From Patescibacteria group bacterium (GTDB lineage: Bacteria; Patescibacteriota; Kazan-3B-28; UBA10110): a stretch of 64,000 bases of DNA. This document shows positions 1 to 64,000 of this stretch, one piece after another. Numbering within the stretch: position 1 is the first letter of the stretch; each line of letters begins with the position of its first letter. The DNA lies in the NCBI GenBank assembly GCA_043802665.1, contig JAZDKW010000010.1, positions 4,024-68,023 on the forward strand, in the 5' to 3' direction. The notes beneath the pieces were generated by a model. The model saw nothing but the letters and a program-made list of their open reading frames with translations. It did not search any database and was not told the origin of the DNA. The position numbers and the translations under genes were made by a program.

Positions 1-126
1 TCCACCTTTATAACTAACTGCCATTTTTCGCAGTCCTTTTCTCCTTTTAGTGACAGCTTTCACCATATAATCGGCTCTATCGCGATATTTCCTGGTTTCC
101 ATGGCCACATTATCTCATGAAAGAAA

Positions 127-166
127 CTTTCACAGGCAGCCGCTCTACCGCTGAGCTACCCCGGAT
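127..166 (-). tRNA. Possible 5' half of a tRNA (acceptor, D-arm and 5' anticodon strand with GTG in the loop), not closed by a 3' half before the window edge. May be an intron-containing or split tRNA gene.
   Basis: The minus strand reads CCGGGGTA-GCTC-AGCGGTA-GAGC-G-GCTGC-CTGTGAA, a canonical D-arm and anticodon 5' strand. The 3' anticodon strand (expected GCAGC) is absent; AGTTTCTTTCA follows instead. Only about 120 nt remain to the window edge. Confidence 0.25.
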
Positions 167-225
167 TGTTAAGTTACTTCGTAACTAATGTAACACCAAT
201 TTAACCAATCTTCACCAATTTCCAA

Positions 226-588
226 TCACGACGCAGAAACTTTACGCTTGATGGACGCCAATATCTTAACGATTTCACCACACTCCGTAGATAGAGCACT
301 GGATTTATCACCTATCAACTCCGTTTCGCGCAATAATCTCAACCAATACAACGCTTCTTTGGACTCCTTAATGGCAATCGATAATTTACTAACAAAGTCC
401 TTGCGCGATTCTGATTCACTAGCTTCCATCATATTCGCAGATATAGAGGTAGCTGATTTGACCAATTGCATCATCATCGGCCGATGAATTATAACCAGAT
501 CAGTTTCTTTAGACAAACAAACCACGGCTTTAGAAAAATCAAAGCAACGGGGATAAATATCTAATTTTTCAACAACACTTTCCCCCAT
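226..588 (-). CDS. Four-helix-bundle protein (the '23S rRNA intervening-sequence protein' family), typically found next to or in introns of RNA genes.
   Basis: 120 aa. The helical, heptad-like sequence (…KEALYWLRLLRE…) sits right upstream of the tRNA-like fragment. Confidence 0.5.
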   Translation of the reverse strand: MGESVVEKLDIYPRCFDFSKAVVCLSKETDLVIIHRPMMMQLVKSATSISANMMEASESESRKDFVSKLSIAIKESKEALYWLRLLRETELIGDKSSALSTECGEIVKILASIKRKVSAS

Positions 589-639
589 TCAATTGGTTAA
601 TTGGTGCACATTGGTGACATTGGAAATTAAATTAAAAGA

Positions 640-2157
640 TTACTCTAAATAATCTTTTAATTTTTTGCTATCTTTAGACTTCTTCAATTTAGCAAGGGCC
701 TTGGCTTCAATTTGACGAATACGTTCACGGGTAACTCCAAACTCCCTGCCTACCTCTTCCAAAGTATGCGCCCATTCCCCATCCAAACCAAAGCGCATCT
801 TTAGGATCCTTTGCTCCCGAGGAGTTAGCAGATGCAAGACAGTGCTGATATCTGATTTCAATAGATCCTGGGCTGATTGTTCGTCTGGTGTCAAACTATC
901 CTCGTCTTTGATGAAGTCACCCAATAAACTATCGTCCTCGTCACCAACAGATTTCTCCAACGATACAGTCTCCTGCGAAATCTTGAGGATATGATTAACC
1001 TTTTCTATCTCCAAACCCATTTCGTTAGCGATCTCTTCCGGCGAAGGCGGCCGACCTAATTCTTGCACCAATTGCCGTTGGGTGCGCGCCAACCGATTCA
1101 TCGTTTCAACCATATGCACCGGGATGCGAATCGTTCGAGCTTGATCGGCAATCGCCCGCGTAATCGCTTGCTTAATCCACCAGGTAGCATAAGTCGAAAA
1201 CTTAAAACCACGTTTGTAATCAAATTTGTCTACTGCCTTCATTAGACCGATGTTCCCCTCCTGAATCAAATCCAAGAGTGACAATCCGCGACCAATATAT
1301 TTCTTGGCGATGCTCACAACCAAACGCAAGTTAGCCTCCGCCAACTGCTTCGCCGCCATTTTATCACCGGCGGCCACACGCTTGGCTAACGCCACCTCTT
1401 CTGGTTTCTTCAACAGCGCAATCTGCCCGATCTCCTTAAGATACATCCTGACGGAATCTTCCCCGATTGCTTCCGTAGACTCCTCTGCACTCAAGCCTTT
1501 TTTGGTGGGCTTTTTGCTTTTTTTAACCTTCTTTGTCGCCACATCCGATGCACCCGTTTGCCAGATCAAATCCTCTCGCAGATCCACTACTTCGATACTT
1601 AGATCAAAGAAGGCTTCATATAATCTATCCAGCAGTTCAATGTTGTGCTCTGCATCTGGAACAGCTTGATTAAGTTCCTGCTGGGTAATAAAATTCTGAT
1701 CTTGCCCTTTTAGTAACAAGAACTCTACCTCGGACGGAAAATGGTACTTCTTTATCCGGTCCTTGAAACTTCTAACATCATCGAGTTCGTCTACTAATTC
1801 CAGCTCGGGCTCTTGCCCTTCTGTTCCAACAACCTTGGCTTCTATTTCCTCTGTCTTCGTTGTGGAGGCAAGTTCTTGGGATACATTTTTCTTTCGGGCC
1901 ACCTTTAGATTGCCGAATGGCCCCCGCAAAAGTGCGGTGGCAGTTTTTTTGGCCACTTTTTTTACTCGGCCCAGGCCCAGAGCCGCTTTTTTCACTTGCT
2001 TGGCCGGCTTCTTTGCCGACTTAGTCGCCTTCTTGGCTAACTTGACCTTCTTTTTCAAAGGCCGAAGTTGGCGCTTTTGCGCCTTATCACGAGTTTTTTT
2101 GCCCCGCCCAGTTGACCGGGAACGGGTCCCTTTGGTCAGGGATTTTTTCTTTGCCAT
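640..2157 (-). CDS. rpoD: RNA polymerase sigma-70 factor RpoD with a roughly 150-aa Lys-rich N-terminal extension.
   Basis: Regions 2, 3 and 4 of sigma-70 are recognisable: [16 protein letters not shown] and [27 protein letters not shown]. Confidence 0.92.
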
Positions 2158-2172
2158 ATGCTAATAGAATAA

Positions 2173-3954
2173 TTAAAATTGTCGGTTAAATTCCTCTAAA
2201 AGCTCTTTGAGTTTGACAGCGTTACCCGCTATCTCCGCCTCATTAATCTGGAGATTCAGATTGGCCATAGCTTGCCGCACCGAGCGTTGTTTCAATAAAT
2301 TGACGTAAAATTTCAGCTCCTGCGCCACCTCATCCGGTGGCATCTCGGCATAATATTCCTCAACCATTACCAGCATTTCCAGAAGGTCTACTTTGTCTTG
2401 GTACTCTAATTGTTCAATAAACCCGTCTAAGGAAAATTCTTTCCCAGTATAGCAATTTTTTAGCTCTGCGTAAACTTTTTTGCTTAGCGCATCGGGCCAA
2501 GTTACCTGATCTAAAGTTTCTTTAATCTCCTCTAATTGTTTTGGGCTGAAAACTAACATCCCTATAATCCGCCGTTCCAGCCAATCCGCCCTCTCCGTCG
2601 GCTTAGCCACCTCGTTTGGCATCACTCCGGACCGTTGAAAAGCCTTGCCAGGCCGCTCTCGTCTGATTCCTCCTCCTGGCCTGCGCTTAGCCTCTAATCC
2701 TTTTAGTGCCTCATACAAATTGGCCTGACTAACATCCAATGCCGACGACAGTTTTTTCACATATTGATCCTTCTCCACTGGGCTGGCTAACAGATTAATA
2801 GTCGGCAAAACCTCGGCCGCCACCTTTTTTTTGTCATTCACTGAAGACAAGCCGTATTTCTTAACAGCATAATCAATATAAAAATCCACGATCGGTACAG
2901 CCGCCTCCACTACCGCTCGCCATTTGGCCGGATCGGCCTTAGCGCATTCATCTGGATCTTTATATCCTTCTTCCAGAATTGCTACTTTAATCTCCAGATC
3001 ACTTTGCGAAGCTAATTCAATCGCCCGCTTGGTCGCTTCACTTCCCGCTCCATCCGCATCTAACGCTAAAATTAAAGTTTCGGCATAACGGCGAATCGTT
3101 TCTAATTGCTCCACGGTTAACGCTGTACCGGAAGAAGCCACCACATTCTGCACTCCAGCCTGATAAGACGACAGGGCATCCATTTGCCCTTCCACCAACA
3201 CTGCCGCTTTCTTTTCTTGAATCGCCTCCTTGGTAACAGATAAACCGTACAAAATTCTGCCCTTGTTAAAGAGGGGTGTTTCGGGAGAATTTAGATACTT
3301 GGGCTGATCCTTAGAATCCAACACCCGCCCCGTAAATCCAACCACCTTGCCACTGATGTCTGCGATCGGGAATATTAGACGGTGACGGAATTTATCTACC
3401 ACGTTGCCCCCTCGCCGAGACAGTAACCCTGCTTTTTCGCTATCTTCGCGGGTATAACCCCGTCGCGTCAGAAATTTAGCTAAATAATCCCATCCTGCCG
3501 GTGCATAACCCAGACGAAACTTCTTAGCCGTTTCTGCCGATAGTCCCCGATTAACCAAATAATTCATCGCTTGCCGCCCAGCGGTGCTATCTACCATATA
3601 TTTACCGAAAAACTTGGCCGCCAGCTCGTTAATAGCAAAGAGTTTGCTTTTTATCCCCCAATCCCTCGGCCGAGTTTTGAGTTCTACCCCAACCCGTTCC
3701 GCCAGTTGTGAAAGAGCTTCACCAAACTCTAACCCCTCTTTTTTCATCAAAAAACCAAAGACGTCTCCCCCAGCCCCACATCCAAAACAGTGCCAGATTT
3801 GCTTATCCGGGCTCACAATGAGCGAAGGGTCTTTATCTCCGTGAAATGGGCAAACCGCCCGAAAATTCCTTCCGGCCTTTTTCAAGGGTAAATATTGCCC
3901 AACAAACTCGACAATATCTACCTTGGCTTTGATCTCGTCTAACTGATCCATCAC
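2173..3954 (-). CDS. dnaG: DNA primase DnaG.
   Basis: Zinc-ribbon CPFHGDKDPSLIV…WHCFGCGAGGD and TOPRIM EGQMDALS; sits in the conserved dnaG-rpoD arrangement. Confidence 0.92.
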   Translation of the reverse strand: MMDQLDEIKAKVDIVEFVGQYLPLKKAGRNFRAVCPFHGDKDPSLIVSPDKQIWHCFGCGAGGDVFGFLMKKEGLEFGEALSQLAERVGVELKTRPRDWGIKSKLFAINELAAKFFGKYMVDSTAGRQAMNYLVNRGLSAETAKKFRLGYAPAGWDYLAKFLTRRGYTREDSEKAGLLSRRGGNVVDKFRHRLIFPIADISGKVVGFTGRVLDSKDQPKYLNSPETPLFNKGRILYGLSVTKEAIQEKKAAVLVEGQMDALSSYQAGVQNVVASSGTALTVEQLETIRRYAETLILALDADGAGSEATKRAIELASQSDLEIKVAILEEGYKDPDECAKADPAKWRAVVEAAVPIVDFYIDYAVKKYGLSSVNDKKKVAAEVLPTINLLASPVEKDQYVKKLSSALDVSQANLYEALKGLEAKRRPGGGIRRERPGKAFQRSGVMPNEVAKPTERADWLERRIIGMLVFSPKQLEEIKETLDQVTWPDALSKKVYAELKNCYTGKEFSLDGFIEQLEYQDKVDLLEMLVMVEEYYAEMPPDEVAQELKFYVNLLKQRSVRQAMANLNLQINEAEIAGNAVKLKELLEEFNRQF

Positions 3955-3960
3955 CCACCA

Positions 3961-4410
3961 TTATACCCCGATGGCTTCTTTGACTTTGACTTGATCAATA
4001 TTATCCATTGTCAGCCAGGCCGACATCAATCCAAACCCAGATTTATCGATATCAAACGGGGGGATTTTCTCGGGGTTTTCCAAAAAGATTAGCAGACAAT
4101 ATTTTTTGTCCTTAAACAACTCGAAAAACTTAGGCACCGCATCTTTGGATATACCGTCTTCACTGCCATAAGCCTCCAAAATTCTTTTAACTTTTTCCTG
4201 GGTCAAATGGGTAAAAGTAACTACTTTCTTCACCTGGGCTTTGGCTGACACCCAGTCCCCTGCATCTTTAAAATAAATTGTTTCACCAGCCTGGATCTTT
4301 CCCCACGGTGCTCGTTTAGTGGCATACCAGCGCGATTCAATAGTCTTCTCCCCAGACAAAATCTTGGGCAGAAGCTTCCACGACTTCTTCATTATCGCTA
4401 TATGATCCAT
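3961..4410 (-). CDS. ASCH (PUA-like) domain protein.
   Basis: 149 aa with …LSGEKTIESRWY…GETIYFK…, typical of ASCH. Confidence 0.45.
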   Translation of the reverse strand: MDHIAIMKKSWKLLPKILSGEKTIESRWYATKRAPWGKIQAGETIYFKDAGDWVSAKAQVKKVVTFTHLTQEKVKRILEAYGSEDGISKDAVPKFFELFKDKKYCLLIFLENPEKIPPFDIDKSGFGLMSAWLTMDNIDQVKVKEAIGV

Positions 4411-4433
4411 CGCCCCTATTATACTCTGACTGG

Positions 4434-4796
4434 CTAACTTTTTAGATCAATCCCACCAGCCTTTGTGTTGGCGTGTTTCCCCCTGGTTTGATCAACTGGG
4501 AAACGTTTTTCGTATTCTGCCATAACTTCATTAATCGCCTGCTCCGAATCAACTCCACAAAGATGAGCTATTTTTAGGATTAGAAAAACCATATCTCCAA
4601 CGAAATTAGCCACTTCTTCTTTATTTTCCTTTATTAGTCGCTGTTGTTCAGGAGCATCCACCCACTTAATCACATTCCAAAATTCCCCGATTTCCTCATT
4701 CATATTTAACAGCAAGTCCTTAATCTGCGAAGGGTTGCTCCATTCTCGCTCGTCATCAAATTTTTGAATCTTATCTTGAATGTTTTTCATAAGCAT
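4434..4796 (-). CDS. MazG-like nucleotide pyrophosphohydrolase.
   Basis: EEIGEFWNVIKW…EEVANFVGDMVFLILKIAHLCGVD matches the MazG/NTP-PPase helical motif. Confidence 0.55.
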   Translation of the reverse strand: MLMKNIQDKIQKFDDEREWSNPSQIKDLLLNMNEEIGEFWNVIKWVDAPEQQRLIKENKEEVANFVGDMVFLILKIAHLCGVDSEQAINEVMAEYEKRFPVDQTRGKHANTKAGGIDLKS

Positions 4797-4804
4797 GCTT
4801 CTTC

Positions 4805-5422
4805 CTAATTAACAGTTATGGATTCTGCCAGCAACTTTTTGACTGCCTGGGTGGCATCTTCCCAATTGTACGCGCGGATGACTCCGGTTGGGAGCTGGTC
4901 GTTTCTGTTCCAGGGTTTATCTATCAGCACCATTTTAATGTTATGCGCCATTAAGACATCGGCGTGGCGGGCATCATCATCAATAATCACCTCACATCCA
5001 GCTTGCTCACATAATTCACCTTTAGTCAATGCCGGGCTACCATCCATAGAGTAATGATTGGCAAATAATACTCCACGAAAGACACCGGGAAAGTTTTTCT
5101 CCAGATAAGTATGAGTAATGGCTTCGGCAACATGCTGGCGAGCTGTAACAATATATAGCTCGTGTCCGCACGCTAATTCTTGGATAAATTCTTGGGCGCC
5201 TGGTATCAGTGGCAAATTAGCAAACTCGGGGGTCAAGAAAAAATCATGCACATCTCGAACCGCCTGCTCCACTGTAATTTTCATAAAATTTGGCCAGTGA
5301 TAGTCCACCACATCCTCAAAACACCAATTAGTGCCATGCTGTGGGTTGTACCACTTCAAGAATTCCGCGATAAAACTACACAGCACATCATCTAAATCCA
5401 CCGCTATTTTCATATTCTTCAT
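4805..5422 (-). CDS. HAD-superfamily 5'(3')-deoxyribonucleotidase.
   Basis: N-terminal MKIAVDLDDVL (DxDxV HAD motif I); length about 200 aa. Confidence 0.6.
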   Translation of the reverse strand: MKNMKIAVDLDDVLCSFIAEFLKWYNPQHGTNWCFEDVVDYHWPNFMKITVEQAVRDVHDFFLTPEFANLPLIPGAQEFIQELACGHELYIVTARQHVAEAITHTYLEKNFPGVFRGVLFANHYSMDGSPALTKGELCEQAGCEVIIDDDARHADVLMAHNIKMVLIDKPWNRNDQLPTGVIRAYNWEDATQAVKKLLAESITVN

Positions 5423-5436
5423 TATACCCGAACGAG

Positions 5437-5790
5437 TTATTGTATTGGCGCCCGCAATTGTTTGCGGATAGTAGTATAATCCGGAATGGTTTTCGCTACC
5501 AAATTCCAGAATTTCTTTGAATGATTAAACTCCCCCAGGTGACAAAGCTCATGCACAATAATATAGTCCGCCACTTTTGGGGACAACAAAACAATTCTAT
5601 AATTAAAATTGAGGTTGCCCTTTCTTGAACAGCTCCCCCAGCGACATCGTTGATTTCTAATACTGATCCGATTAACCGCAAAATCATAATTTTGATTAAA
5701 ATAATCAATGCGCTCTCGCACCAAAGACCGGGCCAACTCTTTGTTGGCTAAAAACTCCACCCGATTTCGCCGTAATCTGAATCTAAACAT
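5437..5790 (-). CDS. YgjP/DUF45-like (SprT-like) metal-dependent hydrolase, short form.
   Basis: IIVHELCHLGEFNHSKKFW HExxH-type motif characteristic of DUF45. Confidence 0.5.
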   Translation of the reverse strand: MFRFRLRRNRVEFLANKELARSLVRERIDYFNQNYDFAVNRISIRNQRCRWGSCSRKGNLNFNYRIVLLSPKVADYIIVHELCHLGEFNHSKKFWNLVAKTIPDYTTIRKQLRAPIQ

Positions 5791-5803
5791 AGTTTTATTT
5801 TAC

Positions 5804-5872
5804 CCCGTTAGAAGCGATTAGCTATTTATATTAAGCAAGCGGAAATATGAATATTCCCTGCTTCTAACGGGG
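5804..5872. repeat. Inverted repeat ACCCCGTTAGAAGC … GCTTCTAACGGGGT (43-nt spacer) in the 5' leader of the gene at 5437..5790. Copy A of a three-member family.
   Basis: Read directly; related copies at 25727..25828 and 37103..37211. Confidence 0.6.
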
Positions 5873-5884
5873 TAAACTAAGCAA

Positions 5885-5908
5885 AAACCCGCACGGTGCG
5901 GGTTTTAA
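5885..5908. terminator. Bidirectional intrinsic terminator.
   Basis: aaaaaCCCGCACggtGCGGGtttta, a GC stem flanked by A and T runs. Confidence 0.55.
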
Positions 5909-5925
5909 AATGAGCATGGAAGAAC

Positions 5926-6264
5926 TTATAGTTGGTGCAACTTTCTTGGCTGCACCGTGGTATTGGCAGTTATCAAAGCAATAGCCATTGCCAGCATTGC
6001 CTGACGAACTTCGAATTTAAGATCGTCTGGGAATACTTCTTTGGATTCCCAAATTAACTTTGCTACCTCAGGATAGTTTGCTCTGAGGTATCTATTAATT
6101 TCGGTGATCTCGCTGTTTTTCAGTTCCTTGATCAATTCATCGCACGAAGATATTGATATCTTCTTCGGCAAACCACCCTCAAGGACTTTGATTACCGCAT
6201 GAGCTCCAAAGCTCTTTTGTCTTATTGACATACTGAATTCTCCTCCATGAGATATAAGGTGCAA
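5926..6264 (-). CDS. Hypothetical protein.
   Basis: 112-aa ORF followed by the terminator; no recognisable motif. Confidence 0.3.
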   Translation of the reverse strand: MHLISHGGEFSMSIRQKSFGAHAVIKVLEGGLPKKISISSCDELIKELKNSEITEINRYLRANYPEVAKLIWESKEVFPDDLKFEVRQAMLAMAIALITANTTVQPRKLHQL

Positions 6265-6430
6265 AATTTTGACAGACTTATACTATAAACCTTTACTCCT
6301 GATCAGTCAAGAGTATTCACAAAAACCACCCTTTTATCATCTGGCCACACCTTCATTTCCATCGGCTGGCGGATGACAAACAGTGAAAATAAAAACCCTG
6401 GGTTTAGCCCGTGAACAACTGCGAGTTTCC

Positions 6431-6622
6431 CTATAATTTATTAGTCGCCCAAGCGTAAAGCAAATACAACGCCAGCACAATTCCTACCACCAACAAAATG
6501 GTCATATACGGTGCCCAGATACTATACCAGTACGCACCGACTACGATCCCTAAAAGAAACATCGCCAACTTAAGCGAGCCTATCTCCCACCAGTCCAATT
6601 TATATTTCCCAAACAGCTTCAT
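6431..6622 (-). CDS. Small two-TM membrane protein (hypothetical).
   Basis: 63 aa with two hydrophobic helices. Confidence 0.3.
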   Translation of the reverse strand: MKLFGKYKLDWWEIGSLKLAMFLLGIVVGAYWYSIWAPYMTILLVVGIVLALYLLYAWATNKL

Positions 6623-6714
6623 ACTATTATTTTACATCCTGTGATTGGTAAAAACCATACTTATTCATTACATCGATTATTACCAACTCATACCTGCACC
6701 TACAGGGAACAAGT

Positions 6715-7893
6715 TTATTTTTTGTTCTTTTTGTGTACACCGTTTAGCCCCGGATTTTGTCTAATAATTTTCAGGTAAATTTTTATTAGCTTCCCGGCAA
6801 TTGCTTTGCTAGAAAATCTATGCGCCGTACGGCAAGCCGCCCGCGACAAACGGTAGCGTAGTGTCTTGTTCTGCAATAATTTATTAACCACTGCTATCGC
6901 TTCGTCTTGTGAATTGACCAAAAACCCATTTTGATTATTTTTGATTATTTCCGGCGCCACTCCTACTGGATAAGTCACAGGGATCAGTCCACAAGCCATT
7001 CCTTCCACTAAACTTAAGGAAAAACCTTCGTAGCGCGAAGGGATAAACAAAATACTTCCTGCCAAAGGACGAAGTAAGACAGGCAGACGGTCTTTCTTTA
7101 CATTAGTAAATAAAGCATGATTAGGTATGGCCCCACGCATCCAGTGGATTAATTTCTTGTTGGTGGTAATACAAAATGTCAATTTTTTGACATTAGGAAA
7201 TTGACGGTATAAATGCACCAGCCGATCCATGCCTTTGAGTTTTAAAGTAAAAGCATCATTTCCCAGCCGCCCCAAAAAAACAATGTCTGCCTGATCCCTA
7301 CATCTTTGAGCTCTTTTTGCTAACCAGTAATCCTCAATAGCATTGTGCACTAAATAAACTTTATTTTTATTTACTTTCATCGACAGGAGTTCTTGCTTGA
7401 CCGATTCTGACGTAGCAATCACAGCGGCCGCTCGCAAAGCCACATATTCTTCCACATCGGCAATATCCCGAAGTGGACGACGGGTTTTAATATCTAATTC
7501 CCCAATGGCTCCCTGTTTGCGCAAATCATACCAAGTTCTGCTGGTTTCCGCTTTTAACCTACGCGATAGAGGGACATTATTTAAAAACCCCTGGGTGGTT
7601 GACCCAAAGTGGCTTACTACCGGTCTATGAAAAGCCAAAAATGGCAACGGCGTGTATGTTGTACCCTGAATGATGTCAAATTTTAAAATTTCATTACGCT
7701 GTTCTAATAAAGAATAAAAAAATAGAATATTTTTCATACCGCCCAAGTAGACCGGAGTGTTAGTCAAAGATATGCGGGGATAAAAGTTTCTTATCTCTAC
7801 CCCCCGCTCTCTCAGTTTGGCAACCATTAAATCATTGATGTAATGAGCGCCTGTACCAATTTTCTTCTCATTGTGAATAAAAGCGATCTTCAT
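6715..7893 (-). CDS. Family 1 (GT4-type) glycosyltransferase.
   Basis: C-terminal EGFSLSLVEGMACGLIPV E-x7-E motif. Confidence 0.8.
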   Translation of the reverse strand: MKIAFIHNEKKIGTGAHYINDLMVAKLRERGVEIRNFYPRISLTNTPVYLGGMKNILFFYSLLEQRNEILKFDIIQGTTYTPLPFLAFHRPVVSHFGSTTQGFLNNVPLSRRLKAETSRTWYDLRKQGAIGELDIKTRRPLRDIADVEEYVALRAAAVIATSESVKQELLSMKVNKNKVYLVHNAIEDYWLAKRAQRCRDQADIVFLGRLGNDAFTLKLKGMDRLVHLYRQFPNVKKLTFCITTNKKLIHWMRGAIPNHALFTNVKKDRLPVLLRPLAGSILFIPSRYEGFSLSLVEGMACGLIPVTYPVGVAPEIIKNNQNGFLVNSQDEAIAVVNKLLQNKTLRYRLSRAACRTAHRFSSKAIAGKLIKIYLKIIRQNPGLNGVHKKNKK

Positions 7894-8092
7894 GACGCTT
7901 GTCGTTTATCGAATATACCCCATTATGGCTACATTAAATTGAATATGTCAAGATTTTATCTGTCCCAGACCACATTTTTTGCCATACCCCCTATCCGATT
8001 TCCCAATCAAAGTCATCAAGCAGAGTTTACTGAAGCTAATTTCTTAGATACACTTGATTATCACTCTTTGACAAATAAAAAGGAGGCGTCCT

Positions 8093-9136
8093 ATGAAAGA
8101 CGTCGTCATGAAAGATGTAATTATCCGTAGCACCGGGAGTTACACTCCTGATGATCGATTAACTAATGCTTGGTTCATAGAGCACCTCGATACCACCAAT
8201 GAATGGATTGTTAAGCGCACCGGGATCAAGGAAAGACGGAGAGCCGTCCCTGGAGAGACTACCTCAGATATGGGATACCAAGCCGTTAAACGGTGTCTGG
8301 AAAAAGCCAATGTCAAACCATCCGAAATTGGTTTACTCATTTGTGCAACGGTCACCGGGGACACTAATTTCCCCGCTACGGGGAAATGGATCCAGGCCAA
8401 GTTTAAGTTTAAGCATTTCGACTGTTGGTCCTGGGACCTCAAGTCCGGTTGCACATCATTTTTGGATGCTTTGGCCCCCGCCGCCGCTATGTTGCAAACG
8501 GGTATGGTTAAATACGCCGTGGTGGTCGCGGCAGAGATGATGACCAGCTTGGCTAATTACCAGGACCGAGCAACCTGTATTTTGTTCGGAGACGCCGCCG
8601 CGTGCGTATTGCTCGAGGCAGTTGATCCTTCGGAAAATCCCTTCGGTTACGGGATAAAGAATTTCCACTTCGACAGTGATCCGACTAAAACAGATTTATT
8701 GATACAACTTGCTGGCGGATCCAAAGAGCCAATTACCCAAGCCAATATAGCTTCTGGCCGACAATATTTGCATATGGATGGTAATCGGGTATATCGGGCC
8801 GCGGTAAATTCTATGGTTGCGTCGGCAAAGAAAATTTCTGAACAAGCTGGCCTCCGGGTGACTGATTTCGATTGGTGGGTATTCCATCAAGCCAATCAGC
8901 GCATCTCCGAAGAAGTAGCCCGGAGATTGCGGCTTCCCTTCGATAGGGTTTTTAATAATATTGCGGAGTTTGGTAACACCTCTGGTGCCACTCTGCCATT
9001 GTGCTTGGATCAAATGGCTACCCAAGGATTATTGCACCCGGGCCAACAAATCGGCTTCATTAGCTTCGGCACCGGCTTTTCCGGGGCAGGATGCCGAATT
9101 TCCATTGGGCATCTCCCTGAAACCGCTAAAAAGTGA
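8093..9136 (+). CDS. fabH: 3-oxoacyl-ACP synthase III (KAS III, FabH).
   Basis: Catalytic triad context: SGCTSFLDAL (Cys), HQANQRI (His), FGNTSGATLP (Asn). Confidence 0.85.
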   Translation: MKDVVMKDVIIRSTGSYTPDDRLTNAWFIEHLDTTNEWIVKRTGIKERRRAVPGETTSDMGYQAVKRCLEKANVKPSEIGLLICATVTGDTNFPATGKWIQAKFKFKHFDCWSWDLKSGCTSFLDALAPAAAMLQTGMVKYAVVVAAEMMTSLANYQDRATCILFGDAAACVLLEAVDPSENPFGYGIKNFHFDSDPTKTDLLIQLAGGSKEPITQANIASGRQYLHMDGNRVYRAAVNSMVASAKKISEQAGLRVTDFDWWVFHQANQRISEEVARRLRLPFDRVFNNIAEFGNTSGATLPLCLDQMATQGLLHPGQQIGFISFGTGFSGAGCRISIGHLPETAKK

Positions 9137-9167
9137 TCTGCATTGCTCTTAAAAATGTCCACTCTCT

Positions 9168-9195
9168 TCCCGCGACTACCAAGTCGCGGGTTTTT
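9168..9195 (+). terminator. Intrinsic terminator after fabH.
   Basis: CCCGCGActaccaagTCGCGGGttttt. Confidence 0.6.
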
Positions 9196-9198
9196 ACT

Positions 9199-9227
9199 TT
9201 GACAAACTCCCTAAAGTACCATAGTAT
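9199..9227 (+). promoter_or_regulatory. Sigma-70-like promoter for the SLH-domain gene.
   Basis: TTGACA, 17 nt, TAGTAT; AAGGAGG ribosome-binding site before the ATG at 9326. Confidence 0.35.
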
Positions 9228-9325
9228 TAGTTGACTTAACCGCAACCGATAAGAGCCACTCATGGCTTGATATAAATTAGTGCAGAAAGGTACCTTAATA
9301 ATTCGAAAAGGAGGTCGCAAAAACA

Positions 9326-10108
9326 ATGCGACAGCTACTTTCAGTTCTATCGATCGCTGTGCTGATAGCGATGATCGTTTTCTTCAATGTGGTCACACCG
9401 GTCCAAGCGGATGAAAATGCTCCGCCGCTGAGCCAGGCCGACCTGGATTATGTCAGTGAGAATATTCACATTCTGTACGAAACAGGAATTCTGGAGGGAT
9501 ATCCCGAAGGTAACGAGTTCGAGGGTGAAAATATGGTCACCCGATTTGAGGCAGGGGTAATTTTAAGCAGATTTTATAGTTTCCTGCTCAATGAGATCAA
9601 TGAGCATGGAATCGAAGTGATGGATTTTGTTGATATCCGATTCCCTTTGGATGAGCCTATGGATATGAACGATATCCCTAAAAACCACTGGGCTTATGAA
9701 GAAATTAAGAAAGTTGAGCACATGGGCGTAGTGGTCGGTAACCCCGAGGGTCAGTACCTGGGCTCGGAGCAAGCAAACCGCTACGAGTTTGCTGTAATGT
9801 TATTGCGAATGGTTGTTTTGATGGATTTTGGTCTATGGGAGGCTATCCCAGGTTATGATGCTGGTTTCCGGTATTCGCATCTGGCGAAACCGGAACTAAT
9901 CGGAGAAGCTCCTGAAGAATATTGGGCGCAAGTAGATGTAAGAAGGTTTCTGGGCGCACGCGAACCTCAATTGACCCCCGACGATATAGCAAAAGGAGGC
10001 GGACCATTTACGCGTAACGAGTTGGCCTTCATACTCCTTAGGCTATCAGACAAATTTACAGCCGAACTCGGCGAGATTGATGATTTTCTCGCGCAAAAAA
10101 AGAAATAG
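9326..10108 (+). CDS. Secreted protein with two S-layer-homology (SLH)-like modules.
   Basis: Signal peptide, then ILEGYPEGNEFEGENMVTRFEAGVIL and VVVGNPEGQYLGSEQANRYEFAVML (the SLH motif G-Y-P-D-G-x-F-x-P-x-x-x-x-T-R-A-E). Confidence 0.55.
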   Translation: MRQLLSVLSIAVLIAMIVFFNVVTPVQADENAPPLSQADLDYVSENIHILYETGILEGYPEGNEFEGENMVTRFEAGVILSRFYSFLLNEINEHGIEVMDFVDIRFPLDEPMDMNDIPKNHWAYEEIKKVEHMGVVVGNPEGQYLGSEQANRYEFAVMLLRMVVLMDFGLWEAIPGYDAGFRYSHLAKPELIGEAPEEYWAQVDVRRFLGAREPQLTPDDIAKGGGPFTRNELAFILLRLSDKFTAELGEIDDFLAQKKK

Positions 10109-10160
10109 AAACGGCTCCGGTACACAATACCGGCACGCAACAAATGAACCTTCTTGGATG

Positions 10161-10190
10161 ATGCTTCAAAACCCTTTGAATCTCAAGGGG
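10161..10190 (+). terminator. Intrinsic terminator after the SLH gene.
   Basis: AAACCCTTtgaatctcAAGGGGTTTTTT. Confidence 0.6.
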
Positions 10191-10225
10191 TTTTTTCATT
10201 CTCTAAAAAAGTTTACGGACAATTT

Positions 10226-10256
10226 CAACGGCTCAACCCGTTGAGCCGTTGAAATC
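10226..10256. repeat. Long palindrome TTCAACGGCTCAAC-cc-GTTGAGCCGTTGAA; family member 1.
   Basis: 11-15-bp arms read directly; a related palindrome is at 37316..37345. Confidence 0.6.
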
Positions 10257-10269
10257 TTGCTATAAATTC

Positions 10270-10383
10270 TGGCGGTGTGCGTTCGAAAAAATTCGAACCG
10301 ATTTCGCCCAAAATTTGTAGGGCGGGCGGAATTCCCCCCAGACCCCCCTTCCACCCGCCCGCAGAAGCGACCCTTTCGGATTG
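10270..10383. repeat. IR-a left copy (114 bp, perfect inverted repeat of 11542..11655). Begins with TGGCGG (the reverse complement of a tRNA 3' end) and contains an internal GC hairpin.
   Basis: Base-by-base comparison with the reverse complement of 11542..11655. Confidence 0.85.
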
Positions 10384-10421
10384 GACGATTTCAAGTTTTT
10401 CTTTGGCGGCAAATTCTTTTA

Positions 10422-11168
10422 TTATTCTTTTTGTGCATAACCAATATAACCCAATTTCGTATTTTTCCCGATACCAAATTTAAACTCACCTTTTTTTATT
10501 CCCGCTAATATTCCCGCTAGTATAAAACCTTTTGTTTCTATATTTTTTATATTATATTTTTGCATTAAAAAATTAAGTTCGTCTGGCTTGATGAATTTTT
10601 TCCATTCATGTATATCCACGTTTTCGCCTGATACCTTTAAAGTTTTAAATTGTTTCATCATAAAATAATTAAAAAACCAGTTCATAATTTTTGAAAGAAT
10701 AGTTCTATTTATAGTAAGATAACAAAATTTTCCGCCATGCTTTAGTACCCTTGAAGTTTCGCTTATTACTTTTTCAAGATTGTTTACATGTTCAAGACAG
10801 TCAGCGCAAACTACCACATCAAACGTATTATTTCCCATAGGAATATTTTCTGCAGAACCTACCCTGTAATCAATTTTCAAGTTATTTTTAAAGGCATGAT
10901 TTATTGCCACTTTTATAGCATTTTCAGAAATATCTATTCCAGTAATATTAGCATCTTTTTTAGCAAACTCTTCAGCTAAAAGTCCACCGCCACATCCCAT
11001 GTCTAAAATCTTTAATCCTTTTAATTCTCCAATTGCTTCACTGAAATAGGAAAATCTTACAGGATTCATTTGTTGAAGCGGGTTATTTTTAGTACTCCAC
11101 CAAAAATCATCTATCCGATTGTACATATTGTCTTTAACTATTTTATTTTCTTTAATCCATTTGTCCAT
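10422..11168 (-). CDS. Class I SAM-dependent methyltransferase (UbiG/SmtA-like small-molecule methyltransferase), AT-rich cargo gene.
   Basis: ILDMGCGGGLLAEEF (motif I) and FDVVVCADCLEHV; this stretch is visibly far more AT-rich than the flanks. Confidence 0.75.
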   Translation of the reverse strand: MDKWIKENKIVKDNMYNRIDDFWWSTKNNPLQQMNPVRFSYFSEAIGELKGLKILDMGCGGGLLAEEFAKKDANITGIDISENAIKVAINHAFKNNLKIDYRVGSAENIPMGNNTFDVVVCADCLEHVNNLEKVISETSRVLKHGGKFCYLTINRTILSKIMNWFFNYFMMKQFKTLKVSGENVDIHEWKKFIKPDELNFLMQKYNIKNIETKGFILAGILAGIKKGEFKFGIGKNTKLGYIGYAQKE

Positions 11169-11177
11169 ATGTTTATA

Positions 11178-11384
11178 TTATTTTAATAAATCCTCTATTG
11201 AAACGCCAAGAGATTTGGCTAATTTTGCCATAATAAGTACAGACGGCTTTTTAATAACATTGCTCTCAATCTTTGTAAGAGTAGTGTATTTCACGCCAGA
11301 TTTCTTGGCAAAATCCTCTTGGGATAATCCCTGCTTATTTCGGTACTTTTTTATATTTTCGCCTATGTTGATTTCTATTGCCAT
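11178..11384 (-). CDS. XRE-family helix-turn-helix transcriptional regulator.
   Basis: 68 aa with QGLSQEDFAKKSGVKYTTLTKIESN, the classic Cro/C1 HTH. Confidence 0.8.
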   Translation of the reverse strand: MAIEINIGENIKKYRNKQGLSQEDFAKKSGVKYTTLTKIESNVIKKPSVLIMAKLAKSLGVSIEDLLK

Positions 11385-11396
11385 ATTATCACTAAT

Positions 11397-11445
11397 TTGA
11401 TAGTATTAAAGTGTTATACTATCCTTTCAATATAATACTATCAAA
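11397..11445. promoter_or_regulatory. Operator-like array of half-sites GATAGTAT / ATACTATC (x2) overlapping a TTGATA-17-TAGTAT promoter for the XRE gene.
   Basis: Palindrome TTGATAGTAT-N9-ATACTATC plus a third half-site ATACTATCAA 13 bp further on, directly upstream of the XRE start. Confidence 0.5.
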
Positions 11446-11541
11446 TTTTATGAAAATAGTCCAATTAAAAATGAGGGAAGCCCGCTTTTGGCCCAAAATG
11501 AAATTCGAGCCGATATTTTTTCAGGTTCTTTGGCAGTTTTT

Positions 11542-11655
11542 CAATCCGAAAGGGTCGCTTCTGCGGGCGGGTGGAAGGGGGGTCTGGGGGGAATTCCGCC
11601 CGCCCTACAAATTTTGGGCGAAATCGGTTCGAATTTTTTCGAACGCACACCGCCA
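11542..11655. repeat. IR-a right copy (114 bp) ending in CCGCCA.
   Basis: Identical to the reverse complement of 10270..10383. Confidence 0.85.
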
Positions 11656-11656
11656 A

Positions 11657-11736
11657 TTGGGAAATGTCTTTGTTGGCTCGCCCTCTGCGAGGGCTCGCCA
11701 GCCGATTTTAAGCGCAAATCGGAATTTTTTATCTTT
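11657..11736. repeat. IR-b left copy (80 bp).
   Basis: Identical to the reverse complement of 13169..13248. Including CCGCCA, the match is 87 bp with one mismatch. Confidence 0.85.
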
Positions 11737-11806
11737 GCCCCGCTACTGCGGGGCTGGTCAAAAGCGGGCTTCCCGAATTTTCATTTTTAATTTTTAAGGA
11801 GAAACC

Positions 11807-13435
<1,629 letters not shown>

Positions 13436-14067
13436 ACGAACCAAAAATATTCAAATAAGAAATCACGCTTGGAACGCTGTATAAATAGATTCTTCTCCCT
13501 TCATCGGTGATGTGCGGATTTATCCCGACTTCCTTTAGGATCTTCGCTGTGGAAATAATCAGTTTTTTAGAAGAATTGGTGAAACAGAAACCAATATTAT
13601 GGTATGGCGCATTCCTTACAATATGGTTATGTATGAATAAGCAGCCATCTGTATCCACACATCCTCTGACAAATGCTTTCTGGTATTCAGGATTGTCATT
13701 TATCCATTTTGGAATATCAATTTGTTGAACAACTTTGTTCCCCCTTACTGCACCTTTACCGACTAGAAAATCTAATAGGTTGCTCCCCGAACAAATAAGA
13801 ACTAACGCATTTTGATTAGGCCTTTTTCTAATATACACGTTGATCTCAAATAATTTTCTTAAGAGTCTGTCAATGTACTGCGAATATTCCAGATCAGAAT
13901 TAGAGTTGAGGGTAATGACAAGTTGCCAATCATTGTTTATTCCTCCGTCACCAAAAATAATCCCAAATAATTCTGCCAGTTCCTTTGATTCGTTAGGAAT
14001 ATTAACAATTTTTCTGTGGCTTTTCTTAGGATATTTTAGTAACGAATAATCCATTGTTTAATAAATT

Positions 14068-14093
14068 GCACTCGGCCACTATGCGACCTCTCC
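14068..14093 (-). other. tRNA-Ser-like 5' fragment (acceptor plus class-II D-arm) 14 nt upstream of the endonuclease start.
   Basis: Minus strand reads GGAGAGGTC-GCA-TAGTGGCCGAG-TGC; shares GGAGAGGT with the intact tRNA. Confidence 0.3.
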
Positions 14094-14223
14094 TTAGGAT
14101 AAAGATAGTTAATTACCTTATTATTGTAGCAGGACTGAAATACATCCTTTATATTAAGTCTTCACTAATGCTACTATAATCATAGAGAGAATCAGCAAAA
14201 AGCACATTAAAAGGAGCGCTAAA

Positions 14224-14436
14224 ATGGCATCGGGAGTAACCGGTACGGGTTTTTATGGGCGCATTAGAGCACTGACTGATACCATAAAAATGGATAAGCA
14301 CCAGTTGGAAAATGCTCCTTTATCACCCGCCCAAAAGAAGAGTCTCAAACAACGGATCGCATCATACAAAGCCAGACTAAAGGAAGTCCGCGCCGAGCTA
14401 AGAGCCTGGAAGGCTTCACAGGCCTCTAAACCGTAG
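14224..14436 (+). CDS. Small coiled-coil hypothetical protein.
   Basis: 70 aa; AAAGGAG ribosome-binding site; followed by a hairpin terminator. Confidence 0.35.
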   Translation: MASGVTGTGFYGRIRALTDTIKMDKHQLENAPLSPAQKKSLKQRIASYKARLKEVRAELRAWKASQASKP

Positions 14437-14467
14437 TGTTGCAAGCCACAAGGTATCACAAGGTATT

Positions 14468-14507
14468 CAAACCGCTTATTCACTAAGTTGAATGGCGGTT
14501 TTGTTTT
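14468..14507 (+). terminator. Intrinsic terminator.
   Basis: AAACCGCttattcactaagttgaatgGCGGTTTTGTTTT. Confidence 0.5.
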
Positions 14508-14810
14508 AACCAGCCATTGGAGCTCGAGCGATCCGCCAGCTGGCGGAGTATTCCAAAAATTACCGCTTAGTGAAGCTGGTAATACCAGTGGGAACGGAAA
14601 GGTATATTTTTGGATTAATACCGAGTGAGAGCGACCCGCCCGAATGTACCATTCGGTACGGGCGGGCTGACCGGGACTTTTGCGCTACTTTTCTAGAAAA
14701 GTAGTAAATAAAATAAATGTTTTGAATTAGAACAAGATCCTGAAACCCGTCCTACGCTCTACGAGCTACGGAGGGCTAACGCAAGTTCAGGATGACGGGT
14801 TTGGTGAGAT

Positions 14811-14839
14811 TTGACAGGGAAGAGATTACCCCCTATAAT
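14811..14839 (+). promoter_or_regulatory. Consensus sigma-70 promoter for the rpsF-ssb-rpsR operon.
   Basis: TTGACA, exactly 17 nt, TATAAT. Confidence 0.55.
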
Positions 14840-14919
14840 CAGATTACTTTATAACTTAACCTTTTCTCCCTCGAGCATTGCCGAGAGGGATTCCCCATGG
14901 GAAAGGAAATTTTTTGCTT

Positions 14920-15642
14920 ATGGAAGATATCAAACCGGCCAGCACCTATGAATTAACAATTTTGATGGCGGCAGACCTCTCTGAGCTTGACGTTCAAAAA
15001 GTAATGGATAAGATCAAGGCTACCCTGACCGCTAAAAACGGTCTGATCCAAAAAGAGTACGACTGGGGGAAAAAACGGTTGGCCTATCATATAAACAAGG
15101 TCGATTTTGGCTATTATCACAGCCTGGTTTTTGAAGCCCCTAAAGAAGTTCTTGCTGAAATCGGTCAAGACTTACGGCTAATGCCAGACATATTACGCTA
15201 TCTGATCATCTCCCTGGACAAAGAAGGTATAACGGCTGATCAGCTCTTCACCCCAGACAAAGAAGCCGCTTTAGTCGCTTCGATGATGAAAGAAAAGATG
15301 GAGCCAGCCAGACCGCATCAAACCAGGGCAAGTAGAGGGAGGGCAACGCCAATCAAAACAGAGATTCCCAAGGTAGAAGATTCTGAAGCTACTGCCCATC
15401 CGTCAGCTGACGGAACTTCCCGGGATAACGTTGTAGAAGAGATTGCGGACAAAACTCCGTCCACCAGCCAATCAGAAAAAGATAAAGAAACCAAAAAAAC
15501 TCTAAAGACCCCTCGACCCGACCACGCCAAGGCCACAACGGATAAACAAACCCGCGATGATATGAAACTAACGAAAGAAGACGAGGCAAAACGAAGAGAG
15601 GAATTAGATAAGAAGTTAGATGAATTATTAAAAGAGGAATAA
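14920..15642 (+). CDS. rpsF: Ribosomal protein bS6 with a roughly 130-aa charged C-terminal extension. The ORF track starts at 14878, but the conserved N-terminus begins at MEDIKPASTYELTIL.
   Basis: YELTILMAADLSE…KNGLIQKEYDWGKKRLAYHIN…YYHSLVFEAP. Confidence 0.8.
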   Translation: MEDIKPASTYELTILMAADLSELDVQKVMDKIKATLTAKNGLIQKEYDWGKKRLAYHINKVDFGYYHSLVFEAPKEVLAEIGQDLRLMPDILRYLIISLDKEGITADQLFTPDKEAALVASMMKEKMEPARPHQTRASRGRATPIKTEIPKVEDSEATAHPSADGTSRDNVVEEIADKTPSTSQSEKDKETKKTLKTPRPDHAKATTDKQTRDDMKLTKEDEAKRREELDKKLDELLKEE

Positions 15643-15681
15643 GTTGAAATAAAAGTTATATTTGAATAACTTTTAAAACCT

Positions 15682-16230
15682 ATGCGTGATCTAAATAAAG
15701 TAATGTTAATTGGTAATATGGTGCGAGACCCCGAACTGCGCACCATCCCCTCCGGACAAAGTGTGGCATCCATTTCTGTTGCCACCAACCGCAGTTGGAA
15801 TAACACATCTGGTGAACTGCAAAAAGCTGTGGAATACACAGATATTGTAGCCTGGGGAAAACTCGCGGAAATTGCCGGACAGATTTTAAAGAAAGGCCGC
15901 CGCATTTATGTGGAGGGTCGCCTACAGACCCGCAATTGGGAAGGCCAGGACGGGGTTAAAAGATACAAGACCGAAGTTATCGCTAGCGATTTGATTGTGT
16001 TGGATAAGCCCCAAGGCATTAATATGAATGGGGTAACAGAACCCGCTACTACACTCGGCCAATCTACTCCTGCTACTCCTGCCACCACACTGCCCCCGAC
16101 CAGTGACACCTCTATGGGACAATCCTTGGACAAACAAACCGAATCGGCACCACAACCAGTCGCAGTCGGTAATGCCCCTGTTTCCTCCGCGACCGCCGAA
16201 GAAATTGATATTGAAGATATTCCTTTTTAG
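15682..16230 (+). CDS. ssb: Single-stranded DNA-binding protein.
   Basis: OB-fold MLIGNMVRDPELRTIPSGQSVASISVATNRSW and C-terminal acidic tip DIEDIPF. Confidence 0.88.
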   Translation: MRDLNKVMLIGNMVRDPELRTIPSGQSVASISVATNRSWNNTSGELQKAVEYTDIVAWGKLAEIAGQILKKGRRIYVEGRLQTRNWEGQDGVKRYKTEVIASDLIVLDKPQGINMNGVTEPATTLGQSTPATPATTLPPTSDTSMGQSLDKQTESAPQPVAVGNAPVSSATAEEIDIEDIPF

Positions 16231-16300
16231 ACCTTTTTAGACCAGACCACCAATCTCACTGACCAATGCTCTTTACATTCAAACAATAAATTAACTAATT

Positions 16301-16567
16301 ATGGCTTACAAAACATTCAAGAAAAAGAGAAAACCGGCAACATTTCCTCGCTACACCACAACAGTAAAAAAATACTGTCATTTTTGCCACGAAAAAGTTG
16401 ATTATATCGATTACAAGAATGTGAAAACATTGTCCAAGTACCTATCACGATATATGAAGATTGAGCCGCGTCGCCGAAGCGGCAATTGCGCCAAGCATCA
16501 ACGTATGGTAGCACGAGCATTAAAACGCGCTCGGCACATGGCGTTGATGTCTTTCACCCTGTATTAG
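16301..16567 (+). CDS. rpsR: Ribosomal protein bS18.
   Basis: [47 protein letters not shown]. Confidence 0.88.
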
Positions 16568-16568
16568 G

Positions 16569-17126
16569 ATGTTGGATATTACCGATCTCAAAACTGGTGT
16601 CATAATTGAATTAGAAGGCGCCCCCTATGAAGTGGTGCGCTATCAGCATACTAAGCTCGGCCGCGGTGGTGCGATTTTGCGTACCACTTTAAAGAATTTA
16701 CTCACCGGATCCAATATAGAACGGACTTTCCGGAGCGAAAAATTTAATGAAGCCGACATCTCCCGAAGCAAAGCCCAATTTTTATACAAAGATGGTGGAA
16801 GTTTTACCTTTATGGACAGTAAAACCTTTGACCAGTTTGATCTTAAACAAGAAGTGTTGAGCCACAATGCCAACTACTTAGCTGAAGGTCGGGAAGTAGA
16901 ATTGGTTTATTTTAACGGCAACCCCATCAGTATCCAACTTCCCCTCAAAATGAAGTTTAAGATCACGCAAGCCGATCCAGCGGTAAAAGGCGATACTGTA
17001 ACCAACCCATCCAAAAACGCCACAATTGAAACGGGATTAACGCTAAAAGTGCCGATGTTTGTGAAAGAAGGTGATACGATTTTGGTAGATACTCGGAATG
17101 GTTCATATATAGAAAGGGTTAATTAA
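16569..17126 (+). CDS. efp: Elongation factor P.
   Basis: KTGVIIELEGAPYEVVRYQHTKLGRGGAILRTTLKNLLTG. Confidence 0.9.
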   Translation: MLDITDLKTGVIIELEGAPYEVVRYQHTKLGRGGAILRTTLKNLLTGSNIERTFRSEKFNEADISRSKAQFLYKDGGSFTFMDSKTFDQFDLKQEVLSHNANYLAEGREVELVYFNGNPISIQLPLKMKFKITQADPAVKGDTVTNPSKNATIETGLTLKVPMFVKEGDTILVDTRNGSYIERVN

Positions 17127-17353
17127 TGAGCGAGATTCATAATAAAAAATTAGACGAACTAATGAAATTGCAGGAGAAACAAGCATCTTTGCATTGGAAT
17201 TTTTATCGTGGGATATTCTACGGCTTCGGATTTTTTATTGGATCTGTTTTATTGATAGGCGTGGTTATATATATTTTGTCTTTCATTAACACCGTCCCAA
17301 TCATAGGCGAATACACCGCCAAAATTATTGAATTTATACAGTACAACAAGTAA
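17126..17353 (+). CDS. Small membrane protein (hypothetical).
   Basis: 75 aa with one to two TM helices; translationally coupled to efp. Confidence 0.35.
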   Translation: MSEIHNKKLDELMKLQEKQASLHWNFYRGIFYGFGFFIGSVLLIGVVIYILSFINTVPIIGEYTAKIIEFIQYNK

Positions 17354-17357
17354 TAAC

Positions 17358-17489
17358 ATGGGCTTGTCGATTGGGATAGTTGGATTGCCAAACGTTGGTC
17401 CGTCCTTCGCCCTTACTGTTTTAGGGAGTACCTCCTCTACAAACAGTGCGGGCTACGGAGGACTGCACTTACTTAAATTAGCAAAGTAA
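17358..17489 (+). pseudogene. Diverged duplicate of the ychF 5' end: a 43-codon ORF whose first 14 aa copy the YchF N-terminus with the P-loop Lys changed to Pro.
   Basis: MGLSIGIVGLPNVGPS… versus authentic MSLSIGIVGLPNVGKSTLF 150 nt downstream; about 11 synonymous differences over 48 nt. Confidence 0.4.
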
Positions 17490-17507
17490 CTTAAAGGGTG
17501 TTTCAAA

Positions 17508-18599
17508 ATGAGCTTGTCTATAGGGATCGTGGGGTTACCCAATGTTGGAAAGTCAACGTTATTTAATGCACTGCTCGGGAAAGCCCAAGCAGCTGCCAGT
17601 AATTTTCCGTTTTGTACTATTGAGCCTAATGTCGGCACCGTGCCTGTTCCCGATCCCCGACTTGATGTATTAGCCAAGTTAGAACGATCCGAAAAAAGTG
17701 TTCCAACTGCGATAGAATTTGTCGATATTGCTGGATTAGTGAAAGGTGCCAGCGAAGGCCAAGGACTGGGCAACCAATTTCTGGGTCATGTCCGAGAATG
17801 CGATGCCATTATCGAGGTAGTGCGCATGTTTTCTGATAACAATGTCATTCACGTCAGCGGAACAGTAGACCCCAAAGAGGATATCGCTACCATCAACACC
17901 GAACTCCTGATTGCCGACATGCAAGCTTTAGAAAAAAGAGTCGGTCGAGAAACAAAAGAAGCAAAAACTGATGTTAAATTACAGCCCCGGATAGAATTTC
18001 TGCACAAAATCAAAACTCATATCGATGCGGGTCAGCCTGCCCGAACTTTTGCGGCAAACGACGCAGAAAAAATCTGGCTTAAAGAACTTTGCCTTCTTAC
18101 CAGCAAACCAATCTTGTATGTGGCCAATGTGGACGAAGAACAATTAGAACAGCTTGATTTAATTGAAAAGTTAGAACAACAGGTTGATGATGTCTTCCCG
18201 GAAATTATTGCTCTAAATGCTAAAGCAGAATCTGAATTAGCCCAGATGTGTGTAGAAGATCAAGATTTATTACTGAAAGAATTGGGCATGGATGAACCCG
18301 GATTAAACAAAGTAATCCGGGTTGGCTACAAACTGCTTAATCTGATTACTTTCTTCACTGCCGGTCCCAAGGAAGCCCGGGCCTGGACGGTACGCTCTGG
18401 CGCCAAAGCCCCTCAAGCAGCAGGAGCAATCCATACTGACTTTGAGAAAGGTTTTATCCGTGCCGAAACCGTAAGCTATACTGATTTTGTGCAGTATGGT
18501 GGGTGGAAAGGTGCCGGTGAAACGGGCAAGAACCGCCAGGAAGGAAAAGACTATCTCATCCAGGATGGCGATGTAATGCTCTTTAGGTTCAACGTATAA
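17508..18599 (+). CDS. ychF: Ribosome-binding ATPase YchF (Ola1).
   Basis: P-loop GLPNVGKST, TGS-like C-terminus …DVMLFRFNV. Confidence 0.9.
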   Translation: MSLSIGIVGLPNVGKSTLFNALLGKAQAAASNFPFCTIEPNVGTVPVPDPRLDVLAKLERSEKSVPTAIEFVDIAGLVKGASEGQGLGNQFLGHVRECDAIIEVVRMFSDNNVIHVSGTVDPKEDIATINTELLIADMQALEKRVGRETKEAKTDVKLQPRIEFLHKIKTHIDAGQPARTFAANDAEKIWLKELCLLTSKPILYVANVDEEQLEQLDLIEKLEQQVDDVFPEIIALNAKAESELAQMCVEDQDLLLKELGMDEPGLNKVIRVGYKLLNLITFFTAGPKEARAWTVRSGAKAPQAAGAIHTDFEKGFIRAETVSYTDFVQYGGWKGAGETGKNRQEGKDYLIQDGDVMLFRFNV

Positions 18600-18794
18600 C
18601 CCTGCGTCGTCATGCTAAATTTACGTGTCCCGCGTATGCTGGGATTTCAGCATCTCCAGGGGAAAGATCCTGAATCAATCCGCTAGCTGGCGGACAGGAT
18701 AACGGGAGGGGTGGTTCCCGCCATCGCCGAAAGGCTTCTGTCTTCGCATTAGCTACGCCGGACAGGATGGCCGGGCTTCGCAGGATGACAGCTT

Positions 18795-20252
18795 TTATTT
18801 ACGGAATTTAGTTAAGAAATTATTGAACAGTTTGATAGCGCTCTGATAGATCTGTTCAACGCGATCAGAGAAAAATAGTGTAGTACCGGGCTGGAATGGA
18901 GTTTCTACCTTACCGCCGGTGGACGGAGCTATCGGGGCAGGTGATGATACCACAGGCGGGACGAGAGGTTGGACTGTTTTCGGTTTAGTGAATAATTCCT
19001 TGAGCGTCTTTTTTTGAACAGTAATTATCCATTGCACCTGACTGCGTCCGCTCATCCAAGCTTTATACTCCGCTACTGGTTTAAAATATTCAGTATATGT
19101 TTTGGCTATCCACGGTGCTTTTATCACAAATTCAAAGCGGCCGATCTCGCCGGGTTTAACTACCTTGTTCACCAAGGCTGGCCGATTATTTTTAATCCAA
19201 GAGTTATGGTAAAACCCGCTTCTGCGATCGCGTTTATTATCCGTTCCCAATCGTACAGGATTGGAGCCATCTTGATACCATGTCGCTGTACCAGTGTTTT
19301 TAAATTCAACCCAAAGCACCGCTTCGTCTCCAACTTTCAGTGTGACATCGGGCGACTGTCCAGTTATCTTCTGTTCCGTTTGCAATGGTATTCCATCCCC
19401 TGGCTTAAGAGAAAATTGGTTAACTAAAGTAGCCTCGTAGGTTTCCACTGTCCCGCCTGTGGTTGGCGGAATAATTTTAGTTTTATCTGTGACAGTAATT
19501 AAATGGCGATAACAATCATACTCCCAAAAACTATTGTACACACACAAACGATACGTCCCCACATTCAGAGTATTAGACAAAAGGTCCATTGTCATAAGAT
19601 TTTGACTGTGAGGTTTTTGAACCGGGAAGATAACCTGGTTCAGTATCACCCAAGCGTAATCTTTGAAACCTAACCCCCTAATAATCAATTCCGTGGCGTC
19701 ATCGTGATAAAAATTCATTGGGCTGATACTATCAATCATCGGGTAAGTGGGTAGATAGCCACCGGGGCCACCAGGTGTTTCTGGAACCGCAGAAATCGTG
19801 AACACAGCATCGCTGCTATCCGTGATCGCCGGAACTGTTACACTGCTAACCCGCACTATGGCAGTGGTAGTAGCTGGAGTAGTAACTGGCCAAGGATAGT
19901 CTCCATCATTAACTGTTGAGGCAATCAAAGTTTCCCAATCGCCACCAACAGTTCTTTGCAACTCAATTTTAATACTCGCTATGCTTCCCGTACTAGTCCA
20001 AGTGATATGTTGGGAAGAATCAACTTGCCAATCTTCCCCTCCATTAGGAGCAGTGACAGTAATTGTACCTACATCTAAAATAATAAAGCTAAGATTGGTG
20101 GTGTCGGTGGCGGCTTTGGTTCCCCAAATCCCTAACATCAAAAGACACACGGCAAGAACCGTGATTAGCTCCTTTTCTATCCACCCCCATAAAATATTTT
20201 TGATGTTTGAGATCTGTTTTAGCATCCGCCTTAGATTATGATATTTAATCAT
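18795..20252 (-). CDS. Secreted or anchored protein with Ig-like regions and a C-terminal copy of a repeat (NPxRLGTDNxRDRxSxFYHxSWI…PGExGxFxF) shared with the SpoIID-domain protein at 44403..46757.
   Basis: N-terminal hydrophobic segment; repeat alignment by eye. Confidence 0.45.
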   Translation of the reverse strand: MIKYHNLRRMLKQISNIKNILWGWIEKELITVLAVCLLMLGIWGTKAATDTTNLSFIILDVGTITVTAPNGGEDWQVDSSQHITWTSTGSIASIKIELQRTVGGDWETLIASTVNDGDYPWPVTTPATTTAIVRVSSVTVPAITDSSDAVFTISAVPETPGGPGGYLPTYPMIDSISPMNFYHDDATELIIRGLGFKDYAWVILNQVIFPVQKPHSQNLMTMDLLSNTLNVGTYRLCVYNSFWEYDCYRHLITVTDKTKIIPPTTGGTVETYEATLVNQFSLKPGDGIPLQTEQKITGQSPDVTLKVGDEAVLWVEFKNTGTATWYQDGSNPVRLGTDNKRDRRSGFYHNSWIKNNRPALVNKVVKPGEIGRFEFVIKAPWIAKTYTEYFKPVAEYKAWMSGRSQVQWIITVQKKTLKELFTKPKTVQPLVPPVVSSPAPIAPSTGGKVETPFQPGTTLFFSDRVEQIYQSAIKLFNNFLTKFRK

Positions 20253-20286
20253 TATATCATAAATAATCTATTGCGTCAAGCTTCAT

Positions 20287-20838
20287 TCAGGAGACAAATC
20301 GGGATATTTTTAAGTAAAATCGCCACGGTCTTTTCGCATATTGCTTAGCGTAGGCCACTCCCCGCCGATTCGAGCGACCCAACTGCTTTGGTAACATTGC
20401 CCAGCCATCGTCTTCCACCCAAAGTCCGCGGGATTTACCTAATTTCTGACAATTCAAGCGGCGATCAATTTCAAGTTCTCTACATAGCCGGCCCGGCCCG
20501 ATTGGTTTTTGATTAGTCTCGAATAAGGGTTCAACCGAACGAATGAGAACAGCTTCGGCCTCCCCTTCTTCTGCTGTAACTAAATTCAAACAATGATACA
20601 TTCCGTAAATTAAATACACATAGATGTACCCCGCCGGGCCAAACATAATTTCCGTACGACGAGTTTTTCCTTTGGCGGCATGACAAGCTAAATCTTTGGC
20701 TCCACAGTAAGCTTCAACTTCCGTGATGCGATACCGAAAAATACCCCCCGGCAAATGACGTACTAAAACCTTGCCAATCAAAGCAGGGGCAACCAGCAGA
20801 GTCGGCCGAGCAAACCAGTTGGCTTTAAGCATTTTCAT
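20287..20838 (-). CDS. 3-methyladenine DNA glycosylase (AAG/MPG family).
   Basis: ITEVEAYCGAKDLACHAAKGKTRRTEIMFGPAGYIYVYLIYGMYHCLNLVT. Confidence 0.8.
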   Translation of the reverse strand: MKMLKANWFARPTLLVAPALIGKVLVRHLPGGIFRYRITEVEAYCGAKDLACHAAKGKTRRTEIMFGPAGYIYVYLIYGMYHCLNLVTAEEGEAEAVLIRSVEPLFETNQKPIGPGRLCRELEIDRRLNCQKLGKSRGLWVEDDGWAMLPKQLGRSNRRGVAYAKQYAKRPWRFYLKISRFVS

Positions 20839-21808
20839 GCGTGTGCATCTCCGAGGCCACCGGTTGGGTCATATTGTTTCCATTAGTGATAGTGGCAAAA
20901 ATCATTTTACCGGCAATAGTTTGAAAAACTCGCGTGACTAAAACTGTAACGTCTTGCCCAATAAACCGCTGGCCATTTTCTACCACCACCATTGTGCCAT
21001 CCTCTAAGTATCCTACGCCCTGATGCCGATCCTTTCCTTCTTGAATTAATTTAATCTGTAGTTCTTCTCCGGGTAAAACTACTGGCCGCAATGCGTTGTT
21101 CAATTCGTTCACGTTCAACACCATTACATTTTGAATTTGGGCCACCTGATTTAGATTATAATCCACTGTCATCAACCGAGTCCGGCGTTTTTTAGCCAAT
21201 CTAATAATTTTAGCATCTACTTCTAATTCAGTGGGAAAATCATCGTCAATTACAGCTACGGTCACTCCTTTTTCCTTGCGCAATTCCCCTAACACGTCCA
21301 GTCCGCGGCGACCCCGGCTCCGGCGGAGATCATCGGCCGAATCAGCGATATTTTGCAACTCCGTCAGAACAAAGCGCGGCACCAAGAGACGACCCGACAA
21401 AAATCCCGTTCGCACAATCTCTAAGACCCGACCATCAATAATCGCAGAGGTATCTATCAAAATATCTTCAGAGGTTGCTGGTGGCAAGATTTCCCGTTTA
21501 GTAATTGTCGCTAAAAAGCTAAATAAATTGGCAAAGAACTTTATGATTGATTTACGCTGGTTGTAAAAATATGTCGTTACAACCGCGGCGCTAAACACGT
21601 TAATCGCCAGTGGCACCCACTGGCCAAATGGATCCCGTAAGCGAGCCAGCGGTAACGAGATAAGGGTCCCTATCGACAAGCCCAAAATCACACCAGTGAT
21701 GATAATGGCAAAGTCGGCCGATTTAATTCCAATCGACCGCCGTACAAAAATTAAGTACGCAGTTAACAAGACTACAACAATCCCCCCGAGAATTTGTCCT
21801 ACTAACAT
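20825..21808 (-). CDS. PIN plus TRAM domain protein (YacL-like) with N-terminal TM helices.
   Basis: ILIDTSAIIDGRVLEIVRTGFLSGRLLVPRFVLTELQNIAD (PIN) and a C-terminal TRAM-like beta region. Confidence 0.65.
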   Translation of the reverse strand: MLVGQILGGIVVVLLTAYLIFVRRSIGIKSADFAIIITGVILGLSIGTLISLPLARLRDPFGQWVPLAINVFSAAVVTTYFYNQRKSIIKFFANLFSFLATITKREILPPATSEDILIDTSAIIDGRVLEIVRTGFLSGRLLVPRFVLTELQNIADSADDLRRSRGRRGLDVLGELRKEKGVTVAVIDDDFPTELEVDAKIIRLAKKRRTRLMTVDYNLNQVAQIQNVMVLNVNELNNALRPVVLPGEELQIKLIQEGKDRHQGVGYLEDGTMVVVENGQRFIGQDVTVLVTRVFQTIAGKMIFATITNGNNMTQPVASEMHTHENA

Positions 21809-21861
21809 AGGTGATAAAAAATAATTAAAGATAAATCCCTAAAAATTGTCTAAAGAACAAT

Positions 21862-24363
21862 CTATTTAATTACCTTGGCTTTAGCCTTAACACGTGCTTT
21901 TACGCTACTAATCGCCAATTTTCCTTGTTTAACATCAACTTTTACCGTGCTACCTTTTTTGAAATTGCCATTCAGAATTCCCTCTGCTAACGTGTCTTCA
22001 ACAGTGTTTTGAATGACTCGGCGAATTGGGCGTGCTCCACTATCCGGATCAAAACCTTGATCAGCAATCAATTGGCGAGCAACGAGGCTGACTTCTAAAA
22101 CAATACGTTGAGAAGTTAACCGCTGAGTTAACTGATTTAACTGTAAATCAACGATAGCACGAATATTGTCTTTGCTTAGTGGATGAAACACGATAATCTT
22201 GTCTACCCTGTTGAGAAACTCTGGACGAAAAGTCTTTTTCAAATCATTCATTACCTGATCCTGCAGATTTTGGTATGCAGTAGCGGATTGCTGATCGCTC
22301 TGTCCAAAACCAATCACTGCCTGCCGATTTAACAGGCCAGTGCCCACATTAGAAGTCATAATAACAATAGTATTTTTAAACGATACCCGGCGGCCTTTAG
22401 CGTCAGATAGGAAACCATCTTCTAAAATTTGGAGTAGAATATTCATTACGTCGGGATGCGCTTTTTCCACCTCATCCAAAAGGACTACCGCATAAGGCTT
22501 ACGCCGGATGGCCTCAGTGAGTCGGCCTCCTTCCTCATAGCCGACATAACCAGCCGGTGCTCCGATCAAACGCGCTACATTATGTTTTTCCATAAACTCG
22601 CTCATATCAATCCGGACGAGCGCGCTTTTATCCTTAAATATCTCTTCAGCTAAGGCTTTAGCCAGTTCAGTCTTGCCCACGCCAGTAGGGCCCAGGAACA
22701 TAAACGAACCCATGGGCCGGTCGGGATTGCCAATCTGCACCCGGGAACGCCGGATCGCAGCCGCCACAGCCTTCACCGCCTCGCCCTGTCCGATAATCTT
22801 GTTCTTTAAGGCCTCTTCTAAGTTAGATAGGGTTTGTACTTCTTCGCCGGCTAATTCACCTACGGGAATGTTTGTCCAGAGAGACACTACTTGGGCAATT
22901 TCTTTAGGCGTGACTCGAGGCCAAGTAGTTTTGTTCCCGTTGGCGGATTCTTTTTGGGCAGCTTCAATTCTCTTTTGCAGACGTAATTCCTGGGCACGCA
23001 ACTTAGCCGCTTTCTCGTAATCCTGTGCTTCCACTGCCGCCTCTTTTTCCTTAGCAACATTTTCAATCTGAGTTTTTTCTTCGGAGTTGTTCGCCTGCGT
23101 CAAACCAGCCGCAATCCGCACGGCGGAAGCCGCCTCATCAATTAAATCGATGGCCTTATCTGGCAAGTAGCGATCGTTGATGTAACGAACCGACAACCCC
23201 ACGGCCGCTTCAATGGTATCTACTGGAATAATCACTTTATGGTAACCTTCGTATTTCTCTTTTATACCCATTAAAATTCCGATTGTCTCTTGCGGGGTAG
23301 GCTCGTTTACTAAAATAGGTTGGAAACGACGTTCCAAAGCCGCATCCTTTTCGATATGTTTGCGGTATTCTTCTAAAGTCGTGGCTCCGATCATTTGCAA
23401 ATCCCCTCTGGCTAAAGCCGGTTTTAAAATATTAGCGGCGTCTAAACTTCCCTCTGCGCTACCGGCACCAACCAGTGTGTGTAATTCATCCACAAATAGG
23501 ATTACGTCTTTAGCTTTAGCTACCTCGGCCACAATTTGATTAATCCTTTCTTCGAACTCACCTCGGTATTTGGTGCCAGCCACCATCGCCGAAGGGTTTA
23601 ATACCATGATTCTTTTGCCAGCAATGTTTTCCGGCACTTCCTTATTTACTGTTTTGATTGCCAAACCTTCAACAATGGCAGTTTTTCCGATACCCGGATC
23701 GCCAATGAGTACAGGATTGTTTTTAGTGCGACGATTAAGAATTTGGATAACCCGCTGAATTTCTTTATCCCGCCCTACTATTGGATCCACTTTTCCAGAT
23801 TTGGCTAAGCTTGTTAAATCAATGCTAAAAGTATCTAAAATCGGGGTGCTGGATTTATTCGCCCCCCGAGCCCGACGGCCATCAGCTGTGCGCTCTCCCA
23901 TCGCCACCGTACTCTCTTGCACGCTCGCCTGGACTGCTTCTGCAGCTAATTGGGCTATCTCGGTAGGCGCCGCTCCCAACTCTTGTATTACTTGGAATGC
24001 CTTGGCTTGGTTGTCCTGCATCATTGCTAACAATAAGTGTTCTGTCCCAATGTAGTAACTACCATACTGAGCGGCAATTAACACCGCTGTCTCTACTAAA
24101 CGACGCGCTCCCGGAGTAAGGCCAACTTTGGTAATTATCTCCTCCTTACGCGACAGATTAATCACCATATCTACTTTTTCGGAGCTAACTCCCAAACTAC
24201 CTAAAATCTCAAAAGCTGTCCCGCTTTTGATGTTAAGCATAGCTAAAAGTAGGTGTTCAGTGCCCAAATGAGCCGACCCTAAATCCCGTGCCACCTTCTG
24301 CGCATTCGTGAGAACTTTCTTGGCATTGGTGGTAAATTTATCTAAATAGTTGTTACCATTCAT
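21862..24363 (-). CDS. clpC: ATP-dependent Clp protease ATP-binding subunit ClpC (Clp_N repeats, two AAA+ modules).
   Basis: Walker [11 protein letters not shown] and [15 protein letters not shown]; length 833 aa. Confidence 0.92.
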
Positions 24364-24393
24364 AATCTATTTATACCACTTTTAGTAGATGCT

Positions 24394-25644
24394 CTAAGCC
24401 TCTTCCGATGAAGAGGAAGGATTTTCTGGTTCTGTGGCAGAAGGTTCATCCGGAGCAGGAACCGCTTCTTCTGACGTGGGTTCCGAATTGGTCTCTGCGG
24501 AAACTTCCGATATTGCTTCTGACTCGGGACGAACTTCCTCTTTTTCCGAAACTAAAGGAATCTCGGTGTTACCTGTGCTTTCTTGAGCCATTCCCGCCGC
24601 AACGACTGGTGGCATTCCTTCCTTATCAACCTCTATTTGATAACCCGCCAATTTGCTAGCCAAACGTACATTCTGCCCGGACTTACCAATAGCTAAGGAT
24701 AATTGGTCGCTATCCACTCTAATTTTGGCCATTTTAGTTTTCTCGTCCAACTCTACCTCTCGGACTTTGGCTGGTGCTAAAGCATTCACGATAAAAGTTT
24801 TGGGATCGGGATCCCATAATACAATGTCTATTTTCTCATCTCCAATCTCTGCCATAACTGCTTGTACCCGTACTCCCCGACGACCAACCAACGAGCCCAC
24901 CGGATCGATCGCCTCTTGATTGGAAACTACTGCTACTTTCGAGCGGACACCTGCTTCTCTGGCAATAACTTTTAGTTCTACCGTCCCAGCCACAATCTCG
25001 GGCACTTCCATTTCGAACAACCGTCGCACCATATCCGGATGGGCGCGCGACAGGATAACTTGCGGGTCTTTACCGCTGGTCTGCACTTCTACTACATATA
25101 CTTTCAAGCGCTGGCCAACATAGTAGCGATCAGATTTGGATTGCTCGGAAGGAAACAAAATTCCTGATGCCTTGCCAATATCCACCATCACAACATCTCC
25201 TTCAATCCGCTGAATAGTTCCAGAAATAAGCTGGCCTTCTTTTGATTTATATTCCTGATAAATTACATCCCGCTCTGCTTCCCGCAATCTTTGCAAAATT
25301 ACTTGTTTGGCAGTTTGCGCGGCCACACGGCCATATTCGGCTGGAGGGAAAACCTCTTCCCTAATCTCTCCGCCAATCTCAGCATCGGGCTCAATCTTCT
25401 TTGCCTCCTCTAAAGAAATCTCCCGCATTGGCTCTTCTACTGTTTCAACAATTTTATGCACAATAAACAACCGCATCTTCTCGGTCGTGGGATCAATGCT
25501 GGCCGCGATAATTTGTTCTTTTTGGCCAAAATCCTTGCGATAAGCCGCAGCAATCGCCGCTTCTACCGTTTCTAAGATAACTTCTTTGCTAATGCCCTTT
25601 TCATCAGCAATCTGATTGATAGCTGAAATAAATTGTGAATCCAT
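24394..25644 (-). CDS. nusA: Transcription termination/antitermination factor NusA with an acidic C-terminal tail. The ORF extends to 25683, but the probable start is MDSQFISAINQIADEKGISKEV.
   Basis: S1 and KH domains are recognisable (…IQRIEGDVVMVDIGK…, …SLAIGKSGQNVRLASKLAGYQIEV…). Confidence 0.9.
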   Translation of the reverse strand: MDSQFISAINQIADEKGISKEVILETVEAAIAAAYRKDFGQKEQIIAASIDPTTEKMRLFIVHKIVETVEEPMREISLEEAKKIEPDAEIGGEIREEVFPPAEYGRVAAQTAKQVILQRLREAERDVIYQEYKSKEGQLISGTIQRIEGDVVMVDIGKASGILFPSEQSKSDRYYVGQRLKVYVVEVQTSGKDPQVILSRAHPDMVRRLFEMEVPEIVAGTVELKVIAREAGVRSKVAVVSNQEAIDPVGSLVGRRGVRVQAVMAEIGDEKIDIVLWDPDPKTFIVNALAPAKVREVELDEKTKMAKIRVDSDQLSLAIGKSGQNVRLASKLAGYQIEVDKEGMPPVVAAGMAQESTGNTEIPLVSEKEEVRPESEAISEVSAETNSEPTSEEAVPAPDEPSATEPENPSSSSEEA

Positions 25645-25726
25645 GATTACTCCCTTAAGTTTTAAAAAAGTGGGCGCACCCACTTCCAGACTATTTTTAG
25701 TTTAATATAGTTTTCTCGGGGTGTCA

Positions 25727-25828
25727 ACCCCATTAGAAGTAATGCTCCATTTTGCGCTCGATAATCCAAGGGGGGGGTTAAGTTTCTCTAAAAATTCATT
25801 GTCTGGCAAGAGAGAAACTTCTAACGGG
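25727..25828. repeat. Inverted repeat CCCCATTAGAAG … CTTCTAACGGGG (copy B of the CCCGTTAGAAG family), upstream of nusA.
   Basis: Read directly; one mismatch between arms; extended arms TCAACCCC(A/G)TTAGAAGT. Confidence 0.55.
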
Positions 25829-25842
25829 GTCAACCGGATCTC

Positions 25843-26196
25843 CTAAAAAGCGTGGGGAATAAAATTAACCTGGTAACAACGCCGTTTCTCATGATAGAGT
25901 ACCTCCACTACCCCAAATGCCACCACCCCCTCATGTTTATTCATCATTAAGTAATACAGGGCAATCTGGCGAAGTTTGGCTTGTTTGGTGGGAGTGACCG
26001 CCTCCGCTGGCCAACCGTAAGCCGTAGTCGTGCGGGTCTTTACTTCAATGAAATATAATATGCCACGATGAAGAGCGATGATATCAACTTCGCCTATAGG
26101 ACAACGGTAGTTAGTTGCCTGGAGGCGAAAACCTTGGGTGACCAGAAACTTCCCCGCTACTTTCTCTCCAACCTGACCTAAGCTTATCGTTAACAA
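25843..26196 (-). CDS. YraN-family (UPF0102) endonuclease.
   Basis: GEKVAGKFLVTQGFRLQATNYRCPIGEVDIIAL…YFIEVKTR. Confidence 0.7.
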   Translation of the reverse strand: MLTISLGQVGEKVAGKFLVTQGFRLQATNYRCPIGEVDIIALHRGILYFIEVKTRTTTAYGWPAEAVTPTKQAKLRQIALYYLMMNKHEGVVAFGVVEVLYHEKRRCYQVNFIPHAF

Positions 26197-26867
26197 GACA
26201 TCTCTAAATTAGCGTGATAAGAAACGGCTTGTTTAATAGGTTGATAGCTTTTACGATGCCACTCACAGATACCAATTTCTTTTAATTTCATTTGGTGGAA
26301 AGGTGTACCATAACCTTTATTAATATGGAAATTATAATGCGGAACCAATAAATGGATTTCCCTCATCATCCGATCTCGGGCTACTTTGGCTACAATTGAA
26401 GCGGCGGCGATAGAAACCGATTTGCGATCGCCATCAATAATACCCTGGGATGGCACTTCAGCAAAACCTACCTTAAATCCATCAACTAAAATATACTGGG
26501 GCGAACAGGACAAATTACCCACCGCTCGGCGCATAGCTAAATAGGTTGCTCGGCCTACTCCTAAATCATCAACTTCACTGGTTTCGGAGATACCAATACC
26601 AATATCCACTGCCAACTGGTAGATCTTTTCCAATAAAAGCTCTCGTTGCAACGGCGTTAGCAGTTTGGAATCATTAATGCCATAGTAATACTTTAAATGC
26701 GGCAGGACAACGGCCGCCGCCACTACCGGACCAGCCCAAGCTCCCCGCCCAGCCTCATCTACCCCCGCAATTGCTAAGTAACCCTCCTTTTGGAGTGTTT
26801 TCTCGACTCTAAGATTGGGAATCTTCTGTTTTCTGGCCAACATTTTCCTTCCCTTGCAGTGTATCAT
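26190..26867 (-). CDS. rnhB: Ribonuclease HII.
   Basis: [21 protein letters not shown]…DSKLL. Confidence 0.9.
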
Positions 26868-27387
26868 CTTTTACCTCTGCGGGGGATTGCTCTTCAACCA
26901 CTTCTGATTCAGTTTCAGTGTTAGTCTGGTCAGCAACGGCGGTTTCCTTTTCTTTTTCCTTCGCGGCCTCAACCGCTTCGGCTAATATCTCTTCTGTGAG
27001 CTCTTCGGGCTCCGCAGTCTTAACCACCAATTGCCACACGTCTTGGTCAATCTTCTTTTCTTTCATCTTAAGAGATTTGCCTGACAAATTGCGTAGATAA
27101 TAAAGCTTGGCCCGACGTATTTCCGACCCTTTTTTGAACTCAATTTTTACCACGCTGGGAGACTGTAGCGGATAAGTTTTTTCCACCCCTACTCCATAGG
27201 AAATTTTACGCACAGTGAAAGTGGCGTTGGGACCAGACTTACCATGGGTTTTGATGACAATACCTTCAAATACCTGGATTCTCTCCTTAGTGCCTTCCTT
27301 GATCTTCTGGTGCACACGGACAATATCTCCCGGGTGAACCTCAGGGAGGTCTTTGGTTTTGACTGATTGTTTTAACATTCCTGCCAT
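26809..27387 (-). CDS. rplS: Ribosomal protein bL19 with an acidic C-terminal extension.
   Basis: [58 protein letters not shown]. Confidence 0.85.
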
Positions 27388-27517
27388 AGGAGTTATTATC
27401 TTAATCTCCCGCTATGGTAGCAGAAAAAAAGCTATGAGGCAAGTCCACCAATTAAGCATGAAAATAGGGGTGGATCTCCACCCCTCAAAAAAACAAATGA
27501 ACACCAGTTAAGCCCTG

Positions 27518-27868
27518 CTAACCCCCTTCCGGGAAAAGGTCCTTGACCCGACCTTTGAATCCCTCTTTTAGCAGACACATGTGCCTGCCCCGATGCCGTC
27601 CTCCAGTAATTTTTTTAAGGACGGCCAACCGCTCGACGCTGCTAAGCACTGTTTCGATGTCCCCATCTGGCCATCCTTGTTGGCTCAAACGTTTTTGCAC
27701 CTCAGGCGCAAAAGACTTCGGGTCATCAAATATCCGTCCATTTAGGACACTGTGAAGATGCTTTCGGCGGTCACTGGGTTTAATACTTTTCCCATTAGCT
27801 GGTGTTTCTGACAATTCTCCGCCTCCTTGGAGAAAAAATGATAGATAATGTGCTGGGTGGTTGTTCAC
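27518..27868 (-). CDS. Hypothetical protein.
   Basis: 116-aa ORF followed by hairpin terminator AGGGGTGGAgaTCCACCCCT; no motif recognised. Confidence 0.3.
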   Translation of the reverse strand: MNNHPAHYLSFFLQGGGELSETPANGKSIKPSDRRKHLHSVLNGRIFDDPKSFAPEVQKRLSQQGWPDGDIETVLSSVERLAVLKKITGGRHRGRHMCLLKEGFKGRVKDLFPEGG

Positions 27869-27923
27869 CCTATCAAGCGCATTCTAACAAATAAAAGCAC
27901 TCTGGTAAACAAAATCCCGCCCA

Positions 27924-29897
27924 TTACAACTTATGAGCGGGGTTTAAATCTAAATTACAAGCGTTGGAGACAACTTCGCTGACTTCGTAGTCGAAGTTAA
28001 GCGAAAAATTATCTATCTTGCTGGTTAGGCTGAATAAGTAAATGCCTGGGTTATGATCAATTTCATTGGGAAGTTCCAGGTACAAAGCATATTCATCAGC
28101 TTGATCCAATACAGCCGATTGTAGAGATAAGTTCCGACTGGTTGACCAGCAAAAATTAAAATTGTCCCAAGTAAAGGACTCGCCACTGGTAGCATCTGCA
28201 GGAGTAATCTCAAATGAGATGTTAGACTCCAGCCAGTTAGAAACAATGGACATGCGGTATTTATCTTTCTGGCCAGAAATCGCCACTACTCCACTCACCA
28301 ATCCTCGAGCCAAAAATAATCCTTGGCAATTCGCTAAAACCTTTTTCACCCGAGATAAATCTTTGTTGCGGGCCCGTGGGCTGACAACATACAAATTAGT
28401 GGTGCCGTCACTGGCTTGGGCCACAAAATAAATGCGGCCGAGCAAACCTTTAGTCACCCAGAGTGGTGGACAGATTAGTTTGACATCTTTGACTATGCAA
28501 TATTGCTTTTGCTTGGCAAAACGCCAGGTGCATAGTCCAGCGCCACTCTCGTAAGTCATCCACTCACCGTTAGGCGACCAATCCGCATAGCGGCCAGCAG
28601 TAACTGGTGTCGCTTGGAGGCCTTCGGAGATTCTATAGACAGTCTGTTGACTACTAAAGACTATCGAGTCTCCGTTAGGGGAAAATCGCGGGTATTCACA
28701 TTGTTGGCCCAGGTCAAATTCTTTCACAGTTGACCATTGGTTATTGGCTAATGCCAGATTGCCTTGATGCACATAGGCAAACCGGCACTCAGACAAGTCT
28801 GCCAAGGTAAGATTAATCTCTGGTAGAGTTGGCAGATTGATTTGGGAAAGAGAATTATTATCTGCCTCTGGCAAATTAGGAATCACTTCACTCTCGGCAA
28901 ATTCTGGGCTCAATTGCAGAACCTGATCTAACCACTTTAGGGTAGCTCGGTCTAAAGTCATATCTAACTTTCCCGTAATCAAATCATAGTGGTCGTAATC
29001 CTCCCACACTTGTGTCTGTGCCCCCATGGTGGCTGATGACACCGGGACAACACCGTCACTTTCCTGATCGCTTTTCGAACGCTGGTTCCACTTGCAATGG
29101 GAGATAATCAGAGCTAAACTCTCGGCAAATTTACGGTTACTGCTTTCAAAACCAGTACCCGCCAAAAAATCCGCACCAATATCTCCAATAATATCTAAGA
29201 TATTATATGCCAGTTTGGCTGGAGAACATGGCTTAATCCGTCCAGCGTATAACATTAACTGGCTACGAGATTGGCCCGTCTCGGCATAATTGTTGTGTAG
29301 CCACTCGCTTCCATTTGCCCATTGATCAAGAGAGTTAGACAGGGTCTCTCCAACCTTATTACCCACGATACTTTTTACTGCCGCGTCTCGCACCGATTTA
29401 GTGGCTAAAGGACTCCCCAATACTGGGGCTCCCAATAACACACCACCTTTGACGAGATTGTAGCGTTGATCGAGCAGCCAACAGACTAAGCCACCCTCGC
29501 TATACCCCACCACGGCGATTTTCTTACCGTGCAAAGCAGAGTTAGAACAAATTTGTCGTGCCAAATCTGCGGCAATATCTTCTGGTGATTGCTGAGGATA
29601 ATATCCATACAACCAATATTCAGCCACCTCAGAAGTTGATTTGCCAAACATTTCGTCATGCCCGATAGTTTCAAAATTAGTGATTTTGAAACTAAAGATT
29701 TCTTCCAGTAACTTCCGGTCAGGACCGGTTTCTGGAATATCCAGACGGCGACCGTGCACAAACAAAATTACCTTGTCACTGGAAACCGTTTGCTGAGACC
29801 AGTGATACAATACCCCCGAATAAGAATTCGCTTCGGTGGTTTGGCAGATACATAGCAGAATACCGAACAGAGCGACCAAAACAAGACGACACCTCAC
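27924..29897 (-). CDS. Secreted alpha/beta-hydrolase (lipase/esterase-like GxSxG) fused to a TolB/PD40-like beta-propeller.
   Basis: Signal peptide; nucleophile elbow GYSEGG; C-terminal FSPNGDSIVF…YADWSPNGEWM PD40-like repeats. Confidence 0.5.
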   Translation of the reverse strand: MRCRLVLVALFGILLCICQTTEANSYSGVLYHWSQQTVSSDKVILFVHGRRLDIPETGPDRKLLEEIFSFKITNFETIGHDEMFGKSTSEVAEYWLYGYYPQQSPEDIAADLARQICSNSALHGKKIAVVGYSEGGLVCWLLDQRYNLVKGGVLLGAPVLGSPLATKSVRDAAVKSIVGNKVGETLSNSLDQWANGSEWLHNNYAETGQSRSQLMLYAGRIKPCSPAKLAYNILDIIGDIGADFLAGTGFESSNRKFAESLALIISHCKWNQRSKSDQESDGVVPVSSATMGAQTQVWEDYDHYDLITGKLDMTLDRATLKWLDQVLQLSPEFAESEVIPNLPEADNNSLSQINLPTLPEINLTLADLSECRFAYVHQGNLALANNQWSTVKEFDLGQQCEYPRFSPNGDSIVFSSQQTVYRISEGLQATPVTAGRYADWSPNGEWMTYESGAGLCTWRFAKQKQYCIVKDVKLICPPLWVTKGLLGRIYFVAQASDGTTNLYVVSPRARNKDLSRVKKVLANCQGLFLARGLVSGVVAISGQKDKYRMSIVSNWLESNISFEITPADATSGESFTWDNFNFCWSTSRNLSLQSAVLDQADEYALYLELPNEIDHNPGIYLFSLTSKIDNFSLNFDYEVSEVVSNACNLDLNPAHKL

Positions 29898-29931
29898 TCA
29901 TCATCACCTCCTTATTGTAATTGTTGAGTTT

Positions 29932-32900
29932 TTAAGGTGCTAAAACCGACATTAATTCTTTTTCTAATTCAGGGGTACGGGCAGTCCGAGTAGTAGTTTT
30001 TAATCTTTGCTGGCGCCCGTTTGTAAAAACCTCTAATTCTACACTGATTTCTCCCGGATGCCTTTCCAGAACGGTTTTGAGAGATTTCAACTTATCGCCA
30101 TTAAAACCTATGGGGACTTTGATTAACAAATTATTTTCACTAAAATACCACCGACTAACAGTAGCTCTGGAAGGCTCTATTTGACTACTTTCCGTAGATA
30201 AAGATGGCATCTGCGCTAAATATTCATCAGTGATCTCCACAATGCTATCGGCTACGATTTTAGCCTCGCTTTTTACTATCATTTCATCCCCCTCTTCTAT
30301 CGCCCTATCTTTCACATTAACTTTCCCTTCGATTAATAGAATCTTATCCGTGGTCAATAAATGACCATAATTATTCATCAAGTTAGGAAAAACAATGACT
30401 TCCAAACTACCGCTCAAGTCCTCAAGGCGCATAAAAGCCATCGGCTCCCGATTCCGCGTGATAGTTTTTTGCATCGATGTAACGATACCCCCCACTTTAA
30501 TTTTTTTATTATCAAAAGAATTATTAATCCGGGCAATTTCTCTTACTTTGCCTGCTAATTTAGGCATCATCTCTTTTAAAGGATGTTTGGAAACATAGGT
30601 ACCTAATAGTTCTTTTTCCCAAGCCAACCGCTCCCGTTCAGTCGATTGTTCACTGGCTTTTAATTGGAAAGTGGGAGCTTCTGTCGTCATCTCGCCAAAA
30701 ATTCCGATCTGATTACTATCACGATGCCGGTGAAAATTAGCTACAAAATCTACCATATTATCTACGTTGTTCAACAGCTCTTTACGATCACCAAAATCAT
30801 CTAAAGCACCTACTCGCGCCAAAGATTCTAAAACTTTTTTATTGATAGCCTCCTTGGGCACACGAGTAAGAAAATTGGTTAAGTCCTGATATGCTCCGTT
30901 CCGTTGGCGCTCATCTTCAATTAACTCAGAAACCTTGCGACCAACATTTTTAATTACATTTAGACCAAACCTAATGTGCCCCGTTCCCTTAACTACCGCA
31001 AAGTCAGTAAAGCTCTCATTAACCGAGGGCGGCAGCACTTTGATGCTGAACCGCTCCGCCTCAGCGATATCTTTAGCCACTCTATCCAGATCTCCTTGAT
31101 CCGAAGTAAGCAAAGCGGCCAAAAACTCATTAGGAAAATGCACTTTTAGGTAGGCCGTCCAATAAGCAATCACTGCATAGGAAGCCGCGTGAGCCTTATT
31201 AAAACCGTACTTAGCAAACGGTTTGACGAATTCAAACAGCTGTTCGGCAATCTTGCGGTCGATACCATTATCAATACCTCCTTTAATAAATTTGATTTGC
31301 TGTTGCATGAGCAAAACTTCATCTTTTTTTCCGATTGCTTTACGCAAGACATCTGCCTCTCCTAAAGTAAACCCGCACAAATCCCGAGCAATTTGCAATA
31401 CCTGTTCTTGGTACACGGCAATGCCATAAGTTGGTTTGAGAATGGGCTCTAATTTAGGATGTAAATATTCAATTTTTTTACGACCGCGTTTGCGATCAAT
31501 GAAATCTGGGATGAGCTCGATCGGCCCAGGCCGATAAAGTGCCACCATCGCGATCAGATCGTCTAAAGCCGATGGTTTTAACTCCTGCAAATTGCGCCGC
31601 ATTCCCTCGCTTTCAAACTGGAATACGCCCACTGTCTCCCCCCGGCTCAGCAAAGTATAGGCCGCCGGATCGTCAAAAGTAATCTTAGTGATATCAATTT
31701 CCTGATCACGCGTCTTGCGAATAATCCGAATGGCATTTCTAATAATAGTAAGGTTTTTGAGGCCCAAAAAATCAATCTTTAGAAGGCCCAATTTTTCAAT
31801 CGGCCCCATAGAATATTGGGTGACTAAAGATACTTCGCCCTTAACGGCACGTTGGGTAGGAGTATAATTTACTAAATCCTTGTCTCCAATAACTACTCCG
31901 GCGGCATGAGTAGAGGTATGTCGTGCCACTCCTTCCAATTTTTTCGATAGATCAATTAGACGTTTAATTTGAGGATCGGTGTCGTAGAGTTTTTTCAGTT
32001 CGCCTACCGTAGCCATGGCCTCGGTAAGACTAAGCCCAAACGGAATTAATTTGGCGATTCTATCTACATCGTTATACACGAGACCTAACGTGCGACCCGT
32101 GTCACGCACTGCAGCGCGCGATGCCATCGTCCCAAAAGTGATAATTTGAGCAACACGAGCTTCTCCGTGCTTCTCCACCACATAACGAATTACTTCTTCC
32201 CGGCGATCATCAGCAAAATCAATATCAAAATCTGGCATACTAATCCGTTCTGGATTTAGAAACCGTTCAAAAAATAAACCATATTCTAAAGGGTCTAAAT
32301 CAGTGATATTTAATACATACGACACCATACTGGCGGCACCGCTCCCCCGACCCGGACCTACCACTACCCCGTGCTCTTTGGCCCAACGAATTAAATCCTC
32401 TACTACCAAAAAGTACGACTCGTAATGCATCTGGTTAATAATTCCCAGCTCATATTTGATCCGGTCCAAAACTGCTTGACTGGGCCGGTCACCAAATCTA
32501 ACCTGAATGCCCCGCTGGACCAGCTGATCCAAATATTCCTGCTCTGAGATTAAACCTGCAGGCAGGTCAAATTTAGGTAAAATAATTTTACCTAACTCCA
32601 ATTCTACATTACAAAGCTCGGCAATTTTATCCGTATTGGCGATCGCTTCCGGAGTGTCAGCAAAGGCTTCAGCCATTACCCCCGGACTTTTTAAATCAAA
32701 AGTGTCACCGTGCATATTAAATCTGTTTTCGTCTGAAAGAAGCGACCCCGTTTGCACACACAGCAGTACATCTTGCGCTTCAGCGTCTTCCGGAGTCAAG
32801 TAATGCGCATCGCAAGTGACTACCAAGGGAATATTGATTTCGTGTGCCAATTCCTTCATAGCCGAATTCGCTTTGATCTGATCAGGCAGATTAAAATGTG

Positions 32901-33420
32901 GCATTAATTCAATATAATAATCTTTTCCAAACACTTCTTGATGCCAAAGAGCTACTTTTTTAGCCTCATCCATCCGGCCTTCTAAAATAGCTTGTGGCAA
33001 CTCTCCGGCCAGGCACCCAGACATCGCAATTAACCCCTCTTTATGCTGAGCCAAAAATTCATGGTCAATCCGCGGTTTATAGTAATACCCATCTAAGTGA
33101 GCTTTAGTGGTAATTTTTAATAAATTAAGATAACCCTGATAGTTTTTAGCCAACAAAGTGAGATGAAAATAACCCTTTTCTCCTTTGACAAAAGTGCGAT
33201 CATCTAACTTACCCTTAGCGACATAAATCTCACACCCTAATATGGGCTTGATGCCTTGTTTGTGGCACTCCAAATAAAACTCAACGATGCCGTACATCAC
33301 CCCATGGTCAGTCAAAGCCAAAGCGGTAGCTCCTTGCGCCTTAGCGGCAGCTACTAAGTCTGGGATTTTAGTCAGGCCATCCAATAAGCTGTAATGGCTG
33401 TGCACATGCAAATGGACCAC
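29932..33420 (-). CDS. dnaE: DNA polymerase III alpha subunit.
   Basis: PHP domain MVHLHVHSHYSLLDG and palm motifs; 1162 aa. Confidence 0.92.
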   Translation of the reverse strand: MVHLHVHSHYSLLDGLTKIPDLVAAAKAQGATALALTDHGVMYGIVEFYLECHKQGIKPILGCEIYVAKGKLDDRTFVKGEKGYFHLTLLAKNYQGYLNLLKITTKAHLDGYYYKPRIDHEFLAQHKEGLIAMSGCLAGELPQAILEGRMDEAKKVALWHQEVFGKDYYIELMPHFNLPDQIKANSAMKELAHEINIPLVVTCDAHYLTPEDAEAQDVLLCVQTGSLLSDENRFNMHGDTFDLKSPGVMAEAFADTPEAIANTDKIAELCNVELELGKIILPKFDLPAGLISEQEYLDQLVQRGIQVRFGDRPSQAVLDRIKYELGIINQMHYESYFLVVEDLIRWAKEHGVVVGPGRGSGAASMVSYVLNITDLDPLEYGLFFERFLNPERISMPDFDIDFADDRREEVIRYVVEKHGEARVAQIITFGTMASRAAVRDTGRTLGLVYNDVDRIAKLIPFGLSLTEAMATVGELKKLYDTDPQIKRLIDLSKKLEGVARHTSTHAAGVVIGDKDLVNYTPTQRAVKGEVSLVTQYSMGPIEKLGLLKIDFLGLKNLTIIRNAIRIIRKTRDQEIDITKITFDDPAAYTLLSRGETVGVFQFESEGMRRNLQELKPSALDDLIAMVALYRPGPIELIPDFIDRKRGRKKIEYLHPKLEPILKPTYGIAVYQEQVLQIARDLCGFTLGEADVLRKAIGKKDEVLLMQQQIKFIKGGIDNGIDRKIAEQLFEFVKPFAKYGFNKAHAASYAVIAYWTAYLKVHFPNEFLAALLTSDQGDLDRVAKDIAEAERFSIKVLPPSVNESFTDFAVVKGTGHIRFGLNVIKNVGRKVSELIEDERQRNGAYQDLTNFLTRVPKEAINKKVLESLARVGALDDFGDRKELLNNVDNMVDFVANFHRHRDSNQIGIFGEMTTEAPTFQLKASEQSTERERLAWEKELLGTYVSKHPLKEMMPKLAGKVREIARINNSFDNKKIKVGGIVTSMQKTITRNREPMAFMRLEDLSGSLEVIVFPNLMNNYGHLLTTDKILLIEGKVNVKDRAIEEGDEMIVKSEAKIVADSIVEITDEYLAQMPSLSTESSQIEPSRATVSRWYFSENNLLIKVPIGFNGDKLKSLKTVLERHPGEISVELEVFTNGRQQRLKTTTRTARTPELEKELMSVLAP

Positions 33421-33488
33421 TTTTTTCCTCCTACCATAAAACTACGATAAACGTACTTTTTATTCTAACAGATTAATCTCAACCTTGC

Positions 33489-34133
33489 TTAGCGGCGCCG
33501 GCGCTCAAAAAACAACCAACTGATAAGTACTAATGCGAATACAGCACCCAAGATTATTACTACTCCCCAGACCCAATTCAAAATAGAATGGGTGATCCAG
33601 ATCGCTGCATCTACTAATGCCCCGCCCCAAAGAGTATCGTTAAGAAACCATACCCCGACCAAAAAGATTAATATCCCCAAAAACATATCCCGCAACAGGT
33701 GGGGGTGAGACTCACCAAAATAAACTACCTCATTAACAAATACTTGCCATCCGCTCTTCTCGCGATAATCTTTCCCCATCATATCCAAAATTGACTTAAG
33801 ATAGATTCCCGTAGCTTCCTTCGCAGTTTTAGCATCTACAAAAAATCCGGGCACCTCTACGATGTCTTCATATACTTTCCGGCTCTCCAACAAACCTTTC
33901 ATATTGGAAAATAAATTCGCCGAATTTTGGATCGCTTCGTTCACTGTTTCGCCGAAACTAATCACACCCAAAACTTCACGAAAAAGTTTATCCGCCTCTA
34001 CTACGGCCATATTTAAAGCCGCTTTGCTTTTTTGAGCTAACAGTTTTTCAATACGATCCCATTCTTTCTCGATGATGATTTCTTCCTGCTCAATTTCCTG
34101 CTCGGGAGAAGGATCTAAAATTTCATCTTCCAT
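33489..34133 (-). CDS. Hypothetical membrane protein (acidic N-terminus, C-terminal TM helices).
   Basis: ORF with two C-terminal hydrophobic helices. Confidence 0.35.
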   Translation of the reverse strand: MEDEILDPSPEQEIEQEEIIIEKEWDRIEKLLAQKSKAALNMAVVEADKLFREVLGVISFGETVNEAIQNSANLFSNMKGLLESRKVYEDIVEVPGFFVDAKTAKEATGIYLKSILDMMGKDYREKSGWQVFVNEVVYFGESHPHLLRDMFLGILIFLVGVWFLNDTLWGGALVDAAIWITHSILNWVWGVVIILGAVFALVLISWLFFERRRR

Positions 34134-34135
34134 AA

Positions 34136-36496
34136 TTAATAGAAATTAATAATTTTATCCAGTACAAACTTATAATTCTTGTTTTCAACTAATTCCGCCA
34201 GTTTGGGATCTTGTTTAATTGCCGCAAGGACCTCTCCCTCATTCGCACCAGCTGGCATTTCCACGATACCCCGCTTTTTCCCGGTTTCCTGTACCACCAA
34301 GGTCACAAAGGTCAATTTGGCTTTAGCGGCATTAGCCTCTGGCCAACGAGTACTAAGCACACTCCCCTTTTTGCCCAAAACTCCCTGCCAAAGTTCTTCG
34401 GCCAAGTGCGGAGCAAACGGTGCTAACAAAATGATGAAATTTTCTATCCAACCGTTACTTTTGCAGTCAGCAATCGCCCCATTGATAAAAATCATAAAGG
34501 TACTAACCGCCGTATTAAAATGAAGCTCTTCTATATCTTTAGTAATTTTAATGATCAACCGATGCATATCGTTTTCTTTGCTATCATCCTGGGGCAACTT
34601 CACCCTTTCTTGAATTAAGCGATATGTCCGATCCAAGAATTTCTTTACTCCCTCAATCCCGGCCGTGCTCCACGGGATCGGCTGATCAAACGGTCCCATA
34701 AACATTTCGTACATCCTGAGGGCATCTGCGCCAAAACCTTCCACCACTTCATCTGGGTTAATGACATTGCCTTTGGATTTGCTCATTTTTTCACCGTTTT
34801 CACCTAAAATCAGCCCCTGATGACGCAATTTCAAGAACGGCTCATCAAAACTTAAGTAACCCAATTTATGCAGAACTTTAGTAATAAATCTAGCAAATAT
34901 TAGGTGCCCTGTGGCATGCTCCGCACCCCCAATATAGATATCCACGGGTAGCCAATACTTTAATTTATCAGGGTCAGCGAATTCTCTATTGTTTTGGGGG
35001 TCGGCATAGCGTAGATAATACCACGATGAGCAAACAAAAGTATCTAATGTATCGTACTCTCGTCGTACTGCTTTGGGATACCCCGCAGGCAATTTTTTAA
35101 ATTCTTCGGAATAAGTTAAGGGTGATTCGCCGGTAGGCCTAAACTCTACGTCGGTCGGCAAAATCACGGGCAGATCTTCCATTTTGATTGGAATCGGATT
35201 TTCATTTTTGTCATACAAAATAGGAATTGGTGTCCCCCAGTATCTTTGCCTACTCACCAACCAATCTCGCAACCGATATTTTATGGTAATTTCTCCGCCT
35301 ACCAGCTTAGTAATCGCTTTGCTTGCATCACTGTAATCTATCCCGTCAAACTTCCCGGAATTGATTAGTTTGCCAGTACCAGTAAACGGTAATTCTCCGT
35401 CGCCTGAGATAACTTCTTTAATTGATAAATCAAACTTTTGGGCAAAAACAAAATCACGCATATCGTGAGCAGGTACACACATTACTGCGCCATATCCGTA
35501 ACCAGCCAGTACATAATCCGCTACCCAAATAGGGATTTTTTCGTTATTAGCCGGATTAATCGCATAAGCTCCGGTAAAAACACCTGTTTTGTCTTTGGTT
35601 TCGGCTATCCGATCTAATTCGGTTTTCTTTGCAGTAGTTTCCTGATATTTTTTGACTTCCGTTTTGTATTCATCGGTTACAATGTTATCTAAATCAGTAT
35701 ATTCCGGCGCTAATACCATATAAGTGGCACCAAATAATGTATCTGGCCGGGTAGTAAAAACCTTTATCTTCATATCAGAGTCTTTGACCTGGAACTCAAT
35801 ATCTGCGCCTTCGGATTTACCGATCCAATTACGTTGGATCTCTTTAGTGCTCTCCGGCCAATCTAATTTGCCTAACCCTGCAATTAAATCTTCAGCAAAA
35901 TCAGTGATCTTGAAAAACCACTGTTTGCGTTTTTCCTGCACTACGGCTGTGCCGCACCGTTCACAACACCCCCCTACCACCTGTTCATTCGCTAATACAG
36001 TTTTGTCATTAGGACACCAATTTACAAATGCCTCTTTTTGATAGGCCAAACCATTTTTATAGAGCTCCAGGAATAACCACTGGGTCCATTTATAATATTC
36101 CGGGTCAGAAGTGACAATTTGCCGGCTCCAATCATAAGAAAGGCCCAACATATTAAGCTGTTGGCTAAAACGTGTGATGTTTTGAGCAGTATTCTCCGCT
36201 GGTGGCACCCCTTTTTTGATGGCCGCGTTTTCGGCAGGCAAACCAAACGCATCAAACCCTACCGGGTGCAATATACTGAAGCCATTTAGTCTAAAATAAT
36301 GCGACAAAATATCGCTGGCAGTGTAACTTCTGGGATGCCCAACATGTAATCCATCCCCCGAGGGGTATGGGAACATATCTAAAACGTATTTTTTATCCCC
36401 TGCTTCCTTTGCCAAAAATAACTGGTTTTTCTCCCAATATTTCTGCCATTTAGCATCCAATTTCTGGTGGTCGTATTTTTCCTTTATCTCTGCCAT
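34136..36496 (-). CDS. leuS: Leucyl-tRNA synthetase.
   Basis: HVGHP (HIGH-class) and KMSKSKGN motifs. Confidence 0.92.
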   Translation of the reverse strand: MAEIKEKYDHQKLDAKWQKYWEKNQLFLAKEAGDKKYVLDMFPYPSGDGLHVGHPRSYTASDILSHYFRLNGFSILHPVGFDAFGLPAENAAIKKGVPPAENTAQNITRFSQQLNMLGLSYDWSRQIVTSDPEYYKWTQWLFLELYKNGLAYQKEAFVNWCPNDKTVLANEQVVGGCCERCGTAVVQEKRKQWFFKITDFAEDLIAGLGKLDWPESTKEIQRNWIGKSEGADIEFQVKDSDMKIKVFTTRPDTLFGATYMVLAPEYTDLDNIVTDEYKTEVKKYQETTAKKTELDRIAETKDKTGVFTGAYAINPANNEKIPIWVADYVLAGYGYGAVMCVPAHDMRDFVFAQKFDLSIKEVISGDGELPFTGTGKLINSGKFDGIDYSDASKAITKLVGGEITIKYRLRDWLVSRQRYWGTPIPILYDKNENPIPIKMEDLPVILPTDVEFRPTGESPLTYSEEFKKLPAGYPKAVRREYDTLDTFVCSSWYYLRYADPQNNREFADPDKLKYWLPVDIYIGGAEHATGHLIFARFITKVLHKLGYLSFDEPFLKLRHQGLILGENGEKMSKSKGNVINPDEVVEGFGADALRMYEMFMGPFDQPIPWSTAGIEGVKKFLDRTYRLIQERVKLPQDDSKENDMHRLIIKITKDIEELHFNTAVSTFMIFINGAIADCKSNGWIENFIILLAPFAPHLAEELWQGVLGKKGSVLSTRWPEANAAKAKLTFVTLVVQETGKKRGIVEMPAGANEGEVLAAIKQDPKLAELVENKNYKFVLDKIINFY

Positions 36497-36561
36497 ACTA
36501 TTAAATTAAGCCACCCATAGTAGCAGCTTAATTTTATCACAAACCAAATTTAGGTCTGCCA

Positions 36562-37101
36562 TCACTTAACTGGCCTGGAAACTAATTGCCAGATTTTTTG
36601 GATAGCAAATTCTTCATTCCCTACTACCAATTTATACAGCACTGGACTAACTACCACCGCGAAAATTACATTTCCGCCCAGGTGCCAAAGGGTAAATGGA
36701 ATTTGGCCGATGAGCGCTTGCATAAATGACATCTTAAAAATTACACTGCTCATAATCGGGCCGGTGATAAAATCGTAAATCAGAGTGGCCACAACAGAAA
36801 ATCCAGCAAAATTCAAAGCACTGGCTGATCGATTCTTAAACCACCAGGCCGCTCCCAACCCCACCAAACCATACATCGCCGCAGTCACCCAAGTCCAAAC
36901 CCCAAACTTAGTCAGCAAATCAAAAATAATGATACTTAAAAATCCGAAAGCAAAACCGCCAAGATAGTTAAACCGTTTGCCGAATGGCATAGTGGTTGCC
37001 ATCACTGGTTCTATATTAGGCACTCTCCATGGGATTAGCCGAATTAGCAAAACCACCGCCAGGCCCAGGATATACTTTATCACAAGATTAACCTTTTTCA
37101 T
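36562..37101 (-). CDS. Polytopic membrane protein, ECF-transporter S-component-like (tentative).
   Basis: 179 aa with five to six TM helices; the assignment rests on architecture only. Confidence 0.35.
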   Translation of the reverse strand: MKKVNLVIKYILGLAVVLLIRLIPWRVPNIEPVMATTMPFGKRFNYLGGFAFGFLSIIIFDLLTKFGVWTWVTAAMYGLVGLGAAWWFKNRSASALNFAGFSVVATLIYDFITGPIMSSVIFKMSFMQALIGQIPFTLWHLGGNVIFAVVVSPVLYKLVVGNEEFAIQKIWQLVSRPVK

Positions 37102-37102
37102 C

Positions 37103-37211
37103 CCGTTAGAGGCAAACTGCCTTAGTTAATAATAAACTTCTGCACATACATTATCTGAGTTGAGAGTTAACCGTTAGTTCACGAAACCTTTTGAGGCCCC
37201 TGCCTCTAACG
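37103..37211. repeat. Inverted repeat ATCCCGTTAGAGGCA … TGCCTCTAACGGGAT (copy C), abutting the start codon of 36562..37101.
   Basis: Read directly. Confidence 0.55.
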
Positions 37212-37315
37212 GGATTCATCTCCACCCCGCCCTTAATAATAGGTAACCGTATAATACCACACTGATAAAATCGGTTAGCAGACTCGAACAGAGACTTTTA
37301 TTATCTTTTTTGAAC

Positions 37316-37345
37316 GGCCCAACGCGTTGGGCCGTTCAAATCAAG
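37316..37345. repeat. Long palindrome TTGAACGGCCCAACG|CGTTGGGCCGTTCAA; family member 2.
   Basis: 15-bp perfect arms. Confidence 0.6.
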
Positions 37346-37354
37346 CTTAAATTT

Positions 37355-37397
37355 GCGGGAGATTTTCCATTTTGGTGGACCGTACCGGATGATTTTC
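37355..37397. repeat. Direct duplicate of the tRNA-Ala 3' end plus part of its downstream hairpin (19 bp exact TGGTGGACCGTACCGGAT).
   Basis: Identical to 37537..37555; flanks GGGAGATTTTCCATTTTGG versus GGGGAGTTTTTCATTCTGG. Confidence 0.6.
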
Positions 37398-37502
37398 CCT
37401 GCTGCTGCAGGGGCCCTTCGTTCGCCGCAATAAGGAAAGACACATACATATAAAGCAGCTCACGGACGAACCTCTCCCCGGTTTTCATCTGCACTATCAC
37501 CA

Positions 37503-37536
37503 GAATGAAAATCTCCCGTCGGGGAGTTTTTCATTC
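37503..37536. terminator. Perfect hairpin immediately 3' of tRNA-Ala.
   Basis: GAATGAAAATCTCCCGtcGGGGAGTTTTTCATTC. Confidence 0.5.
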
Positions 37537-37613
37537 TGGTGGACCGTACCGGATTCGAACCGGTGACCTCTACGATGCCATCGTAGCGCTCTACCAAGCT
37601 AAGCTAACGGCCC
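37537..37613 (-). tRNA. tRNA-Ala (anticodon GGC) with the G3:U70 identity pair.
   Basis: Manual fold: GGGCCGT/ACGGTCC acceptor, D-arm GCTT…GAGC, anticodon stem CTACG/CGTAG with loop ATGGCAT, T-arm ACCGGTTCGAATCCGGT, ACCA. Confidence 0.82.
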
Positions 37614-37668
37614 TTCCTTTACCACAGGATAGCTGACAATTACCATTATCGCAAGTTATACTAAAAGC

Positions 37669-39021
37669 ATGAATACCTCTATCCAATTTTTAGGAGCCTG
37701 CGGCACCGTCACGGGCTCTAATTACCTCATTACTTTAGGGGAAACGAGGTTCTTGGTCGATTGCGGTCTGTTCCAAGGAGATTGGGCCAATCAACAACAT
37801 AACTACGAACCCTTCGCCTTCAATCCCCAAGAAATTGATTTTATGGTCTTAACCCATGCTCATTTAGACCACTGCGGCCGAATCCCCAAGCTTTACCGCG
37901 AAGGTTTCCGCGGAAAAATATATTGCACCCCCGCCACCGCCGAGCTCACCAAGACTATCCTCACTGATGCCGCGCAGATCCAGGAACATGGAGTACGCGA
38001 AGAACAAATTGAGGAATTATTTAACAGGCAAGATGCTACAGGTGCCACCAAGCTTTTCCACCGACTGGACTACCAAAATGAATTTAAAATTAATCCCAAG
38101 ATTAAGCTCCGCTTGCAGGATGCCGGACATATTTTAGGCTCTGCTATAGTAGAACTCTGGGTAGAAGACAAGAAATTAGTTTTTTCGGGTGATTTAGGAA
38201 ACAGCCCTGTTCCTATTCTCCGCGATCCTGCCATAATTCACGAAGCAGACTACGTTATTTGCGAATCCACTTATGGTAACCGCTTGCATACTCCTTTGCA
38301 AAATCGGGAGAAAGATCTTCTCCAGGCCGCTCTTTTTGCCAAACAACATAAAGCAGTGGCTATCGTCCCCTCTTTCGCACTCGAACGAACCCAAGACCTT
38401 TTATACACAATCAATTTATTAATCAACCAAGGCAAGTTCCCTAAAATACCAGTAATTTTAGACAGCCCCTTAGCCGCAACCATCACCACTATCTATAAAA
38501 AGTACACTCATTTATTTGATGAAACTTTTCAAAAATACCTCAAAGACGACCCCGATCTTTTCGATTTCCCTGGATTGCAAATTACCACTACTGCCGTGCA
38601 ATCCAAAAAACTTAATACTTTTGATAAAGCGGCGATGATTATCGCCGGTTCCGGTATGGCTGATGCGGGCCGGGTACCCCACCACATCTTGCACCATGGG
38701 AGTAATCCAAATACCCAAATCCTATTCACCGGCTTTCAGGTTCCTGGAACGTTGGGCCGCAAGATCTTGGAAGGAGCCAAGCGAATTCAGGCCTACGGAC
38801 AATCCACTACCATAAAGGCTAAGGTAGCCAATATCGAAGCCTTCTCTTCTCATGCTGACCAAGCAGGCATCCTTAAATGGTTAGGAGGATTTCGTACCCA
38901 TCCTCAAGTTTTTGTGACCCATGGCGACGATGAACCCCGCCAAATACTCTCGGGAAAAATAAGCCAAGAACTCAAACTCAAAAACCACCAGCCCACCCTG
39001 AAAGAAATTATCCAGCTTTAG
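37669..39021 (+). CDS. Beta-CASP family MBL-fold ribonuclease (RNase J/CPSF-like).
   Basis: VLTHAHLDHCGRIP (HxHxDH), later motifs and RMMBL-like C-terminus. Confidence 0.75.
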   Translation: MNTSIQFLGACGTVTGSNYLITLGETRFLVDCGLFQGDWANQQHNYEPFAFNPQEIDFMVLTHAHLDHCGRIPKLYREGFRGKIYCTPATAELTKTILTDAAQIQEHGVREEQIEELFNRQDATGATKLFHRLDYQNEFKINPKIKLRLQDAGHILGSAIVELWVEDKKLVFSGDLGNSPVPILRDPAIIHEADYVICESTYGNRLHTPLQNREKDLLQAALFAKQHKAVAIVPSFALERTQDLLYTINLLINQGKFPKIPVILDSPLAATITTIYKKYTHLFDETFQKYLKDDPDLFDFPGLQITTTAVQSKKLNTFDKAAMIIAGSGMADAGRVPHHILHHGSNPNTQILFTGFQVPGTLGRKILEGAKRIQAYGQSTTIKAKVANIEAFSSHADQAGILKWLGGFRTHPQVFVTHGDDEPRQILSGKISQELKLKNHQPTLKEIIQL

Positions 39022-39031
39022 TCTGGCTGAC

Positions 39032-39565
39032 TTAGATTTTGATGTTTTTAGCTACTGCTTCTACCCAAGGCAAGGATTTTTCTTTGCCAGATATAGCAAA
39101 ATAAACTCCGATTAGACTCAATCCTGCGAATCCCAACCAAGCTATTTGGTAAAGGAATTTGATTGCTCCTGCCGCGTGCAAAGAGAACAGGGTCAGTAAA
39201 AAAGATTCGACCAGCCAAAGCAAAAACCAAACTACTAACTCGGCAACAAATAAGGCTATCCCCCGTTTGATATGAAAAGCCACGAATGGGATATCTTTTT
39301 TGACTACCCAAGGTATGATAAACAAAACCGAGAGATAACTTAGAGCGGCGAATATTTTAGTATCACCATCTAATGCCGCTGGTTTTGGCTGAGGAGGTTG
39401 AGAAGAATTAGCAGAAATACTTGGGGTTGGCACAACCGAGGTCGGCTCCGATTGAACTGGGGTTGGTTCCGGCTGAGATGATGGGGCTATAGGTTGAACC
39501 TCCGGTGTTACAGGCTGGTTCTCGGGTTGGGTCTCGGGTTGAAGAGGTGATGATGAGTTATCCAT
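39032..39565 (-). CDS. Membrane protein with Pro/Ser/Gln-rich N-terminus and a DUF4870-like TM core.
   Basis: KIFAALSYLSVLFIIPWVV…FHIKRGIALFV. Confidence 0.4.
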   Translation of the reverse strand: MDNSSSPLQPETQPENQPVTPEVQPIAPSSQPEPTPVQSEPTSVVPTPSISANSSQPPQPKPAALDGDTKIFAALSYLSVLFIIPWVVKKDIPFVAFHIKRGIALFVAELVVWFLLWLVESFLLTLFSLHAAGAIKFLYQIAWLGFAGLSLIGVYFAISGKEKSLPWVEAVAKNIKI

Positions 39566-40986
39566 TAGGTTGCGTGATTAAGATTATTCTGCTGACAAAG
39601 TAAAGCAATAATACCAACACTCAAAAATAGTATAAGCCGCCCTTGTTGTAAAGTCCAAAGATAATGATCAAATGAACCTGTTAGCAAAACTGCTAAATAC
39701 GACACCGCGGCAGTAAAACTAACCAAGTCCTTGCGGATAATAACAAGGCGGATTACTGCCAATGCGGCGATTAAAACCACTAACAAGAACAAAATCCCTC
39801 CTATCCAACCCAATTCTGCTAACGCCATAAGCCAAAGATTATGCACTGGTTGATAATCCCAAACTTGGTGGCTCAAATTGTACACCCAGCCCGGCGAAGT
39901 TTGGTCATAATGCCAACCTACCGCCCCCAAATCTTGTTTTTCTAAATACAACGTGTATTGGCCAATCCCTATCCCTGTAAGGGCGTACTTATCATAAACG
40001 GATTTAAATTGGTCCAACTGTTCTACGCGAGAAACAACTGACTCTCTTTCTAAGGCAATTTGGTCCGTACCAAGACGGGATAATATCGCTGTATATTGAT
40101 TAATCATCACGGCCAAAACTACTCCGCCAGCCAACCAACTCAACCAGCTCCAGCGCCAATGGCGAGAATAAAAGAACTTTCCTACCCCCCAAACAATCAC
40201 CGCCACTCCAACCGCCAACCAAGCCGTACGGGAAAAACTAAACAAAATAGCCGTCGCCCCTGCTACTAATACCGCCCAGACTACCCAACGCCGCCACCAA
40301 GACTTTATTACTATGTACATCATCAATACCCATGGGAAAATAGCGGCTAAATACCCCCCTAAAATATTAGCGTGTGGCAGAGTGCCATGTGCCCGTAGAT
40401 GGCGCGCTCCATCAATCATCACCACTGGAATACCCAATACTGCCGGGTCTAAATCGGATTCTCCTAAAAACTTCCAGCCCAAGGAATGGTTAGCTAAATA
40501 CTGGCTAATGGCTATACCTGCTTGCAAAGCCATCCCCGCTATCAACGGTACGATCACCTCATAAATATGTTCTACCCGATTAACCAAATACAAATAAAAC
40601 AGATAGAACAGAGTGAAATGTGCGGCATTATTGATTCCCACTAGCCAATTGCCCGTGGTAAAACTCGTATACCATACTGACACCCACATCCAGGCAATTA
40701 AACCACTTAGCGACCAGAAAAGAACACGAGGCCCTATTTTAAATTCGGATTTTCCTGGGATTATCAACCAAGTAAGCAACAATGCCCCGATTAAGATATC
40801 CGACAAATAAATACTGATAGAGGCATATTCAAAAAATTCCCCTTGGTGTTCAGCGAATAAAAGCGTATGCCGCAACTGCCACGGTATTGCTACCAAGGTC
40901 AGCCACAACAGATATTTATTTATTCTTGCTAATGAGATCATGAATAGTTTGCTCCACCGCGTCGCGCACCAGGGACCGCCGATCAT
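39565..40986 (-). CDS. O-antigen ligase/polymerase (Wzy_C)-like polytopic membrane protein.
   Basis: About 12 TM helices and a large periplasmic loop; the call is tentative. Confidence 0.4.
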   Translation of the reverse strand: MIGGPWCATRWSKLFMISLARINKYLLWLTLVAIPWQLRHTLLFAEHQGEFFEYASISIYLSDILIGALLLTWLIIPGKSEFKIGPRVLFWSLSGLIAWMWVSVWYTSFTTGNWLVGINNAAHFTLFYLFYLYLVNRVEHIYEVIVPLIAGMALQAGIAISQYLANHSLGWKFLGESDLDPAVLGIPVVMIDGARHLRAHGTLPHANILGGYLAAIFPWVLMMYIVIKSWWRRWVVWAVLVAGATAILFSFSRTAWLAVGVAVIVWGVGKFFYSRHWRWSWLSWLAGGVVLAVMINQYTAILSRLGTDQIALERESVVSRVEQLDQFKSVYDKYALTGIGIGQYTLYLEKQDLGAVGWHYDQTSPGWVYNLSHQVWDYQPVHNLWLMALAELGWIGGILFLLVVLIAALAVIRLVIIRKDLVSFTAAVSYLAVLLTGSFDHYLWTLQQGRLILFLSVGIIALLCQQNNLNHAT

Positions 40987-41827
40987 TAAAGTGCAATTTA
41001 ATTATATCCCGAGTCGTAACCACACTGGGATTTACTCCCAATCTCTTAACATTTTCTTCAATAATCCTGCGCTGTTTATAATAAGCCCAGGTTTCTAATT
41101 GATTGCCTATTTGGTAGACCAAAATCTTTTCTATAATGCGCCGCCACAAAGACGGTCGCAAATAACGATAAACTTTTAATTTTGGACTTCGCCAAGCTAA
41201 AGGCAAGTCCTGGTTAAACCAACTATTATCCGCCCGAAATTGCCGATGTTCCCCGTCCGGCCAAATTGGGACAAGATCAGCTAACCAATACGATAAATAG
41301 TAATCATGCTCTATGGCAAGGTTGTGAATTGACAAGGATTTCTCGCTGATAAAAAACTCTGGCGAGAACTTGGCAAATCGCTTTAAGCTCCGAACACGTA
41401 ATTTTAATAAGTTCAAGATCAGCAACAAAAATAACCGCGCCGTCCAGGTACGACCAGCGGCAGTAATAATTAATAAATCTATATCACTATTGCTATGGGC
41501 ATTGTCGTAAGCTAAAGTATTGCTAACATAGACCTGCTTGATAAACGGTATATAAGAAAACAGTCCCCGCCACTTTTTTACCTGTGACCAGAGCTGATGG
41601 GCCAACACAGCAGAAGTAAATCTATCGCCAGTCATTCCTCGCCAACTTAGCCAGCCAGATTCGGAACGGATCTGCGGAATTTCCTTCAAGCTGGATATTA
41701 ATTCTTCCTCGGTCAAATCCCGCCGCCATAAATACCGCCTAAGCTCTCTTAAAGACAAAGGAAATCTAAACCAACCAAAGAAAATTAACGGCACCAGGAT
41801 TGATTTTTTTACCTCACGACTGATCAT
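40916..41827 (-). CDS. Nucleotidyltransferase-domain protein (hypothetical).
   Basis: …AHSNSDIDLLIIT… resembles the GS-x(n)-DxD NTase motif. Confidence 0.35.
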   Translation of the reverse strand: MISREVKKSILVPLIFFGWFRFPLSLRELRRYLWRRDLTEEELISSLKEIPQIRSESGWLSWRGMTGDRFTSAVLAHQLWSQVKKWRGLFSYIPFIKQVYVSNTLAYDNAHSNSDIDLLIITAAGRTWTARLFLLLILNLLKLRVRSLKRFAKFSPEFFISEKSLSIHNLAIEHDYYLSYWLADLVPIWPDGEHRQFRADNSWFNQDLPLAWRSPKLKVYRYLRPSLWRRIIEKILVYQIGNQLETWAYYKQRRIIEENVKRLGVNPSVVTTRDIIKLHFNDRRSLVRDAVEQTIHDLISKNK

Positions 41828-41903
41828 ATCTCGACAACTTACCTTATAGTATACCTCACTTTCAGGTTACCTCAGGGCCAAAACTGTGCTAATTTAGTGA
41901 TAT

Positions 41904-42887
41904 ATGGAAAAGATAGTTTTTAGCGGCATCCAGCCTTCGGGCATCCTGCATTTGGGCAATTATTTCGGCGCGATCAAACAATGGGTCGCCCTACAAAATG
42001 ATTACCAGTGCTATTTTTGCATTGTTGATCTGCACGCCATTACCGTCACTCAGGATCCCCAGCAACTCCGAGAACAAATTAAGCAGGTGGCTATGGTTTA
42101 TTTGGCGGCAGGGTTAGACCCTAAAAAAGTTACGATGTTCGTTCAGTCCAGCGTACCCGCTCATAGCGAGGGAGCCTGGTTGCTAAACAATGTCGCCTAT
42201 ATGGGCGAGCTGACGCGCATGACTCAATTCAAAGAAAAGAAAGCTGATCAAACCAACGTGTCAGTCGGTCTGTTCGACTACCCTATATTGATGGCGGCTG
42301 ATATCCTACTCTATGATACTAATTTAGTCCCGGTCGGCGAAGACCAGAAACAACACGTGGAATTAGCTCGTGACCTGGCTACGCGGTTTAATGGTCGCTT
42401 CGGTCCGACCTTTACTGTACCCGAACCGCTCCTGCCCAAAATGGGAGCCCGTATTATGGGGTTAGACAACCCCACTATTAAAATGAGTAAGTCTGCCTCC
42501 AGCGAAGCTAACTACATTGCTCTCACTGATACTCCCGATTCAGCCAAGAAAAAAATTATGCGAGCGGTTACCGATTCTGGTAGCAAGATAAAATTCGATC
42601 CTAAGACTAAGCCTGCTATTTCTAACCTGCTAACTATTTATACGCTACTCACTGATAAACCTATTTCTGAATTAGAAAAAAGATATGTCGGCAAGAATTA
42701 CAGCGATTTTAAACAAGACTTGGCCACAGTGGTAGCAGATTTCCTGGCCGATTTTCAAACTAAGCTTGCTAAACAAGATCCTCGCGACGTACAAAACATT
42801 TTAGTGGCTGGGGCTCAAGCCGCCAGCCAAGTTGCTAATCAAAAAATCAGCCTTCTCCACCAAAAAATGGGCTTGGGGATTAAATAA
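41904..42887 (+). CDS. trpS: Tryptophanyl-tRNA synthetase.
   Basis: GIQPSGILHLGNYFG (HIGH-like) and KMSKS. Confidence 0.92.
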   Translation: MEKIVFSGIQPSGILHLGNYFGAIKQWVALQNDYQCYFCIVDLHAITVTQDPQQLREQIKQVAMVYLAAGLDPKKVTMFVQSSVPAHSEGAWLLNNVAYMGELTRMTQFKEKKADQTNVSVGLFDYPILMAADILLYDTNLVPVGEDQKQHVELARDLATRFNGRFGPTFTVPEPLLPKMGARIMGLDNPTIKMSKSASSEANYIALTDTPDSAKKKIMRAVTDSGSKIKFDPKTKPAISNLLTIYTLLTDKPISELEKRYVGKNYSDFKQDLATVVADFLADFQTKLAKQDPRDVQNILVAGAQAASQVANQKISLLHQKMGLGIK

Positions 42888-42948
42888 ATTAATAGTATTA
42901 CTTGGTTTTTAATGCCGCCTGGTTTCTTTTGGTCGCCTCATTTTCCAG

Positions 42949-42977
42949 TTGACAAAATACAAAAAATGTAGTATAAT
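42949..42977 (+). promoter_or_regulatory. Consensus sigma-70 promoter.
   Basis: TTGACA, 17 nt, TATAAT, upstream of 43010. Confidence 0.5.
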
Positions 42978-43009
42978 AAAAGATAATCCCCCCTTAAAAC
43001 CAAAACAAA

Positions 43010-43705
43010 ATGACCTCTAAGTCCACTAACCAATTCCGACAAGTCGCTTTGGGACTAATCAGCCTTACTATTATTGTATTGGGGTTGGTTTACAACCAAA
43101 CCATCTCCCAATCAAAAGCAGAAATGCCAGGAATTACCAGTAGCACCCCCGTGTTAGATATACCTGTCATTAATAATATTATTAACTCTATTATCAACAA
43201 CCCCTCTATCACTACCAATGTAACCCCAGACACTTCTACCACTCCCGACTTGCCTGATCAAAATGAAATAACCCCCCCCTCTGAGGTTGTTATCCCTCCT
43301 GGCACTACAATTACTCTGCCTGACGCCATTGACCAACTCATAGCATCCTTGGATTGGTTAAATCAATTTATTGTTACGCCTTATATTGTTACTTTTGCTC
43401 AGAGCACCTTAGAGATTGCTTTGCCCGAACAACCAAATCTTAGTTTGCCAACAGAACCAACAACCGGCGGGGATTTGCCTTCCGTCGCCCCCACTTCCCC
43501 TGCTCCTGCTGTCTCTATCCCCACATCATCGCCCACCACTTCGGAGGTACCTTCTAATGAAGTTTTGGAGATAATTAAACGCATCACTGGATATGCTCAA
43601 TGGGAGGAGTTCCGTGACAACTTCCGTGAAGCTCAACAAAAATATGCCGGCACCGGGAAATGCATGATTGAGGTTAAAGGATTCGGCTGTTTGGTAACTT
43701 GGTAA
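43010..43705 (+). CDS. Secreted Pro/Thr/Ser-rich protein (hypothetical).
   Basis: N-terminal TM or signal; low-complexity PT-rich core. Confidence 0.4.
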   Translation: MTSKSTNQFRQVALGLISLTIIVLGLVYNQTISQSKAEMPGITSSTPVLDIPVINNIINSIINNPSITTNVTPDTSTTPDLPDQNEITPPSEVVIPPGTTITLPDAIDQLIASLDWLNQFIVTPYIVTFAQSTLEIALPEQPNLSLPTEPTTGGDLPSVAPTSPAPAVSIPTSSPTTSEVPSNEVLEIIKRITGYAQWEEFRDNFREAQQKYAGTGKCMIEVKGFGCLVTW

Positions 43706-43711
43706 ATCAAG

Positions 43712-44419
43712 TTACGCCTTAGCTAAAACTAAGCCCCAGACCTCACGGGCTCCTTTGGTTTTGAGTACTTTAGCACATTCGTTCAGAGTTGCCCCTGTGG
43801 TGATGACATCATCCACTAATAATATAGTTTGGCCGACCACATCATTGGAGTACCGCGCCAACACGTCAAAAGCTCCTGCCAAGTTATCCTGGCGAGCTGA
43901 ACGCCCCAAGCCAAACTGCGGCCGAGTGGATTTTTTTCGAACCAAGAATCGTTTTAGCGGCAAGTTTAATTGACTGGCAACCTCTTGAGCTAATAAATCG
44001 GATTGGTTAAATCCTCTATCCCACAATCTCCCTCGATGCAGAGGCACTGGAAGCACTAATATAGCTTTATCTACTCCGGCCAAGCGAGCATTATTCGCTA
44101 AAAGCTGGCCTAAACTTTTGGCAATGGGCTTAGCTCGATAATATTTTAACCCATAAATGAGCTGTTTGAGCGGTGACTGCCAATAACCACAAACAATAAC
44201 CCGACTCAAAGACAAATTATGCCGGCAGGTCGGACAAATTTTAAACCCATCCGATAAGCGTCGGCACCGATAGCAAATCGGGGTAATAATTAATTCGATT
44301 TTGTTCCAACACTCCGGGCAAACCCAATTACCAAAGCGCTGGCAATGTAAGCACCGAGGCGGAAAAATAAGATCCCAGAATCTATCGATTATCGCCGGTT
44401 GATTAGCTGACTCCGACAT
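43712..44419 (-). CDS. comF: ComF-family phosphoribosyltransferase-like protein.
   Basis: N-terminal Cys4 zinc finger; C-terminal PRTase motif LLVDDVITTGATL. Confidence 0.7.
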   Translation of the reverse strand: MSESANQPAIIDRFWDLIFPPRCLHCQRFGNWVCPECWNKIELIITPICYRCRRLSDGFKICPTCRHNLSLSRVIVCGYWQSPLKQLIYGLKYYRAKPIAKSLGQLLANNARLAGVDKAILVLPVPLHRGRLWDRGFNQSDLLAQEVASQLNLPLKRFLVRKKSTRPQFGLGRSARQDNLAGAFDVLARYSNDVVGQTILLVDDVITTGATLNECAKVLKTKGAREVWGLVLAKA

Positions 44420-46757
44420 TTACCCCTGTATAAAAATACTTCAGAATTTGGTCATAAGTTTGGCCCTGGCTCGCCATATTATAAGCACTCCATTGCGGTA
44501 AACCAACACCATGCCCCCAGCCTTTGCCAGTAGCCAAAAACGTAGGAGCATAATCCATTCCCGATTTAGTAATCGTTAAATTGGCACTCTTAACGTAACC
44601 CGTATCAATTAGAGCCTCAAACGTGGCCGTACTAATTGAAGTTTGCTTACCAGTACTTGTCACAATGGTCAGAGTCTTTAATCTTCCGGAAGGATATCTC
44701 TCGTTAATTAAAAGATCGGTGATGGTTTCGGAAACGGCGCCAATTTTGTTGAGAGTCCCCCCAAAAACATCGCGCAGATAGCTTTGGCTCAAAGTAGCCT
44801 CCCAAGTAATCGGTTTGGCATAAGGATCAGAAACTCCTTTCAAATATGGAAGAGCTTTAGCAGGGTTGCCATTGCTCCAAGCATTCTCAACATTCTCGGT
44901 GGACCCACCGCTATCCGAGAAATAATAGGCCGAGATCGGTTCACCATTATAAGTAATGATGACTCCGGGCGTGGCCGCGACAGCCTCAGCGATGCCAGGA
45001 CGATTAATTTCATAAGTATAACCGTAGTACACCTGATCGCGAGTATCGTCGTAAAGATGGAAAATGTCGGCTCGCGAATCGCGCATCCGCCGCGCGGCAA
45101 AGGTGCGAGCGGCCACCACTTGAGCTTTGCGCGCTTCCAGCGGCCAACTATCCGGAACCTCGGCTAAACCTTTAAGATAATCTTCTAATTCCAGCTCGTT
45201 TACCATCCAAACGTTATTACTCCAAGATGAGCGGCGAATAGTGACCACTCCCCGAAACCGATCATACTGATTACTTACCTTTTCATTGGTTACTTCAATA
45301 ATAGAATTGCGCAAAGGAATAAAGCGCACCCAATCGCTGACATCGTAAACCGCTCCGCCTACATTAATAATATAGCCGCCTGAACGGGGGGTTACCGTAG
45401 CACTGGTGCCAGCATTAATCCGCACCACCAAAGTTTTATCTGTTCCTCGCCGCACTACCATACCATTATTACTTTGTATGCTGATGTTAGTGGTAGTGGA
45501 ACTTAACCCTACCTGAATCGGATTTTTTAGCACCAGCTCCTCGCTTACAGTAATGTCCCAATAGATACCTATATCGGTGAACCATGTAACTTGCTCAGCT
45601 ACTAACCGGAAATATTCTTTATGCTGACCGATTTGATCCGGAGCTTTAATAGTGAAGCTAAAGCGGCCAATCTCGCCAGGATTAACCACCTTATCAGATA
45701 CTGCCGCACGATTGGGACTCAACCAGGTTGAACTATAAAAATCGCTGGCTCGATCCAAAGTTCGAGCTGTACCCAACTTAACGGCCCTGTCCCCAGTAAT
45801 GGGCCAAACCGTGTTGCCATCATTGCGTAAATCTACCCAGATAGTGGTCTCTTCACCTGGAGTAACAATTGAACTTTCAGACTGATTAACCCAACTCATT
45901 TTGTAGATTGCTGGTTGTACGGTAATAGCCAAAGTAAATTGGGTTGAATCAATCCAAGCCATTCCCTCGGCCACCAAAGAAAACTTTTCCTGATATACTC
46001 CGGTTTTATTCGGTGCGGCAATGGTAAAATCGAACGTCGCTGTTCCCCCCACTGCCGTTGGTGCAGCCGCTACAGCTACCCGATTAGCACTGAGCCAAGT
46101 CGTATTATAAAAACTACTGGAACGATCATAAAGACCAGCTGTGCCAAGTTTTACGGCTTGCGCTCCTGCATTGCTCCATGCAATTTCACTGTTATTAGTA
46201 ACTTTTACACTAACTGTCTTACTTTCTCCGGTTTTAAGAACAATAGCAGGAGGAGTTTCTACTAAAGTACCAGCAAACTTAACAGGCAAAATATTAACTT
46301 CTACATAAAATTTAAATTCATCGAACCAAGCCACGTTTTCGGCCACCAAACTAAAATATTCGCGGTACTTCCCCGCCGGCCCTCCGGCAGTGATCTGGAA
46401 AACAAAATGACCTGTTTCTCCTGGTGCTACTTGTTCCGCAACAGCAGAAGCAATGCGATTTTCGCTTAACCAAGAACTGTGATAAAAATTGCTTTGCCGG
46501 TCACGTGGGTTGATAGTAGCGATTTTAACCGCCTGGTTACCATTATTAAGCCAAGCCGCTGTACCTGTATTTTGGATATCCACCCAAACTTCGGTGCTTT
46601 CGCCTTGTTTTAGCGACACCCCCTCTAATTGATTAATCCATTTAGCCGCATAAGCTGAACCGGCCAGAACATTCGGGCATGGCAAAAGAGAGCCGCCAAA
46701 TAATAAAACTGCTCCTGCCACCATAACCAACCGTTGATAGAATCTAACTCTTTTCAC
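44403..46757 (-). CDS. Secreted protein with four roughly 110-aa repeats (WxxNxGxxxW…NPRDRxSxFYxSxWLSxNR…PGExGxFxF) and a C-terminal SpoIID/LytB domain.
   Basis: Signal peptide; repeats visible by eye; C-terminal …ARKAQVVAARTFA…SDSGGSTEN…GHGVGLPQWSAYNMA. Confidence 0.65.
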   Translation of the reverse strand: MKRVRFYQRLVMVAGAVLLFGGSLLPCPNVLAGSAYAAKWINQLEGVSLKQGESTEVWVDIQNTGTAAWLNNGNQAVKIATINPRDRQSNFYHSSWLSENRIASAVAEQVAPGETGHFVFQITAGGPAGKYREYFSLVAENVAWFDEFKFYVEVNILPVKFAGTLVETPPAIVLKTGESKTVSVKVTNNSEIAWSNAGAQAVKLGTAGLYDRSSSFYNTTWLSANRVAVAAAPTAVGGTATFDFTIAAPNKTGVYQEKFSLVAEGMAWIDSTQFTLAITVQPAIYKMSWVNQSESSIVTPGEETTIWVDLRNDGNTVWPITGDRAVKLGTARTLDRASDFYSSTWLSPNRAAVSDKVVNPGEIGRFSFTIKAPDQIGQHKEYFRLVAEQVTWFTDIGIYWDITVSEELVLKNPIQVGLSSTTTNISIQSNNGMVVRRGTDKTLVVRINAGTSATVTPRSGGYIINVGGAVYDVSDWVRFIPLRNSIIEVTNEKVSNQYDRFRGVVTIRRSSWSNNVWMVNELELEDYLKGLAEVPDSWPLEARKAQVVAARTFAARRMRDSRADIFHLYDDTRDQVYYGYTYEINRPGIAEAVAATPGVIITYNGEPISAYYFSDSGGSTENVENAWSNGNPAKALPYLKGVSDPYAKPITWEATLSQSYLRDVFGGTLNKIGAVSETITDLLINERYPSGRLKTLTIVTSTGKQTSISTATFEALIDTGYVKSANLTITKSGMDYAPTFLATGKGWGHGVGLPQWSAYNMASQGQTYDQILKYFYTGVNVGVS

Positions 46758-46841
46758 AGTACCAATATTATACTAACAACTGCCATCATTACCAAAATAA
46801 GGCCCGCTTAAGTTATAATTTAGACAGGAGCACATAGATTT

Positions 46842-47252
46842 ATGCGACACATCTATCGTCAACAACATTCTTTTTCTCCCACCAATGAAATTCATCCCGA
46901 AACGGATGACTTAGTTTGGAACGAAGAATCACAAATGGAGCTACCAGTAGATATTGCTCGTCAAGCTGACCATCTAATCATTAAGGCACCATTAGTGGGG
47001 GCAAAAAACAGTGATGTCAACATCACCGTAAACAACGATATCCTTTATATTCACAAAACTGGTTCCCCGCCCGAAGAAAAATTAGACAACTATTATGTCA
47101 AGGAGTGTCATTGGGGGCCAATCGCTCGAGAAGTGCAATTGCCTGTTTCCGTTGACCCCAGTGGAGCGCGTGCTTCTCTGCAGGAAGGAATTCTAACTAT
47201 CATCCTTCCTATTATTAATAATCGAAAAACACGGATCATTAAAATCCGCTGA
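46842..47252 (+). CDS. Hsp20/alpha-crystallin small heat-shock protein.
   Basis: Alpha-crystallin-domain features …ASLQEGILTIILP. Confidence 0.8.
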   Translation: MRHIYRQQHSFSPTNEIHPETDDLVWNEESQMELPVDIARQADHLIIKAPLVGAKNSDVNITVNNDILYIHKTGSPPEEKLDNYYVKECHWGPIAREVQLPVSVDPSGARASLQEGILTIILPIINNRKTRIIKIR

Positions 47253-47350
47253 TTCTTTTGGTCTGCCTGCTCAGTATCATAAATGATATACTACAGGTGA
47301 TCTACCTATATTAATATCTTGTCATAATTTTTATAAATGATACGCCATCT

Positions 47351-48715
47351 ATGAATAATTTTAAGTCACATTTACTTCTGTCTTTAATGGCAATTTTACT
47401 GCTCAGCTCTGCCAGTTGTAGCCGATCCGGTTCTCCTGATACCGGGGACGGAGGCACCGTTACCTACCCCAAAGAAGAGATCACTTTGGAATACTACCGC
47501 CTTTGGGATGATGACACTGCTTTGGATGAAATTATCAAAGAATACACCCGGGAACACAAAAATGTGCACATCTCGGTCCATAATATTGCTATGCCAGAAG
47601 GAAAAACTATTTATGACTATCAAAGAGACATCATCAAACAAATCGCTGATGGCGAAGGACCGGATATGTTTATGATCCACAACGATTGGCTACCTTATCA
47701 GATCAACCAAATTTCTCCCCTCCCCAGTAGCATTATGACTTTGGATTCTTACAAACAAAAATATCCCGAGGTGGTTGTTGATGATTTTGTGGCTAACAGC
47801 AAGATTTATGCGGTTCCTTATTATATAGATAACCTGATGTTGTTTTATAACACCGATCTGTTTAGCGATGCCCGCGTCCCCCGCGAAAAAACTCCGCCCA
47901 AGACTTGGAGCGATTTAGTAGATATCGTCCCGGCCCTCACTAAATACGACGCCAACCACAATATCGTCCAATCTGCGATTACTTTAGGAACAGACGATCA
48001 GTGGATTCCCCGTTTTGCCGAAATTCTCGCCACATTGATTATGCAATACGGCGGGACAATGACCACCACCGATCATACTAAAGCCACTTTCGATCTACCG
48101 GTTAACGCCGCTACTCCCTACTACCCGGGTGAAAATGCCTTGAAATTCTACACCGATTTTGCCAACCCCAGTTCACCTCTGTACACCTACTCGGATGCTA
48201 CTGACCCCAGCGGAAAAGCAAAGTTTCCCGGAGACATCCAAGCTTTTATGGAGGGCAAATCGGCTATGTTAATTGGTTACTCTTATCAGGTTAACAACAT
48301 CAAAAAATATTCCGGCGGAGCAGTTCACTTTGCTACCGCTAAACTGCCTCAATGGCGCCCAGAAGAACCAGTAGTTGTTGCCAATTATTGGGGCGAAACT
48401 GTGTCCAAAAATTGCAAATATCCCAATGTGGCCTGGGACTTTATCAACTATGTTTCCCTTAAATCCAATGTCCGTTCCTACCTGAACAATACCGGACATG
48501 TGCCTGCCACTAAAGAGCTCACCGAAACTTACCTAAATAAAAGCTATTTGGCTCCCATCGCCAGCCAAATTAAGTTCAGCAAATCCTGGTACCGAAGCAA
48601 TACTGCCGAAGTAGAAAAAATCTTCGCCAATATGGTGAATAATGTTTTGCATCAAGGCATCCCTGCCAAGACGGCGATTGATGTGGCTGTGCAAGAAATC
48701 AATGCTTTAATTTAA
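47351..48715 (+). CDS. ABC transporter substrate-binding lipoprotein (SBP family 1, sugar-type).
   Basis: Lipobox LLSSASCS; size and motif pattern of family-1 substrate-binding proteins. Confidence 0.7.
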   Translation: MNNFKSHLLLSLMAILLLSSASCSRSGSPDTGDGGTVTYPKEEITLEYYRLWDDDTALDEIIKEYTREHKNVHISVHNIAMPEGKTIYDYQRDIIKQIADGEGPDMFMIHNDWLPYQINQISPLPSSIMTLDSYKQKYPEVVVDDFVANSKIYAVPYYIDNLMLFYNTDLFSDARVPREKTPPKTWSDLVDIVPALTKYDANHNIVQSAITLGTDDQWIPRFAEILATLIMQYGGTMTTTDHTKATFDLPVNAATPYYPGENALKFYTDFANPSSPLYTYSDATDPSGKAKFPGDIQAFMEGKSAMLIGYSYQVNNIKKYSGGAVHFATAKLPQWRPEEPVVVANYWGETVSKNCKYPNVAWDFINYVSLKSNVRSYLNNTGHVPATKELTETYLNKSYLAPIASQIKFSKSWYRSNTAEVEKIFANMVNNVLHQGIPAKTAIDVAVQEINALI

Positions 48716-48730
48716 TAACGCGAAAATATT

Positions 48731-49009
48731 ATGACTGGCTCTGGTTGTGGTACTGACCAAATTTGTTTATTGGTAGAAAACATCAAGGCTGGTTTGGTCA
48801 ACACATATCATTACGCTATGCCAATCGTGGCAATTCTCTTAGTGATTATTGTCATCTGGGCGGGTATTCAATACATCACTGGTGGCCCTAAAGGAGCTGA
48901 GACTGCTAAAAAAACTATTATAGCCGCTGTTATTGGAGCCTTGATTATTATTTTGTCCAAAGTAATTTTGGACCAGGTCGTTGGCTTCATCAACCCGCCA
49001 ACACCATAA
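48731..49009 (+). CDS. VirB2/TrbC-like type IV pilin, paralog 1.
   Basis: Two hydrophobic helices; shared motif IQYITGGPKGAETAKKTIIAAVIGALIIILS with the next ORF. Confidence 0.4.
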   Translation: MTGSGCGTDQICLLVENIKAGLVNTYHYAMPIVAILLVIIVIWAGIQYITGGPKGAETAKKTIIAAVIGALIIILSKVILDQVVGFINPPTP

Positions 49010-49110
49010 AAATTATTCCATTATCTTCCAACATTCTGATTTTAATTGCGTAGTAAATAACAAATATTGTATAATTAAAAAGATATACATAATAAAATTA
49101 TGAGGAAACT

Positions 49111-49458
49111 ATGAAAAAGTTTTATCAGCGCGCTATAACTACCGTAGCAGGTTCTATTTATGCCGTGTTTGCCCTAACTCCCTTCGCCCATGCAGACCTA
49201 CAGGTACCAGATGTAAACCAGTATACAGGATCCTTGGATATATTAGGAATCATTGGAAACGTGGGTACTTGGATGATGGGACTGGCAGGTGTTTTGGCTG
49301 TAGTGTATCTCATCTATGGAGGTATTGTTTATATCACCGGCGGTGCCAAGGCGGCAGAAAGTGCCAAAACTATCATTATTAACTCTATTATCGGGTTGGT
49401 GGTGATTGCATTGTCTTATGTTATATTCACGACTGTATTCGAAGTGCTTGAAATTTAG
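49111..49458 (+). CDS. VirB2/TrbC-like type IV pilin, paralog 2 (with signal peptide).
   Basis: IVYITGGAKAAESAKTIIINSIIGLVVIALS; cleavable N-terminus. Confidence 0.45.
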   Translation: MKKFYQRAITTVAGSIYAVFALTPFAHADLQVPDVNQYTGSLDILGIIGNVGTWMMGLAGVLAVVYLIYGGIVYITGGAKAAESAKTIIINSIIGLVVIALSYVIFTTVFEVLEI

Positions 49459-49478
49459 AATCAATTCGCAATTTAATA

Positions 49479-49505
49479 ATAAAAAACCTCCCAAGGGAGG
49501 TTTTT
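49479..49505. terminator. Bidirectional intrinsic terminator.
   Basis: AAAAAACCTCCCaaGGGAGGTTTTTT. Confidence 0.6.
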
Positions 49506-49543
49506 TATTACCCCCTTCCCAGGGTTCAAATCCTTATATGGTA

Positions 49544-49582
49544 AAGAGAAATAGCAACTTCAAAATGAAGTTGCTATTTCTC
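49544..49582. terminator. 18-bp perfect hairpin immediately 3' of tRNA-Arg.
   Basis: AGAGAAATAGCAACTTCAaaaTGAAGTTGCTATTTCTCT. Confidence 0.5.
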
Positions 49583-49658
49583 TGGCGCGCCCGAGAGGAT
49601 TTGAACCCCTGACCTTTCGGTCCGTAGCCGAACGCTCTATCCCCTGAGCTACGGGCGC
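49583..49658 (-). tRNA. tRNA-Arg (anticodon ACG).
   Basis: Manual fold: GCGCCCG/CGGGCGC acceptor, D-arm GCTC…GAGC, anticodon stem TTCGG/CCGAA with loop CTACGGA, T-arm AGGGGTTCAAATCCTCT, GCCA. Confidence 0.82.
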
Positions 49659-49784
49659 ACTATGTTTCTACTGATAATAGAATACTATATTAGATACGGA
49701 TACTGAACCACGATAAATAATCTGATAGTCCTCCGTAGCTCTATTAAGAGCGAAGGACGGGCGGGCGCATCGCTTTAGTATATC

Positions 49785-50375
49785 CTATACTTTGAGAAAA
49801 CGGTTAATTCGATCAATCCAATCTTCGTCTTGACGATTTACTTCCGGAACAAACTGACTAAGCGCCTGGCGCAAAGAGGAAAGGTCTTGGGCATTAATTA
49901 ATATAGTGATGACGGGCATCAGACGAAAAGTGGAGATAACATTTAAATAGTTTTTGCCAGATTTATTATGAAACCAAAAACCTTTTAACTGTTCGAACGT
50001 CAATGTTCGCTCGTTGATATGTAGCCCTGCACTATCCAGCCGGTACTGCATCCGACGAGGTTTCAGCCGACCCGAAATTAATAATAACCCAGCTACGACT
50101 ACTGCCATCGCTAATAAAATCCACTGTCGCGCGTACCAACTATAGCCACCTACCACTAAAAAGGCGGCGATAAGAATAGTGTACCAACGCCAATCTCGCC
50201 GGTGCACTTCGAACTCTTCTGCCTGCCAAACTATCGGCTCAAAAGTAGATTGAGGAACTATTGGTTGCTCGGGTTGTTCTATCGGCTCTTGCGATAATTG
50301 TTCCTGTTGCTCCTGCGGCTCTTGTAATGGTTGTTCTTGTTCATCCATAAGTAAATACTCCCTTAAAAATAACAC
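49785..50375 (-). CDS. Membrane protein with Gln/Glu-rich N-terminus and two TM helices (hypothetical).
   Basis: ORF features only. Confidence 0.35.
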   Translation of the reverse strand: MLFLREYLLMDEQEQPLQEPQEQQEQLSQEPIEQPEQPIVPQSTFEPIVWQAEEFEVHRRDWRWYTILIAAFLVVGGYSWYARQWILLAMAVVVAGLLLISGRLKPRRMQYRLDSAGLHINERTLTFEQLKGFWFHNKSGKNYLNVISTFRLMPVITILINAQDLSSLRQALSQFVPEVNRQDEDWIDRINRFLKV

Positions 50376-50545
50376 CTGCCCCTGGTCTGATTATATGGCA
50401 TATCCAGGGAATACTAAAGAGTACTCGGGATCCAACCCATCCCTAAGCAATTTCAGCCTAAGCATTGTGATTTCGAATAAACCTTGCTCTGGGACACAAT
50501 TTCTGCTATATTCCGTTTGTCATATCGCGATCCCATACATCAGGT

Positions 50546-51121
50546 ATGACTATCCTGTTTTTTGAAAAAGAGGTGACCTATAAAATGAATAGATCAATTG
50601 TTGTTCTTTTGTTATGCACTCTGGCAGTGGCAACCATCTTTACCGTAACCTCCTGCAAAGGGAATATAAAAGGCGCTGGAGTTCCCCAAGAACCGGGCCA
50701 CTATCTGTATGATGGTAGTAAATGGAATAAGATCCCGACAGATAATATGATTACAGGTGGTGGGCAGATTAGTCTTGACCGGTTTAATAATGGAACAATG
50801 TTCGCTGTCCATGCCGGTAAACTCAAGTATGCTTACCGTATGACGCCCACTGAGATGAAAAGCGCAGGCAGTCCACTGAGTAATGTTTCGGATATCACTG
50901 TGAACCACATAGGGATCTTCCCTTTGTGCAATGCTCAGAACAATCAGGCTTTAGAATTTATATCATCAGGGTATACACAAAGCAACGGTATTGATAAATC
51001 TGATTACTCCGCCGGTTATGTGTTAATGGAGTATGACAGACTACCCGCTTCCCCAATTGGCAAATATTGGATGCACATTTTAGTGGCACCTGGTTATGGC
51101 ATAGGAATAATATCTCAATAA
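50546..51121 (+). CDS. Putative lipoprotein (hypothetical).
   Basis: Signal plus lipobox-like VTSC. Confidence 0.35.
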   Translation: MTILFFEKEVTYKMNRSIVVLLLCTLAVATIFTVTSCKGNIKGAGVPQEPGHYLYDGSKWNKIPTDNMITGGGQISLDRFNNGTMFAVHAGKLKYAYRMTPTEMKSAGSPLSNVSDITVNHIGIFPLCNAQNNQALEFISSGYTQSNGIDKSDYSAGYVLMEYDRLPASPIGKYWMHILVAPGYGIGIISQ

Positions 51122-51225
51122 ACCACCCACGTCAGCACTATTCCTTCACAGTGAAGTTGATAGTTATTTTTTTCACCACAAAAGACTCCTAATGATTTGT
51201 TACACCAAGCAAATCAACGGGAGTT

Positions 51226-51900
51226 TTATTTTAGGTTATTACTATGTTTGCCTGCGAGATGTCTTAATGATGATTTGGTCAGGGCAAACCCATAGATATC
51301 CTGGAAATTATAGGCAAATTGACGCGCGGTGGTATGGGAATCGACAGTCCGGATTAATTGCAATAATTTATTCTGGGGATACTTATCCAATAAATACTTC
51401 ACCCAATAATAACCTACTCCGTAGACTTTTTGCCCACCTACATTAAAGAAACCATTTAAGGATATTAGATCTCCCTCGGCCGGAATTGTTTTATTCTGCC
51501 CAGCCAAATAACAAGCTAACCCCTCATTTAACCATCTTGGTTTTCCAGTATTACTATCCGTAATAATATGGTAATACAGATGAACATATTCATGGACCAA
51601 GACTTGCCAAAATTGGCCGGCCGTATGATCGGATTCTTTGGCAAATACTTTAGGATCAAGGATATAAATTGTTTCTGATTTAGTCCAAGCACACAGCCAG
51701 CTCTCGGTTTTTTTGCCCCAAAATTTGTCGATCTCTCGTCGAGATTGGAGTAACACCACTGGCGGTAATTCTAGTTTGATACCAAAAAATTTATTCAGCT
51801 TTTTTTGAGCTAACTTAAGCGCAGAAATCACCTTGGGATCTCGAGTAGAAGTTGATTTGAAATTAGAGATGCTCATACCATAAGAATACCAGAAAAGCAC
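51226..51900 (-). CDS. Small gluzincin-type zinc metallopeptidase (M1-like HEXXH-X18-E).
   Basis: QVLVHEYVHLYYHIITDSNTGKPRWLNEGLACY: HExxH, exactly 18 residues, then a WLNEGxAxY-like third ligand. Confidence 0.5.
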   Translation of the reverse strand: MLFWYSYGMSISNFKSTSTRDPKVISALKLAQKKLNKFFGIKLELPPVVLLQSRREIDKFWGKKTESWLCAWTKSETIYILDPKVFAKESDHTAGQFWQVLVHEYVHLYYHIITDSNTGKPRWLNEGLACYLAGQNKTIPAEGDLISLNGFFNVGGQKVYGVGYYWVKYLLDKYPQNKLLQLIRTVDSHTTARQFAYNFQDIYGFALTKSSLRHLAGKHSNNLK

Positions 51901-51959
51901 TCTTGACCCGAGAGATTACAGACTAAACAAGCTTAATGATTTAATAAATTCATCAAGAG

Positions 51960-52487
51960 TTATTTTGAATAAACCATCTGGAGAGTTTCGGGCTGGCAAG
52001 GATTCTTGGGGTATTTTTTAATACCTCGGGGTTGAAATCCGACTTTTCCATAAGCCTTAACGGCACGAATGTTTTCTGGCCTTACTTCTAAATATATTCT
52101 ATGGATATCCAACCCTTTAGCCTTAGCCAGCAATAGCTTGATCGCTTTAACCCCATATCCCTTGCCCCAATATTTCTTATTGCCAATTACTATCTGGGTC
52201 TCGTAATTATCATCCTTTCTTTTCCCTAAGGAAATATGACCAATGGTTTGTTTGTTTAAATCGACCATGAAATGATGATCTGTTTTACTGCCCAGCATAT
52301 CGTGAAAATATTCTTCTACTTCCGCATCGTAAATCGGCTTAAAATCTCCGCTGGTGAGTGTAATTAGATCTTTATCTCTCCACCACTTCCGGAAATATCC
52401 GATATCTCCAGATCTGATCTTTCTTAAAGTTATCTTGTTCATAAGGTAATTATAACAACTTGTCCAATAACAATATTTTTCCAACAC
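51960..52487 (-). CDS. GNAT-family N-acetyltransferase (RimJ/RimL-like). GTG start at 52487; alternative ATG at 52442.
   Basis: …QIVIGNKKYWGKGYGVKAIKLLLAKA… acetyl-CoA-binding motif Q/RxxGxG/A. Confidence 0.75.
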   Translation of the reverse strand: MLEKYCYWTSCYNYLMNKITLRKIRSGDIGYFRKWWRDKDLITLTSGDFKPIYDAEVEEYFHDMLGSKTDHHFMVDLNKQTIGHISLGKRKDDNYETQIVIGNKKYWGKGYGVKAIKLLLAKAKGLDIHRIYLEVRPENIRAVKAYGKVGFQPRGIKKYPKNPCQPETLQMVYSK

Positions 52488-52556
52488 TACGGCGGCTACA
52501 GATACCCTGAATGACAGACATCTCCATGCGAAGTTTTTTGTATAAGAAAAGAGAAA

Positions 52557-52582
52557 AGCCGCCTCATTATAAGGCGGCTACA
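52557..52582 (-). terminator. Intrinsic terminator immediately after the precursor-peptide gene.
   Basis: Minus strand: AGCCGCCttataatgAGGCGGCTTTTCTCTTTTCTT. Confidence 0.6.
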
Positions 52583-52598
52583 CCGCGGTCTACCACAC

Positions 52599-52769
52599 TT
52601 AGCCGACACATCGGCAACTGGGACCGCCGGAATCGCAATCGCATGGATCACAATTGCAGTCGCAATTGTCACATGTGATACCGCGTTCCGTTAACTGTGG
52701 GGTGTTAATTGTGGATACAGCTGCCATGTCAATGATGGTTTCGAAGCCACAACCTGACAGATTATCCAT
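52599..52769 (-). CDS. Cys/Asp-rich precursor peptide (56 aa from ATG 52769; the ORF track extends to GTG 52790). The sequence is MDNLSGCGFETIIDMAAVSTINTPQLTERGITCDNCDCNCDPCDCDSGGPSCRCVG.
   Basis: GGGGA ribosome-binding site 7 nt upstream; starts 15 nt after the stop of the radical-SAM gene; nine Cys; terminator follows. Confidence 0.6.
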   Translation of the reverse strand: MDNLSGCGFETIIDMAAVSTINTPQLTERGITCDNCDCNCDPCDCDSGGPSCRCVG

Positions 52770-52783
52770 AGTATCATCCCCTT

Positions 52784-54115
52784 TCAGCACGATATTAATA
52801 TCCTCTGTTGATAGAGTGCTGATACAAACTTGGGTAGCAATAGCTCTGTGAGCTTATTCAAGCTACATGGAAACTCAAAAGTATTTATACGATCAGCGAA
52901 TAAGAATCTGGTTGCCTCCTCATTTAAGAAAGCGGCACACTGATTACCAATATAAACTATAGAGCCAAAATTCTCTTTACGCCAACGCAAATCTGGGTTA
53001 AGCGCTAGATTATTCGGCAACATAACAGAATCGTCTTGGAATTGCTTCAATTTATAGAAACTCTCCAAAGCATCTTGTGCATCAGATGGACTCACAAGAG
53101 AATCCTCGGCACCAAACTCCCCATTGATAACCTCGGCTTCCGCTCGACACCCTCCCCCACAAATCAAGAGCGCTTTGCACTTTTTACAAATCGGGGGTAT
53201 TAATGAACCGTCTCTCCACTCGTACATTCTTTGCCAAATAGCACACAGCGATTCATTGAAGATATTGCCATGACTAATGCTGACATGAGTGCAGACTCTT
53301 ACTTGTCCTAGCGCGGATACAGCTACAGCAGTGATGCCAGCCGAACATCTCTTTCCAGCTACCATGTGGTAACGGAAAACATCTTTGATAGCACATAGAG
53401 GATACACGGTCAAGACCCCTGTTCTTAGATTATATTCTTTCTCCAATTGGACTAGATCTTCCAAATAACTGCGTAATTCCATTAAATCTAACGAATATTC
53501 CCTAAATCCGGCACAACCTGACGGACATGTTGCTCTCGTGACATTAAAATTACTTATCCCGAGACTACGAACTAATTGTGCGGTTTCTCTAATGTAGTGC
53601 TGATTCAGGTGAGATACGACCATATTAACAGAAACATTCACTTGATTCTCTTTCAATAATCGTATGCCTTTGATCGTCTCTTGAAATGATCCGGATCTCT
53701 GTGCTATGTCATCATGAATCTTCTCATTCTGCCCCATGATCGACACTAAAACACTAGTGAGATGTTTATACCGACTTAATGCCTTAGCATCATCATTATC
53801 AAGGTTAATTAATGTAGAATTGACACTCGCTACGGCCAATGTGCTCTTTTCTATCCGATCCAGAGCACAGTACAGAGATTCTTTGTTCATCAGGGGCTCT
53901 CCTCCAGTCAGTACTACATAGAACACCTGAGACCTCTCTAATTCATCCAAAACATGCTCTGTTTGATTCAGAGACATTTGGGCACATTTCTCGGAGAGGT
54001 CAGAAGTCTTAACATCCTTTCTGCGCCAATAGTTATAGCAATGTATGCAATTATTTGGACACAGACTAGATATCTCCAACTGAACAGTTAGCGGAGATGA
54101 TAGGGTTTTGTACAT
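52784..54115 (-). CDS. Radical SAM enzyme with a C-terminal SPASM/twitch auxiliary Fe-S domain. Probable start is MYKTLSSP at 54115 with an AAGGAGG ribosome-binding site; the ORF track extends to 54175.
   Basis: CPNNCIHC (Cx3Cx2C) 18 aa from the N-terminus; C-terminal CKKCKALLICGGGC (Cx2Cx5Cx3C); a further roughly 120-aa C-terminal domain. Confidence 0.85.
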   Translation of the reverse strand: MYKTLSSPLTVQLEISSLCPNNCIHCYNYWRRKDVKTSDLSEKCAQMSLNQTEHVLDELERSQVFYVVLTGGEPLMNKESLYCALDRIEKSTLAVASVNSTLINLDNDDAKALSRYKHLTSVLVSIMGQNEKIHDDIAQRSGSFQETIKGIRLLKENQVNVSVNMVVSHLNQHYIRETAQLVRSLGISNFNVTRATCPSGCAGFREYSLDLMELRSYLEDLVQLEKEYNLRTGVLTVYPLCAIKDVFRYHMVAGKRCSAGITAVAVSALGQVRVCTHVSISHGNIFNESLCAIWQRMYEWRDGSLIPPICKKCKALLICGGGCRAEAEVINGEFGAEDSLVSPSDAQDALESFYKLKQFQDDSVMLPNNLALNPDLRWRKENFGSIVYIGNQCAAFLNEEATRFLFADRINTFEFPCSLNKLTELLLPKFVSALYQQRILISC

Positions 54116-54382
54116 AGTTAACCCCTCCTTATTGTTCGATTTATCAAAGGGCTTTATTATAATACCAGAAAGCAAAAACTATGTCCAGATAACACTTTTT
54201 GCCGAAAATTATTATAAAAATTAATAAAGGGGGGCAACTTAGACAGGTTTCTGCGATCTTTACACCATCCTGACTGTTCAGGCAAGCAGGATATCATTTT
54301 TAAACATTATCCTGAGTTATTAAAGAATATTAATGCCGGACAGGTCGCTCTAATAAACTACGCAGGGCGGTCTTCGCTTTTA

Positions 54383-54613
54383 TTAAAAATGTTTCTTCAA
54401 AAATGCCCGACCAGAACCTGACTTAAAATACTTTTCTAATTCAAAAGCTTTATATTTGTCTTGAAGCGCTATATAAAAACAAAGTTTTACTGGTAAACGG
54501 TCTTTGGTTGCTGAAACATAGCCTTTTCGATGTCTATTGACTCTATCTTTCAAGTCATCAGTGCAACCTATATAATAACCTTCTCGACATTTCAGCGAAT
54601 AAATATAATACAT
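54383..54613 (-). CDS. Small GIY-YIG nuclease (UPF0213-like), copy 1.
   Basis: MYYIYSLKCREGYYIGCTDDLKDRVNRHRKG. Confidence 0.7.
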   Translation of the reverse strand: MYYIYSLKCREGYYIGCTDDLKDRVNRHRKGYVSATKDRLPVKLCFYIALQDKYKAFELEKYFKSGSGRAFLKKHF

Positions 54614-54644
54614 AATCTGCTATGGTAGCCCGCTTTCATTCGTC

Positions 54645-54718
54645 TCTGGCGAACTTCGTCACGCCGTAGGCCCTGACTTCGTCCAGCCGAAAGCGGACTT
54701 CGTCACGCCGTAGCCGAG
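54645..54718. repeat. Three tandem units of about 22 bp, (G)ACTTCGTC(A/C)(C/A)GCCG(T/A)A…, just 3' of tRNA-Ser(TGA).
   Basis: GAACTTCGTCACGCCGTAGGCC / TGACTTCGTCCAGCCGAAAGC / GGACTTCGTCACGCCGTAGCCG. Confidence 0.55.
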
Positions 54719-54732
54719 CTCCAGCGAGGCGA

Positions 54733-54824
54733 TGGCGGAGAGGGTGGGATTCGAACCCACGATACCCCTTACGGGGTATGCCAGTTTTCAAGACTAGTGC
54801 CTTCAACCGCTCGGCCACCTCTCC
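54733..54824 (-). tRNA. tRNA-Ser (anticodon TGA).
   Basis: GGAGAGG-TG-GCC-GAGCGGTTGAA-GGC-A-CTAGT-CTTGAAA-ACTGG-[variable hairpin]-GTGGGTTCGAATCCCAC-CCTCTCC-GCCA. Confidence 0.85.
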
Positions 54825-54845
54825 ATATAGAGCCAAGTGCGGTTA

Positions 54846-54938
54846 TGGCGGTGAGGGAGGGATTCGAACCCTCGCGGGGAATTGCTTCCCCCTACCGGTT
54901 TAGCAAACCAGCCCCTTCAGCCTCTTGGGTACCTCACC
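54846..54938 (-). tRNA. tRNA-Ser (anticodon GCT).
   Basis: GGTGAGG-TA-CCC-AAGAGGCTGAA-GGG-G-CTGGT-TTGCTAA-ACCGG-[variable hairpin]-GAGGGTTCGAATCCCTC-CCTCACC-GCCA. Confidence 0.85.
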
Positions 54939-54958
54939 ATCATAACCGCACTTAGTAA

Positions 54959-55198
54959 TTATTTTAATCTACGATGCAAATCTTTGTGCCCATCGCTGGA
55001 CTTCAAGAACCTTTCTCTTCTCTGAGCTATCAGTTTATCTTGGTAGGCTTCATAGCAAACCAACACAAACGGGATTCTATATTTAGTAGATGTTACTTTG
55101 CCGGCTTGATGCTCAGCAAATCTTGATTTTAAATTATCGGTTGAGCCAATGTAATATTTACCATCTTTGTTACTTTTTAGCACATAGACATAATGCAT
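54959..55198 (-). CDS. Small GIY-YIG nuclease (UPF0213-like), copy 2.
   Basis: MHYVYVLKSNKDGKYYIGSTDNLKSRFAEHQAGK. Confidence 0.7.
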   Translation of the reverse strand: MHYVYVLKSNKDGKYYIGSTDNLKSRFAEHQAGKVTSTKYRIPFVLVCYEAYQDKLIAQRRERFLKSSDGHKDLHRRLK

Positions 55199-55239
55199 GG
55201 ATATATTTTATTAAAGGATTCGCCCTAAATTCTCAGGGC

Positions 55240-55392
55240 GCCCCGCCTGCCCCGCGTATGCTGGGGCGAATGCCGGGGCGAACCCTCGCGGGGAATTGCT
55301 TCCCCCTACCGGTTTAGCAAACCAGCCCCTTCACGTCCTGCGTATGCGGGACAGCCTCTTGCCCCACATGCACGGGGTGCAGGTACCTCACC
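55240..55392 (-). pseudogene. Degenerate copy of tRNA-Ser(GCT): a 53-nt identical core with two roughly 20-nt GC hairpins inserted in the D-arm and the 3' T-loop/acceptor replaced by a third hairpin.
   Basis: 55281..55333 matches 54865..54917 exactly; insertions CGTCCTGCGTATGCGGGACA and CCCCACATGCACGGGGTGCA; the 3' end is replaced by …CCCCGCGTATGCTGGGG…. Confidence 0.45.
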
Positions 55393-55741
55393 ACATAACG
55401 CCTTCGGCGTAACTTATCCAATTTATCAATGTAACACCGATTTCCAATTGATAACATCAGTAGCAACTATATCAAGGTGAGTATCTAACTATTTAAGAAT
55501 ACCATTAATCTCTCCCCCTTTAAAAAGAGGTTCGCCGAACTTTTCTTGGAATCCGAAGCGGTTATTGGAGCTGGGATTATTCTTGTCTTCATCCCGGCAT
55601 TGGAGCCCGAGCGTACTGTAGACAGAAAATCGCCGTTGTGTAGCCAACTGTTAGAGTATTCCTTTAAGGAATACGAGTTTGGCGAGAGCAGTAAGGAGAT
55701 TTTATGATGCTGCAGAGTGAGGGCGACTGCCGGAAGACTTT

Positions 55742-55766
55742 GGTTACTTTCCTCGGGAAAGTAACA
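55742..55766 (-). terminator. Hairpin after the gene at 55777..57879.
   Basis: GTTACTTTCCtcgGGAAAGTAAC. Confidence 0.45.
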
Positions 55767-55776
55767 AGAAAAATCC

Positions 55777-57879
55777 TCAAAAGGCCACATATAGGAACTT
55801 TTGATAGGTAATCGGGAAAGGCGGTAATTCAGTCAATCTTTTTTTTACTTTATTAATAAAAAAATTAGCAATGGCTTCTGGCACGGCCAAAAATTTTTGA
55901 GCGATGGTGGTAACTGGAGGCACCCCATTGATTATTGAATATATCCAATTAGTGCCATACTTGCTAAACACTCCGTTGTCTATCGGGCTATGGCTAAAAT
56001 GTATATCCGCATAAGTATATTTCCCATCGGCCCCGCTATTATTCATCGACACTCCCTCATCCCCTACTGCATCAATCCCAAATGGAAATACATCCCGACC
56101 CGAAGGACCATTATCTAAATCATCTTCTGGTGAAAAAGTAATGATCTGCTTTACCACCAAACTCTCATCAAAATGGGCTGGGTTATTAATAGTCTCCGGG
56201 TCTGTACTCAAGGTAGTTTTATTGGGCATCGCCATTAGTTCTTGAATAACCAAACGGATCTTATGGCGCGCTTCATACGCCTCCCGATAATCTAAATCCC
56301 CTTCTGCCCACCCTACCATATTGGCGACCTGGGTCCCACGATAAACATTATCGATTAACTCGCGCAGTGATCGAGTATTCGCTGGGCTACCCAACCCTTT
56401 AACTCTATCCGTTAACTCGCTATCTGGTATCAAATTCACCTCATCATAACTATCCAAATCATTAATCCCAATGACAGCGTTAAGATACTGAACCTTTGCC
56501 AAAGCAATATTAAAATGCTCTTTGGTATCTGAAGCTAAATTGGCTTGGTTAGACCAAGAGTCAACCCTTTCTAATAACTCCTGGGTTCGATGGAATTTCT
56601 CAAAGATCATCCTTAACAAACCTCGGGCGTATCTCCCATTAGCTAAATCGTTCTTGTATCCTTGCACTGTCTTCAAAGTCAAATCGCTTGTATCACTATA
56701 AAAATTTTCCAGAACAGAGATTTGTTTGTCCAAAAATCCGACCGTATAAGCCAGTTCTTCCCAGGTGTTGCGAACTATTTTCTGCATAGTTGTTTTCTGC
56801 CAATTGACCGCCACTGGTGCCGCTACCGGCAAGCCGCAAGCTGTATCAGCACTTTGCAGTTCTGGGATAACACTCCTATCTATTTCAGTAATCGCCATCG
56901 CCTGCCCAGTATTAAAAGCGGATAAGGTTTCTTTGGTCTCAAGTTTTTCTAAAGCCTTGCGATCATCGGCTGACAGCCCACCTATGTAAGATATTCGATC
57001 GGCCGTGCTCATATCATTCCAATCAGGAGGCAAAATAGCACTGTCTGTCCGATAACTATATTGGTCTAATCCAATCACTATGTCGTCACGTAAAATAACA
57101 GGCCCTCCGGTTTTTAGAAGATCCACCCGAATTCGCTGATGAATATCGGTAAGATAGTCTAATGTTTTAAGTAAACGGATATCCAAACGATGATGAAACT
57201 TTCCCGTGGTGTCATCAAATTGCCAATTTAAATCTTCTTTGCTCTCATCAGAAACTACTAATTTCGGGTCACAGCCAGACATCTTGGCTTGCAAATCATT
57301 CACAATAGCTCTGTCCTCGGCACTATCATAATTAGCCGCCATAAAGAGAGACCCCCCCGCCAAACTATTAATATAGTTCTTGCCCGACATGAAAATAGCC
57401 ATAAAGATCACAACTACCAGAATGATCGCCATAGTAATCCACCCGGCAGGGCTTGTCAAGAAAGCCGCAACAACTCTCGCTCCAGTTGCGACCGCCTGCC
57501 CTGTTCCCTTGCTTGATCGAGCTACTTTTTGAGCTACCTCTATAGCTTTACCTGCTCGTTGGGCTACATTCCCTTTTGCAAATTCAAAAGCATCTTTGCC
57601 TAATTCGGCAACAGATGGCTTTCCTGTAGATTTGCCGGCTCTGGCTTTAATGCCTGGCTTGAATTTAGGAGTACTCGCCGCAGTTTTTCCCTCGGTTTTT
57701 TTGGCTGGAATTTTTTCCTTAGGTTGCTGGTTTTTTTGTTTTCCTTCTGGACGCGATCTTCTATTTTGCCGAGTAGTTCGACGAGGTTGTGGCTCCTCCT
57801 CTTCTTGTTCTCCTTCCTCCTCCTCTTCCTCATCCGGAATCAGCTCATCTTCTGGTTGTAACAACTCTTCGTCTGCCAT
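55777..57879 (-). CDS. Large hypothetical protein: acidic/Lys-rich disordered N-terminus, one TM helix, roughly 480-aa extracytoplasmic domain. Possibly associated with the neighbouring type IV secretion-like genes.
   Basis: ORF architecture only. Confidence 0.35.
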   Translation of the reverse strand: MADEELLQPEDELIPDEEEEEEGEQEEEEPQPRRTTRQNRRSRPEGKQKNQQPKEKIPAKKTEGKTAASTPKFKPGIKARAGKSTGKPSVAELGKDAFEFAKGNVAQRAGKAIEVAQKVARSSKGTGQAVATGARVVAAFLTSPAGWITMAIILVVVIFMAIFMSGKNYINSLAGGSLFMAANYDSAEDRAIVNDLQAKMSGCDPKLVVSDESKEDLNWQFDDTTGKFHHRLDIRLLKTLDYLTDIHQRIRVDLLKTGGPVILRDDIVIGLDQYSYRTDSAILPPDWNDMSTADRISYIGGLSADDRKALEKLETKETLSAFNTGQAMAITEIDRSVIPELQSADTACGLPVAAPVAVNWQKTTMQKIVRNTWEELAYTVGFLDKQISVLENFYSDTSDLTLKTVQGYKNDLANGRYARGLLRMIFEKFHRTQELLERVDSWSNQANLASDTKEHFNIALAKVQYLNAVIGINDLDSYDEVNLIPDSELTDRVKGLGSPANTRSLRELIDNVYRGTQVANMVGWAEGDLDYREAYEARHKIRLVIQELMAMPNKTTLSTDPETINNPAHFDESLVVKQIITFSPEDDLDNGPSGRDVFPFGIDAVGDEGVSMNNSGADGKYTYADIHFSHSPIDNGVFSKYGTNWIYSIINGVPPVTTIAQKFLAVPEAIANFFINKVKKRLTELPPFPITYQKFLYVAF

Positions 57880-57885
57880 AACCGT

Positions 57886-59391
57886 CTACGCTTTAATACT
57901 GAATAATCGCGATCCATCAAATATGAACAACTGTTGCAAAAGCTGGGAATATAAGAGGCGCTGAGGAACTAATGCCCCGAATGCATTAGTAAATTTGACC
58001 GGTTTCTGCTGACCATCCATTCCCCAATACCACAAATTACCATCGCTGGCCGCCACAATCGCAGTATCATCGGCTTGCCATACAAAAGCCGTGGCCACTT
58101 GAGGAAAAACTGTTTCTACCGCTTGATTGGAAATATTCCAAACGGTTAATTTTGTCCCTTCGGTAGTATTGGCCAAATAAAGGATGTGGGAACCATCCGG
58201 AGAACCTACAACCAAACTCCCCGCTACCCTATCGGGCATTACCGCAGTAAAATCTTTACTGAAAGCATCAAACAGTTTATCTGGTTGGCCGGAATCATCA
58301 AGCAACAATACCCATCGTTCATCTTGCAACCAAATAAGCTCTGGATTGTTGGCATCAACATCACTTGTTAACCGCACCCAGCTTCCACCGTCAATATTGT
58401 CTGCTCGGATTAAAGATTTCTCGCCATTGGCCGCTTCGTAAAAATAAATTATCTGGGTACCGTCGGGCGAAAAAGCGACATCCCGTATATTTTCATTTAA
58501 CAACACCGGCTGAAGGCCCGCCGTGGTAGTCCGCTCACTATCAAATAACCAAGTGCCCACGCCATTATCCATAGTCGGCCCTTGCTCTGGCGTGTCCCCC
58601 AATGGAATATATTGTCCTTTTACCTTGCGGTTATCGTACATATTAGTTAGCCGCCATATATCGGAAAGTTTGGTAATAATAGCAATTCCATTCGGCGACC
58701 ATACCGCCTTCTGCAAATTTGGTATAGCCTTAGCATTAAATAAATCTGTTATGGTTTTGGTTGCTAAATCAACCGCCTTGAAGGTACTCGTAGAAGCATT
58801 CCAAAAACCCATCAATTGATCCCGGCGGACTAATTGCGGGAAAGCCATAGCGGCCTCGGAAACTAATTCCATATTGGGTACTGGGTCTAAAGTGATCTGC
58901 ATTTCGGCAGTTTCACGAGCATTTAAACTAAAAGATTGTTCAAAATCTAAATAACCTTCTTTGTTTACTTGGACTAAATGCTCCCCGGCCTTTAGAGAAA
59001 TGGTTAGAGAATTAATCCCTGTCTTAGTTAATTTCTGATCTAACACTACATTGACCCCTTCGGGATCAAAAGTAAATTTGATCTTACCTTGATTAAAACC
59101 AATTTGGCTTAAAACAAAATATACTGTAGCGCCAATCATCAAGACAGCTAAAATCCCCCACAACCATCCAACCCAGTTTGACCCCCCTCTTCGCTGTGGC
59201 GGCGGCTCTATCTCCCTGCTTATGACGGGAACCGCTGGTTCGTTGGATAAAGTAGTGGGAGTAAATGAAATTGGTCCCTTAGGTGCAGGGCTTGTCGGTG
59301 TAGGGGTAATCCGCGGAGCGCTTGCTGGCATACGTAAATCTGGCGGCAATCCCGCCTGCTCCTCCGGGTTATTTTGGATCTCTCCTTCCAT
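57886..59391 (-). CDS. Membrane-anchored PD40/TolB-like beta-propeller protein with Pro-rich N-terminus.
   Basis: …FSPDGTQIIYFYEAANGEKSLIRADNIDGG… PD40-like repeats. Confidence 0.4.
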   Translation of the reverse strand: MEGEIQNNPEEQAGLPPDLRMPASAPRITPTPTSPAPKGPISFTPTTLSNEPAVPVISREIEPPPQRRGGSNWVGWLWGILAVLMIGATVYFVLSQIGFNQGKIKFTFDPEGVNVVLDQKLTKTGINSLTISLKAGEHLVQVNKEGYLDFEQSFSLNARETAEMQITLDPVPNMELVSEAAMAFPQLVRRDQLMGFWNASTSTFKAVDLATKTITDLFNAKAIPNLQKAVWSPNGIAIITKLSDIWRLTNMYDNRKVKGQYIPLGDTPEQGPTMDNGVGTWLFDSERTTTAGLQPVLLNENIRDVAFSPDGTQIIYFYEAANGEKSLIRADNIDGGSWVRLTSDVDANNPELIWLQDERWVLLLDDSGQPDKLFDAFSKDFTAVMPDRVAGSLVVGSPDGSHILYLANTTEGTKLTVWNISNQAVETVFPQVATAFVWQADDTAIVAASDGNLWYWGMDGQQKPVKFTNAFGALVPQRLLYSQLLQQLFIFDGSRLFSIKA

Positions 59392-59556
59392 TCAATATGA
59401 TTAAACTTCTATTTTTACTATAGAACTTCTTTTATTATATCATATATCACCTATTTTGTAAATAATTGGAGTCCCAGAGCGTAGATTTAGATGTTCTTAG
59501 ATAACCATTGACTAAAATCAATTTATCTGATATAATAAAATAATAAATTAAAAAGT

Positions 59557-62364
59557 ATGCGCAAACAAAAACTACTCTTTTGGGCCACCTCTGCCTTATC
59601 TCTAATAAGTGTGTTTTTGGTAGTACAACCAGCAGGAGCCGCTGTCCCCGAGTGGGTAAAAACCTTCTTTGGCGGATTGGGTGGTATTGTAGGAGGGGCT
59701 CTTAGTCTTATTGCCCTAATGGTATTACAAATTATTGGATTACTAATAGCTCTGCTGCGGCTTCTCGTAGGTCCACTTCTACAAAATTTAACAGAGATAG
59801 GTATCAAGCAATCGGACTTCCTTGTCAACAGCGATACGGCCAGTCAACTTTGGAGTATCGCCATCACTGTCGCTAATGGTTTATTCTTGTTAGGACTGCT
59901 CATTGCCGCTATTGCTATTATGATCCGGATCAGCACAAGCTATAACCTCAAAAAAACTTTAGGAGCTTTTATAACAGCAGTGATCTTATCCAATTTAAGT
60001 TTGATAATTGTTAAAGCTTCGCTAACTTTAGGAAACAGATTAGAAGATGCTGTTTACATTATCGGCGGACAATTAGGAGCTATTTCTGGGGCAGAGGCCA
60101 TTAATAGCCGCTCAATACTTGTAGACTATCTCAACGGATTAATCGATATGAACCTTAATATTGAGATGTTTAAGGGGGGGGTGCATATTGATCTAAATAA
60201 TTTAGGTTCGCAATTGGGGCACACTCTGATGCAGTTCGCTATATTTGGACTTATTATTTGGATCATAGTTAAACTAATATTGATATTAATTGAGAGAATT
60301 ATCAGATTGTTTGTATTAGCCGTAACAGCACCCATAGTCTTCGCTACTAGCATTTTACCCACCTTCCAAGGATCCACTAAACAATGGTGGGAGAGTTTAA
60401 TCAAATGGATCTTAGTCCTGCCCCTAACAGTGGCTACGATTCTTGTCGCTATGTTCTTCTTCCAACAAGCTGGGATCAAAAGCGTGGATAATATCAAAGA
60501 TATAAGCGACAAGCTACCAGTCGAAACGAGTTATTCTCCTACTAATCCAGGCGATCAGTTAGCTATTGGCGCTACTATTGCCTATCCTGACCAAATCCAC
60601 GTCGCTGCCGAGGATACTACTCCCGACGATGGGTCAACCATTCCAATAGACCTAAAGAATCTCTTACTGGTGGCAGTGGGGTTTTGGGCTCTATGGATGG
60701 CTGGGATGGTGGGCCGCTCGCTCAACATCGGCAGTGTCTTGGGCGGAATCGTCGAAACCCCCCAAAAAGCATGGAAAGGTTTATCTGATACTGCCACTGG
60801 TAAAAACCTACTAGGTAAAACAGGCCATAGTATAGCCAAAGCTGGATATCGAGGATTCACTAATACCCCAAGAGGACAACAGTTCGAAGGATGGAGACAA
60901 TCTCGAAAAGGAATAACTGGTTTCATATTTAATAGGGCTAATGAAGCAGCTCGCACCAAAGCCGACCGCGAGAGATTCACCCAGGAACAAATACAGAATC
61001 AAGTTGGCAAAAGATATACTAATGCAAACAATGTATTAAATACTGCGACTACAGCCGCTGCTGTTACAATACCTGCATTCGCCGGAAAAACTTGGAACGA
61101 TTTGAATGACAGCGAAAAAGAACAGGTTAGAAATGCAAACCGTTCTAATAAGAAATTTACAGCCGCTGAAAAAACCTACAACAACGACCCGAGATGGATT
61201 ACTTGGGCTGCCAATAAACAAGCTAAGGATATGGATGTCAACCAAATGGAAGGCACTGACGAGATAATTCGCAAAATAGAGAAACATGATAGTGCGGGCG
61301 AAGCCGGGCAAGCCAACCTATTGCTAGCCCAGTTAAAGAAAAAATTGACCTCTGCTGGGGTCAGCGCGGCAGAAAAAGATGAAATCCGCGATTGGATATC
61401 CGATAAAGGCGGCTACGAGCTCAGTAAAAGAACTGGCTACACGTTGCCAACAAAACAGCAAGCCAAACAGCCTGAACCAACTGACTCTGATTCCTATGTT
61501 GACTTATTAAGATTGAGACGGCAACAAACCCATAACCAGACTGATCTCACAAACCAAGCCACAGCTGGAGGTAATAATTTAGACCCGCTTGACCAAGCCA
61601 AGCTAACCACAGGCACTCATGGAAAAGATGTTATCGATCCAAAGATATTATCTGATCTAAACAGGGATCTATCTACCGTTGCGACTGCCGACCTGCGCAA
61701 TTTGACCACAAACACAGCAGACATGACTAATCTAAAAAATGCTGTCGCTCGTGGCGACACCAAAGGGGCTGACACTATTCTGACCCGTCATAACATAACA
61801 GATCCCTCTGCCAAGAAGGCAATCATCGATAGGGCTAAGACTATGACAACGGCTGATTTGGAGCTCCAATTAAAATTAGTGGCTAGTGCTAAACAAGCCA
61901 CCCCTCCTGGTGGAAACGTTGGTCAAAATCTTAATCAGTTGGTTGACACTATCAAAAAATTACAGGCCACCAGAGAAACTATTAAACAAATCGAGAACAA
62001 CCAAGTCAATGTCAGAAACAGCTCTCAAGCCTCATATGACAATACGATTAATAATGAGATTACCAAACCAGGTGGTGCCACTATATATAATTCTGCAGGT
62101 ACTGCGCAGACCACCAACAACCGCATTGCGGTTGACGCGGCTATGGATATATGGAAAGGTCAATTAGAAACCTTTATGACTAATAATCCTACTCTTAAAA
62201 AAGATAGCACCTTAGCCAACATCCAATCAGCAGCCCAGGGCGCTGGCATAGACGTTACCCAACTGGTTAATACTTTGAAGAACTTGGGCGTGGGCACAGA
62301 CATCCAGGGAGGTAATATATCCATAGATGAGGTCCTGAAACGGCTGGATATTATCCATCATTAA
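59557..62364 (+). CDS. VirB6/TrbL-like polytopic membrane protein (six to seven TM helices) with a roughly 550-aa hydrophilic C-terminal domain.
   Basis: TM topology and context immediately upstream of the VirB3- and VirB4-like genes; no sequence motif confirmation. Confidence 0.4.
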   Translation: MRKQKLLFWATSALSLISVFLVVQPAGAAVPEWVKTFFGGLGGIVGGALSLIALMVLQIIGLLIALLRLLVGPLLQNLTEIGIKQSDFLVNSDTASQLWSIAITVANGLFLLGLLIAAIAIMIRISTSYNLKKTLGAFITAVILSNLSLIIVKASLTLGNRLEDAVYIIGGQLGAISGAEAINSRSILVDYLNGLIDMNLNIEMFKGGVHIDLNNLGSQLGHTLMQFAIFGLIIWIIVKLILILIERIIRLFVLAVTAPIVFATSILPTFQGSTKQWWESLIKWILVLPLTVATILVAMFFFQQAGIKSVDNIKDISDKLPVETSYSPTNPGDQLAIGATIAYPDQIHVAAEDTTPDDGSTIPIDLKNLLLVAVGFWALWMAGMVGRSLNIGSVLGGIVETPQKAWKGLSDTATGKNLLGKTGHSIAKAGYRGFTNTPRGQQFEGWRQSRKGITGFIFNRANEAARTKADRERFTQEQIQNQVGKRYTNANNVLNTATTAAAVTIPAFAGKTWNDLNDSEKEQVRNANRSNKKFTAAEKTYNNDPRWITWAANKQAKDMDVNQMEGTDEIIRKIEKHDSAGEAGQANLLLAQLKKKLTSAGVSAAEKDEIRDWISDKGGYELSKRTGYTLPTKQQAKQPEPTDSDSYVDLLRLRRQQTHNQTDLTNQATAGGNNLDPLDQAKLTTGTHGKDVIDPKILSDLNRDLSTVATADLRNLTTNTADMTNLKNAVARGDTKGADTILTRHNITDPSAKKAIIDRAKTMTTADLELQLKLVASAKQATPPGGNVGQNLNQLVDTIKKLQATRETIKQIENNQVNVRNSSQASYDNTINNEITKPGGATIYNSAGTAQTTNNRIAVDAAMDIWKGQLETFMTNNPTLKKDSTLANIQSAAQGAGIDVTQLVNTLKNLGVGTDIQGGNISIDEVLKRLDIIHH

Positions 62365-62389
62365 TTATCAAAGTTCATAATCTAAAAAT

Positions 62390-62938
62390 ATGGCGGAAAA
62401 GATACCTCAAAATATTGAACGGGAAGATAAGCTGGTTGGACCGCTTACTTTAAAGCAATTCCTATATCTATTAGGGGCGGCTGGTTTGATCTTCGCTACC
62501 TATCAATATTATTTAGCAGGTTATCTGTTCGCCCATGAATTTTTCATTATCAGCTTTATCGTAGGAGGGTTGGCTCTCGCCTTGGCCTTTTTAAAAATTA
62601 ATGGCCTGCCGTTTATCTCCTTTTTTGGCAACCTGATTGCTTTTATGTTCACCCGCAAAATGCGGGTCTGGGGCAAAGACAACACGATGGAGAGAACCCA
62701 TCTAACCTCTAAAAAAGATAGCGCCTTAACCCCTGCCACTCCTTCGGCTAAACCAACTTCGCGCAGTGAGTTAGAAAAATTAGCCACGATCTTAGATACT
62801 GGTGGTAAAATAAAGACAGAAAAAGGTTTCTTTGATACTCACATCATTAATACTATTCCTCAAACCAGCACCTCTACCCCCGAGATTGTGGAAGAAGATT
62901 TAGGAGTTGAGGATATTTTCGAGGATACCGATATTTAA
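62390..62938 (+). CDS. VirB3/PrgI-like small two-TM protein.
   Basis: Two adjacent TM helices near the N-terminus; located immediately before the VirB4-like gene. Confidence 0.35.
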   Translation: MAEKIPQNIEREDKLVGPLTLKQFLYLLGAAGLIFATYQYYLAGYLFAHEFFIISFIVGGLALALAFLKINGLPFISFFGNLIAFMFTRKMRVWGKDNTMERTHLTSKKDSALTPATPSAKPTSRSELEKLATILDTGGKIKTEKGFFDTHIINTIPQTSTSTPEIVEEDLGVEDIFEDTDI

Positions 62939-62939
62939 A

Positions 62940-63620
62940 ATGAAATCTAAAGCCAAAAAAACCAGTACCCAAAAATATCTCCCCTTCAAGACCATCAAAG
63001 AAGGGGTCGTTACACTCCAGGATGGAAGCACGATAGCAGTATTGATGGTTAATTCCATCAACTTTAATTTAAAGTCAAACGACGAGCAAGTCGCTCTATT
63101 GGGAAACTTTAAGGGTTTTTTGAATTCGCTGGAGACGCCTATCCAGATTTTGATTCAGTCCCGCATTTTGGATTTAGACACTTACTTAAAGGACTTGGAG
63201 AGATTGGGCACCAACCAGACTAACGAACTTTTGCAAGCCCACACTAAAGAGTATATCGAATTCGTTCGAGAACTGATTAGCATGACCAACATTATGAGCA
63301 AGACCTTTTATCTGATCATCTCGGATAAAAACCTGGCGGCGGCAAATCCCAGCCTACTCGCCCAGTGGTTTGGGCGTTCTACTTCCACTTCTGGCGGACA
63401 GTCACGGGACGCCCATAGTCAACTGCTTACTGCCGCTAATTTAATCGCCGGGAATCTAACATCAATGCAACTTAACTGTGTTCTTTTAAACACTAAGGAA
63501 TTGATTGATCTGCTTTATGCGACCTATAACCCCGATTTAGCCCGCCGGCAGAAATTATTTAATGTTAATAGCGTCGATGCCAGCATTATTGCTGGTTTGG
63601 CCAAAGAAAACCGAGGTTAA
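62940..63620 (+). CDS. Hypothetical protein in the type IV secretion-like gene set.
   Basis: ORF (probable start MKSKAKK) translationally coupled to the next gene. Confidence 0.3.
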   Translation: MKSKAKKTSTQKYLPFKTIKEGVVTLQDGSTIAVLMVNSINFNLKSNDEQVALLGNFKGFLNSLETPIQILIQSRILDLDTYLKDLERLGTNQTNELLQAHTKEYIEFVRELISMTNIMSKTFYLIISDKNLAAANPSLLAQWFGRSTSTSGGQSRDAHSQLLTAANLIAGNLTSMQLNCVLLNTKELIDLLYATYNPDLARRQKLFNVNSVDASIIAGLAKENRG

Positions 63621-63622
63621 CT

Positions 63623-64000
63623 ATGGCACTATTCCGCCGCAAAAAAAGAGCCACTCAAAGCGCCGATGCAATGGCCCAACAGGCTTTTGAACAAGGCTTA
63701 CTCTCGGTTCGGGATATTATTGCCCCGGCGGCAATGGTTATTCATTCCAACTACTTGGAATTAAACAGTTATTATGCCCGAACCCTGTTTGTTCTCACTT
63801 ATCCCCAATATATTGAAGCTAACTGGCTGTCCCCTATCATCAATTTTGATGCTGGCTTTGATATCTCCATGCATATCTATCCAATAGAAAGCGCTAACAT
63901 CGCCAGGATGTTGAGACGAAAAGTAGCCGAGATGGAGTCCAGTTTGCGCATTAACCAAGAAAAAGGGGCAATCTCGGACCCGGAATTAGAGATCGCTTAT
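63623..64000 (+). CDS. VirB4/TrbE-family ATPase, N-terminal part (continues beyond the window).
   Basis: …YARTLFVLTYPQYIEANWLSPIINFDAGFDISMHIYPIESANIARMLRRKVAEMESSL… resembles the conserved CagE/TrbE/VirB4 N-terminal block; no stop before the window end. Confidence 0.5.
   Translation, partial: MALFRRKKRATQSADAMAQQAFEQGLLSVRDIIAPAAMVIHSNYLELNSYYARTLFVLTYPQYIEANWLSPIINFDAGFDISMHIYPIESANIARMLRRKVAEMESSLRINQEKGAISDPELEIAY

Follow-up and report, generated by a model that had tools for sequence, protein, structure and literature searches.

The window, a stretch of 64,000 nucleotides from a Patescibacteria genome (contig JAZDKW010000010.1), carries on its minus strand a radical-SAM gene, a short open reading frame (ORF) rich in Cys and Asp, a terminator, a GNAT acetyltransferase gene and a gene for an HEXXH-X18-E peptidase, all of them listed in a previous sequence-only reading of this DNA. 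The first gene (52784..54115, minus strand) encodes a radical-SAM/SPASM peptide maturase of 443 amino acids that matches Pfam PF04055, PF13353 and PF13186. It starts with an ATG (MYKTL) preceded by the ribosome-binding site AAGGAGGGG; the sequence-only reading had the identity of the enzyme right but began the gene at 54175, an upstream in-frame TTG, rather than at 54115. Just 3′ of it, as previously stated, lies the gene for a 56-residue precursor peptide with an 8-Cys C-terminal core (52599..52769, minus strand), recognized by reading of the sequence and by alignment with related loci. The gap between the two genes is 14 nt after the TGA stop, not 15, and AAGGGGA precedes the precursor ATG. 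The maturase and precursor genes are proposed to make up a two-gene operon that ends at an intrinsic terminator (52557..52579, minus strand). Read from 52579 to 52557, this consists of a 10-bp stem with six GC pairs followed by TTTTCTCTTTT, with a folding energy of about -21 kcal/mol. Of 49 related loci, 46 have a hairpin with a T-run 3′ of the precursor gene, as against 7 of 49 random windows, and the terminator noticed earlier is shared across the family. The enzyme-peptide-terminator layout is well beyond chance; the same order recurs in dozens of distant genomes.

Upstream of the maturase gene, a consensus scan found a sigma-70-like promoter site (54159..54187, minus strand; TGGACA-17-TATTAT plus a TG extension) with 10 of 12 consensus matches; such sites are no more frequent in the region than expected from shuffling, and this one is therefore a candidate only. 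Beyond the terminator lie a GNAT gene (51960..52442, minus strand, counted from its ATG in an ORF that extends to 52487) and a gene for a gluzincin-type zinc peptidase (51226..51900, minus strand). The GNAT is a RimJ/RimL-like N-acetyltransferase by its match to Pfam Acetyltransf_3 (67 bits), and falls under the RimI equivalog cutoff of NCBIfam. GC content is 0.38-0.48 over 49-56 kb and ~0.43-0.45 in the flanks, with no clear anomaly of the kind sought in a genomic-island test. Among ORFs of at least 150 amino acids between 39.5 and 63.6 kb, neither an exporter nor an immunity gene was found, which agrees with the earlier remark that no exporter is adjacent. The sole transport-type match in that scan is a solute-binding protein at 47351-48715.

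The maturase and its C-terminal domain

The maturase belongs to the radical SAM superfamily (PF04055; 70.2 bits, gathering score 29.5) and carries the cluster motif C19-PNN-C23-IH-C26; in a 27-sequence alignment this CxxxCxxC motif is kept in at least 90% of homologues. It is also a member of the SPASM subfamily (PF13186; 24.7 bits, cutoff 21.5). The SPASM signature, C257-x12-G270-x4-C275 together with C310-x2-C313-x5-C319-x3-C323, is invariant in the same alignment, and the domain holds seven conserved Cys (C241, C257, C275, C310, C313, C319 and C323). The usual last SPASM Cys is missing, its position being occupied by D338, invariant in these 27 sequences. The SPASM model TIGR04085, suggested earlier as a check, is matched by 23 of the 27 family members. 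An AF2 model of the enzyme (pLDDT 90.5) has SuiB, SkfB, anSME, CteB, TigE and ChlB as its best Foldseek matches, and profile matches in the PDB include SkfB (1e-28) and PqqE (3e-23). Among the closest solved relatives, RiPP maturases predominate (SkfB, PqqE, TigE, SuiB, CteB and ChlB), with anSME also ranking high.

The last ~75 residues of the maturase (residues ~369-443; 52784..53009, minus strand) are predicted to fold as a RiPP recognition element, a winged helix made of beta-strands and three helices. The maturase has no Pfam PqqD match, and a PDB profile search for the element returned non-significant winged-helix matches only. Sequence-level searches being blind to it, the element was recognized by comparing the fold of this domain taken by itself.

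Membership in named maturase families was judged by curated NCBIfam HMM cutoffs, and the enzyme lies far under the cutoff of each family among its best matches (the best 25 of 73). Its top matches are generic ones to the heme-pathway SPASM enzymes AhbD (TIGR04545; 100.6 bits, cutoff 500, residues 12-193 only) and NirJ2 (TIGR04055; 88.1 bits, cutoff 500), the latter being the best NCBIfam match across the maturase family as well (2.9e-43). Lower scores are obtained for the PapB family ranthipeptide maturase (NF047865; 66.6 bits, cutoff 340; best E-value across the 27 family members 1.7e-21), AlbA (NF012164; 66.3 bits, cutoff 850), StsB (NF045574; 58.5 bits, cutoff 625) and SkfB (TIGR04403; 49.7 bits, cutoff 300). 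No SCIFF maturase model occurs in the best 25 of the 73 matches, and no QhpD or NxxcB model is among the matches listed. The sequence-only reading had conceded that it would fall if the enzyme grouped with sulfatase-maturating or cofactor enzymes. The maturase stays under the cutoffs of PqqE (TIGR02109; 70.7 bits, cutoff 381), MftC (TIGR03962; 75.5 bits, cutoff 265) and the anaerobic sulfatase maturase anSME (TIGR03942), for which the score is 53.5 bits against a cutoff of 349, so that the sulfatase-maturase objection is not borne out.

Precursor peptides and the extent of the family

The window precursor has a leader with the motif G8-F-E-T-I-I-D14 and a core, C33 to G56, of eight Cys, six Asp and two Asn, with the C-terminal end ITCDNCDCNCDPCDCDSGGPSCRCVG. 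A word-based protein search with the 56-residue peptide gave no match, and a profile of 40 precursors matched only five unnamed short proteins; as protein searches were unproductive, precursors were located through six-frame scans of related loci. A short ORF with the leader motif G[FY]x[ST][LI][LI] and a hypervariable Cys/Asp core adjoins the maturase gene in at least 75 of ~88 related loci, so the peptide is not lost from relatives that keep the enzyme, an outcome that had been named as fatal to a RiPP assignment. The related precursors are annotated as "hypothetical" only, with no family match. Alignment of the window precursor with 39 of these peptides shows an invariant C40 and conservation of 90% or more at C36, C38 and C43; the mean column identity of the cores is 18%. 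The cores nearest to that of the window read ACDPCDCN...CRCN (loci L001, L003, L006, L086 and L087). Over 65 precursors, core composition is 32% Cys, 18% Asp and 8% Asn, with a median of six Cys per core and Asp next after Cys in 42% of cases. NCBIfam, searched at E-values up to 1, holds no match of note for the window peptide or nine related precursors, and neither the peptide nor the maturase (best 25 of 73 matches) falls into the SCIFF (six-Cys-in-45) class. A conserved leader, a variable core and an adjoining enzyme with a recognition element place the locus among RiPP systems in general, and this reading is supported by the predicted recognition-element fold and by the conservation of the adjoining peptide ORF.

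The maturase family is present in at least 267 species-level genomes and is not, as might have been supposed, an oddity of one genome. Nearly all related loci are from Patescibacteria, joined by a handful of contigs that binning assigns to DPANN archaea. The literature searched, which excluded subscription-only papers, yielded no description of this maturase-peptide family. The gene set is a real modified-peptide system that forms a large family in ultra-small Patescibacteria and is without description in the databases and literature searched. With their tiny genomes, Patescibacteria are usually described as poor in biosynthetic gene clusters or devoid of them, and in one survey the Patescibacteria genomes covered had none (PMC11613949). 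The system described here, a compact peptide-modification set of three genes with hypervariable cores, contrasts with this reputation.

Peptidase partners

A peptidase with the HExxH...E motif, of family F1 or F2, adjoins the maturase in 70 of 85 loci, which bears out the idea of a peptidase partner. The two families are mutually exclusive partners of the maturase and are anticorrelated across loci (Fisher p = 2e-7, uncorrected for phylogeny). F1, the commoner partner, receives no name from NCBIfam or Pfam, which likewise offer no specific family for the maturase or the precursors. Comparison of F1 with F2 by hhalign gave an alignment confined to the surroundings of HExxH...E at a probability of 49%, and no homology is therefore claimed.

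The window peptidase clusters with homologues that adjoin the maturase in 24 loci (family F2). Its score of 44.3 bits against Pfam Peptidase_MA_2 (PF13485; cutoff 32.4) makes it a gluzincin. It had been called M1-like, a label of which the motif spacing HEYVH-X18-E holds but family membership does not, the score against Peptidase_M1 (PF01433) being 16.6 bits for a cutoff of 27.7. The HExxH...E residues are kept in 26 of 27 F2 members, and every catalytic residue is kept in the window gene. Peptidases of this type are not exclusive to the system, since a maturase is nearby in only ~12 of 80 loci picked by F2 similarity. A metagenome scan, run with a narrower alignment after the first F2 alignment proved too diverse, found F2 mostly without a maturase, and the idea of F2 as a dedicated leader peptidase family was therefore dropped.

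A decayed F1 gene is found upstream of the maturase. The F1 HMM, run over the window ORFs, matches at 54228..54416 (plus strand; E 7.6e-4), and tblastn over a 2-kb search space gave 8.7e-7 with the F1 protein of locus L004 and 1.8e-6 with that of locus L001. The remnant corresponds to the N-terminal part of the peptidase and is divergent from the maturase gene, an arrangement seen also in the closest relatives. It overlaps the 3′ end of a GIY-YIG gene (54383-54613). The window F2 gene appears to stand in for this decayed partner, and its product is a candidate leader peptidase. The GNAT fares differently from what was first suggested: of 86 loci, only 4 have a GNAT in the neighbourhood of the maturase, and its place differs among them, so that a tailoring role in the family was rejected for want of recurrence. 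Most likely the window GNAT is a bystander, outside the system.

Proposed pathway and relation to known systems

The favored interpretation, to which we assign a probability of roughly 60%, is that the locus produces a RiPP of a Patescibacteria-wide family through docking on the recognition element, formation of Cys thioethers and leader removal by an HExxH...E peptidase. The C-terminal recognition element of the maturase would dock the leader motif GFETIID. The radical-SAM cluster would cleave SAM to a 5′-deoxyadenosyl radical that takes hydrogen from acceptor residues of the core (Asp or Asn being the likeliest), and the core Cys, which an auxiliary Fe-S cluster may present, would become joined in several intramolecular thioether cross-links. 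In PapB and Tte1186 the substrate Cys binds the auxiliary cluster (PMC10177961), and freyrasin, NxxcA and QhpD set precedents for thioethers that radical-SAM/SPASM enzymes form between Cys and Asp, Asn or Glu (PMC8326336). By analogy, the chemistry is probably the formation of Cys-to-Asp/Asn thioethers; the residue composition, with Asp, Asn and Glu next to Cys, is compatible with the ranthipeptide class, the thioether linkage being putative. Cys-Asp links cannot be the universal modification, since the cores of some clades are nearly free of Asp (CYCNCGCACHVTG). Leader removal would fall to a cytoplasmic HExxH...E zinc peptidase, in the window the Peptidase_MA_2 gene at 51226-51900, although its position 3′ of the terminator and of the unrelated GNAT gene counts against this role. 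Export and biological function of the product are what we infer. With two small genes for co-expression and a mass-spectrometry read-out, the system is a tractable target whose study could bring to light new topologies of radical-SAM cross-links on CDxCDC motifs, leader recognition with a C-terminal docking domain, and a molecule relevant to the dealings of episymbionts with hosts, competitors or metals.

A more ambitious version is offered tentatively, with the odds against it: the family may be an undescribed RiPP class characteristic of ultra-small episymbionts, in which the SPASM maturase with its C-terminal recognition element would cross-link alternating Cys-Asp/Asn residues into a dense cage. 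Its topology, and even its chemistry, would then be unlike those of known sactipeptides and ranthipeptides, and the product, perhaps metal-binding, would serve a symbiont-host role rather than that of a classical exported bacteriocin.

Somewhat unlikely, though deserving attention, is that the same RiPP system makes a metal-binding or redox peptide, intracellular or at the cell surface, whose Cys/Asp-rich core undergoes a modification other than Cys thioethers, such as epimerisation, a C-C or C-O cross-link, or Cys oxidation to a formylglycine-like residue. Retention of the family in many reduced genomes resembles that of SCIFF in Clostridia, where it has been taken as an argument against an antibiotic role (PMC8326336). 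The same direction is indicated by the lack of a nearby exporter or immunity gene, by cores rich in Cys and Asp/Glu/His whose CxC and CxxC spacing resembles metal ligand sets, by clades such as CYCNCGCAC that have no acidic acceptor residues, and by anSME and SuiB being as close structurally as the thioether enzymes. Yet every characterised radical-SAM/SPASM enzyme acting on multi-Cys cores is, to our knowledge, a thioether maker. Published enzymes of this kind make thioethers (PMC8326336), and hypervariable cores are unlike cofactor precursors with their fixed reacting residues.

A functional unit of enzyme and peptide only, with the GNAT and the peptidase as bystanders, F1 decayed and the leader cut by a peptidase elsewhere or not at all, is distinctly improbable. 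It would explain why the terminator stands between the operon and the last two genes, why GNAT genes rarely accompany the system, why F2-type peptidases mostly lack a maturase and why F1 survives as a remnant at 54228-54416. However, F2 lies directly 3′ of the precursor in ~20 other loci and is anticorrelated with F1, which fits functional substitution, and the window F2 gene has intact catalytic residues. Hardly credible is a cofactor- or heme-pathway enzyme (AhbD/NirJ-, PqqE- or MftC-like) or a sulfatase maturase beside an incidental small ORF: AhbD and NirJ2 are the best matches, in the latter case family-wide, but scores are 3- to 13-fold under the curated cutoffs, the AhbD match is to the generic radical-SAM core, the enzyme carries the predicted RiPP recognition fold, peptide ORF, leader motif and terminator are conserved beside it in most loci, and the genes that recur around the maturase include none for tetrapyrrole, PQQ or mycofactocin.

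Under the favored thioether-RiPP interpretation, the ranthipeptides (PapA/PapB, CteA/CteB and Tte1186a/Tte1186) are alike in that a SPASM maturase with a recognition element adjoins a short precursor with a multi-Cys core. The recognition element is N-terminal in CteB and PapB, whereas it is C-terminal in the window maturase; Cys and Asp are adjacent or alternating here (CDxCDC) instead of forming CxxxD repeats, the enzyme is accompanied by an HExxH peptidase of its own, and the hosts are Patescibacteria. Freyrasin contains six Cys-to-Asp C-beta thioethers (PMC8326336). SCIFF is likewise phylum-wide and usually without an exporter, and CteB is a structural neighbour of the window maturase. The sactipeptide synthases AlbA, SkfB and ThnB share the radical-SAM and SPASM/twitch architecture and the linking of Cys sulfur to the carbon of another residue, and SkfB is the best PDB sequence-profile match; the cores of the window family are far more acidic and Cys-dense, and the domain order differs. 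QhpD/QhpC and NxxcB/NxxcA provide Cys-Asp, Cys-Glu and Cys-Asn thioethers to side-chain carbons (PMC8326336), the residue pairs enriched in the cores here, but QhpC is an enzyme subunit and not a leader-plus-core peptide, and NxxcA has one NxxC link only. PqqE has Asp in place of the third Cys of CX2CX5CX3C, a motif intact in the window maturase, and PqqA has a fixed Glu/Tyr pair in contrast to the hypervariable cores. Proteusin substrates, with long nitrile-hydratase-like leaders, are very different from the precursors described here. The proteusin radical-SAM epimerases contain the radical-SAM cluster alone, but set a precedent for a C-terminal recognition element in a radical-SAM RiPP enzyme (PMC8326336).

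A radical-SAM enzyme and its Cys-rich precursor

All five features of the locus lie on the minus strand. For the radical-SAM gene (54115 to 52784; 443 aa, N-terminus MYKTLSSPL) the most plausible start is the ATG at 54115, 6 nt downstream of AAGGAGGGG, and the enzyme-precursor unit is preceded by a promoter-like TGGACA-17-TATTAT, recognized by consensus match only. The enzyme carries the radical-SAM motif C19-PNN-C23-IH-C26 and, near its C-terminus, C310-KK-C313-KALLI-C319-GGG-C323; it matches the Pfam families Radical_SAM (70.2 bits), Fer4_12 (34.3 bits) and SPASM (24.7 bits, cutoff 21.5). Its TGA stop is separated by 14 nt from the precursor ORF (52769..52599; 56 aa), which has AAGGGGA ahead of its start and reads MDNLSGCGFETIIDMAAVSTINTPQLTERGITCDNCDCNCDPCDCDSGGPSCRCVG. 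A GC-rich 10-bp hairpin with a T-run (52579..52557) forms the terminator, and a GNAT gene (Acetyltransf_3, 67 bits) follows downstream. The last feature is a peptidase gene (51226-51900) encoding HEYVH-X18-E and matching Peptidase_MA_2 (44.3 bits, cutoff 32.4). The sequence-only reading had described this locus accurately, save for a spacer of 15 nt and the label 'M1-like' for the peptidase, which scores below the Pfam cutoff for Peptidase_M1.

A six-frame scan for short Cys-rich ORFs in 88 related loci found the precursor well beyond the window. About 65 loci have a short same-strand ORF with a Cys-rich acidic tail at most ~350 nt past the enzyme gene, and in about 10 more such a Cys-rich ORF lies just upstream or slightly further downstream. 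This conservation settles the main question, and we put the probability that enzyme and precursor constitute a radical-SAM RiPP system at about 0.9. Few of the precursors are found in protein databases, all named 'hypothetical protein', and none of the 10 peptides tested matches any NCBIfam model.

The cores of the window enzyme's closest relatives strongly resemble that of the window. Cores read ...ACDPCDCNHCDPGECRCN in locus L001, ...ACDPCDCNEGDCNCNCN in L003, ...ACDPCNCDASDCNCRCN in L006, ...ACDPCDCNCNHGCDKSCRCN in L087, ...PCDPCDCNCNHGCDNCDCRCN in L086 and ...SCDCDPCDCDASDCTCNCNG in L088; those in other clades include CDCYDCDYNCEECD, CYCNCGCAC(H/Y)VTG, CDN(A/S)SGGCD..GC..CQSGCEGG..GCDG and CDCNCDCWCDYD(K/R)GN, among others. 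Cys makes up 32% of core residues across 65 precursors, Asp 18%, Asn 8%, Gly 8% and Glu 6%, with a median of six cysteines spaced mostly by 2 or 3; a core Cys is followed by Asp in 42% of cases and by Asn, Tyr or Glu in roughly a further 30%. The precursors share a leader motif, G-[FY]-x-[ST]-[LI]-[LIV]-[DE], located 15-30 residues ahead of the first core cysteine (GFETIID in the window; variants GFETILD, FESLLD, GYVSLL and GFVSL).

A hairpin and T-run of -8 kcal/mol or better occurs in the 90 nt that follow the stop codon of the precursor in 46/49 loci, against 7/49 random windows from the same loci; at -15 kcal/mol or better the counts are 37/49 and 1/49. An enzyme gene followed by a precursor gene and a terminator is thus a trait shared across the family.

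Enzyme family and C-terminal recognition element

More than 1,000 relatives of the enzyme turned up among 5.8 billion proteins searched, the best just 47-49% identical. Where the organism is named it is nearly always a member of the Patescibacteria (for example Paceibacterota, Niyogibacteria, Yanofskybacteria, Colwellbacteria and WWE3), and source annotations say just 'radical SAM protein', 'PqqE' or 'heme synthase'. Among the NCBIfam matches listed, the enzyme falls far under every curated cutoff: AhbD (100.6 bits against 500), NirJ2 (88 against 500), MftC (75.5 against 265), PqqE (70.7 against 381), PapB (66.6 against 340), AlbA (66.3 against 850), anSME (53.5 against 349) and SkfB (49.7 against 300). 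For 26 relatives, the best E-values do not go beyond 2.9e-43 and are similarly generic. The enzyme is thus a member of the radical-SAM/SPASM group that fits none of the named families.

The AlphaFold model is confident (pLDDT 90.5), and its closest solved structures are SuiB, SkfB, anSME, CteB, TigE and ChlB; sequence profiles rank solved relatives as SkfB, PqqE, TigE (8vpo), SuiB, then anSME and CteB. In an alignment of 27 homologues, the SPASM cysteines C241, C257, C275, C310, C313, C319 and C323 are invariant, as is D338; for the radical-SAM cysteines, conservation is 90% or higher. The customary last SPASM cysteine is absent, and D338 stands roughly at its place, 15 residues past C323. A conserved Asp is an auxiliary-cluster ligand in PqqE, at another position in the motif (PMC5715301), while in PapB and Tte1186 a substrate cysteine binds the auxiliary cluster directly (PMC10177961). 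In the window enzyme, D338 or a substrate thiolate may complete the second auxiliary cluster.

Residues ~369-443 of the enzyme are predicted to fold as four strands followed by three helices; this is the recognition element, which sequence searches did not identify. A profile of the domain retrieved 193 clusters among 1.84 billion representative proteins. It forms the C-terminus of proteins of ~420-460 aa, or of shorter ones, which may be gene fragments. An exception is P0202, a 462-aa relative with the domain at its N-terminus (residues 5-85).

Partner peptidases and surrounding genes

When all ORFs of 90 aa or more lying up to 3.5 kb from the enzyme gene were clustered, two families recurred, both peptidases of the HExxH...E type. 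F1 (~220-310 aa; 49 loci) has no Pfam match; in the loci most closely related to the window it is upstream and divergent, in other loci downstream. F2 (24 loci), which includes the window gene at 51226-51900, belongs to Peptidase_MA_2. HExxH and the downstream Glu are kept in 51/53 F1 and 26/27 F2 proteins. F1 alone occurs in 46 loci, F2 alone in 21, both in 3 and neither in 15, an anticorrelation (odds ratio 0.05, Fisher p = 2e-7) computed without regard to kinship and including a few duplicate loci. This pattern fits two peptidases that can replace each other in one task, of which leader removal is the simplest candidate.

The enzyme and peptide of the window are members of an F1-type clade. 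A 60-residue remnant (~60 codons) of an F1 N-terminus lies at 54228-54416 on the plus strand, in the same place as F1 in L001 (F1 at 4038-4931) and L004 (HMM E-value 7.6e-4; tblastn 8.7e-7 in a 2-kb search space). It occupies the divergent position known from the closest relatives and overlaps the 3' end of a GIY-YIG gene at 54383-54613. The remnant suggests that one partner peptidase was replaced by another, and the F2 gene downstream of the operon is intact. The terminator and GNAT gene lie between operon and F2.

In the reverse direction, about 12 of 80 metagenome loci picked by F2 similarity have the family's enzyme nearby (8 of the 49 that extend 1.9 kb or more upstream of the F2-like gene). 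F2 is thus a frequent but non-exclusive partner. Most of these metagenome relatives (L089-L168) lack a radical-SAM gene in the surrounding 3.5 kb; the F2 subfamily thus also lives outside the system. That the window F2 protein is the leader peptidase has slightly better than an even chance.

L030 and L033 are loci in which the F2 gene and the end of the enzyme gene overlap; the sole Cys-rich ORF found there is a Pro/Cys repeat (PPPPCVGKPPPPCVG...) past the peptidase (6025-6310 and 6031-6355), which may be a different kind of substrate. In L088 (2907-8109), on a 206-kb contig, two complete systems stand in tandem, one F1-type with the core ...SCDCDPCDCDASDCTCNCNG, the second with its own enzyme, a peptide ...GGCNCVNCRSCDNKCNK and an F2 peptidase.

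The GNAT protein had been put forward as a candidate tailoring enzyme, but it is not a partner of the family: no more than 4/86 loci have a GNAT gene less than 3.5 kb from the enzyme, at differing positions. None of the ORFs of at least 150 aa scanned at 39.5-63.6 kb matches a transporter family. This region encodes a solute-binding protein, a SpoIID-domain protein, a class I (Trp/Tyr-type) tRNA synthetase, an O-antigen ligase-like protein, two type IV secretion pilins (PF18895; 48731-49009, 49111-49458) and a PrgI-family protein (62390-62938). Type IV secretion pilin and PrgI-family genes are associated with Patescibacteria. Perfect palindromes lie between the second pilin gene and a tRNA-Arg (49477-49510, 49545-49583). 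An exact 55-nt direct repeat (54865-54919 and 55279-55333, 414 nt apart), one copy of it inside tRNA-Ser(gct) (54846-54938), brackets a GIY-YIG gene (54959-55198), and the whole looks like a small mobile cassette inserted at the tRNA. The second GIY-YIG gene, at 54383-54613, stands beside tRNA-Ser(tga), and between them is a 21-nt direct repeat of 95% identity (54649-54669 and 54693-54713, 44 nt apart).

Proposed chemistry and comparison with known systems

Anatomy, folds and conserved layout are established; the mechanism is inferred. The recognition element would bind the leader segment G[FY]x[ST][LI][LI], the enzyme would carry out several rounds of hydrogen abstraction on the core, thioethers would link Cys sulfurs to carbons of Asp, Asn or Glu (or Tyr) residues nearby, and an HExxH peptidase would then remove the leader. 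This account as a whole is rather likely; thioethers as the product are a more tentative assignment, at or just under even odds. They are proposed because the cores combine Cys with potential acceptors, because the enzyme has a seven-Cys SPASM set, and because radical-SAM/SPASM enzymes are known that link Cys to Asp (freyrasin, QhpD), to Asn (NxxcA) and to Glu (QhpD) (PMC8326336). Two points weaken the proposal: some clades have cores without any acidic residue, and the enzyme is distant from all thioether synthases characterised so far. In lacking an exporter and in being kept by many reduced genomes the system resembles SCIFF, and the mature peptide may have a metal-binding or signalling role.

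Copies of the system are also present in L074 and L059, two contigs whose bins are labelled Nanoarchaeota or 'archaeon' (DPANN), and DNCDCDCNCDCDATCDFYD is one example of their cores; the copy in L074 is flanked by integrase, IS66 transposase, Bro-N, ORF6N and GNAT genes. These copies suggest horizontal transfer among ultra-small symbionts, or mis-binning.

Neither Pfam nor NCBIfam has a specific family for the enzyme, the precursor or F1, and no description of the system was found in the literature searched, though a subscription-only genome-mining paper might list the family. The known thioether-forming SPASM enzymes have their recognition element at the N-terminus. Among radical-SAM RiPP enzymes, the proteusin epimerases are a precedent for a C-terminal one (PMC8326336). 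One survey reported zero BGCs in its Patescibacteria genomes (PMC11613949), and a second just a handful (PMC12153355). The system belongs to an already known kind, radical-SAM/SPASM RiPPs with Cys-rich cores. What sets it apart is the range of hosts, a recognition element placed at the C-terminus, cores of the CDxCDC type and the paired peptidases.

Follow-up and report, generated by a model that had tools for sequence, protein, structure and literature searches.

This locus raises the question of whether two small genes lying behind a radical SAM (rSAM) maturase gene and its short peptide gene belong to the same biosynthetic unit, and what their products may do there. One encodes a GNAT N-acetyltransferase and the other a very small zinc peptidase. 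An earlier note on this DNA had proposed them as a tailoring and leader-removal pair. The window, that is, the whole stretch of DNA analyzed, is 64 kb long and contains a single rSAM gene. On the minus strand, the order is rSAM/SPASM maturase, 56-aa precursor, hairpin, GNAT and peptidase (Table 1). Both open reading frames previously outlined for the last two genes (51226..51900 and 51960..52487) are real. The length of 224 aa given for the peptidase most likely has to be revised, as upstream GTG codons had been used as the limits of the frames. Internal ATG codons at 51876 (peptidase) and 52442 (GNAT) are the likely starts, and we favor them because the resulting lengths agree with NCBI proteins that match over their full length at 100% identity (our proteins P0001 and P0154). 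These proteins come from a MAG of the Patescibacteria (candidate phyla radiation, CPR), as does the window. In the list of open reading frames of the window, no exporter or immunity gene was found near the cassette.

Table 1. Features of the locus, with positions counted from the first letter of the window.
Feature	Positions	Strand	Details
Promoter-like site 5' of the rSAM gene	54159..54187	-	TGGACA-17 nt-TATTAT, extended TG; consensus match only
rSAM/SPASM peptide maturase, 443 aa	52784..54115	-	ATG after AAGGAGG ribosome-binding site
Precursor peptide, 56 aa, MDNLSGCGFETIIDMAAVSTINTPQLTERGITCDNCDCNCDPCDCDSGGPSCRCVG	52599..52769	-	GFETIID leader motif; Cys/Asp-rich core CDNCDCNCDPCDCDSGGPSCRCVG
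Intrinsic-terminator-like hairpin and T-run	52557..52579	-	10-pair stem, then TTTTCTCTTTT
GNAT N-acetyltransferase, 160 aa	51960..52442	-	PF13302, PF00583
Minimal gluzincin peptidase, 216 aa, Peptidase_MA_2	51226..51876	-	PF13485
HEYVH-X18-E zinc-binding/catalytic motif (H95, E96, H99, E118)	51523..51594	-	Sequence, family alignment
Probable relic, N-terminus of a ~285-aa HE[IM]SH protein	54236..54337	+	Family HMM, E 1.6e-4
GIY-YIG ORF	54383..54613		Entered by the reading frame of the relic

The peptidase indeed carries the signature first noticed in it, HEYVH followed, after 18 residues, by the Glu of WLNEGLACY. This is not a chance match, as H95, E96, H99, P113, W115 and E118, like the stretch GLACYLA, do not vary among 26 members of the family. 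The sequence passes the threshold of Peptidase_MA_2 (PF13485, 44.3 bits vs a gathering cut-off of 32.4), a Pfam family of uncharacterized gluzincins with unassigned function, and the same family is found in the precomputed assignments of 31 of 33 homologs. It fails that of Peptidase_M1 (PF01433, 16.6 bits vs 27.7). The GXMEN exopeptidase motif that precedes HEXXH in M1 enzymes is absent from the peptidase sequence, with K-T-E-S-W (residues 56-60) as the nearest conserved element. It had also been rightly observed that the protein is far shorter than M1 enzymes and lacks their N-terminal domain: it counts 216 aa vs 780 to 1184 residues in the M1 chains that it matches in the PDB, and both the N-terminal beta domain and the C-terminal helical domain are missing. 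In the PDB, the family profile had no match other than the HExxH...WLNEG region of aminopeptidase N (E 7e-4). Membership in the M1 aminopeptidases was thus rejected, based on the sub-threshold PF01433 score, the absence of GXMEN and the missing flanking domains. The resemblance to M1 is genuine at the motif level, yet the peptidase is not an M1 member but a stand-alone Peptidase_MA_2 gluzincin core.

The AF2 model of the peptidase (pLDDT 93.4) displays the two-subdomain thermolysin-like fold of gluzincins (clan MA(E)), with the HExxH motif and the downstream Glu ligand. This fold is nearest to the catalytic domains of families M9, M30, M1 and M4, with values in the fold comparison of 13.1 for M9 collagenase, 11.1 for M30 lugdulysin, 10.6 for collagenase ColT, about 10 for M1 aminopeptidases and 8.6 for thermolysin. 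The M9 collagenases and the M30 enzymes (lugdulysin/hyicolysin) share only 10-17% identity with the window peptidase and, unlike it, are endopeptidases of 360-680 residues that are secreted and built of several domains. Reading of the peptidase sequence revealed no evident signal peptide or membrane segment. In a 50%-identity library, the family has 652 representatives (E up to 1e-10), nearly all of 200-220 aa, and its CPR subfamily is uniformly stand-alone and about 210 aa long. Separately, in one member of the family (P0309) the peptidase is fused to an N-terminal domain with weak similarity to GNATs.

The maturase presents the CxxxCxxC motif of rSAM enzymes (CPNNCIHC), beginning at residue 19, and Pfam detected the domains Radical_SAM (PF04055, E 3e-19), Fer4_12 and SPASM (PF13186, E 3e-5). 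Among NCBIfam models, every match stayed far under the cut-off of the model itself. The final 24 residues of the precursor include 9 Cys. An rSAM enzyme with a SPASM domain is thus found adjacent to a Cys-rich precursor, the combination by which ranthipeptides are recognized. In the ranthipeptide systems (PapB/freyrasin, SCIFF-type), an rSAM/SPASM enzyme likewise stands beside a short precursor with Cys/Asp repeats that include CX3D. PapB forms Cys-Asp thioethers at CX3D motifs, linking Cys to Asp or Glu (PMC9413430). Since PapB makes such links and the core examined here contains CDNCD and CDPCD, thioethers at CX3D are our best guess for the modification. Some features set the window apart from these systems: the maturase scored 66.4 bits vs a cut-off of 340 with the PapB model NF047865, the precursor comes after the maturase and not before it, and the maturase has no match to Pfam PqqD (RRE fold). 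A PqqD-type RRE in the C-terminal extension of the rSAM was also considered and is not claimed, as Pfam returned nothing for six C-terminal segments.

The maturase has hundreds of orthologs in CPR, with 30-49% identity. A metagenome scan gave 80 loci centered on this rSAM family (loci are designated below by L numbers), of which 54 were informative, that is, with at least 1.1 kb of sequence downstream. A Cys/Asp-rich ORF of 40-70 aa comes straight after the rSAM stop in most of the 80 loci, which places the window precursor in a large peptide family. In the closest clade (L047 to L054), the peptides encoded right behind the rSAM gene have Cys/Asp cores and a leader motif, GFE[TS]I[LF]D, in common with the GFETIID of the window. 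The PF13485 peptidase family was present in 25 of the 54 informative loci, nearly always 200-280 bp past the rSAM stop with the Cys/Asp-rich precursor in between. Its orientation varied: among all 29 loci that contain the peptidase family, 18 have its gene on the strand of the rSAM gene and 11 on the other strand.

Clustering of the neighboring genes revealed three mutually exclusive families of HExxH partners. The PF13485 family occurs in 28 loci by this clustering. A second family of about 285 aa, found in 12 loci, has HE[IM]SH and, 27 residues further on, a Glu, both of them invariant, and had no match in Pfam. A third family of about 200 aa, with HE[LI]xH, occurs in 6 loci. Of 37 loci with enough sequence on either flank, 29 had a small HExxH protein next to the cassette (16 of PF13485, 8 of HE[IM]SH, 3 of the third type and 2 others), so that cassettes devoid of PF13485 mostly had another such protein. 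A common origin of the PF13485 and HE[IM]SH families could not be demonstrated, hhalign giving a probability of 5%, with the HExxH motifs and Glu ligands nevertheless aligned. This pattern suggests the non-orthologous replacement of a required function, and the interchangeability of these small partners is the strongest argument for a metallopeptidase as a working part of the cassette. Conserved co-localization with both precursor and maturase, which is expected of a leader peptidase of RiPPs (ribosomally made, post-translationally modified peptides), is observed here, in 25 of the 54 rSAM-centered loci, in 9 of 20 peptidase-centered loci and in a 10-fold enrichment over background (below).

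We propose that the minus strand from 54115 to 51226 constitutes one RiPP-type unit such as occurs widely in CPR bacteria. As a whole, this explanation appears to us somewhat probable, and the same modest confidence applies to a maturation role of the peptidase in the cassette. By analogy with ranthipeptides, the rSAM/SPASM enzyme would cross-link the Cys/Asp core, probably by thioethers. In the presumed order of steps, the mini-gluzincin would then cut off or trim the short N-terminal leader in the cytoplasm. Finally, and much less certainly, the amino group freed in this step may be acetylated by the GNAT.

Removal of RiPP leaders by zinc metalloproteases is established for families M1 (AplP), M16, M61, M103 and M50, and AplP acts by endopeptidase cleavage of the leader followed by aminopeptidase trimming (PMC10885120). 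Not one of these proteases is a PF13485 protein of ~210 aa or partners an rSAM/SPASM cassette for Cys-rich peptides. The gluzincin signature HExxH-X18-E is common to the window peptidase and to the AplP-like M1 enzymes of class III/IV lanthipeptides and lipolanthines. In contrast, enzymes of the AplP type have the full length and the flanking domains of M1 proteins, their genes often lie apart from the cluster, and they serve lanthipeptide cassettes, whereas the window peptidase is a bare core of 216 aa that sits with a radical SAM cassette. No dedicated small gluzincin appears among the families covered by the review of RiPP leader proteases (PMC10885120).

The place of the GNAT is more doubtful. 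Its product passes PF13302 (67.2 bits vs a cut-off of 25.4, E 3e-18) and PF00583 (57.4 bits vs 20.7, E 2e-15), and stays under the cut-offs of the RimI, SpeG and AAC(6') models. The best NCBIfam model, TIGR01575 for rimI, gave a sub-threshold 52.6 bits vs 86.4, and PRK09491 gave 25.8 bits vs 173. The equivalog cut-offs for the RimI/RimJ/RimL ribosomal-protein acetyltransferases were thus not reached. The closest solved structures are the polyamine acetyltransferase SpeG and the aminoglycoside acetyltransferase AAC(6'). With 239 detected relatives at 56-80% identity over many CPR lineages, the family is far more conserved and widespread than that of the peptidase, and such conservation looks like that of a housekeeping gene.

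These properties are those expected if the peptidase alone belonged to the cassette and the GNAT were an unrelated, conserved CPR housekeeping acetyltransferase, of Rim type or of polyamine/aminoglycoside type. We judge this alternative to be somewhat less likely than not. It agrees with the rSAM-centered sample, where none of the 80 loci had an ortholog of this GNAT or a match to three other GNAT seeds, and with the four of nine GNAT orthologs, sampled for sufficient flanking sequence, that lie in unrelated contexts with no rSAM gene nearby. The remaining five orthologs (L130, L142, L133, L136 and L147) argue the other way, as they lie within 2 kb of rSAM genes belonging to at least four different rSAM families, against a background of about 0.1 rSAM gene per 10 kb. 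Three of them come directly 3' of an rSAM and small-peptide pair: in L130 and L142 the rSAM gene is followed by a peptide of 27-31 aa ending in NTC[KR]xxSNC[KH] and then by the GNAT ortholog, and in L133 by a 37-aa Cys-rich peptide and two GNATs in order. In L136 an rSAM gene lies about 2 kb upstream of the GNAT ortholog, and in L147 a PqqD-rSAM-SPASM gene is divergent from it. Also, GNATs unrelated to that of the window come after the peptidase in L004 and L014.

GNATs that serve RiPP pathways in tailoring or immunity include those of the N-terminal acetylation in microviridin and goadsporin, as well as the MccE/RimL type of acetylation. As in these systems, a PF13302-type GNAT stands by a precursor and a protease in the window, but it is not orthologous to any of those enzymes. 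Chemically, it is plausible that a freshly exposed amine would be acetylated. We regard a link between the GNAT and the cassette as possible and clearly weaker than that of the peptidase; its participation seems to us rather less likely than its absence. Checked by conservation of the neighborhood, as had been suggested at the outset, the pair does not hold equally in its two halves: the peptidase recurs with the rSAM/precursor pair, also when the sample is centered on the peptidase (below), which favors the leader-removal half, whereas the tailoring half is favored weakly.

A more radical alternative is that neither gene is tied to the cassette, the two being independent small enzymes brought together in the accessory-gene islands of small CPR genomes. 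The loci centered on the peptidase bear on this reading. This sample of 20 comprised 18 orthologous loci from species-representative genomes, annotated almost all as Patescibacteria or CPR MAGs, and 2 loci from look-ups of the closest relatives. A CxxxCxxC rSAM gene was located within 3.5 kb of the peptidase gene in 9 of the 20 (L004, L006, L008, L009, L010, L015, L018, L126 and L128). The two nearest relatives with sufficient context both adjoin rSAM/SPASM genes: in L126 the peptidase is 75% identical to that of the window and the rSAM/SPASM gene is divergent, and in L128 it is 54% identical, in the order precursor, rSAM/SPASM, peptidase, with a second rSAM/SPASM gene convergent. The peptidase of L004 is 44% identical. 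The precursors of L004 and L128 (EL[IV]DHPIVNH...DDCDPCDYEA) are Cys/Asp-rich like that of the window. About half of the 20 loci had no rSAM gene, being short contigs or plainly unrelated contexts. For example, in L002 and L003 (candidate division Kazan) the stop of a gene for a class II aminoacyl-tRNA synthetase falls within the peptidase gene, and L012 and L013 likewise count among the aminoacyl-tRNA synthetase and helicase contexts. A class I methyltransferase gene comes directly 5' of the peptidase gene in five loci and NUDIX genes recur near it, these two types being recurrent neighbors or fusion partners. Thus, the peptidase family may simply inhabit accessory-gene islands.

The terminator also has to be weighed here. 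As had been pointed out in the earlier note, the GNAT lies between the peptidase and the hairpin that follows the precursor, the hairpin being 5' of the GNAT. The terminator and the GNAT therefore stand between the peptidase and the precursor, which is a point against the explanation that we favor and in line with independent genes. However, an equivalent hairpin with a T-run occurs between precursor and peptidase in L064, L080, L084, L108 and L120, where the peptidase clearly belongs to the unit. As the same position recurs in relatives, the terminator is not evidence against linkage; a terminator after the precursor is a normal feature of such units. A control on gene density also argues against chance adjacency: up to 3.5 kb from the focal peptidase or GNAT genes, the density of rSAM-like genes was 0.91 per 10 kb, about 10-fold that in the more distant parts of these loci (0.09 per 10 kb). 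In addition, the order rSAM, precursor, peptidase and its spacing are stereotyped in the 25 loci described above, and the three HExxH families exclude one another at the same position. Despite the unrelated contexts, and despite the rSAM relatives closest to ours being devoid of a PF13485 peptidase, we consider it improbable that both genes are bystanders.

This last point shows that the pairing of rSAM and PF13485 peptidase in the window is a mosaic, since the rSAM clade of the window normally partners a different HExxH protein. An HE[IM]SH partner occurs in 12 loci, and precisely these hold the closest relatives of our rSAM (36-48% identity); a PF13485 peptidase is missing from all 12. The peptidases that do pair with the rSAM family of the window are only 22-33% identical to the window peptidase, the nearest relatives of which pair with a different, shorter rSAM/SPASM family of about 370 aa. 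Such a mosaic could be accidental. The window has no intact HE[IM]SH gene, but a search of its six-frame translation with the HE[IM]SH HMM (hmmsearch) detected a segment matching HMM positions 15-48. It is divergent from the rSAM start, an arrangement also found in L057 to L059, and its frame ends inside the GIY-YIG ORF. We interpret this segment as the probable remnant of the decayed native partner peptidase. The PF13485 mini-gluzincin would then plausibly be its replacement, and most likely takes over its job.

The same mosaic could be explained differently, the peptidase and the GNAT being leftovers of a cassette of the L126/L128 type that lost its own rSAM, with no working tie to the present rSAM and precursor. 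The fact that the nearest peptidase relatives serve the ~370-aa rSAM/SPASM family, and that the rSAM clade of the window has a partner family of its own, would fit this history. Nevertheless, the whole window contains no relic of a second rSAM, precursor, peptidase or GNAT, nor of an HExxH protein of the third type. Moreover, the native partner is itself a relic, which leaves a vacancy, and both types of cassette have similar Cys/Asp cores containing CDPCD. We therefore hold the leftover scenario to be unlikely and retain a replacement of the native peptidase as the preferred reading.

A peptidase linked to the cassette might also have a role other than maturation, by degrading or inactivating the modified peptide (self-protection or turnover) or by clearing unmodified precursor. 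The apparently cytoplasmic location of the enzyme, with no exporter encoded nearby, would suit such a role, as would its convergent orientation in 9 of the 25 rSAM loci, which suggests separate regulation. Its near-universal pairing with very short leaders of conserved motif fits processing instead, and the metalloproteases known from RiPP clusters are mostly leader peptidases (PMC10885120). A role in degradation seems to us quite improbable. Finally, a function in anti-phage defense was discarded, as PADLOC returned no match for the peptidase, the GNAT or the precursor and only a generic viperin-like similarity for the rSAM.

Our search of the literature found nothing specific on PF13485/Peptidase_MA_2 in connection with RiPPs, nor on rSAM RiPPs of CPR/Patescibacteria. 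The logic of the proposed unit is known (maturase, precursor, leader peptidase and optional acetyltransferase); what would be new are the undescribed protease families and the under-studied lineage. Based on its sequence and context, the mini zinc peptidase is a good candidate for an undescribed leader-removing enzyme. More tentatively, and with less than even confidence, we hypothesize that CPR bacteria possess a modular RiPP system in which an rSAM/SPASM enzyme and a Cys/Asp-rich peptide always require a mini HExxH peptidase, drawn from three or more interchangeable types. These apparently unrelated types (PF13485, ~285-aa HE[IM]SH and ~200-aa) would be undescribed dedicated leader peptidases, among the smallest gluzincins known, and the GNAT conserved in CPR would serve as a general tailoring addition to several rSAM-peptide cassettes that are not related to one another.

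In many radical-SAM RiPPs, the missing step is the removal of the leader. If the proposed role is correct, a soluble enzyme of 216 aa encoded along with its substrate would be convenient for maturing heterologously produced peptides, and the small peptidase would also constitute a practical marker for RiPP cassettes in CPR genomes. If the link of the GNAT is real as well, it would represent a tailoring step shared over unrelated CPR peptide cassettes. The partner swap deduced for the window, with a decayed native peptidase and a probable replacement from another type of cassette, offers a natural experiment on the modularity of such units.

Small HExxH proteins other than the window's peptidase also stand beside pairs of a radical SAM (rSAM) gene and a precursor. 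One such family (about 285 amino acids), which has no Pfam match, is conserved, with an invariant HE[IM]SH motif and a Glu 27 residues downstream in our alignment A3. It adjoins the rSAM-precursor pair in 12 loci (within L047-L060, loci of the window's rSAM family). We regard it as a candidate new metallopeptidase family. A third family (about 200 amino acids, motif HE[LI]xH), likewise with no Pfam match, adjoins like pairs in 6 loci (L068, L071, L074, L081, L087, L096).

Among the closest relatives of the window's rSAM, the HE[IM]SH protein is the usual partner, either divergent or convergent. In the window, a short plus-strand segment is probably a remnant of the N-terminus of this family, and its open frame extends into a small GIY-YIG ORF. 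Two such ORFs flank, one on each side, a pair of tRNA-Ser genes directly upstream of the cassette. As one of them adjoins the relic, our data suggest that the native HE[IM]SH partner gene was lost through insertion or rearrangement.

Features of the window and of loci with other HExxH families
Feature	Sequence	Position	Strand	Remark
ORF directly downstream of peptidase	window	49785..50375	-	
ORF directly downstream of peptidase	window	50546..51121	+	
HE[IM]SH N-terminus relic (probable)	window	54236..54337	+	open frame 54218..54418
Small GIY-YIG domain ORF	window	54383..54613	-	
tRNA-Ser	window	54733..54824	-	
tRNA-Ser	window	54846..54938	-	
Small GIY-YIG domain ORF	window	54959..55198	-	
HE[IM]SH protein (example)	L049	8567-9436	-	
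HE[LI]xH protein	L068	89-679		
HE[LI]xH protein	L071	1830-2480		

Neither ORF directly downstream of the peptidase gave a Pfam or NCBIfam match. One has a lipoprotein-like N-terminus (…LLLCTLAVATIFTVTSCKG), and the other a Glu/Gln/Pro-rich N-terminus with hydrophobic segments. The surroundings of the cassette in the window contain no transporter.

Class I SAM-dependent methyltransferase genes recur beside both enzymes: directly upstream of the peptidase in L005 and L007-L010 (about 154-213 amino acids; four of these five are TehB-like), and adjoining the rSAM in L098-L103, L119 and L123 (about 317 amino acids). They may encode extra tailoring enzymes. In two loci of candidate division Kazan (L002:6632-8645, L003:6686-8627), the beginning of the peptidase gene and the stop of a gene for a class II aminoacyl-tRNA synthetase overlap, and no rSAM lies near the peptidase, a context that looks like housekeeping.

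The peptidase family also includes fused members (P0309, P0349, P0361, P0411, P0297, P0307, P0389). P0309 joins a GNAT-like domain, weakly matched (Pfam E 9e-4), to the peptidase; in further forms the peptidase is fused to NUDIX or to a transglutaminase-like domain, or occurs twice in tandem.

The window rSAM (52784..54115, minus strand) was not itself recovered from the protein collection, where its top match had 49% identity, and the peptidase and GNAT of the same contig were recovered at 100% identity. The rSAM CDS may be unannotated or otherwise called in the public record.

Another cassette type was observed around orthologs of the window's GNAT (L130:792-2850, L142:2524-4516), in the order rSAM, peptide, GNAT ortholog. 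Its rSAM has 415-468 amino acids and its peptide 27-31, with the C-terminal end NTC[KR]xxSNC[KH].

Follow-up and report, generated by a model that had tools for sequence, protein, structure and literature searches.

The window analysed here is a 64-kb stretch of chromosomal Patescibacteria DNA, which also encodes DnaE, LeuS, DnaG, RpoD and a Clp ATPase. The assignment of the host, a Patescibacteria MAG, is based on this LeuS, which matches a protein labelled 'Patescibacteria group bacterium' with 100% identity. On its reverse strand, the gene for a radical-SAM/SPASM maturase with a predicted C-terminal RRE (52784..54115; 443 amino acids from the ATG at 54115) is followed by a small Cys-rich open reading frame (ORF; 52599..52790) and, further on, by the gene for an HExxH zincin. 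A preliminary description of the window had picked out the small ORF as a precursor peptide gene. Its position and its translation, MLKGDDTMDNLSGCGFETIIDMAAVSTINTPQLTERGITCDNCDCNCDPCDCDSGGPSCRCVG for the longer frame with a GTG start at 52790, agree with that description, as do the overlap of this GTG with the TGA stop of the upstream enzyme gene (52786..52784), the ribosome-binding site in front of an internal ATG and the presence of a terminator hairpin within 20 nt of the stop codon. The internal ATG, at 52769, lies 14 nt past the enzyme stop, with the ribosome-binding site AAAGGGGA 8 nt upstream. Given this spacing and the dedicated ribosome-binding site, the likely product is a peptide of 56 amino acids, encoded together with its stop codon by 52599..52769. 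An intrinsic-terminator-like hairpin (AGCCGCCTTATAATGAGGCGGCT; 10-pair stem with 6 G–C pairs and a 3-nt loop) with a T-run tail (TTTCTCTTTT) lies 19 nt after the peptide stop codon, at 52557..52579 on the same strand. Upstream of the enzyme gene, ~44 nt before the ATG at 54115, a promoter-like site (TGGACA-17-TATTAT, extended TG; 54159..54187, reverse strand) shows 10 of 12 matches; the total of promoter-like sites across the region is not above that in shuffled sequences, and this promoter is a weak assignment.

The peptide consists of a leader spanning approximately residues 1–30, which contains the motif GFETIID, and a 26-residue core, ITCDNCDCNCDPCDCDSGGPSCRCVG, with 8 Cys, 5 Asp and 2 Asn. 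The core had initially been credited with nine Cys, but the ninth is located in the leader (SGCGF). Instead of the strict Cys–Asp alternation described at the outset, the core pattern comprises two diverged 7-residue units, CDNCDCN and CDPCDCD. A Gly thought to end the leader and to act as a cleavage cue does not hold up either: the strings on which this was based omitted the residues IT, so that the Gly is at position −3 from the first Cys, and no such Gly is conserved in relatives. Elsewhere in the window, a second Cys-rich frame (50254..50565, forward strand) was discarded, since it runs antisense to a coding repeat rich in Gln and Glu. Apart from this artefact, no other frame in the 64 kb contains more than 6 Cys per 26 residues.

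The enzyme ORF is listed with a TTG start at 54175, which adds 20 residues that are absent from every homologue. Because homologues start at MYKxLS and the ATG at 54115 is preceded by AAGGAGG, sequence comparison marks this ATG as the likely start and 443 amino acids as the probable length of the true product; enzyme residues are given below in the 463-residue numbering. Pfam searches with the ORF 52784..54175 identified Radical_SAM (PF04055, 70 bits), SPASM (PF13186, 24.6 bits against a cut-off of 21.5) and Fer4_12. In 113 aligned homologues, the CxxxCxxC motif (C39/C43/C46) and seven SPASM Cys (C261, C277, C295, C330, C333, C339 and C343) are invariant; this motif and the Cys-rich SPASM domain identify the protein as a radical-SAM/SPASM enzyme. 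The AlphaFold model of the enzyme (pLDDT 91.8) has SuiB, anSME, CteB, SkfB, ChlB and TigE as its nearest folds, while the best sequence matches among solved structures are SkfB (E = 2.5e-31), PqqE, SuiB and TigE.

Enzyme residues ~380–463 (window 52787..53038, reverse strand) have no match in Pfam. They are predicted to form a β-sheet followed by three helices, and the family profile shows a weak alignment to the RREs at the N-termini of SuiB and TigE, based on an R-x-E-x-F-G strand that they have in common. By its predicted fold, this C-terminal domain is an RRE, resembling the PqqD-type winged helix. SPASM peptide maturases of solved structure have their RRE at the N-terminus; a C-terminal RRE has been reported for proteusin epimerases, which are non-SPASM enzymes (PMC8326336). 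The enzyme remains under the cut-off of every curated NCBIfam equivalog, with AhbD (100 bits against 500), ScmE (89 against 400) and GeoRSP (84 against 400) among them. It is likewise not an anSME, scoring 53 bits against 349 for TIGR03942, with no sulfatase nearby and with an RRE, which anSMEs lack. Since the enzyme falls below the cut-off of every curated thioether-forming family, its chemistry cannot be transferred by homology.

We found more than 1,000 homologues of the enzyme, the best of them 47–49% identical and most of the named ones from Patescibacteria; protein, genome and metagenome collections contained no relative closer than 47–53% identity. Scanning one genome per species for enzyme orthologues yielded 222 loci, of which 80 were kept (by the names of their records, 44 Patescibacteria-group, 6 archaeal and 10 unclassified). 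At 58 of these, a short ORF begins no more than a few dozen bases from the enzyme stop and has 4 or more Cys among its 35 C-terminal residues; at ~8 further loci, such an ORF is found immediately upstream of the enzyme or past the zincin gene. A Cys-rich small ORF is thus found at ~66 of the 80 orthologous loci, and also at further metagenome loci. The preliminary description had set the recurrence of the small ORF beside orthologous enzymes as a check on its reading, and this recurrence is what we observe.

The encoded peptides share an N-terminal leader motif, F-E-[ST]-L-[LI]-D, and have cores that are hypervariable in both length and sequence. In an alignment of six members of the subfamily to which the window peptide belongs, F9, D14, R29, CDPCxC and a C-terminal CxC are common to all. 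The peptides of the closest relatives read ...YRFESLIDPNALSKDQRKLVNNKTENRACDPCNCDASDCNCRCN (L001), ...VFESLLDKESLNAEQRAVASTADVSNQACDPCDCNHCDPGECRCN (L082), ...YRFESLLDGDALSDSQRMLVSRNTENQACDPCDCNEGDCNCNCN (L084), ...YGFTSLVDGQKLNEQQRRLIGGKGENRACDPCDCNCNEASDCNCRCN (L086) and ...YQFGSLLDSNALTERQRELVSGSVDSSPSCDCDPCDCDASDCTCNCNG (L087); next to these, the extra CDNCDCN of the window peptide looks like a duplicated unit. The frame itself is kept in relatives, whose enzymes are 47–53% identical at the closest. In close pairs with unsaturated synonymous sites, the dN/dS of the small ORF is 0.08–0.27, a range that indicates purifying selection on the frame. As a background, we counted 124 of 12,131 random frames of 25–150 codons in related loci (1%) in which the final 30 residues include 5 or more Cys; 45 of the 124 occupy exactly the radical-SAM-adjacent position and ~10 more are further peptide genes.

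The database searches would agree with the view that the small ORF is not a gene, but a frame that happens to be Cys-rich within the 3′ UTR of the radical-SAM gene. A word-indexed protein search with the window peptide gave no candidate, and an exhaustive phmmer search of 1.84 billion representatives returned a single spurious repeat protein. An exact look-up of the window peptide (from both starts), of the enzyme and of LeuS in protein records found no entry, and the peptides fall outside all Pfam and NCBIfam models, the matches of the 43 that were scanned being composition-level noise. The comparative data contradict this view, which we consider barely credible: the ORF keeps its place at ~66 of 80 loci from different phyla, the peptides have a leader motif in common, their dN/dS values are low and the window gene has its own ribosome-binding site and terminator. 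The small ORF is a real gene, from a precursor family that at present escapes both gene callers and family libraries. With a conserved small ORF, purifying selection and an RRE on the enzyme, the original claim of a precursor for the adjoining radical-SAM/SPASM enzyme is supported, and the peptide is very probably a genuine substrate that this enzyme would modify.

To find other conserved neighbours, we clustered the ORFs of 81 loci all against all, which gave only two recurrent families. Both contain HExxH, followed by a Glu ~20 residues on. One is Peptidase_MA_2, to which the HExxH...E zincin of the window belongs (51226..51900, reverse strand; PF13485, E = 2.3e-11), and the other has no Pfam match; hhalign between the two gives a probability of 12%, with the alignment centred on HExxH...E, which does not establish that they are homologous. 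The HExxH motif is kept in 65 of 65 members of both families, and a protein of either family adjoins the enzyme or the peptide at 62 of the 81 loci. By this recurrence the zincin can be counted as the third conserved gene of the cassette, and it is a putative leader peptidase. In the window, the terminator and a GNAT gene (51960..52487) stand between the peptide and the zincin. We considered this GNAT as a tailoring enzyme and cassette member and rejected it, as no GNAT recurs at the 80 loci. No conserved transporter, immunity gene or second tailoring enzyme was found among the clustered locus neighbours; an antimicrobial RiPP destined for secretion would not usually lack conserved export and immunity genes.

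This gene content, a peptide, a SPASM enzyme with an RRE and a peptidase but no transporter, follows the same logic as the systems that make peptide-derived cofactors. The peptide might accordingly be a precursor in the manner of PQQ or mycofactocin, from which a small redox-active molecule is excised for intracellular use, and PqqE and MftC are among the family matches of the enzyme. Their scores, however, are far from the cut-offs (70.4 bits against 381 for PqqE, TIGR02109; 75.8 against 265 for MftC, TIGR03962), and the cores of cofactor precursors are strictly conserved, whereas those described here are hypervariable, with no invariant core. A cofactor precursor is therefore very unlikely.

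We analysed the composition of the cores in 62–65 non-redundant peptides. The median core has 21 residues and 6 Cys, and the cores comprise 26.6% Cys, 19.6% Asp, 9.1% Gly, 8.0% Asn, 6.8% Ser and 5.0% Glu, with only 0.4% Cys in the leaders. Successive Cys are mostly spaced by 1 or 2 residues. Asp occupies position +1 of 170 out of 383 Cys (z ~10 against within-core shuffles of the non-Cys residues, a value inflated by relatedness, with the pattern present in several subfamilies). The same position is strongly depleted in Gly and Ser, and no residue is enriched at −1. This one-sided enrichment makes Cys–Asp a directional motif of the family that goes beyond composition; what had been taken as peculiar to the window peptide is instead shared by the family as a whole. 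No core residue other than Cys is near-invariant, and Cys is hence the most likely reacting group. Some subfamilies have no Asp in the core (ACYCHCACACHV), with Tyr, His or Ala instead, which indicates that Asp is not a universal acceptor, and other subfamilies have Pro-rich cores.

A content of 27% Cys and 20% Asp, along with Gly, Asn and Ser, resembles that of thiol/carboxylate chelators, and it stays constant while core length and sequence vary. The peptide could thus bind metal or Fe–S clusters through free thiols, similar to a metallothionein or phytochelatin, with the enzyme either modifying it in another way (for example by epimerisation, C–C links or oxidation) or acting as its partner; the absence of a conserved exporter would suit such an intracellular role. 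Against this, simple chelation does not need an order-specific Cys–Asp motif, a leader paired with an RRE and accompanied by a linked peptidase is the hallmark of a peptide processed by enzymes, and if there is no modification, it is left unexplained why the peptide gene is linked to a radical-SAM gene in over 60 genomes. We consider a free-thiol chelator distinctly unlikely.

The features of the locus are those generic to RiPP systems, namely a precursor gene beside the enzyme, a conserved leader, a variable core and an RRE. Thioethers are the product of known SPASM enzymes acting on Cys-rich peptides. Our preferred reading, held with moderate confidence, is a RiPP cassette whose product is cross-linked by thioethers and ranthipeptide-like, and which represents a new family. 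In this model, the substrate would be the 56-residue product of 52599..52769, and its leader block, F-E-[ST]-L-[LI]-D in the family, would dock on the C-terminal RRE of the enzyme. The SAM cluster and the auxiliary Fe–S clusters would then carry out hydrogen abstraction and join the Cys thiols to carbons of nearby residues. The likeliest acceptor, we infer, would be the β-carbon of the Asp or Asn at position +1 of each Cys, so that several small thioether rings would form, after which the HExxH zincin may take off the leader.

Such chemistry has precedents. QhpD forms Cys–Asp links at Cβ and Cys–Glu links at Cγ, and NxxcB forms a Cys-to-Asn link (PMC8326336). PapB joins Cys to Asp or Glu and accepts Cys-Xn-Asp with n = 0–6 (PMC9413430). 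Together with the directional Cys–Asp motif, such thioether precedents favour several small rings that are not closed at an α-carbon. We see about an even chance that the enzyme installs a thioether at a side-chain carbon, and we are less sure of the exact ring topology.

The same enzyme–substrate pair could also make a sactipeptide-type product, in which thioethers connect sulfur to α-carbons. The best sequence match among solved structures is a sactisynthase, SkfB (E = 2.5e-31), and SkfB and CteB are among the best fold matches; the Asp-free cores, too, would suit an acceptor that is set by its position and not by its side chain. By contrast, the donor Cys of known sactipeptides are confined to one half and the acceptors to the other, forming a hairpin, while the Cys in our cores recur every 1–2 residues throughout, and the strong preference for Asp at +1 suggests a role for the side chain. 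All models of sactipeptide maturases are far below their cut-offs (AlbA, NF012164, 66.5 bits against 850; SkfB, TIGR04403, 50.1 against 300; StsB, NF045574, 59.1 against 625). The SkfA/SkfB and SboA/AlbA systems share the logic of Cys-derived thioethers with the window cassette but differ from it in having an N-terminal RRE or none, in Cys placement and in clusters that carry export and immunity genes. A sactipeptide-type product is unlikely in our assessment.

The thioether-cross-linked, ranthipeptide-like product that we prefer can be compared with several known systems. The ranthipeptide freyrasin from Paenibacillus polymyxa is made by PapA–PapB, likewise a short precursor and a SPASM maturase, and its core also repeats Cys and Asp. 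Freyrasin has six regular CX3D units, whereas here Asp is at +1 and Cys occurs every 1–2 residues. PapB forms thioethers from Cys-S to Asp-Cβ, and its n = 0–6 tolerance covers the adjacent Cys–Asp found here (PMC9413430). The window cassette differs from the PapB system in its C-terminal RRE, its HExxH zincin partner and its hosts, which are Patescibacteria and other uncultured lineages. The enzyme is not a member of the PapB family (66.4 bits against 340 for NF047865), and the peptide contains no regular CX3D/E repeat of the freyrasin type.

The SCIFF systems (CteA/CteB, Tte1186) resemble the window cassette in their Cys-rich C-terminal core, their SPASM maturase and a minimal gene set that includes no obvious exporter. 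CteB ranks among the best fold matches of the enzyme, with a sequence alignment over the radical-SAM core only. Unlike the window enzyme, CteB has an N-terminal RRE, and SCIFF cores are conserved and not Asp-rich. The SCIFF peptide model TIGR03973 matched neither the window peptide nor its 43 relatives, and the SCIFF maturase model is not among the 25 best matches of the enzyme, all of which are far under their own cut-offs. The distinction from SCIFF drawn in the preliminary description is borne out; no other curated peptide model matches either.

In the quinohemoprotein amine dehydrogenase system, the SPASM enzyme QhpD introduces several Cys–Asp and Cys–Glu thioethers into QhpC, a small polypeptide rich in Cys that is retained within the cell envelope (PMC8326336). 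QhpC, in contrast to the window peptide, forms part of an enzyme as one of its subunits and belongs to a dehydrogenase operon; genes of this kind are absent here, and the cores of the present family are hypervariable. The Cys-rich target families of NCBIfam (FibroRumin TIGR04135, CXXX-repeat TIGR04114, GeoRSP, ACGX and SynChlorMet) are similar as pairs of a SPASM enzyme and a short Cys-rich peptide that were defined bioinformatically. Among the 43 peptides, one touches TIGR04135 (E = 0.012) and one TIGR04114 (E = 0.13), which is consistent with matches driven by composition, and the window enzyme reaches 76–89 bits where the cut-offs are 400. The cassette is set apart from the ranthipeptide, SCIFF and sactipeptide systems by its C-terminal RRE, its Cys–Asp dipeptide core, its zincin partner, its lack of an exporter and its phyletic range.

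A search of the open-access full-text literature found no description of the peptide or enzyme family, which is not proof of novelty. A Cys-rich peptide beside a SPASM enzyme does not in itself surprise a specialist; it is the breadth in Patescibacteria and the unusual core that make the family a worthwhile experimental target. To our knowledge, the directly adjacent Cys–Asp arrangement has so far been explored only with engineered PapB substrates, and the family provides natural substrates of this kind. Patescibacteria have tiny genomes and very few recognisable biosynthetic genes. A bolder proposal, which we put forward as speculative, is that a minimal three-gene cassette, spread across Patescibacteria and, by the names of the records, also DPANN-type archaea, Bdellovibrionota and Omnitrophica, makes an undescribed class of product, either a ladder of very small Cys–Asp thioether rings or a ribosomal, phytochelatin-like thiol/carboxylate chelator. 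If this is true, organisms that encode almost no other secondary metabolism would use the product intracellularly or at the interface with their hosts. The cassette recurs in many lineages of Patescibacteria and offers a testable peptide–enzyme pair for the roles that modified peptides may have in episymbiotic bacteria.

As mechanically listed, the ORF of the radical-SAM enzyme (52784..54175, minus strand) opens with a TTG codon, which adds 20 residues found in no homologue. AAGGAGG precedes the ATG at 54115, and, judging by these sequence features, this ATG is likely the true start of the enzyme. Searching protein, genome and metagenome collections, we found no relatives of the enzyme above 53% identity. 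In exact look-ups, the contig index gave no record of the enzyme or the Cys/Asp-rich peptide (together 52599..54115) or of LeuS (34136..36496 in the window), despite a 100% identical database entry for LeuS, from a Patescibacteria MAG.

Just upstream of the radical-SAM operon, two small GIY-YIG ORFs flank a pair of tRNA-Ser genes (54733..54824 and 54846..54938) in the region 54383..55198, all on the minus strand. The two GIY-YIG ORFs lie at 54383..54613 and 54959..55198; a GIY-YIG gene is likewise found near the cassette in the related locus L084. A GNAT acetyltransferase gene (51960..52487, minus strand; Acetyltransf_3, with a RimI-like match below cut-off) sits between the peptide's terminator and the gene for the zincin, the HExxH protein of the cassette. 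None of the 80 related loci carries a GNAT at this position.

A frame scan identified another stop-free, Cys-rich frame in the window (50254..50565, plus strand), with 10 Cys within 26 residues (CSGCSIGSCDNCSCCSCGSCNGCSCS). We rejected it as a second precursor because it runs antisense to a coding region, the Gln/Glu-rich N-terminus of the ORF at 49785..50375 (minus strand); the frame is most likely a mirror artefact. Also in the window, a beta-CASP/MBL nuclease (37669..39021, plus strand) scored 382 bits against the NCBIfam model 'type VII CRISPR-associated Cas14', below the cut-off of 800, and 266 bits against the aCPSF1 model. This nuclease is probably a housekeeping enzyme of the RNase J type.

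Some related loci contain further Cys/Asp-rich small ORFs, several kilobases away from the enzyme: in L035 at 8720..8944 (plus) and 7163..7333 (minus), and in L052 at 2157..2393 (minus) and 6072..6365 (plus). One of these ORFs has 11 Cys (ADCDCETDCASQCSQQCDRDCDCECGGDCYDCDCECQCQCSDCRN). Two zincin genes are present in L035 as well, and one 'Deltaproteobacteria' MAG harbours three separate cassettes (L054, L064 and L077).

Loci of the Levybacteria type are arranged in the order enzyme, zincin, peptide, with peptide ORFs at 6026..6310 (L019), 6050..6373 (L021) and 6050..6331 (L026). Their cores are Pro/Cys-rich rather than Asp-rich (for example, PPCVGKPPPPCVGKPPPPCYGAPPCVG), and the leader motif FVSIL is retained.

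Based on the record titles of the MAGs, the cassette is also present in DPANN-type archaea (L033, L045 and L059), Bdellovibrionota (L031 and L055) and Omnitrophica (L037), where the peptides are of the same type as in the rest of the family. By these titles, the bacterial hosts among them belong to predatory or ultra-small lineages.

Follow-up and report, generated by a model that had tools for sequence, protein, structure and literature searches.

The two small GIY-YIG genes found beside a pair of serine tRNA genes, g2 and g1, probably (with a probability of roughly 0.6) encode the nucleases of two cassette lineages, both selfish, free-standing and of homing type, that reside within tRNA genes or directly beside them. 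At 0.35 to 0.5 kb, the cassettes are very small. In the window, which is the whole 64-kb stretch of DNA that was analysed, each of them contains a single small ORF and no encoded recombinase. The order on the minus strand is the displaced 5' copy of tRNA-Ser(GCT), g2, the intact tRNA-Ser(GCT), tRNA-Ser(TGA), a repeat-bearing leader and g1. The same order had been proposed in a sequence-only reading of this DNA and was borne out, at the same positions, by ARAGORN, Infernal, Pfam and TRF. The features of the locus are:

54383-54613, minus strand: g1, ORF of a 76-aa GIY-YIG nuclease (Pfam GIY-YIG, E 3e-11)
54614-54732, minus strand: GC-rich leader of the g1 cassette, opening at the tRNA 3' end with TCGCCTCGCT
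54733-54824, minus strand: intact tRNA-Ser(TGA) (ARAGORN and Infernal)
54846-54938, minus strand: intact tRNA-Ser(GCT) (ARAGORN and Infernal), beginning 20 nt past the g2 stop codon
54943-54953 (left arm, minus strand) and 54835-54845 (right arm): inverted repeat of 11-12 nt extending the acceptor stem of the intact tRNA-Ser(GCT)
54959-55198, minus strand: g2, ORF of a 79-aa GIY-YIG nuclease (Pfam GIY-YIG, E 1e-14)
55216-55392, minus strand: displaced 5' copy of tRNA-Ser(GCT), in blocks identical to the intact gene
55221-55278, minus strand: insertion 3, a 58-nt double hairpin in the middle of the T-loop motif GGTTCG^AATCC
55332-55351, minus strand: insertion 2, a 20-nt hairpin TCCCGCATACGCAGGACGTG in the D-loop
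55362-55381, minus strand: insertion 1, a 20-nt GC-rich hairpin TGCACCCCGTGCATGTGGGG after tRNA nt 11

The displaced copy spans tRNA nt 1 to the T-arm and stops there, without the 3' acceptor strand. It consists of nt 1-11, nt 12-21, a core of 53-55 nt and AATCC, every block being 100% identical to the intact tRNA-Ser(GCT), and these blocks are parted by insertions of 20, 20 and 58 nt. The third invaded tRNA-Ser copy of the sequence-only reading is real, but it is not a separate tRNA gene; it appears to be the displaced 5' part of tRNA-Ser(GCT) left by the g2 cassette. The structure recurs in the relatives L001, L081 and L118. In an alignment, the sequence upstream of the L001 displaced copy proved homologous to that flanking the intact tRNA in L132 and L103, where the site is empty. 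Displaced tRNA fragments of this kind suggest that insertion took place inside the tRNA gene.

Among the hairpins, insertion 1 has a homologue in L001, placed identically and altered only in ways that preserve the pairing of the stem, and insertion 2 is found at the same position in L001 and L006. Both are missing from the displaced copies of L081 and L118. Insertion 3 is present in all of the Ser-clade cassettes examined (L001, L003, L004, L006, L081 and L118), with a length of 36 to about 125 nt. Across the family, displaced tRNA pieces are interrupted by conserved palindromes at positions specific to each clade. As judged from this conservation of position and sequence within clades, the palindromes are heritable parts of the cassettes. 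They do not point to a genome-wide hairpin family: perfect 6-bp GC-rich hairpins number 26 in the 64-kb window and are unclustered except at a recombinase element near 11 kb.

The complete identity of the blocks and the conserved positions of the insertions would also fit a functional RNA gene, either a tRNA that is split or has several introns, its pieces being processed and joined, or a regulatory RNA of tRNA-like form, as would the finding that the region of the displaced copy folds more stably than shuffled sequence (z = -3.3). This has only a very faint chance of being correct, with the 3' acceptor strand lacking and an intact copy 280 nt downstream. Relatives lacking insertions 1 and 2 show that these are dispensable, and one Gln-clade hairpin, that of L033, is inverted, which argues for an element acting at the DNA level. 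Gene conversion, with the adjacent intact gene as donor, can account for the identity of the 53-55-nt core. Inserts of 20 nt are also far below the length of group I or group II introns. There was no Rfam hit to the copy, and a scan of the region and four related loci returned just tRNAs and chance sub-threshold matches, with no intron, ribozyme or known sRNA to account for the insertions or the leader; the intron search was limited to E <= 1 in 53000-57000 and to E <= 0.1 in L001, L103, L118 and L132. A group I or group II intron was rejected as a candidate, there being no ribozyme RNA by covariance model and the tRNA being restored by duplication.

The inverted repeat at the acceptor stem of the intact tRNA-Ser(GCT), which it lengthens, is a feature of narrower distribution. 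Its arms change sequence yet stay complementary in L001, L118 and L096, and none was seen in the inspected empty loci L117 and L132. It was considered as a general feature of cassettes of the g2 layout (type A, below) and rejected as such, being limited to the sub-lineage of the window, L001, L118 and L096.

Comparison of filled and empty sites supports the mobility of the genes. The gene order 700-aa protein, tRNA-Ser(GCT), tRNA-Ser(TGA), membrane protein, tRNA-Arg(ACG) is found without a GIY-YIG gene in at least 12 metagenome loci. These are syntenic relatives with the same tRNA pair and no nuclease gene, and can thus be seen as empty sites. Among the 59 metagenome loci in which presence and absence were compared, L118 has g2 (86%) and L132 has g1 (93%) without g2. 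Two further carriers of g2 came from other searches, L081 (97%) and L001 (82%), and g1 is absent from the same site in both of these as it is in at least 12 other syntenic loci. Homing genes are expected to be present sporadically at one conserved site, as is seen here in the window, L001, L081, L118 and L132 against the dozen or more empty loci. They are also expected in or beside a highly conserved target gene, and tRNA genes occupy that position in 43 of 80 loci (below). The proposal that the nuclease genes are mobile or selfish insertions at tRNA genes is supported by their absence from the same syntenic pair in many relatives and by the displaced fragments.

The proteins encoded by g1 and g2 are 46% identical to each other and score 44 and 54.8 bits, respectively, against Pfam PF01541, for which the curated cut-off is 22.6. 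In alignments of 94 and 34 sequences, g1 and g2 included, the residues of the GIY-YIG catalytic set (Y5, Y16, G18, R26, H30 and E62) are either invariant or conserved to at least 96%. The dN/dS is 0.04-0.10 for g2 and 0.15 for g1, which has a 93% identical counterpart at this site in L132. By these measures, both nucleases are under purifying selection, with the catalytic residues all kept. Exact-sequence look-ups of g1 and g2 found no match, and neither a family nor a defence system was meaningfully assigned by NCBIfam or PADLOC.

The AlphaFold model of g2 (pLDDT 96.4) has a GIY-YIG fold, a three-stranded sheet flanked by helices. Foldseek matched the model to 1zg2, Slx1 and the catalytic domain of I-TevI, the best being 1zg2 and Slx1. 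Structural comparison gave a TM of 0.69 and an rmsd of 1.6-2.0 A to Slx1, with a TM of 0.50 to I-TevI, and phmmer returned 1zg2 (E 2.7e-6) and 1ywl (E 1.7e-3). On the model, g2 is a predicted stand-alone domain of the UPF0213/Slx1-like branch, nearer to Slx1 and UPF0213 than to I-TevI. No separate DNA-binding module was found in g1 or g2 by Pfam or in the model; at 76-79 aa they are the catalytic domain alone. The characterised GIY-YIG homing enzymes, for example I-TevI and SegB (about 220 aa), require a DNA-binding domain for recognition of their sites, and the bare domains of g1 and g2 therefore weaken the homing reading.

The association with tRNA genes extends well beyond this locus. In 43 of 80 unselected loci encoding relatives of g2, a co-oriented tRNA abuts the gene, that is, it lies from -25 to +150 nt past the stop or 0-300 nt upstream of the start. 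An antisense tRNA does so in none of the 80. By chance, the expected fractions are 0.4% and 0.7% (P ~1e-52 and 3e-14), and overall a co-oriented abutting tRNA is expected in about 1%. The adjacent tRNA is missing in the other 37. It had been allowed that these might be conserved housekeeping UPF0213 genes with no tRNA linkage; instead, linkage is far above chance and empty sites exist. In other genomes the family abuts tRNAs for Gln, Ala, Leu, Val, Asp, Trp, Glu, Pro, Cys and Gly. A tRNA-Ser-targeted system in this genome, as previously suggested, was thus not borne out, and from these comparisons the linkage is to tRNA genes in general rather than to serine.

The clades of the protein tree match both the tRNA type and the layout. 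Type A is found with Ser, Gln, Ala-TGC and Leu-CAA, and type B with Ala-GGC and Val. In type A, to which g2 belongs, the ORF is directly upstream of the restored tRNA and an exact 5' tRNA fragment lies upstream of the ORF. In type B loci, there is a 3' tRNA fragment downstream of the ORF. That protein clades track tRNA type suggests co-evolving target specificity. One locus has 7 tandem units, each an ORF with a 31-nt tRNA 3' fragment, and such tandem arrays suggest repeated targeted events at one site. Decayed copies are also present, both as a degenerate g1-like stretch in L130 and as footprints without an ORF.

Spacing between ORF and tRNA can be as small as 1-20 nt, with no terminator detected in between. 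Such close spacing, the constant co-orientation of the genes and the strong purifying selection are what might be seen if the nuclease performed a service for the host, being co-transcribed with the tRNA for processing, gene maintenance or regulation, with the fragments as by-products of local duplication. This is quite improbable. Many syntenic relatives, near and distant, lack the gene at this site, the tRNA species differ between genomes, and neither the tandem arrays nor the decayed copies fit such a role. None of the GIY-YIG enzymes is known to act in tRNA processing.

The g1 cassette is of type B, with its ORF downstream of the tRNA, and g1 belongs to a clade other than that of g2, grouping with L078_1 and L056. 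It would represent a mirror-type lineage, placed directly after the tRNA 3' end behind a conserved leader. Within this leader the conserved motif CTACGGCGTGACGAAGTCCGC occurs twice, as a 44-nt tandem duplication. Tandem repeats had been noted between tRNA-Ser(TGA) and g1, and TRF confirmed them as a degenerate repeat at 54648-54713, with a period of 21 and 3 copies. The same leader in L132 has a single copy of the motif, while in L078 (Wolfebacteria) the motif is present twice. Of 18 matches to the end motif, 9 lie at a tRNA 3' end. The folding of the leader is no more stable than that of shuffled sequence (z = -0.6), and a search downstream of g1 for displaced pieces of tRNA-Ser(TGA), down to a length of 8 nt, found none. 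The gene heads a 4.3-kb indel containing unrelated genes, on its tRNA-proximal edge.

A further nuclease gene lies at the third serine tRNA of the window, next to a recombinase:

13250-14093, minus strand: LAGLIDADG cassette, made up of a tRNA-Ser-like 5' fragment, the ORF and tRNA-Ser(GGA)
14067-14093, minus strand: tRNA-Ser-like 5' fragment of this cassette
13317-14054, minus strand: LAGLIDADG ORF (Pfam LAGLIDADG_3 PF14528, 1.1e-11, two matched stretches)
13250-13339, minus strand: tRNA-Ser(GGA), its 5' end overlapped for 23 nt by the LAGLIDADG ORF
11807-13435, strand opposite to the LAGLIDADG ORF: large serine recombinase, the only recombinase in the window

An identical protein is labelled by NCBI as a LAGLIDADG family homing endonuclease. 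Its homologs (65-82% identity, in four different gene neighbourhoods) all abut tRNA-Ser(GGA). Going by the layout, the LAGLIDADG gene has adopted the same cassette arrangement independently, that is, by convergence. A LAGLIDADG/recombinase island had been described here; both genes are indeed at tRNA-Ser(GGA), but the recombinase forms an element apart, with inverted repeats of 87 nt at its boundaries. Nor is there a single system at the serine tRNAs: g1, g2 and the LAGLIDADG gene represent three independent element lineages.

Genes for tRNAs are classic sites of integration, with duplicated tRNA ends left behind. The cassettes could be ordinary islets integrated by a site-specific recombinase acting in trans, with the GIY-YIG gene as cargo and the tRNA fragments as att duplications. 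The position of g1 at the edge of the 4.3-kb indel and the recombinase adjoining tRNA-Ser(GGA) fit with this, but it is very unlikely. Most cassettes are just an ORF and about 100 nt, with no recombinase, and the recombinase of the window is 40 kb from the g1/g2 locus and has inverted repeats of its own. Many of the duplications are of the 5' tRNA part and broken by palindromes, unlike the att pattern. An integrase-mediated island was likewise rejected for the locus, there being no tyrosine or serine recombinase inside either cassette.

A likelier rival, though still an unlikely one, is that the cassettes are passive hitchhikers. Flanked by universally conserved tRNA sequence, a cassette could spread by ordinary homologous recombination after DNA uptake, for which the tRNA arms might by themselves suffice. 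The GIY-YIG protein would then do something else, for example serve as an addiction toxin, cut DNA structures at highly transcribed tRNA genes, or take part in repair. The fold nearest to UPF0213 and the structure-specific nuclease Slx1 rather than I-TevI, the missing DNA-binding domain, and the almost half of relatives without an adjacent tRNA are all in keeping with this. The tracking of tRNA type by protein clades, the tandem arrays, and the identical layout in LAGLIDADG, a bona fide homing family, are not.

In the homing reading, which is preferred, the g2 cassette would sit in what was originally the tRNA-Ser(GCT) gene, the left junction falling within the T-loop. The original 5' part of the tRNA would remain upstream as a dead fragment and the cassette would supply a replacement tRNA segment. 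The tRNA after the ORF is complete, so the host retains a working gene. The nuclease would cut or nick tRNA genes without the cassette and repair of the break would draw on a copy that bears the cassette, with the tRNA sequence to either side acting as portable homology arms. The palindromes most likely bar the fragment from use as a nuclease target, recombination partner or tRNA precursor, and a fragment disabled in this way is proposed to stabilise the cassette. Against this reading, the restored tRNA in a cassette-bearing genome still holds the whole presumed target, which is a difficulty for self-immunity. The 37 of 80 loci without an adjacent tRNA also count against it, as do, for g1, the lack of a displaced tRNA-Ser(TGA) fragment and the position at the head of a 4.3-kb indel. 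The T-loop cannot be the target in all lineages, since the displaced copy in Bacteroidota type B loci retains an intact T-arm.

It is also possible, but unlikely, that the hairpin-split fragment is an active cis-component that gives the nuclease of about 80 aa its specificity. As RNA, it might be transcribed with the nuclease gene and pair with tRNA gene DNA; as DNA, it might form a cruciform or cloverleaf mimic recognised by a structure-selective, Slx1-like enzyme. If so, this would be a minimal nucleic-acid- or structure-guided homing system and the UPF0213 family would gain a function.

There is a precedent for the homing reading in phage T4, where the free-standing GIY-YIG homing endonuclease SegB is encoded within the tRNA gene cluster, drives the inheritance of its own gene and of the neighbouring tRNA genes, and has a recognition site that contains GGTTCRANTCC (PMC2330249). 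This motif is the T-loop motif split by insertion 3 in the Ser clade. SegB shares with g1 and g2 the GIY-YIG catalytic domain and a gene located among tRNA genes. It differs in being far larger, in lying between rather than within tRNA genes, and in belonging to a phage rather than a cellular chromosome, and it has neither displaced tRNA fragments nor palindromes.

In the mitochondria of Allomyces macrogynus, atp6-ORF360 is reportedly a mobile endonuclease ORF that brought a replacement gene end with it, as described by Paquin, Laforest and Lang in 1994. Like the cassettes, it combines a free-standing GIY-YIG ORF in an essential gene with a replacement segment, a displaced native fragment and associated GC-rich (double) hairpins. 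Its target is a protein-coding organelle gene and its ORF is larger, whereas the cassettes have bacterial tRNA targets, a minimal UPF0213-type domain and hairpins at fixed positions inside the displaced fragment. Double-hairpin elements occur in the same mitochondrial genomes (Paquin et al. 2000, cited in PMC3787672).

Integrative elements such as integrase-mediated islands and prophages likewise target tRNA genes, where they reconstitute the tRNA and a second copy of part of it stays behind. However, these rely on tyrosine or serine recombinases, span kilobases and repeat a short 3' att core, whereas the cassettes are under 0.5 kb, have no recombinase and often duplicate the 5' part. Group I introns are found in tRNA genes of Patescibacteria, some with homing endonucleases (bioRxiv 10.1101/2025.07.03.662931), and are mobile insertions in the same kind of gene and the same phylum. 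Unlike the cassettes, these are self-splicing, lie in the anticodon loop and carry HNH, LAGLIDADG or PD-(D/E)XK enzymes, with GIY-YIG unmentioned (bioRxiv 10.1101/2025.07.03.662931). Scans of the cassettes detected no intron RNA, and it is duplication, not splicing, that restores function. No description of small bacterial GIY-YIG genes linked to tRNA genes was found in open-access papers and preprints, and earlier work may exist elsewhere.

The design would be an intron-free way for a homing gene to occupy an essential RNA gene, with a tRNA segment replaced, a fragment displaced and palindromes at fixed positions. If confirmed, it would account for variable spacers, tRNA fragments and mosaic tRNAs in the genomes of Patescibacteria and Bacteroidota, would affect tRNA annotation, and might give very small nucleases with programmable or structure-based targeting. 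The findings suggest that a large part of the UPF0213/YhbQ family is made up of minimal selfish nucleases living in tRNA genes. The members with structures, 1zg2 (BH0048) and 1ywl (EF2693), and the nuclease domain of Slx1 are single catalytic domains of similar size to g1 and g2; Slx1 differs in acting with Slx4 and a zinc-finger domain on branched DNA. In the same open-access papers and preprints, no paper on UPF0213 function or tRNA linkage was found. Proteins of the UPF0213/YhbQ type are common and have been solved structurally, and the PDB entries of UPF0213 proteins carry only the name 'hypothetical'.

Along the minus strand, 55392 to 54383, the tRNA, ORF and repeat calls bore out the order given by the sequence-only reading, which had coupled serine tRNA genes to GIY-YIG nucleases here:

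55392-55216, minus: displaced tRNA-Ser(GCT)-like sequence, its blocks 100% identical to the intact gene
55198-54959, minus: g2, 79 aa, GIY-YIG domain by Pfam, starting 17 nt past the displaced copy
54938-54846, minus: intact tRNA-Ser(GCT), 20 nt beyond the g2 stop codon
54824-54733, minus: tRNA-Ser(TGA), after tRNA-Ser(GCT)
119 nt between tRNA-Ser(TGA) and g1, minus: GC-rich leader of g1, with a degenerate tandem repeat (TRF, 54648-54713)
54613-54383, minus: g1, 76 aa, GIY-YIG domain by Pfam

The g1 and g2 proteins are 46% identical, and the GC content of the window is 43%. The displaced tRNA-Ser(GCT) is split by three GC-rich insertions (insertion 1, 20 nt after nt 11; insertion 2, 20 nt in the D-loop; insertion 3, 58 nt in the T-loop) and terminates in the T-arm (AATCC), without the 3' acceptor strand.

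A total of 80 genome loci encoding relatives of g2 were picked by protein similarity only and then scanned for tRNAs. In 31 of these a co-oriented tRNA begins -25 to +150 nt from the ORF stop codon (type A), and in 13 a co-oriented tRNA ends 0-300 nt ahead of the ORF start codon (type B). The tRNA density of the remaining flanks gives expectations of 0.4% and 0.7%, respectively (P ~1e-52 and ~3e-14), and no antisense tRNA lies in these zones at any of the 80 loci. The adjoining tRNAs are those for Ser (four anticodons), Gln, Ala, Leu, Val, Asp, Trp, Glu, Pro, Cys and Gly. The coupling of small GIY-YIG genes to tRNAs is therefore general and very strong; an adjacent tRNA is missing for about half of the g2 relatives in this sample.

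At type A loci the 5' part of the downstream tRNA is copied exactly upstream of the ORF, and at type B loci the ORF is followed by a copy of the tRNA 3' part. In L074, from Bacteroidota (L-numbers denote related loci from other genomes or metagenomes), positions 1213-3640 hold tRNA-Val(TAC) and then seven tandem GIY-YIG units with a 336-bp period, each an ORF ending in hairpin-modified tRNA-like sequence plus a 31-nt tRNA 3' fragment. In L001 the g2 homolog is 82% identical. About 130 nt upstream of the L001 displaced fragment align with the upstream flank of the intact tRNA-Ser(GCT) in L132 and L103, where no GIY-YIG gene precedes that tRNA, and the alignment reaches through the first 13 tRNA nucleotides. 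The displaced fragment is thus the native 5' part of the gene, which has stayed where it was, and behind it now come the ORF and a complete tRNA.

Upstream of tRNA-Ser(GCT), the relatives L001 (2630-2745), L132 and L103 share about 130 nt of conserved noncoding sequence that includes two hairpins and gave no Rfam match; the window counterpart (55393-55776) differs in sequence. Elsewhere in the window (37373-37613, minus strand), an 18-nt exact duplicate of the tRNA-Ala(GGC) 3' end (37373-37390) is found 146 nt downstream, with similar trailing sequence and an intervening stretch of hairpins and no ORF; this looks like a type B insertion footprint that lacks an ORF. Upstream of tRNA-Arg(ACG), a short duplicate of the tRNA 5' end stands in the window (49659-49770, minus strand; GCGCCCG) and in L001 (4127-4313; GCGCCCGTAGCT). 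It is followed in both by gctacggaggact and is absent from L081; with the shared stretch, it may be a decayed type A cassette.

GC-rich palindromes, often paired in tandem, split the displaced fragment in nearly every type A locus. The tRNA numbering runs on exactly across them, with nothing duplicated and nothing lost. Their position and sequence are kept within clades and differ between them: CCCTCGGCCGTAG...CTACGGGCGAGG follows nt 11 in the Gln clade, and the hairpins of the Ser/Val clade fit the pattern CCCNGC-ATNC-GCNGGG. Every Ser-clade member examined (the window, L001, L003, L004, L006, L081 and L118) has a double hairpin that splits the T-loop motif at its centre (GGTTCG^AATCC). L001 shares insertions 1 and 2 with the window at matching positions, and L006 shares insertion 2, but the closer relatives L081 and L118 lack both. 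The simplest account is that they were gained anciently and later lost precisely, the intact tRNA at a distance of 280 nt acting as donor in gene conversion; this would also explain why variable-arm changes co-vary between the displaced and intact copies within each genome. The displaced copy at type B loci of Bacteroidota is a nearly whole tRNA in which TCCCG...CGGGA hairpins replace the D-loop and anticodon arm, and the 3' end of the ORF extends into it. Upstream of the GIY-YIG ORF of L033, the Gln-clade palindrome is inverted relative to six other members, which points to DNA-level action, or flipping, of the element.

Scanning metagenome contigs with the 26-nt core of tRNA-Ser(GCT) identified 59 loci, at least 12 of which are without a GIY-YIG gene in a kept gene order of 700-aa protein, tRNA-Ser(GCT), tRNA-Ser(TGA), membrane protein and tRNA-Arg(ACG) (for example L088, L093, L107, L115, L117, L119, L121 and L136). 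Other loci are filled in different ways. L118 has g2 (86%) and the displaced copy; L132 has g1 (93%) behind tRNA-Ser(TGA) and no g2, with a divergent third GIY-YIG ORF between the two Ser tRNAs; and L103 has a GIY-YIG gene between the same two tRNAs. L081 (g2 97%) and L001, which came from other searches, have g2, lack g1 and carry the membrane-protein gene directly after tRNA-Ser(TGA); compared with these, the window holds about 4.3 kb extra, beginning at the g1 leader. Cassette presence or absence varies within a conserved gene order. The distance between the two Ser tRNAs ranges from 1 to 1117 nt, which marks the spacer as an insertion hot spot.

The extra block of about 4.3 kb (50376-54382) contains, besides g1, genes for a radical SAM/SPASM enzyme (52784-54175), a Cys-rich 63-aa ORF ending CDNCDCNCDPCDCDSGGPSCRCVG (52599-52790), a GNAT acetyltransferase, a Peptidase_MA-like protein and a 191-aa ORF, and resembles a small peptide-modification cluster. 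The tRNA-Ser(TGA) is itself a mosaic between close relatives (window 54733-54824, L081 529-617 and L132): identity is complete over the 5' 8-9 nt and the final 29 nt, and many differences fall in the D-arm, the anticodon stem and the variable arm, despite the neighbouring g2 being 97% identical between the window and L081. An 11-12 nt inverted repeat around the intact tRNA-Ser(GCT) (54835-54845 and 54943-54953) prolongs its acceptor stem. It also occurs in L001, L118 and L096, the arms varying between genomes with complementarity kept. Inspection of two empty loci, L117 and L132, showed no such repeat. It may form a stem at which a joint mRNA-tRNA transcript is processed.

In a neighbour-joining tree the GIY-YIG proteins cluster by tRNA type and layout. 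Within type A, a Ser-tRNA clade comprises g2 and L001-L006, one of its members adjoining a Val tRNA, and further clades adjoin Gln, Ala(TGC) and Leu(CAA) tRNAs; type B clades of Bacteroidota are on Ala(GGC) and Val. Since g1 groups with type B genes behind tRNA-Ser(GCT) (L078) and tRNA-Glu (L056), g1 and g2 are of different lineages. The g1 leader is also conserved: the L132 sequence matches it, with the motif CTACGGCGTGACGAAGTCCGC occurring once. This motif is in a 44-nt tandem duplication in the window and likewise present twice in the distant Wolfebacteria locus L078, where the dual arrangement of type A ORF, tRNA-Ser(GCT), leader and type B ORF is shared. Of 18 matches to the leader opening, TCG[AC]C[TA]CGCT, in the 0.83 Mb searched, 9 lie 0-3 nt past the 3' end of a tRNA.

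The alignments show complete or almost complete conservation of residues Y5, Y16, G18, R26, H30 and E62, and dN/dS values of 0.04 (g2 against L081), 0.10 (g2 against L001) and 0.15 (g1 against L132) show that purifying selection acts on the nuclease. The AlphaFold model of g2 (pLDDT 96) has no second domain and matches, in order, UPF0213 protein BH0048, the Slx1 nuclease domain (TM 0.69, rmsd 1.6-2.0 A) and the I-TevI catalytic domain (TM 0.50). By sequence and model, the proteins look active.

The cassette, comprising the nuclease ORF and its associated tRNA parts, sits within tRNA genes, with a complete tRNA restored and the displaced fragment left in place. The nuclease would cut tRNA genes free of the cassette, which would then spread by repair from a cassette-bearing copy, the flanking tRNA sequence providing homology arms and the palindromes perhaps shielding or stabilising the displaced copy. 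T4 SegB, a GIY-YIG homing enzyme recognising the T-loop motif (PMC2330249), is a direct precedent. Counting against homing, g1/g2-type proteins have no DNA-binding domain, the restored tRNA stays a potential target, type B displaced copies retain intact T-arms, and numerous relatives have no tRNA neighbour. Because of the Slx1-like fold and the ever-present palindromes, targeting may be structure-guided or nucleic-acid-guided. Searches of open-access full text gave no account of tRNA fragments split by hairpins, nor of small GIY-YIG genes in bacteria that are coupled to tRNA genes, and a preprint from 2025 dealing with group I introns in Patescibacteria tRNA genes (bioRxiv 10.1101/2025.07.03.662931) leaves GIY-YIG unmentioned. 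The nearest known parallels are SegB, endonuclease ORFs of mitochondria carrying a replacement gene end, and integrase-type tRNA islands.

At the remaining serine tRNA of the window, tRNA-Ser(GGA), there are two features:

13317-14054, minus: LAGLIDADG ORF, overlapping tRNA-Ser(GGA) by 23 nt
11807-13435, plus: large serine recombinase (element at 11650-13255)

The LAGLIDADG ORF is preceded by a tRNA-Ser-like 5' fragment, GGAGAGGTCGCATAGTGGCCGAGTGCA, with a D-arm unlike that of the intact tRNA. The LAGLIDADG protein is 100% identical to an NCBI entry, placing the window in a Patescibacteria MAG. Its homologs at 82, 75, 73 and 65% identity, drawn from four different gene neighbourhoods, all adjoin tRNA-Ser(GGA) at -23 to +4 nt. 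LAGLIDADG is a second nuclease family sharing the GIY-YIG cassette layout. All three serine tRNAs of the window are thus nuclease-coupled, as had been proposed, but the nuclease genes represent three separate lineages rather than the one system envisaged. The serine recombinase is a separate element, with 87-nt inverted repeats (11650-11736 and 13169-13255, 99% complementary), the right arm of which abuts the tRNA-Ser(GGA) 3' end, and a further 27-nt inverted pair; it looks like an element of the invertible or insertion type.
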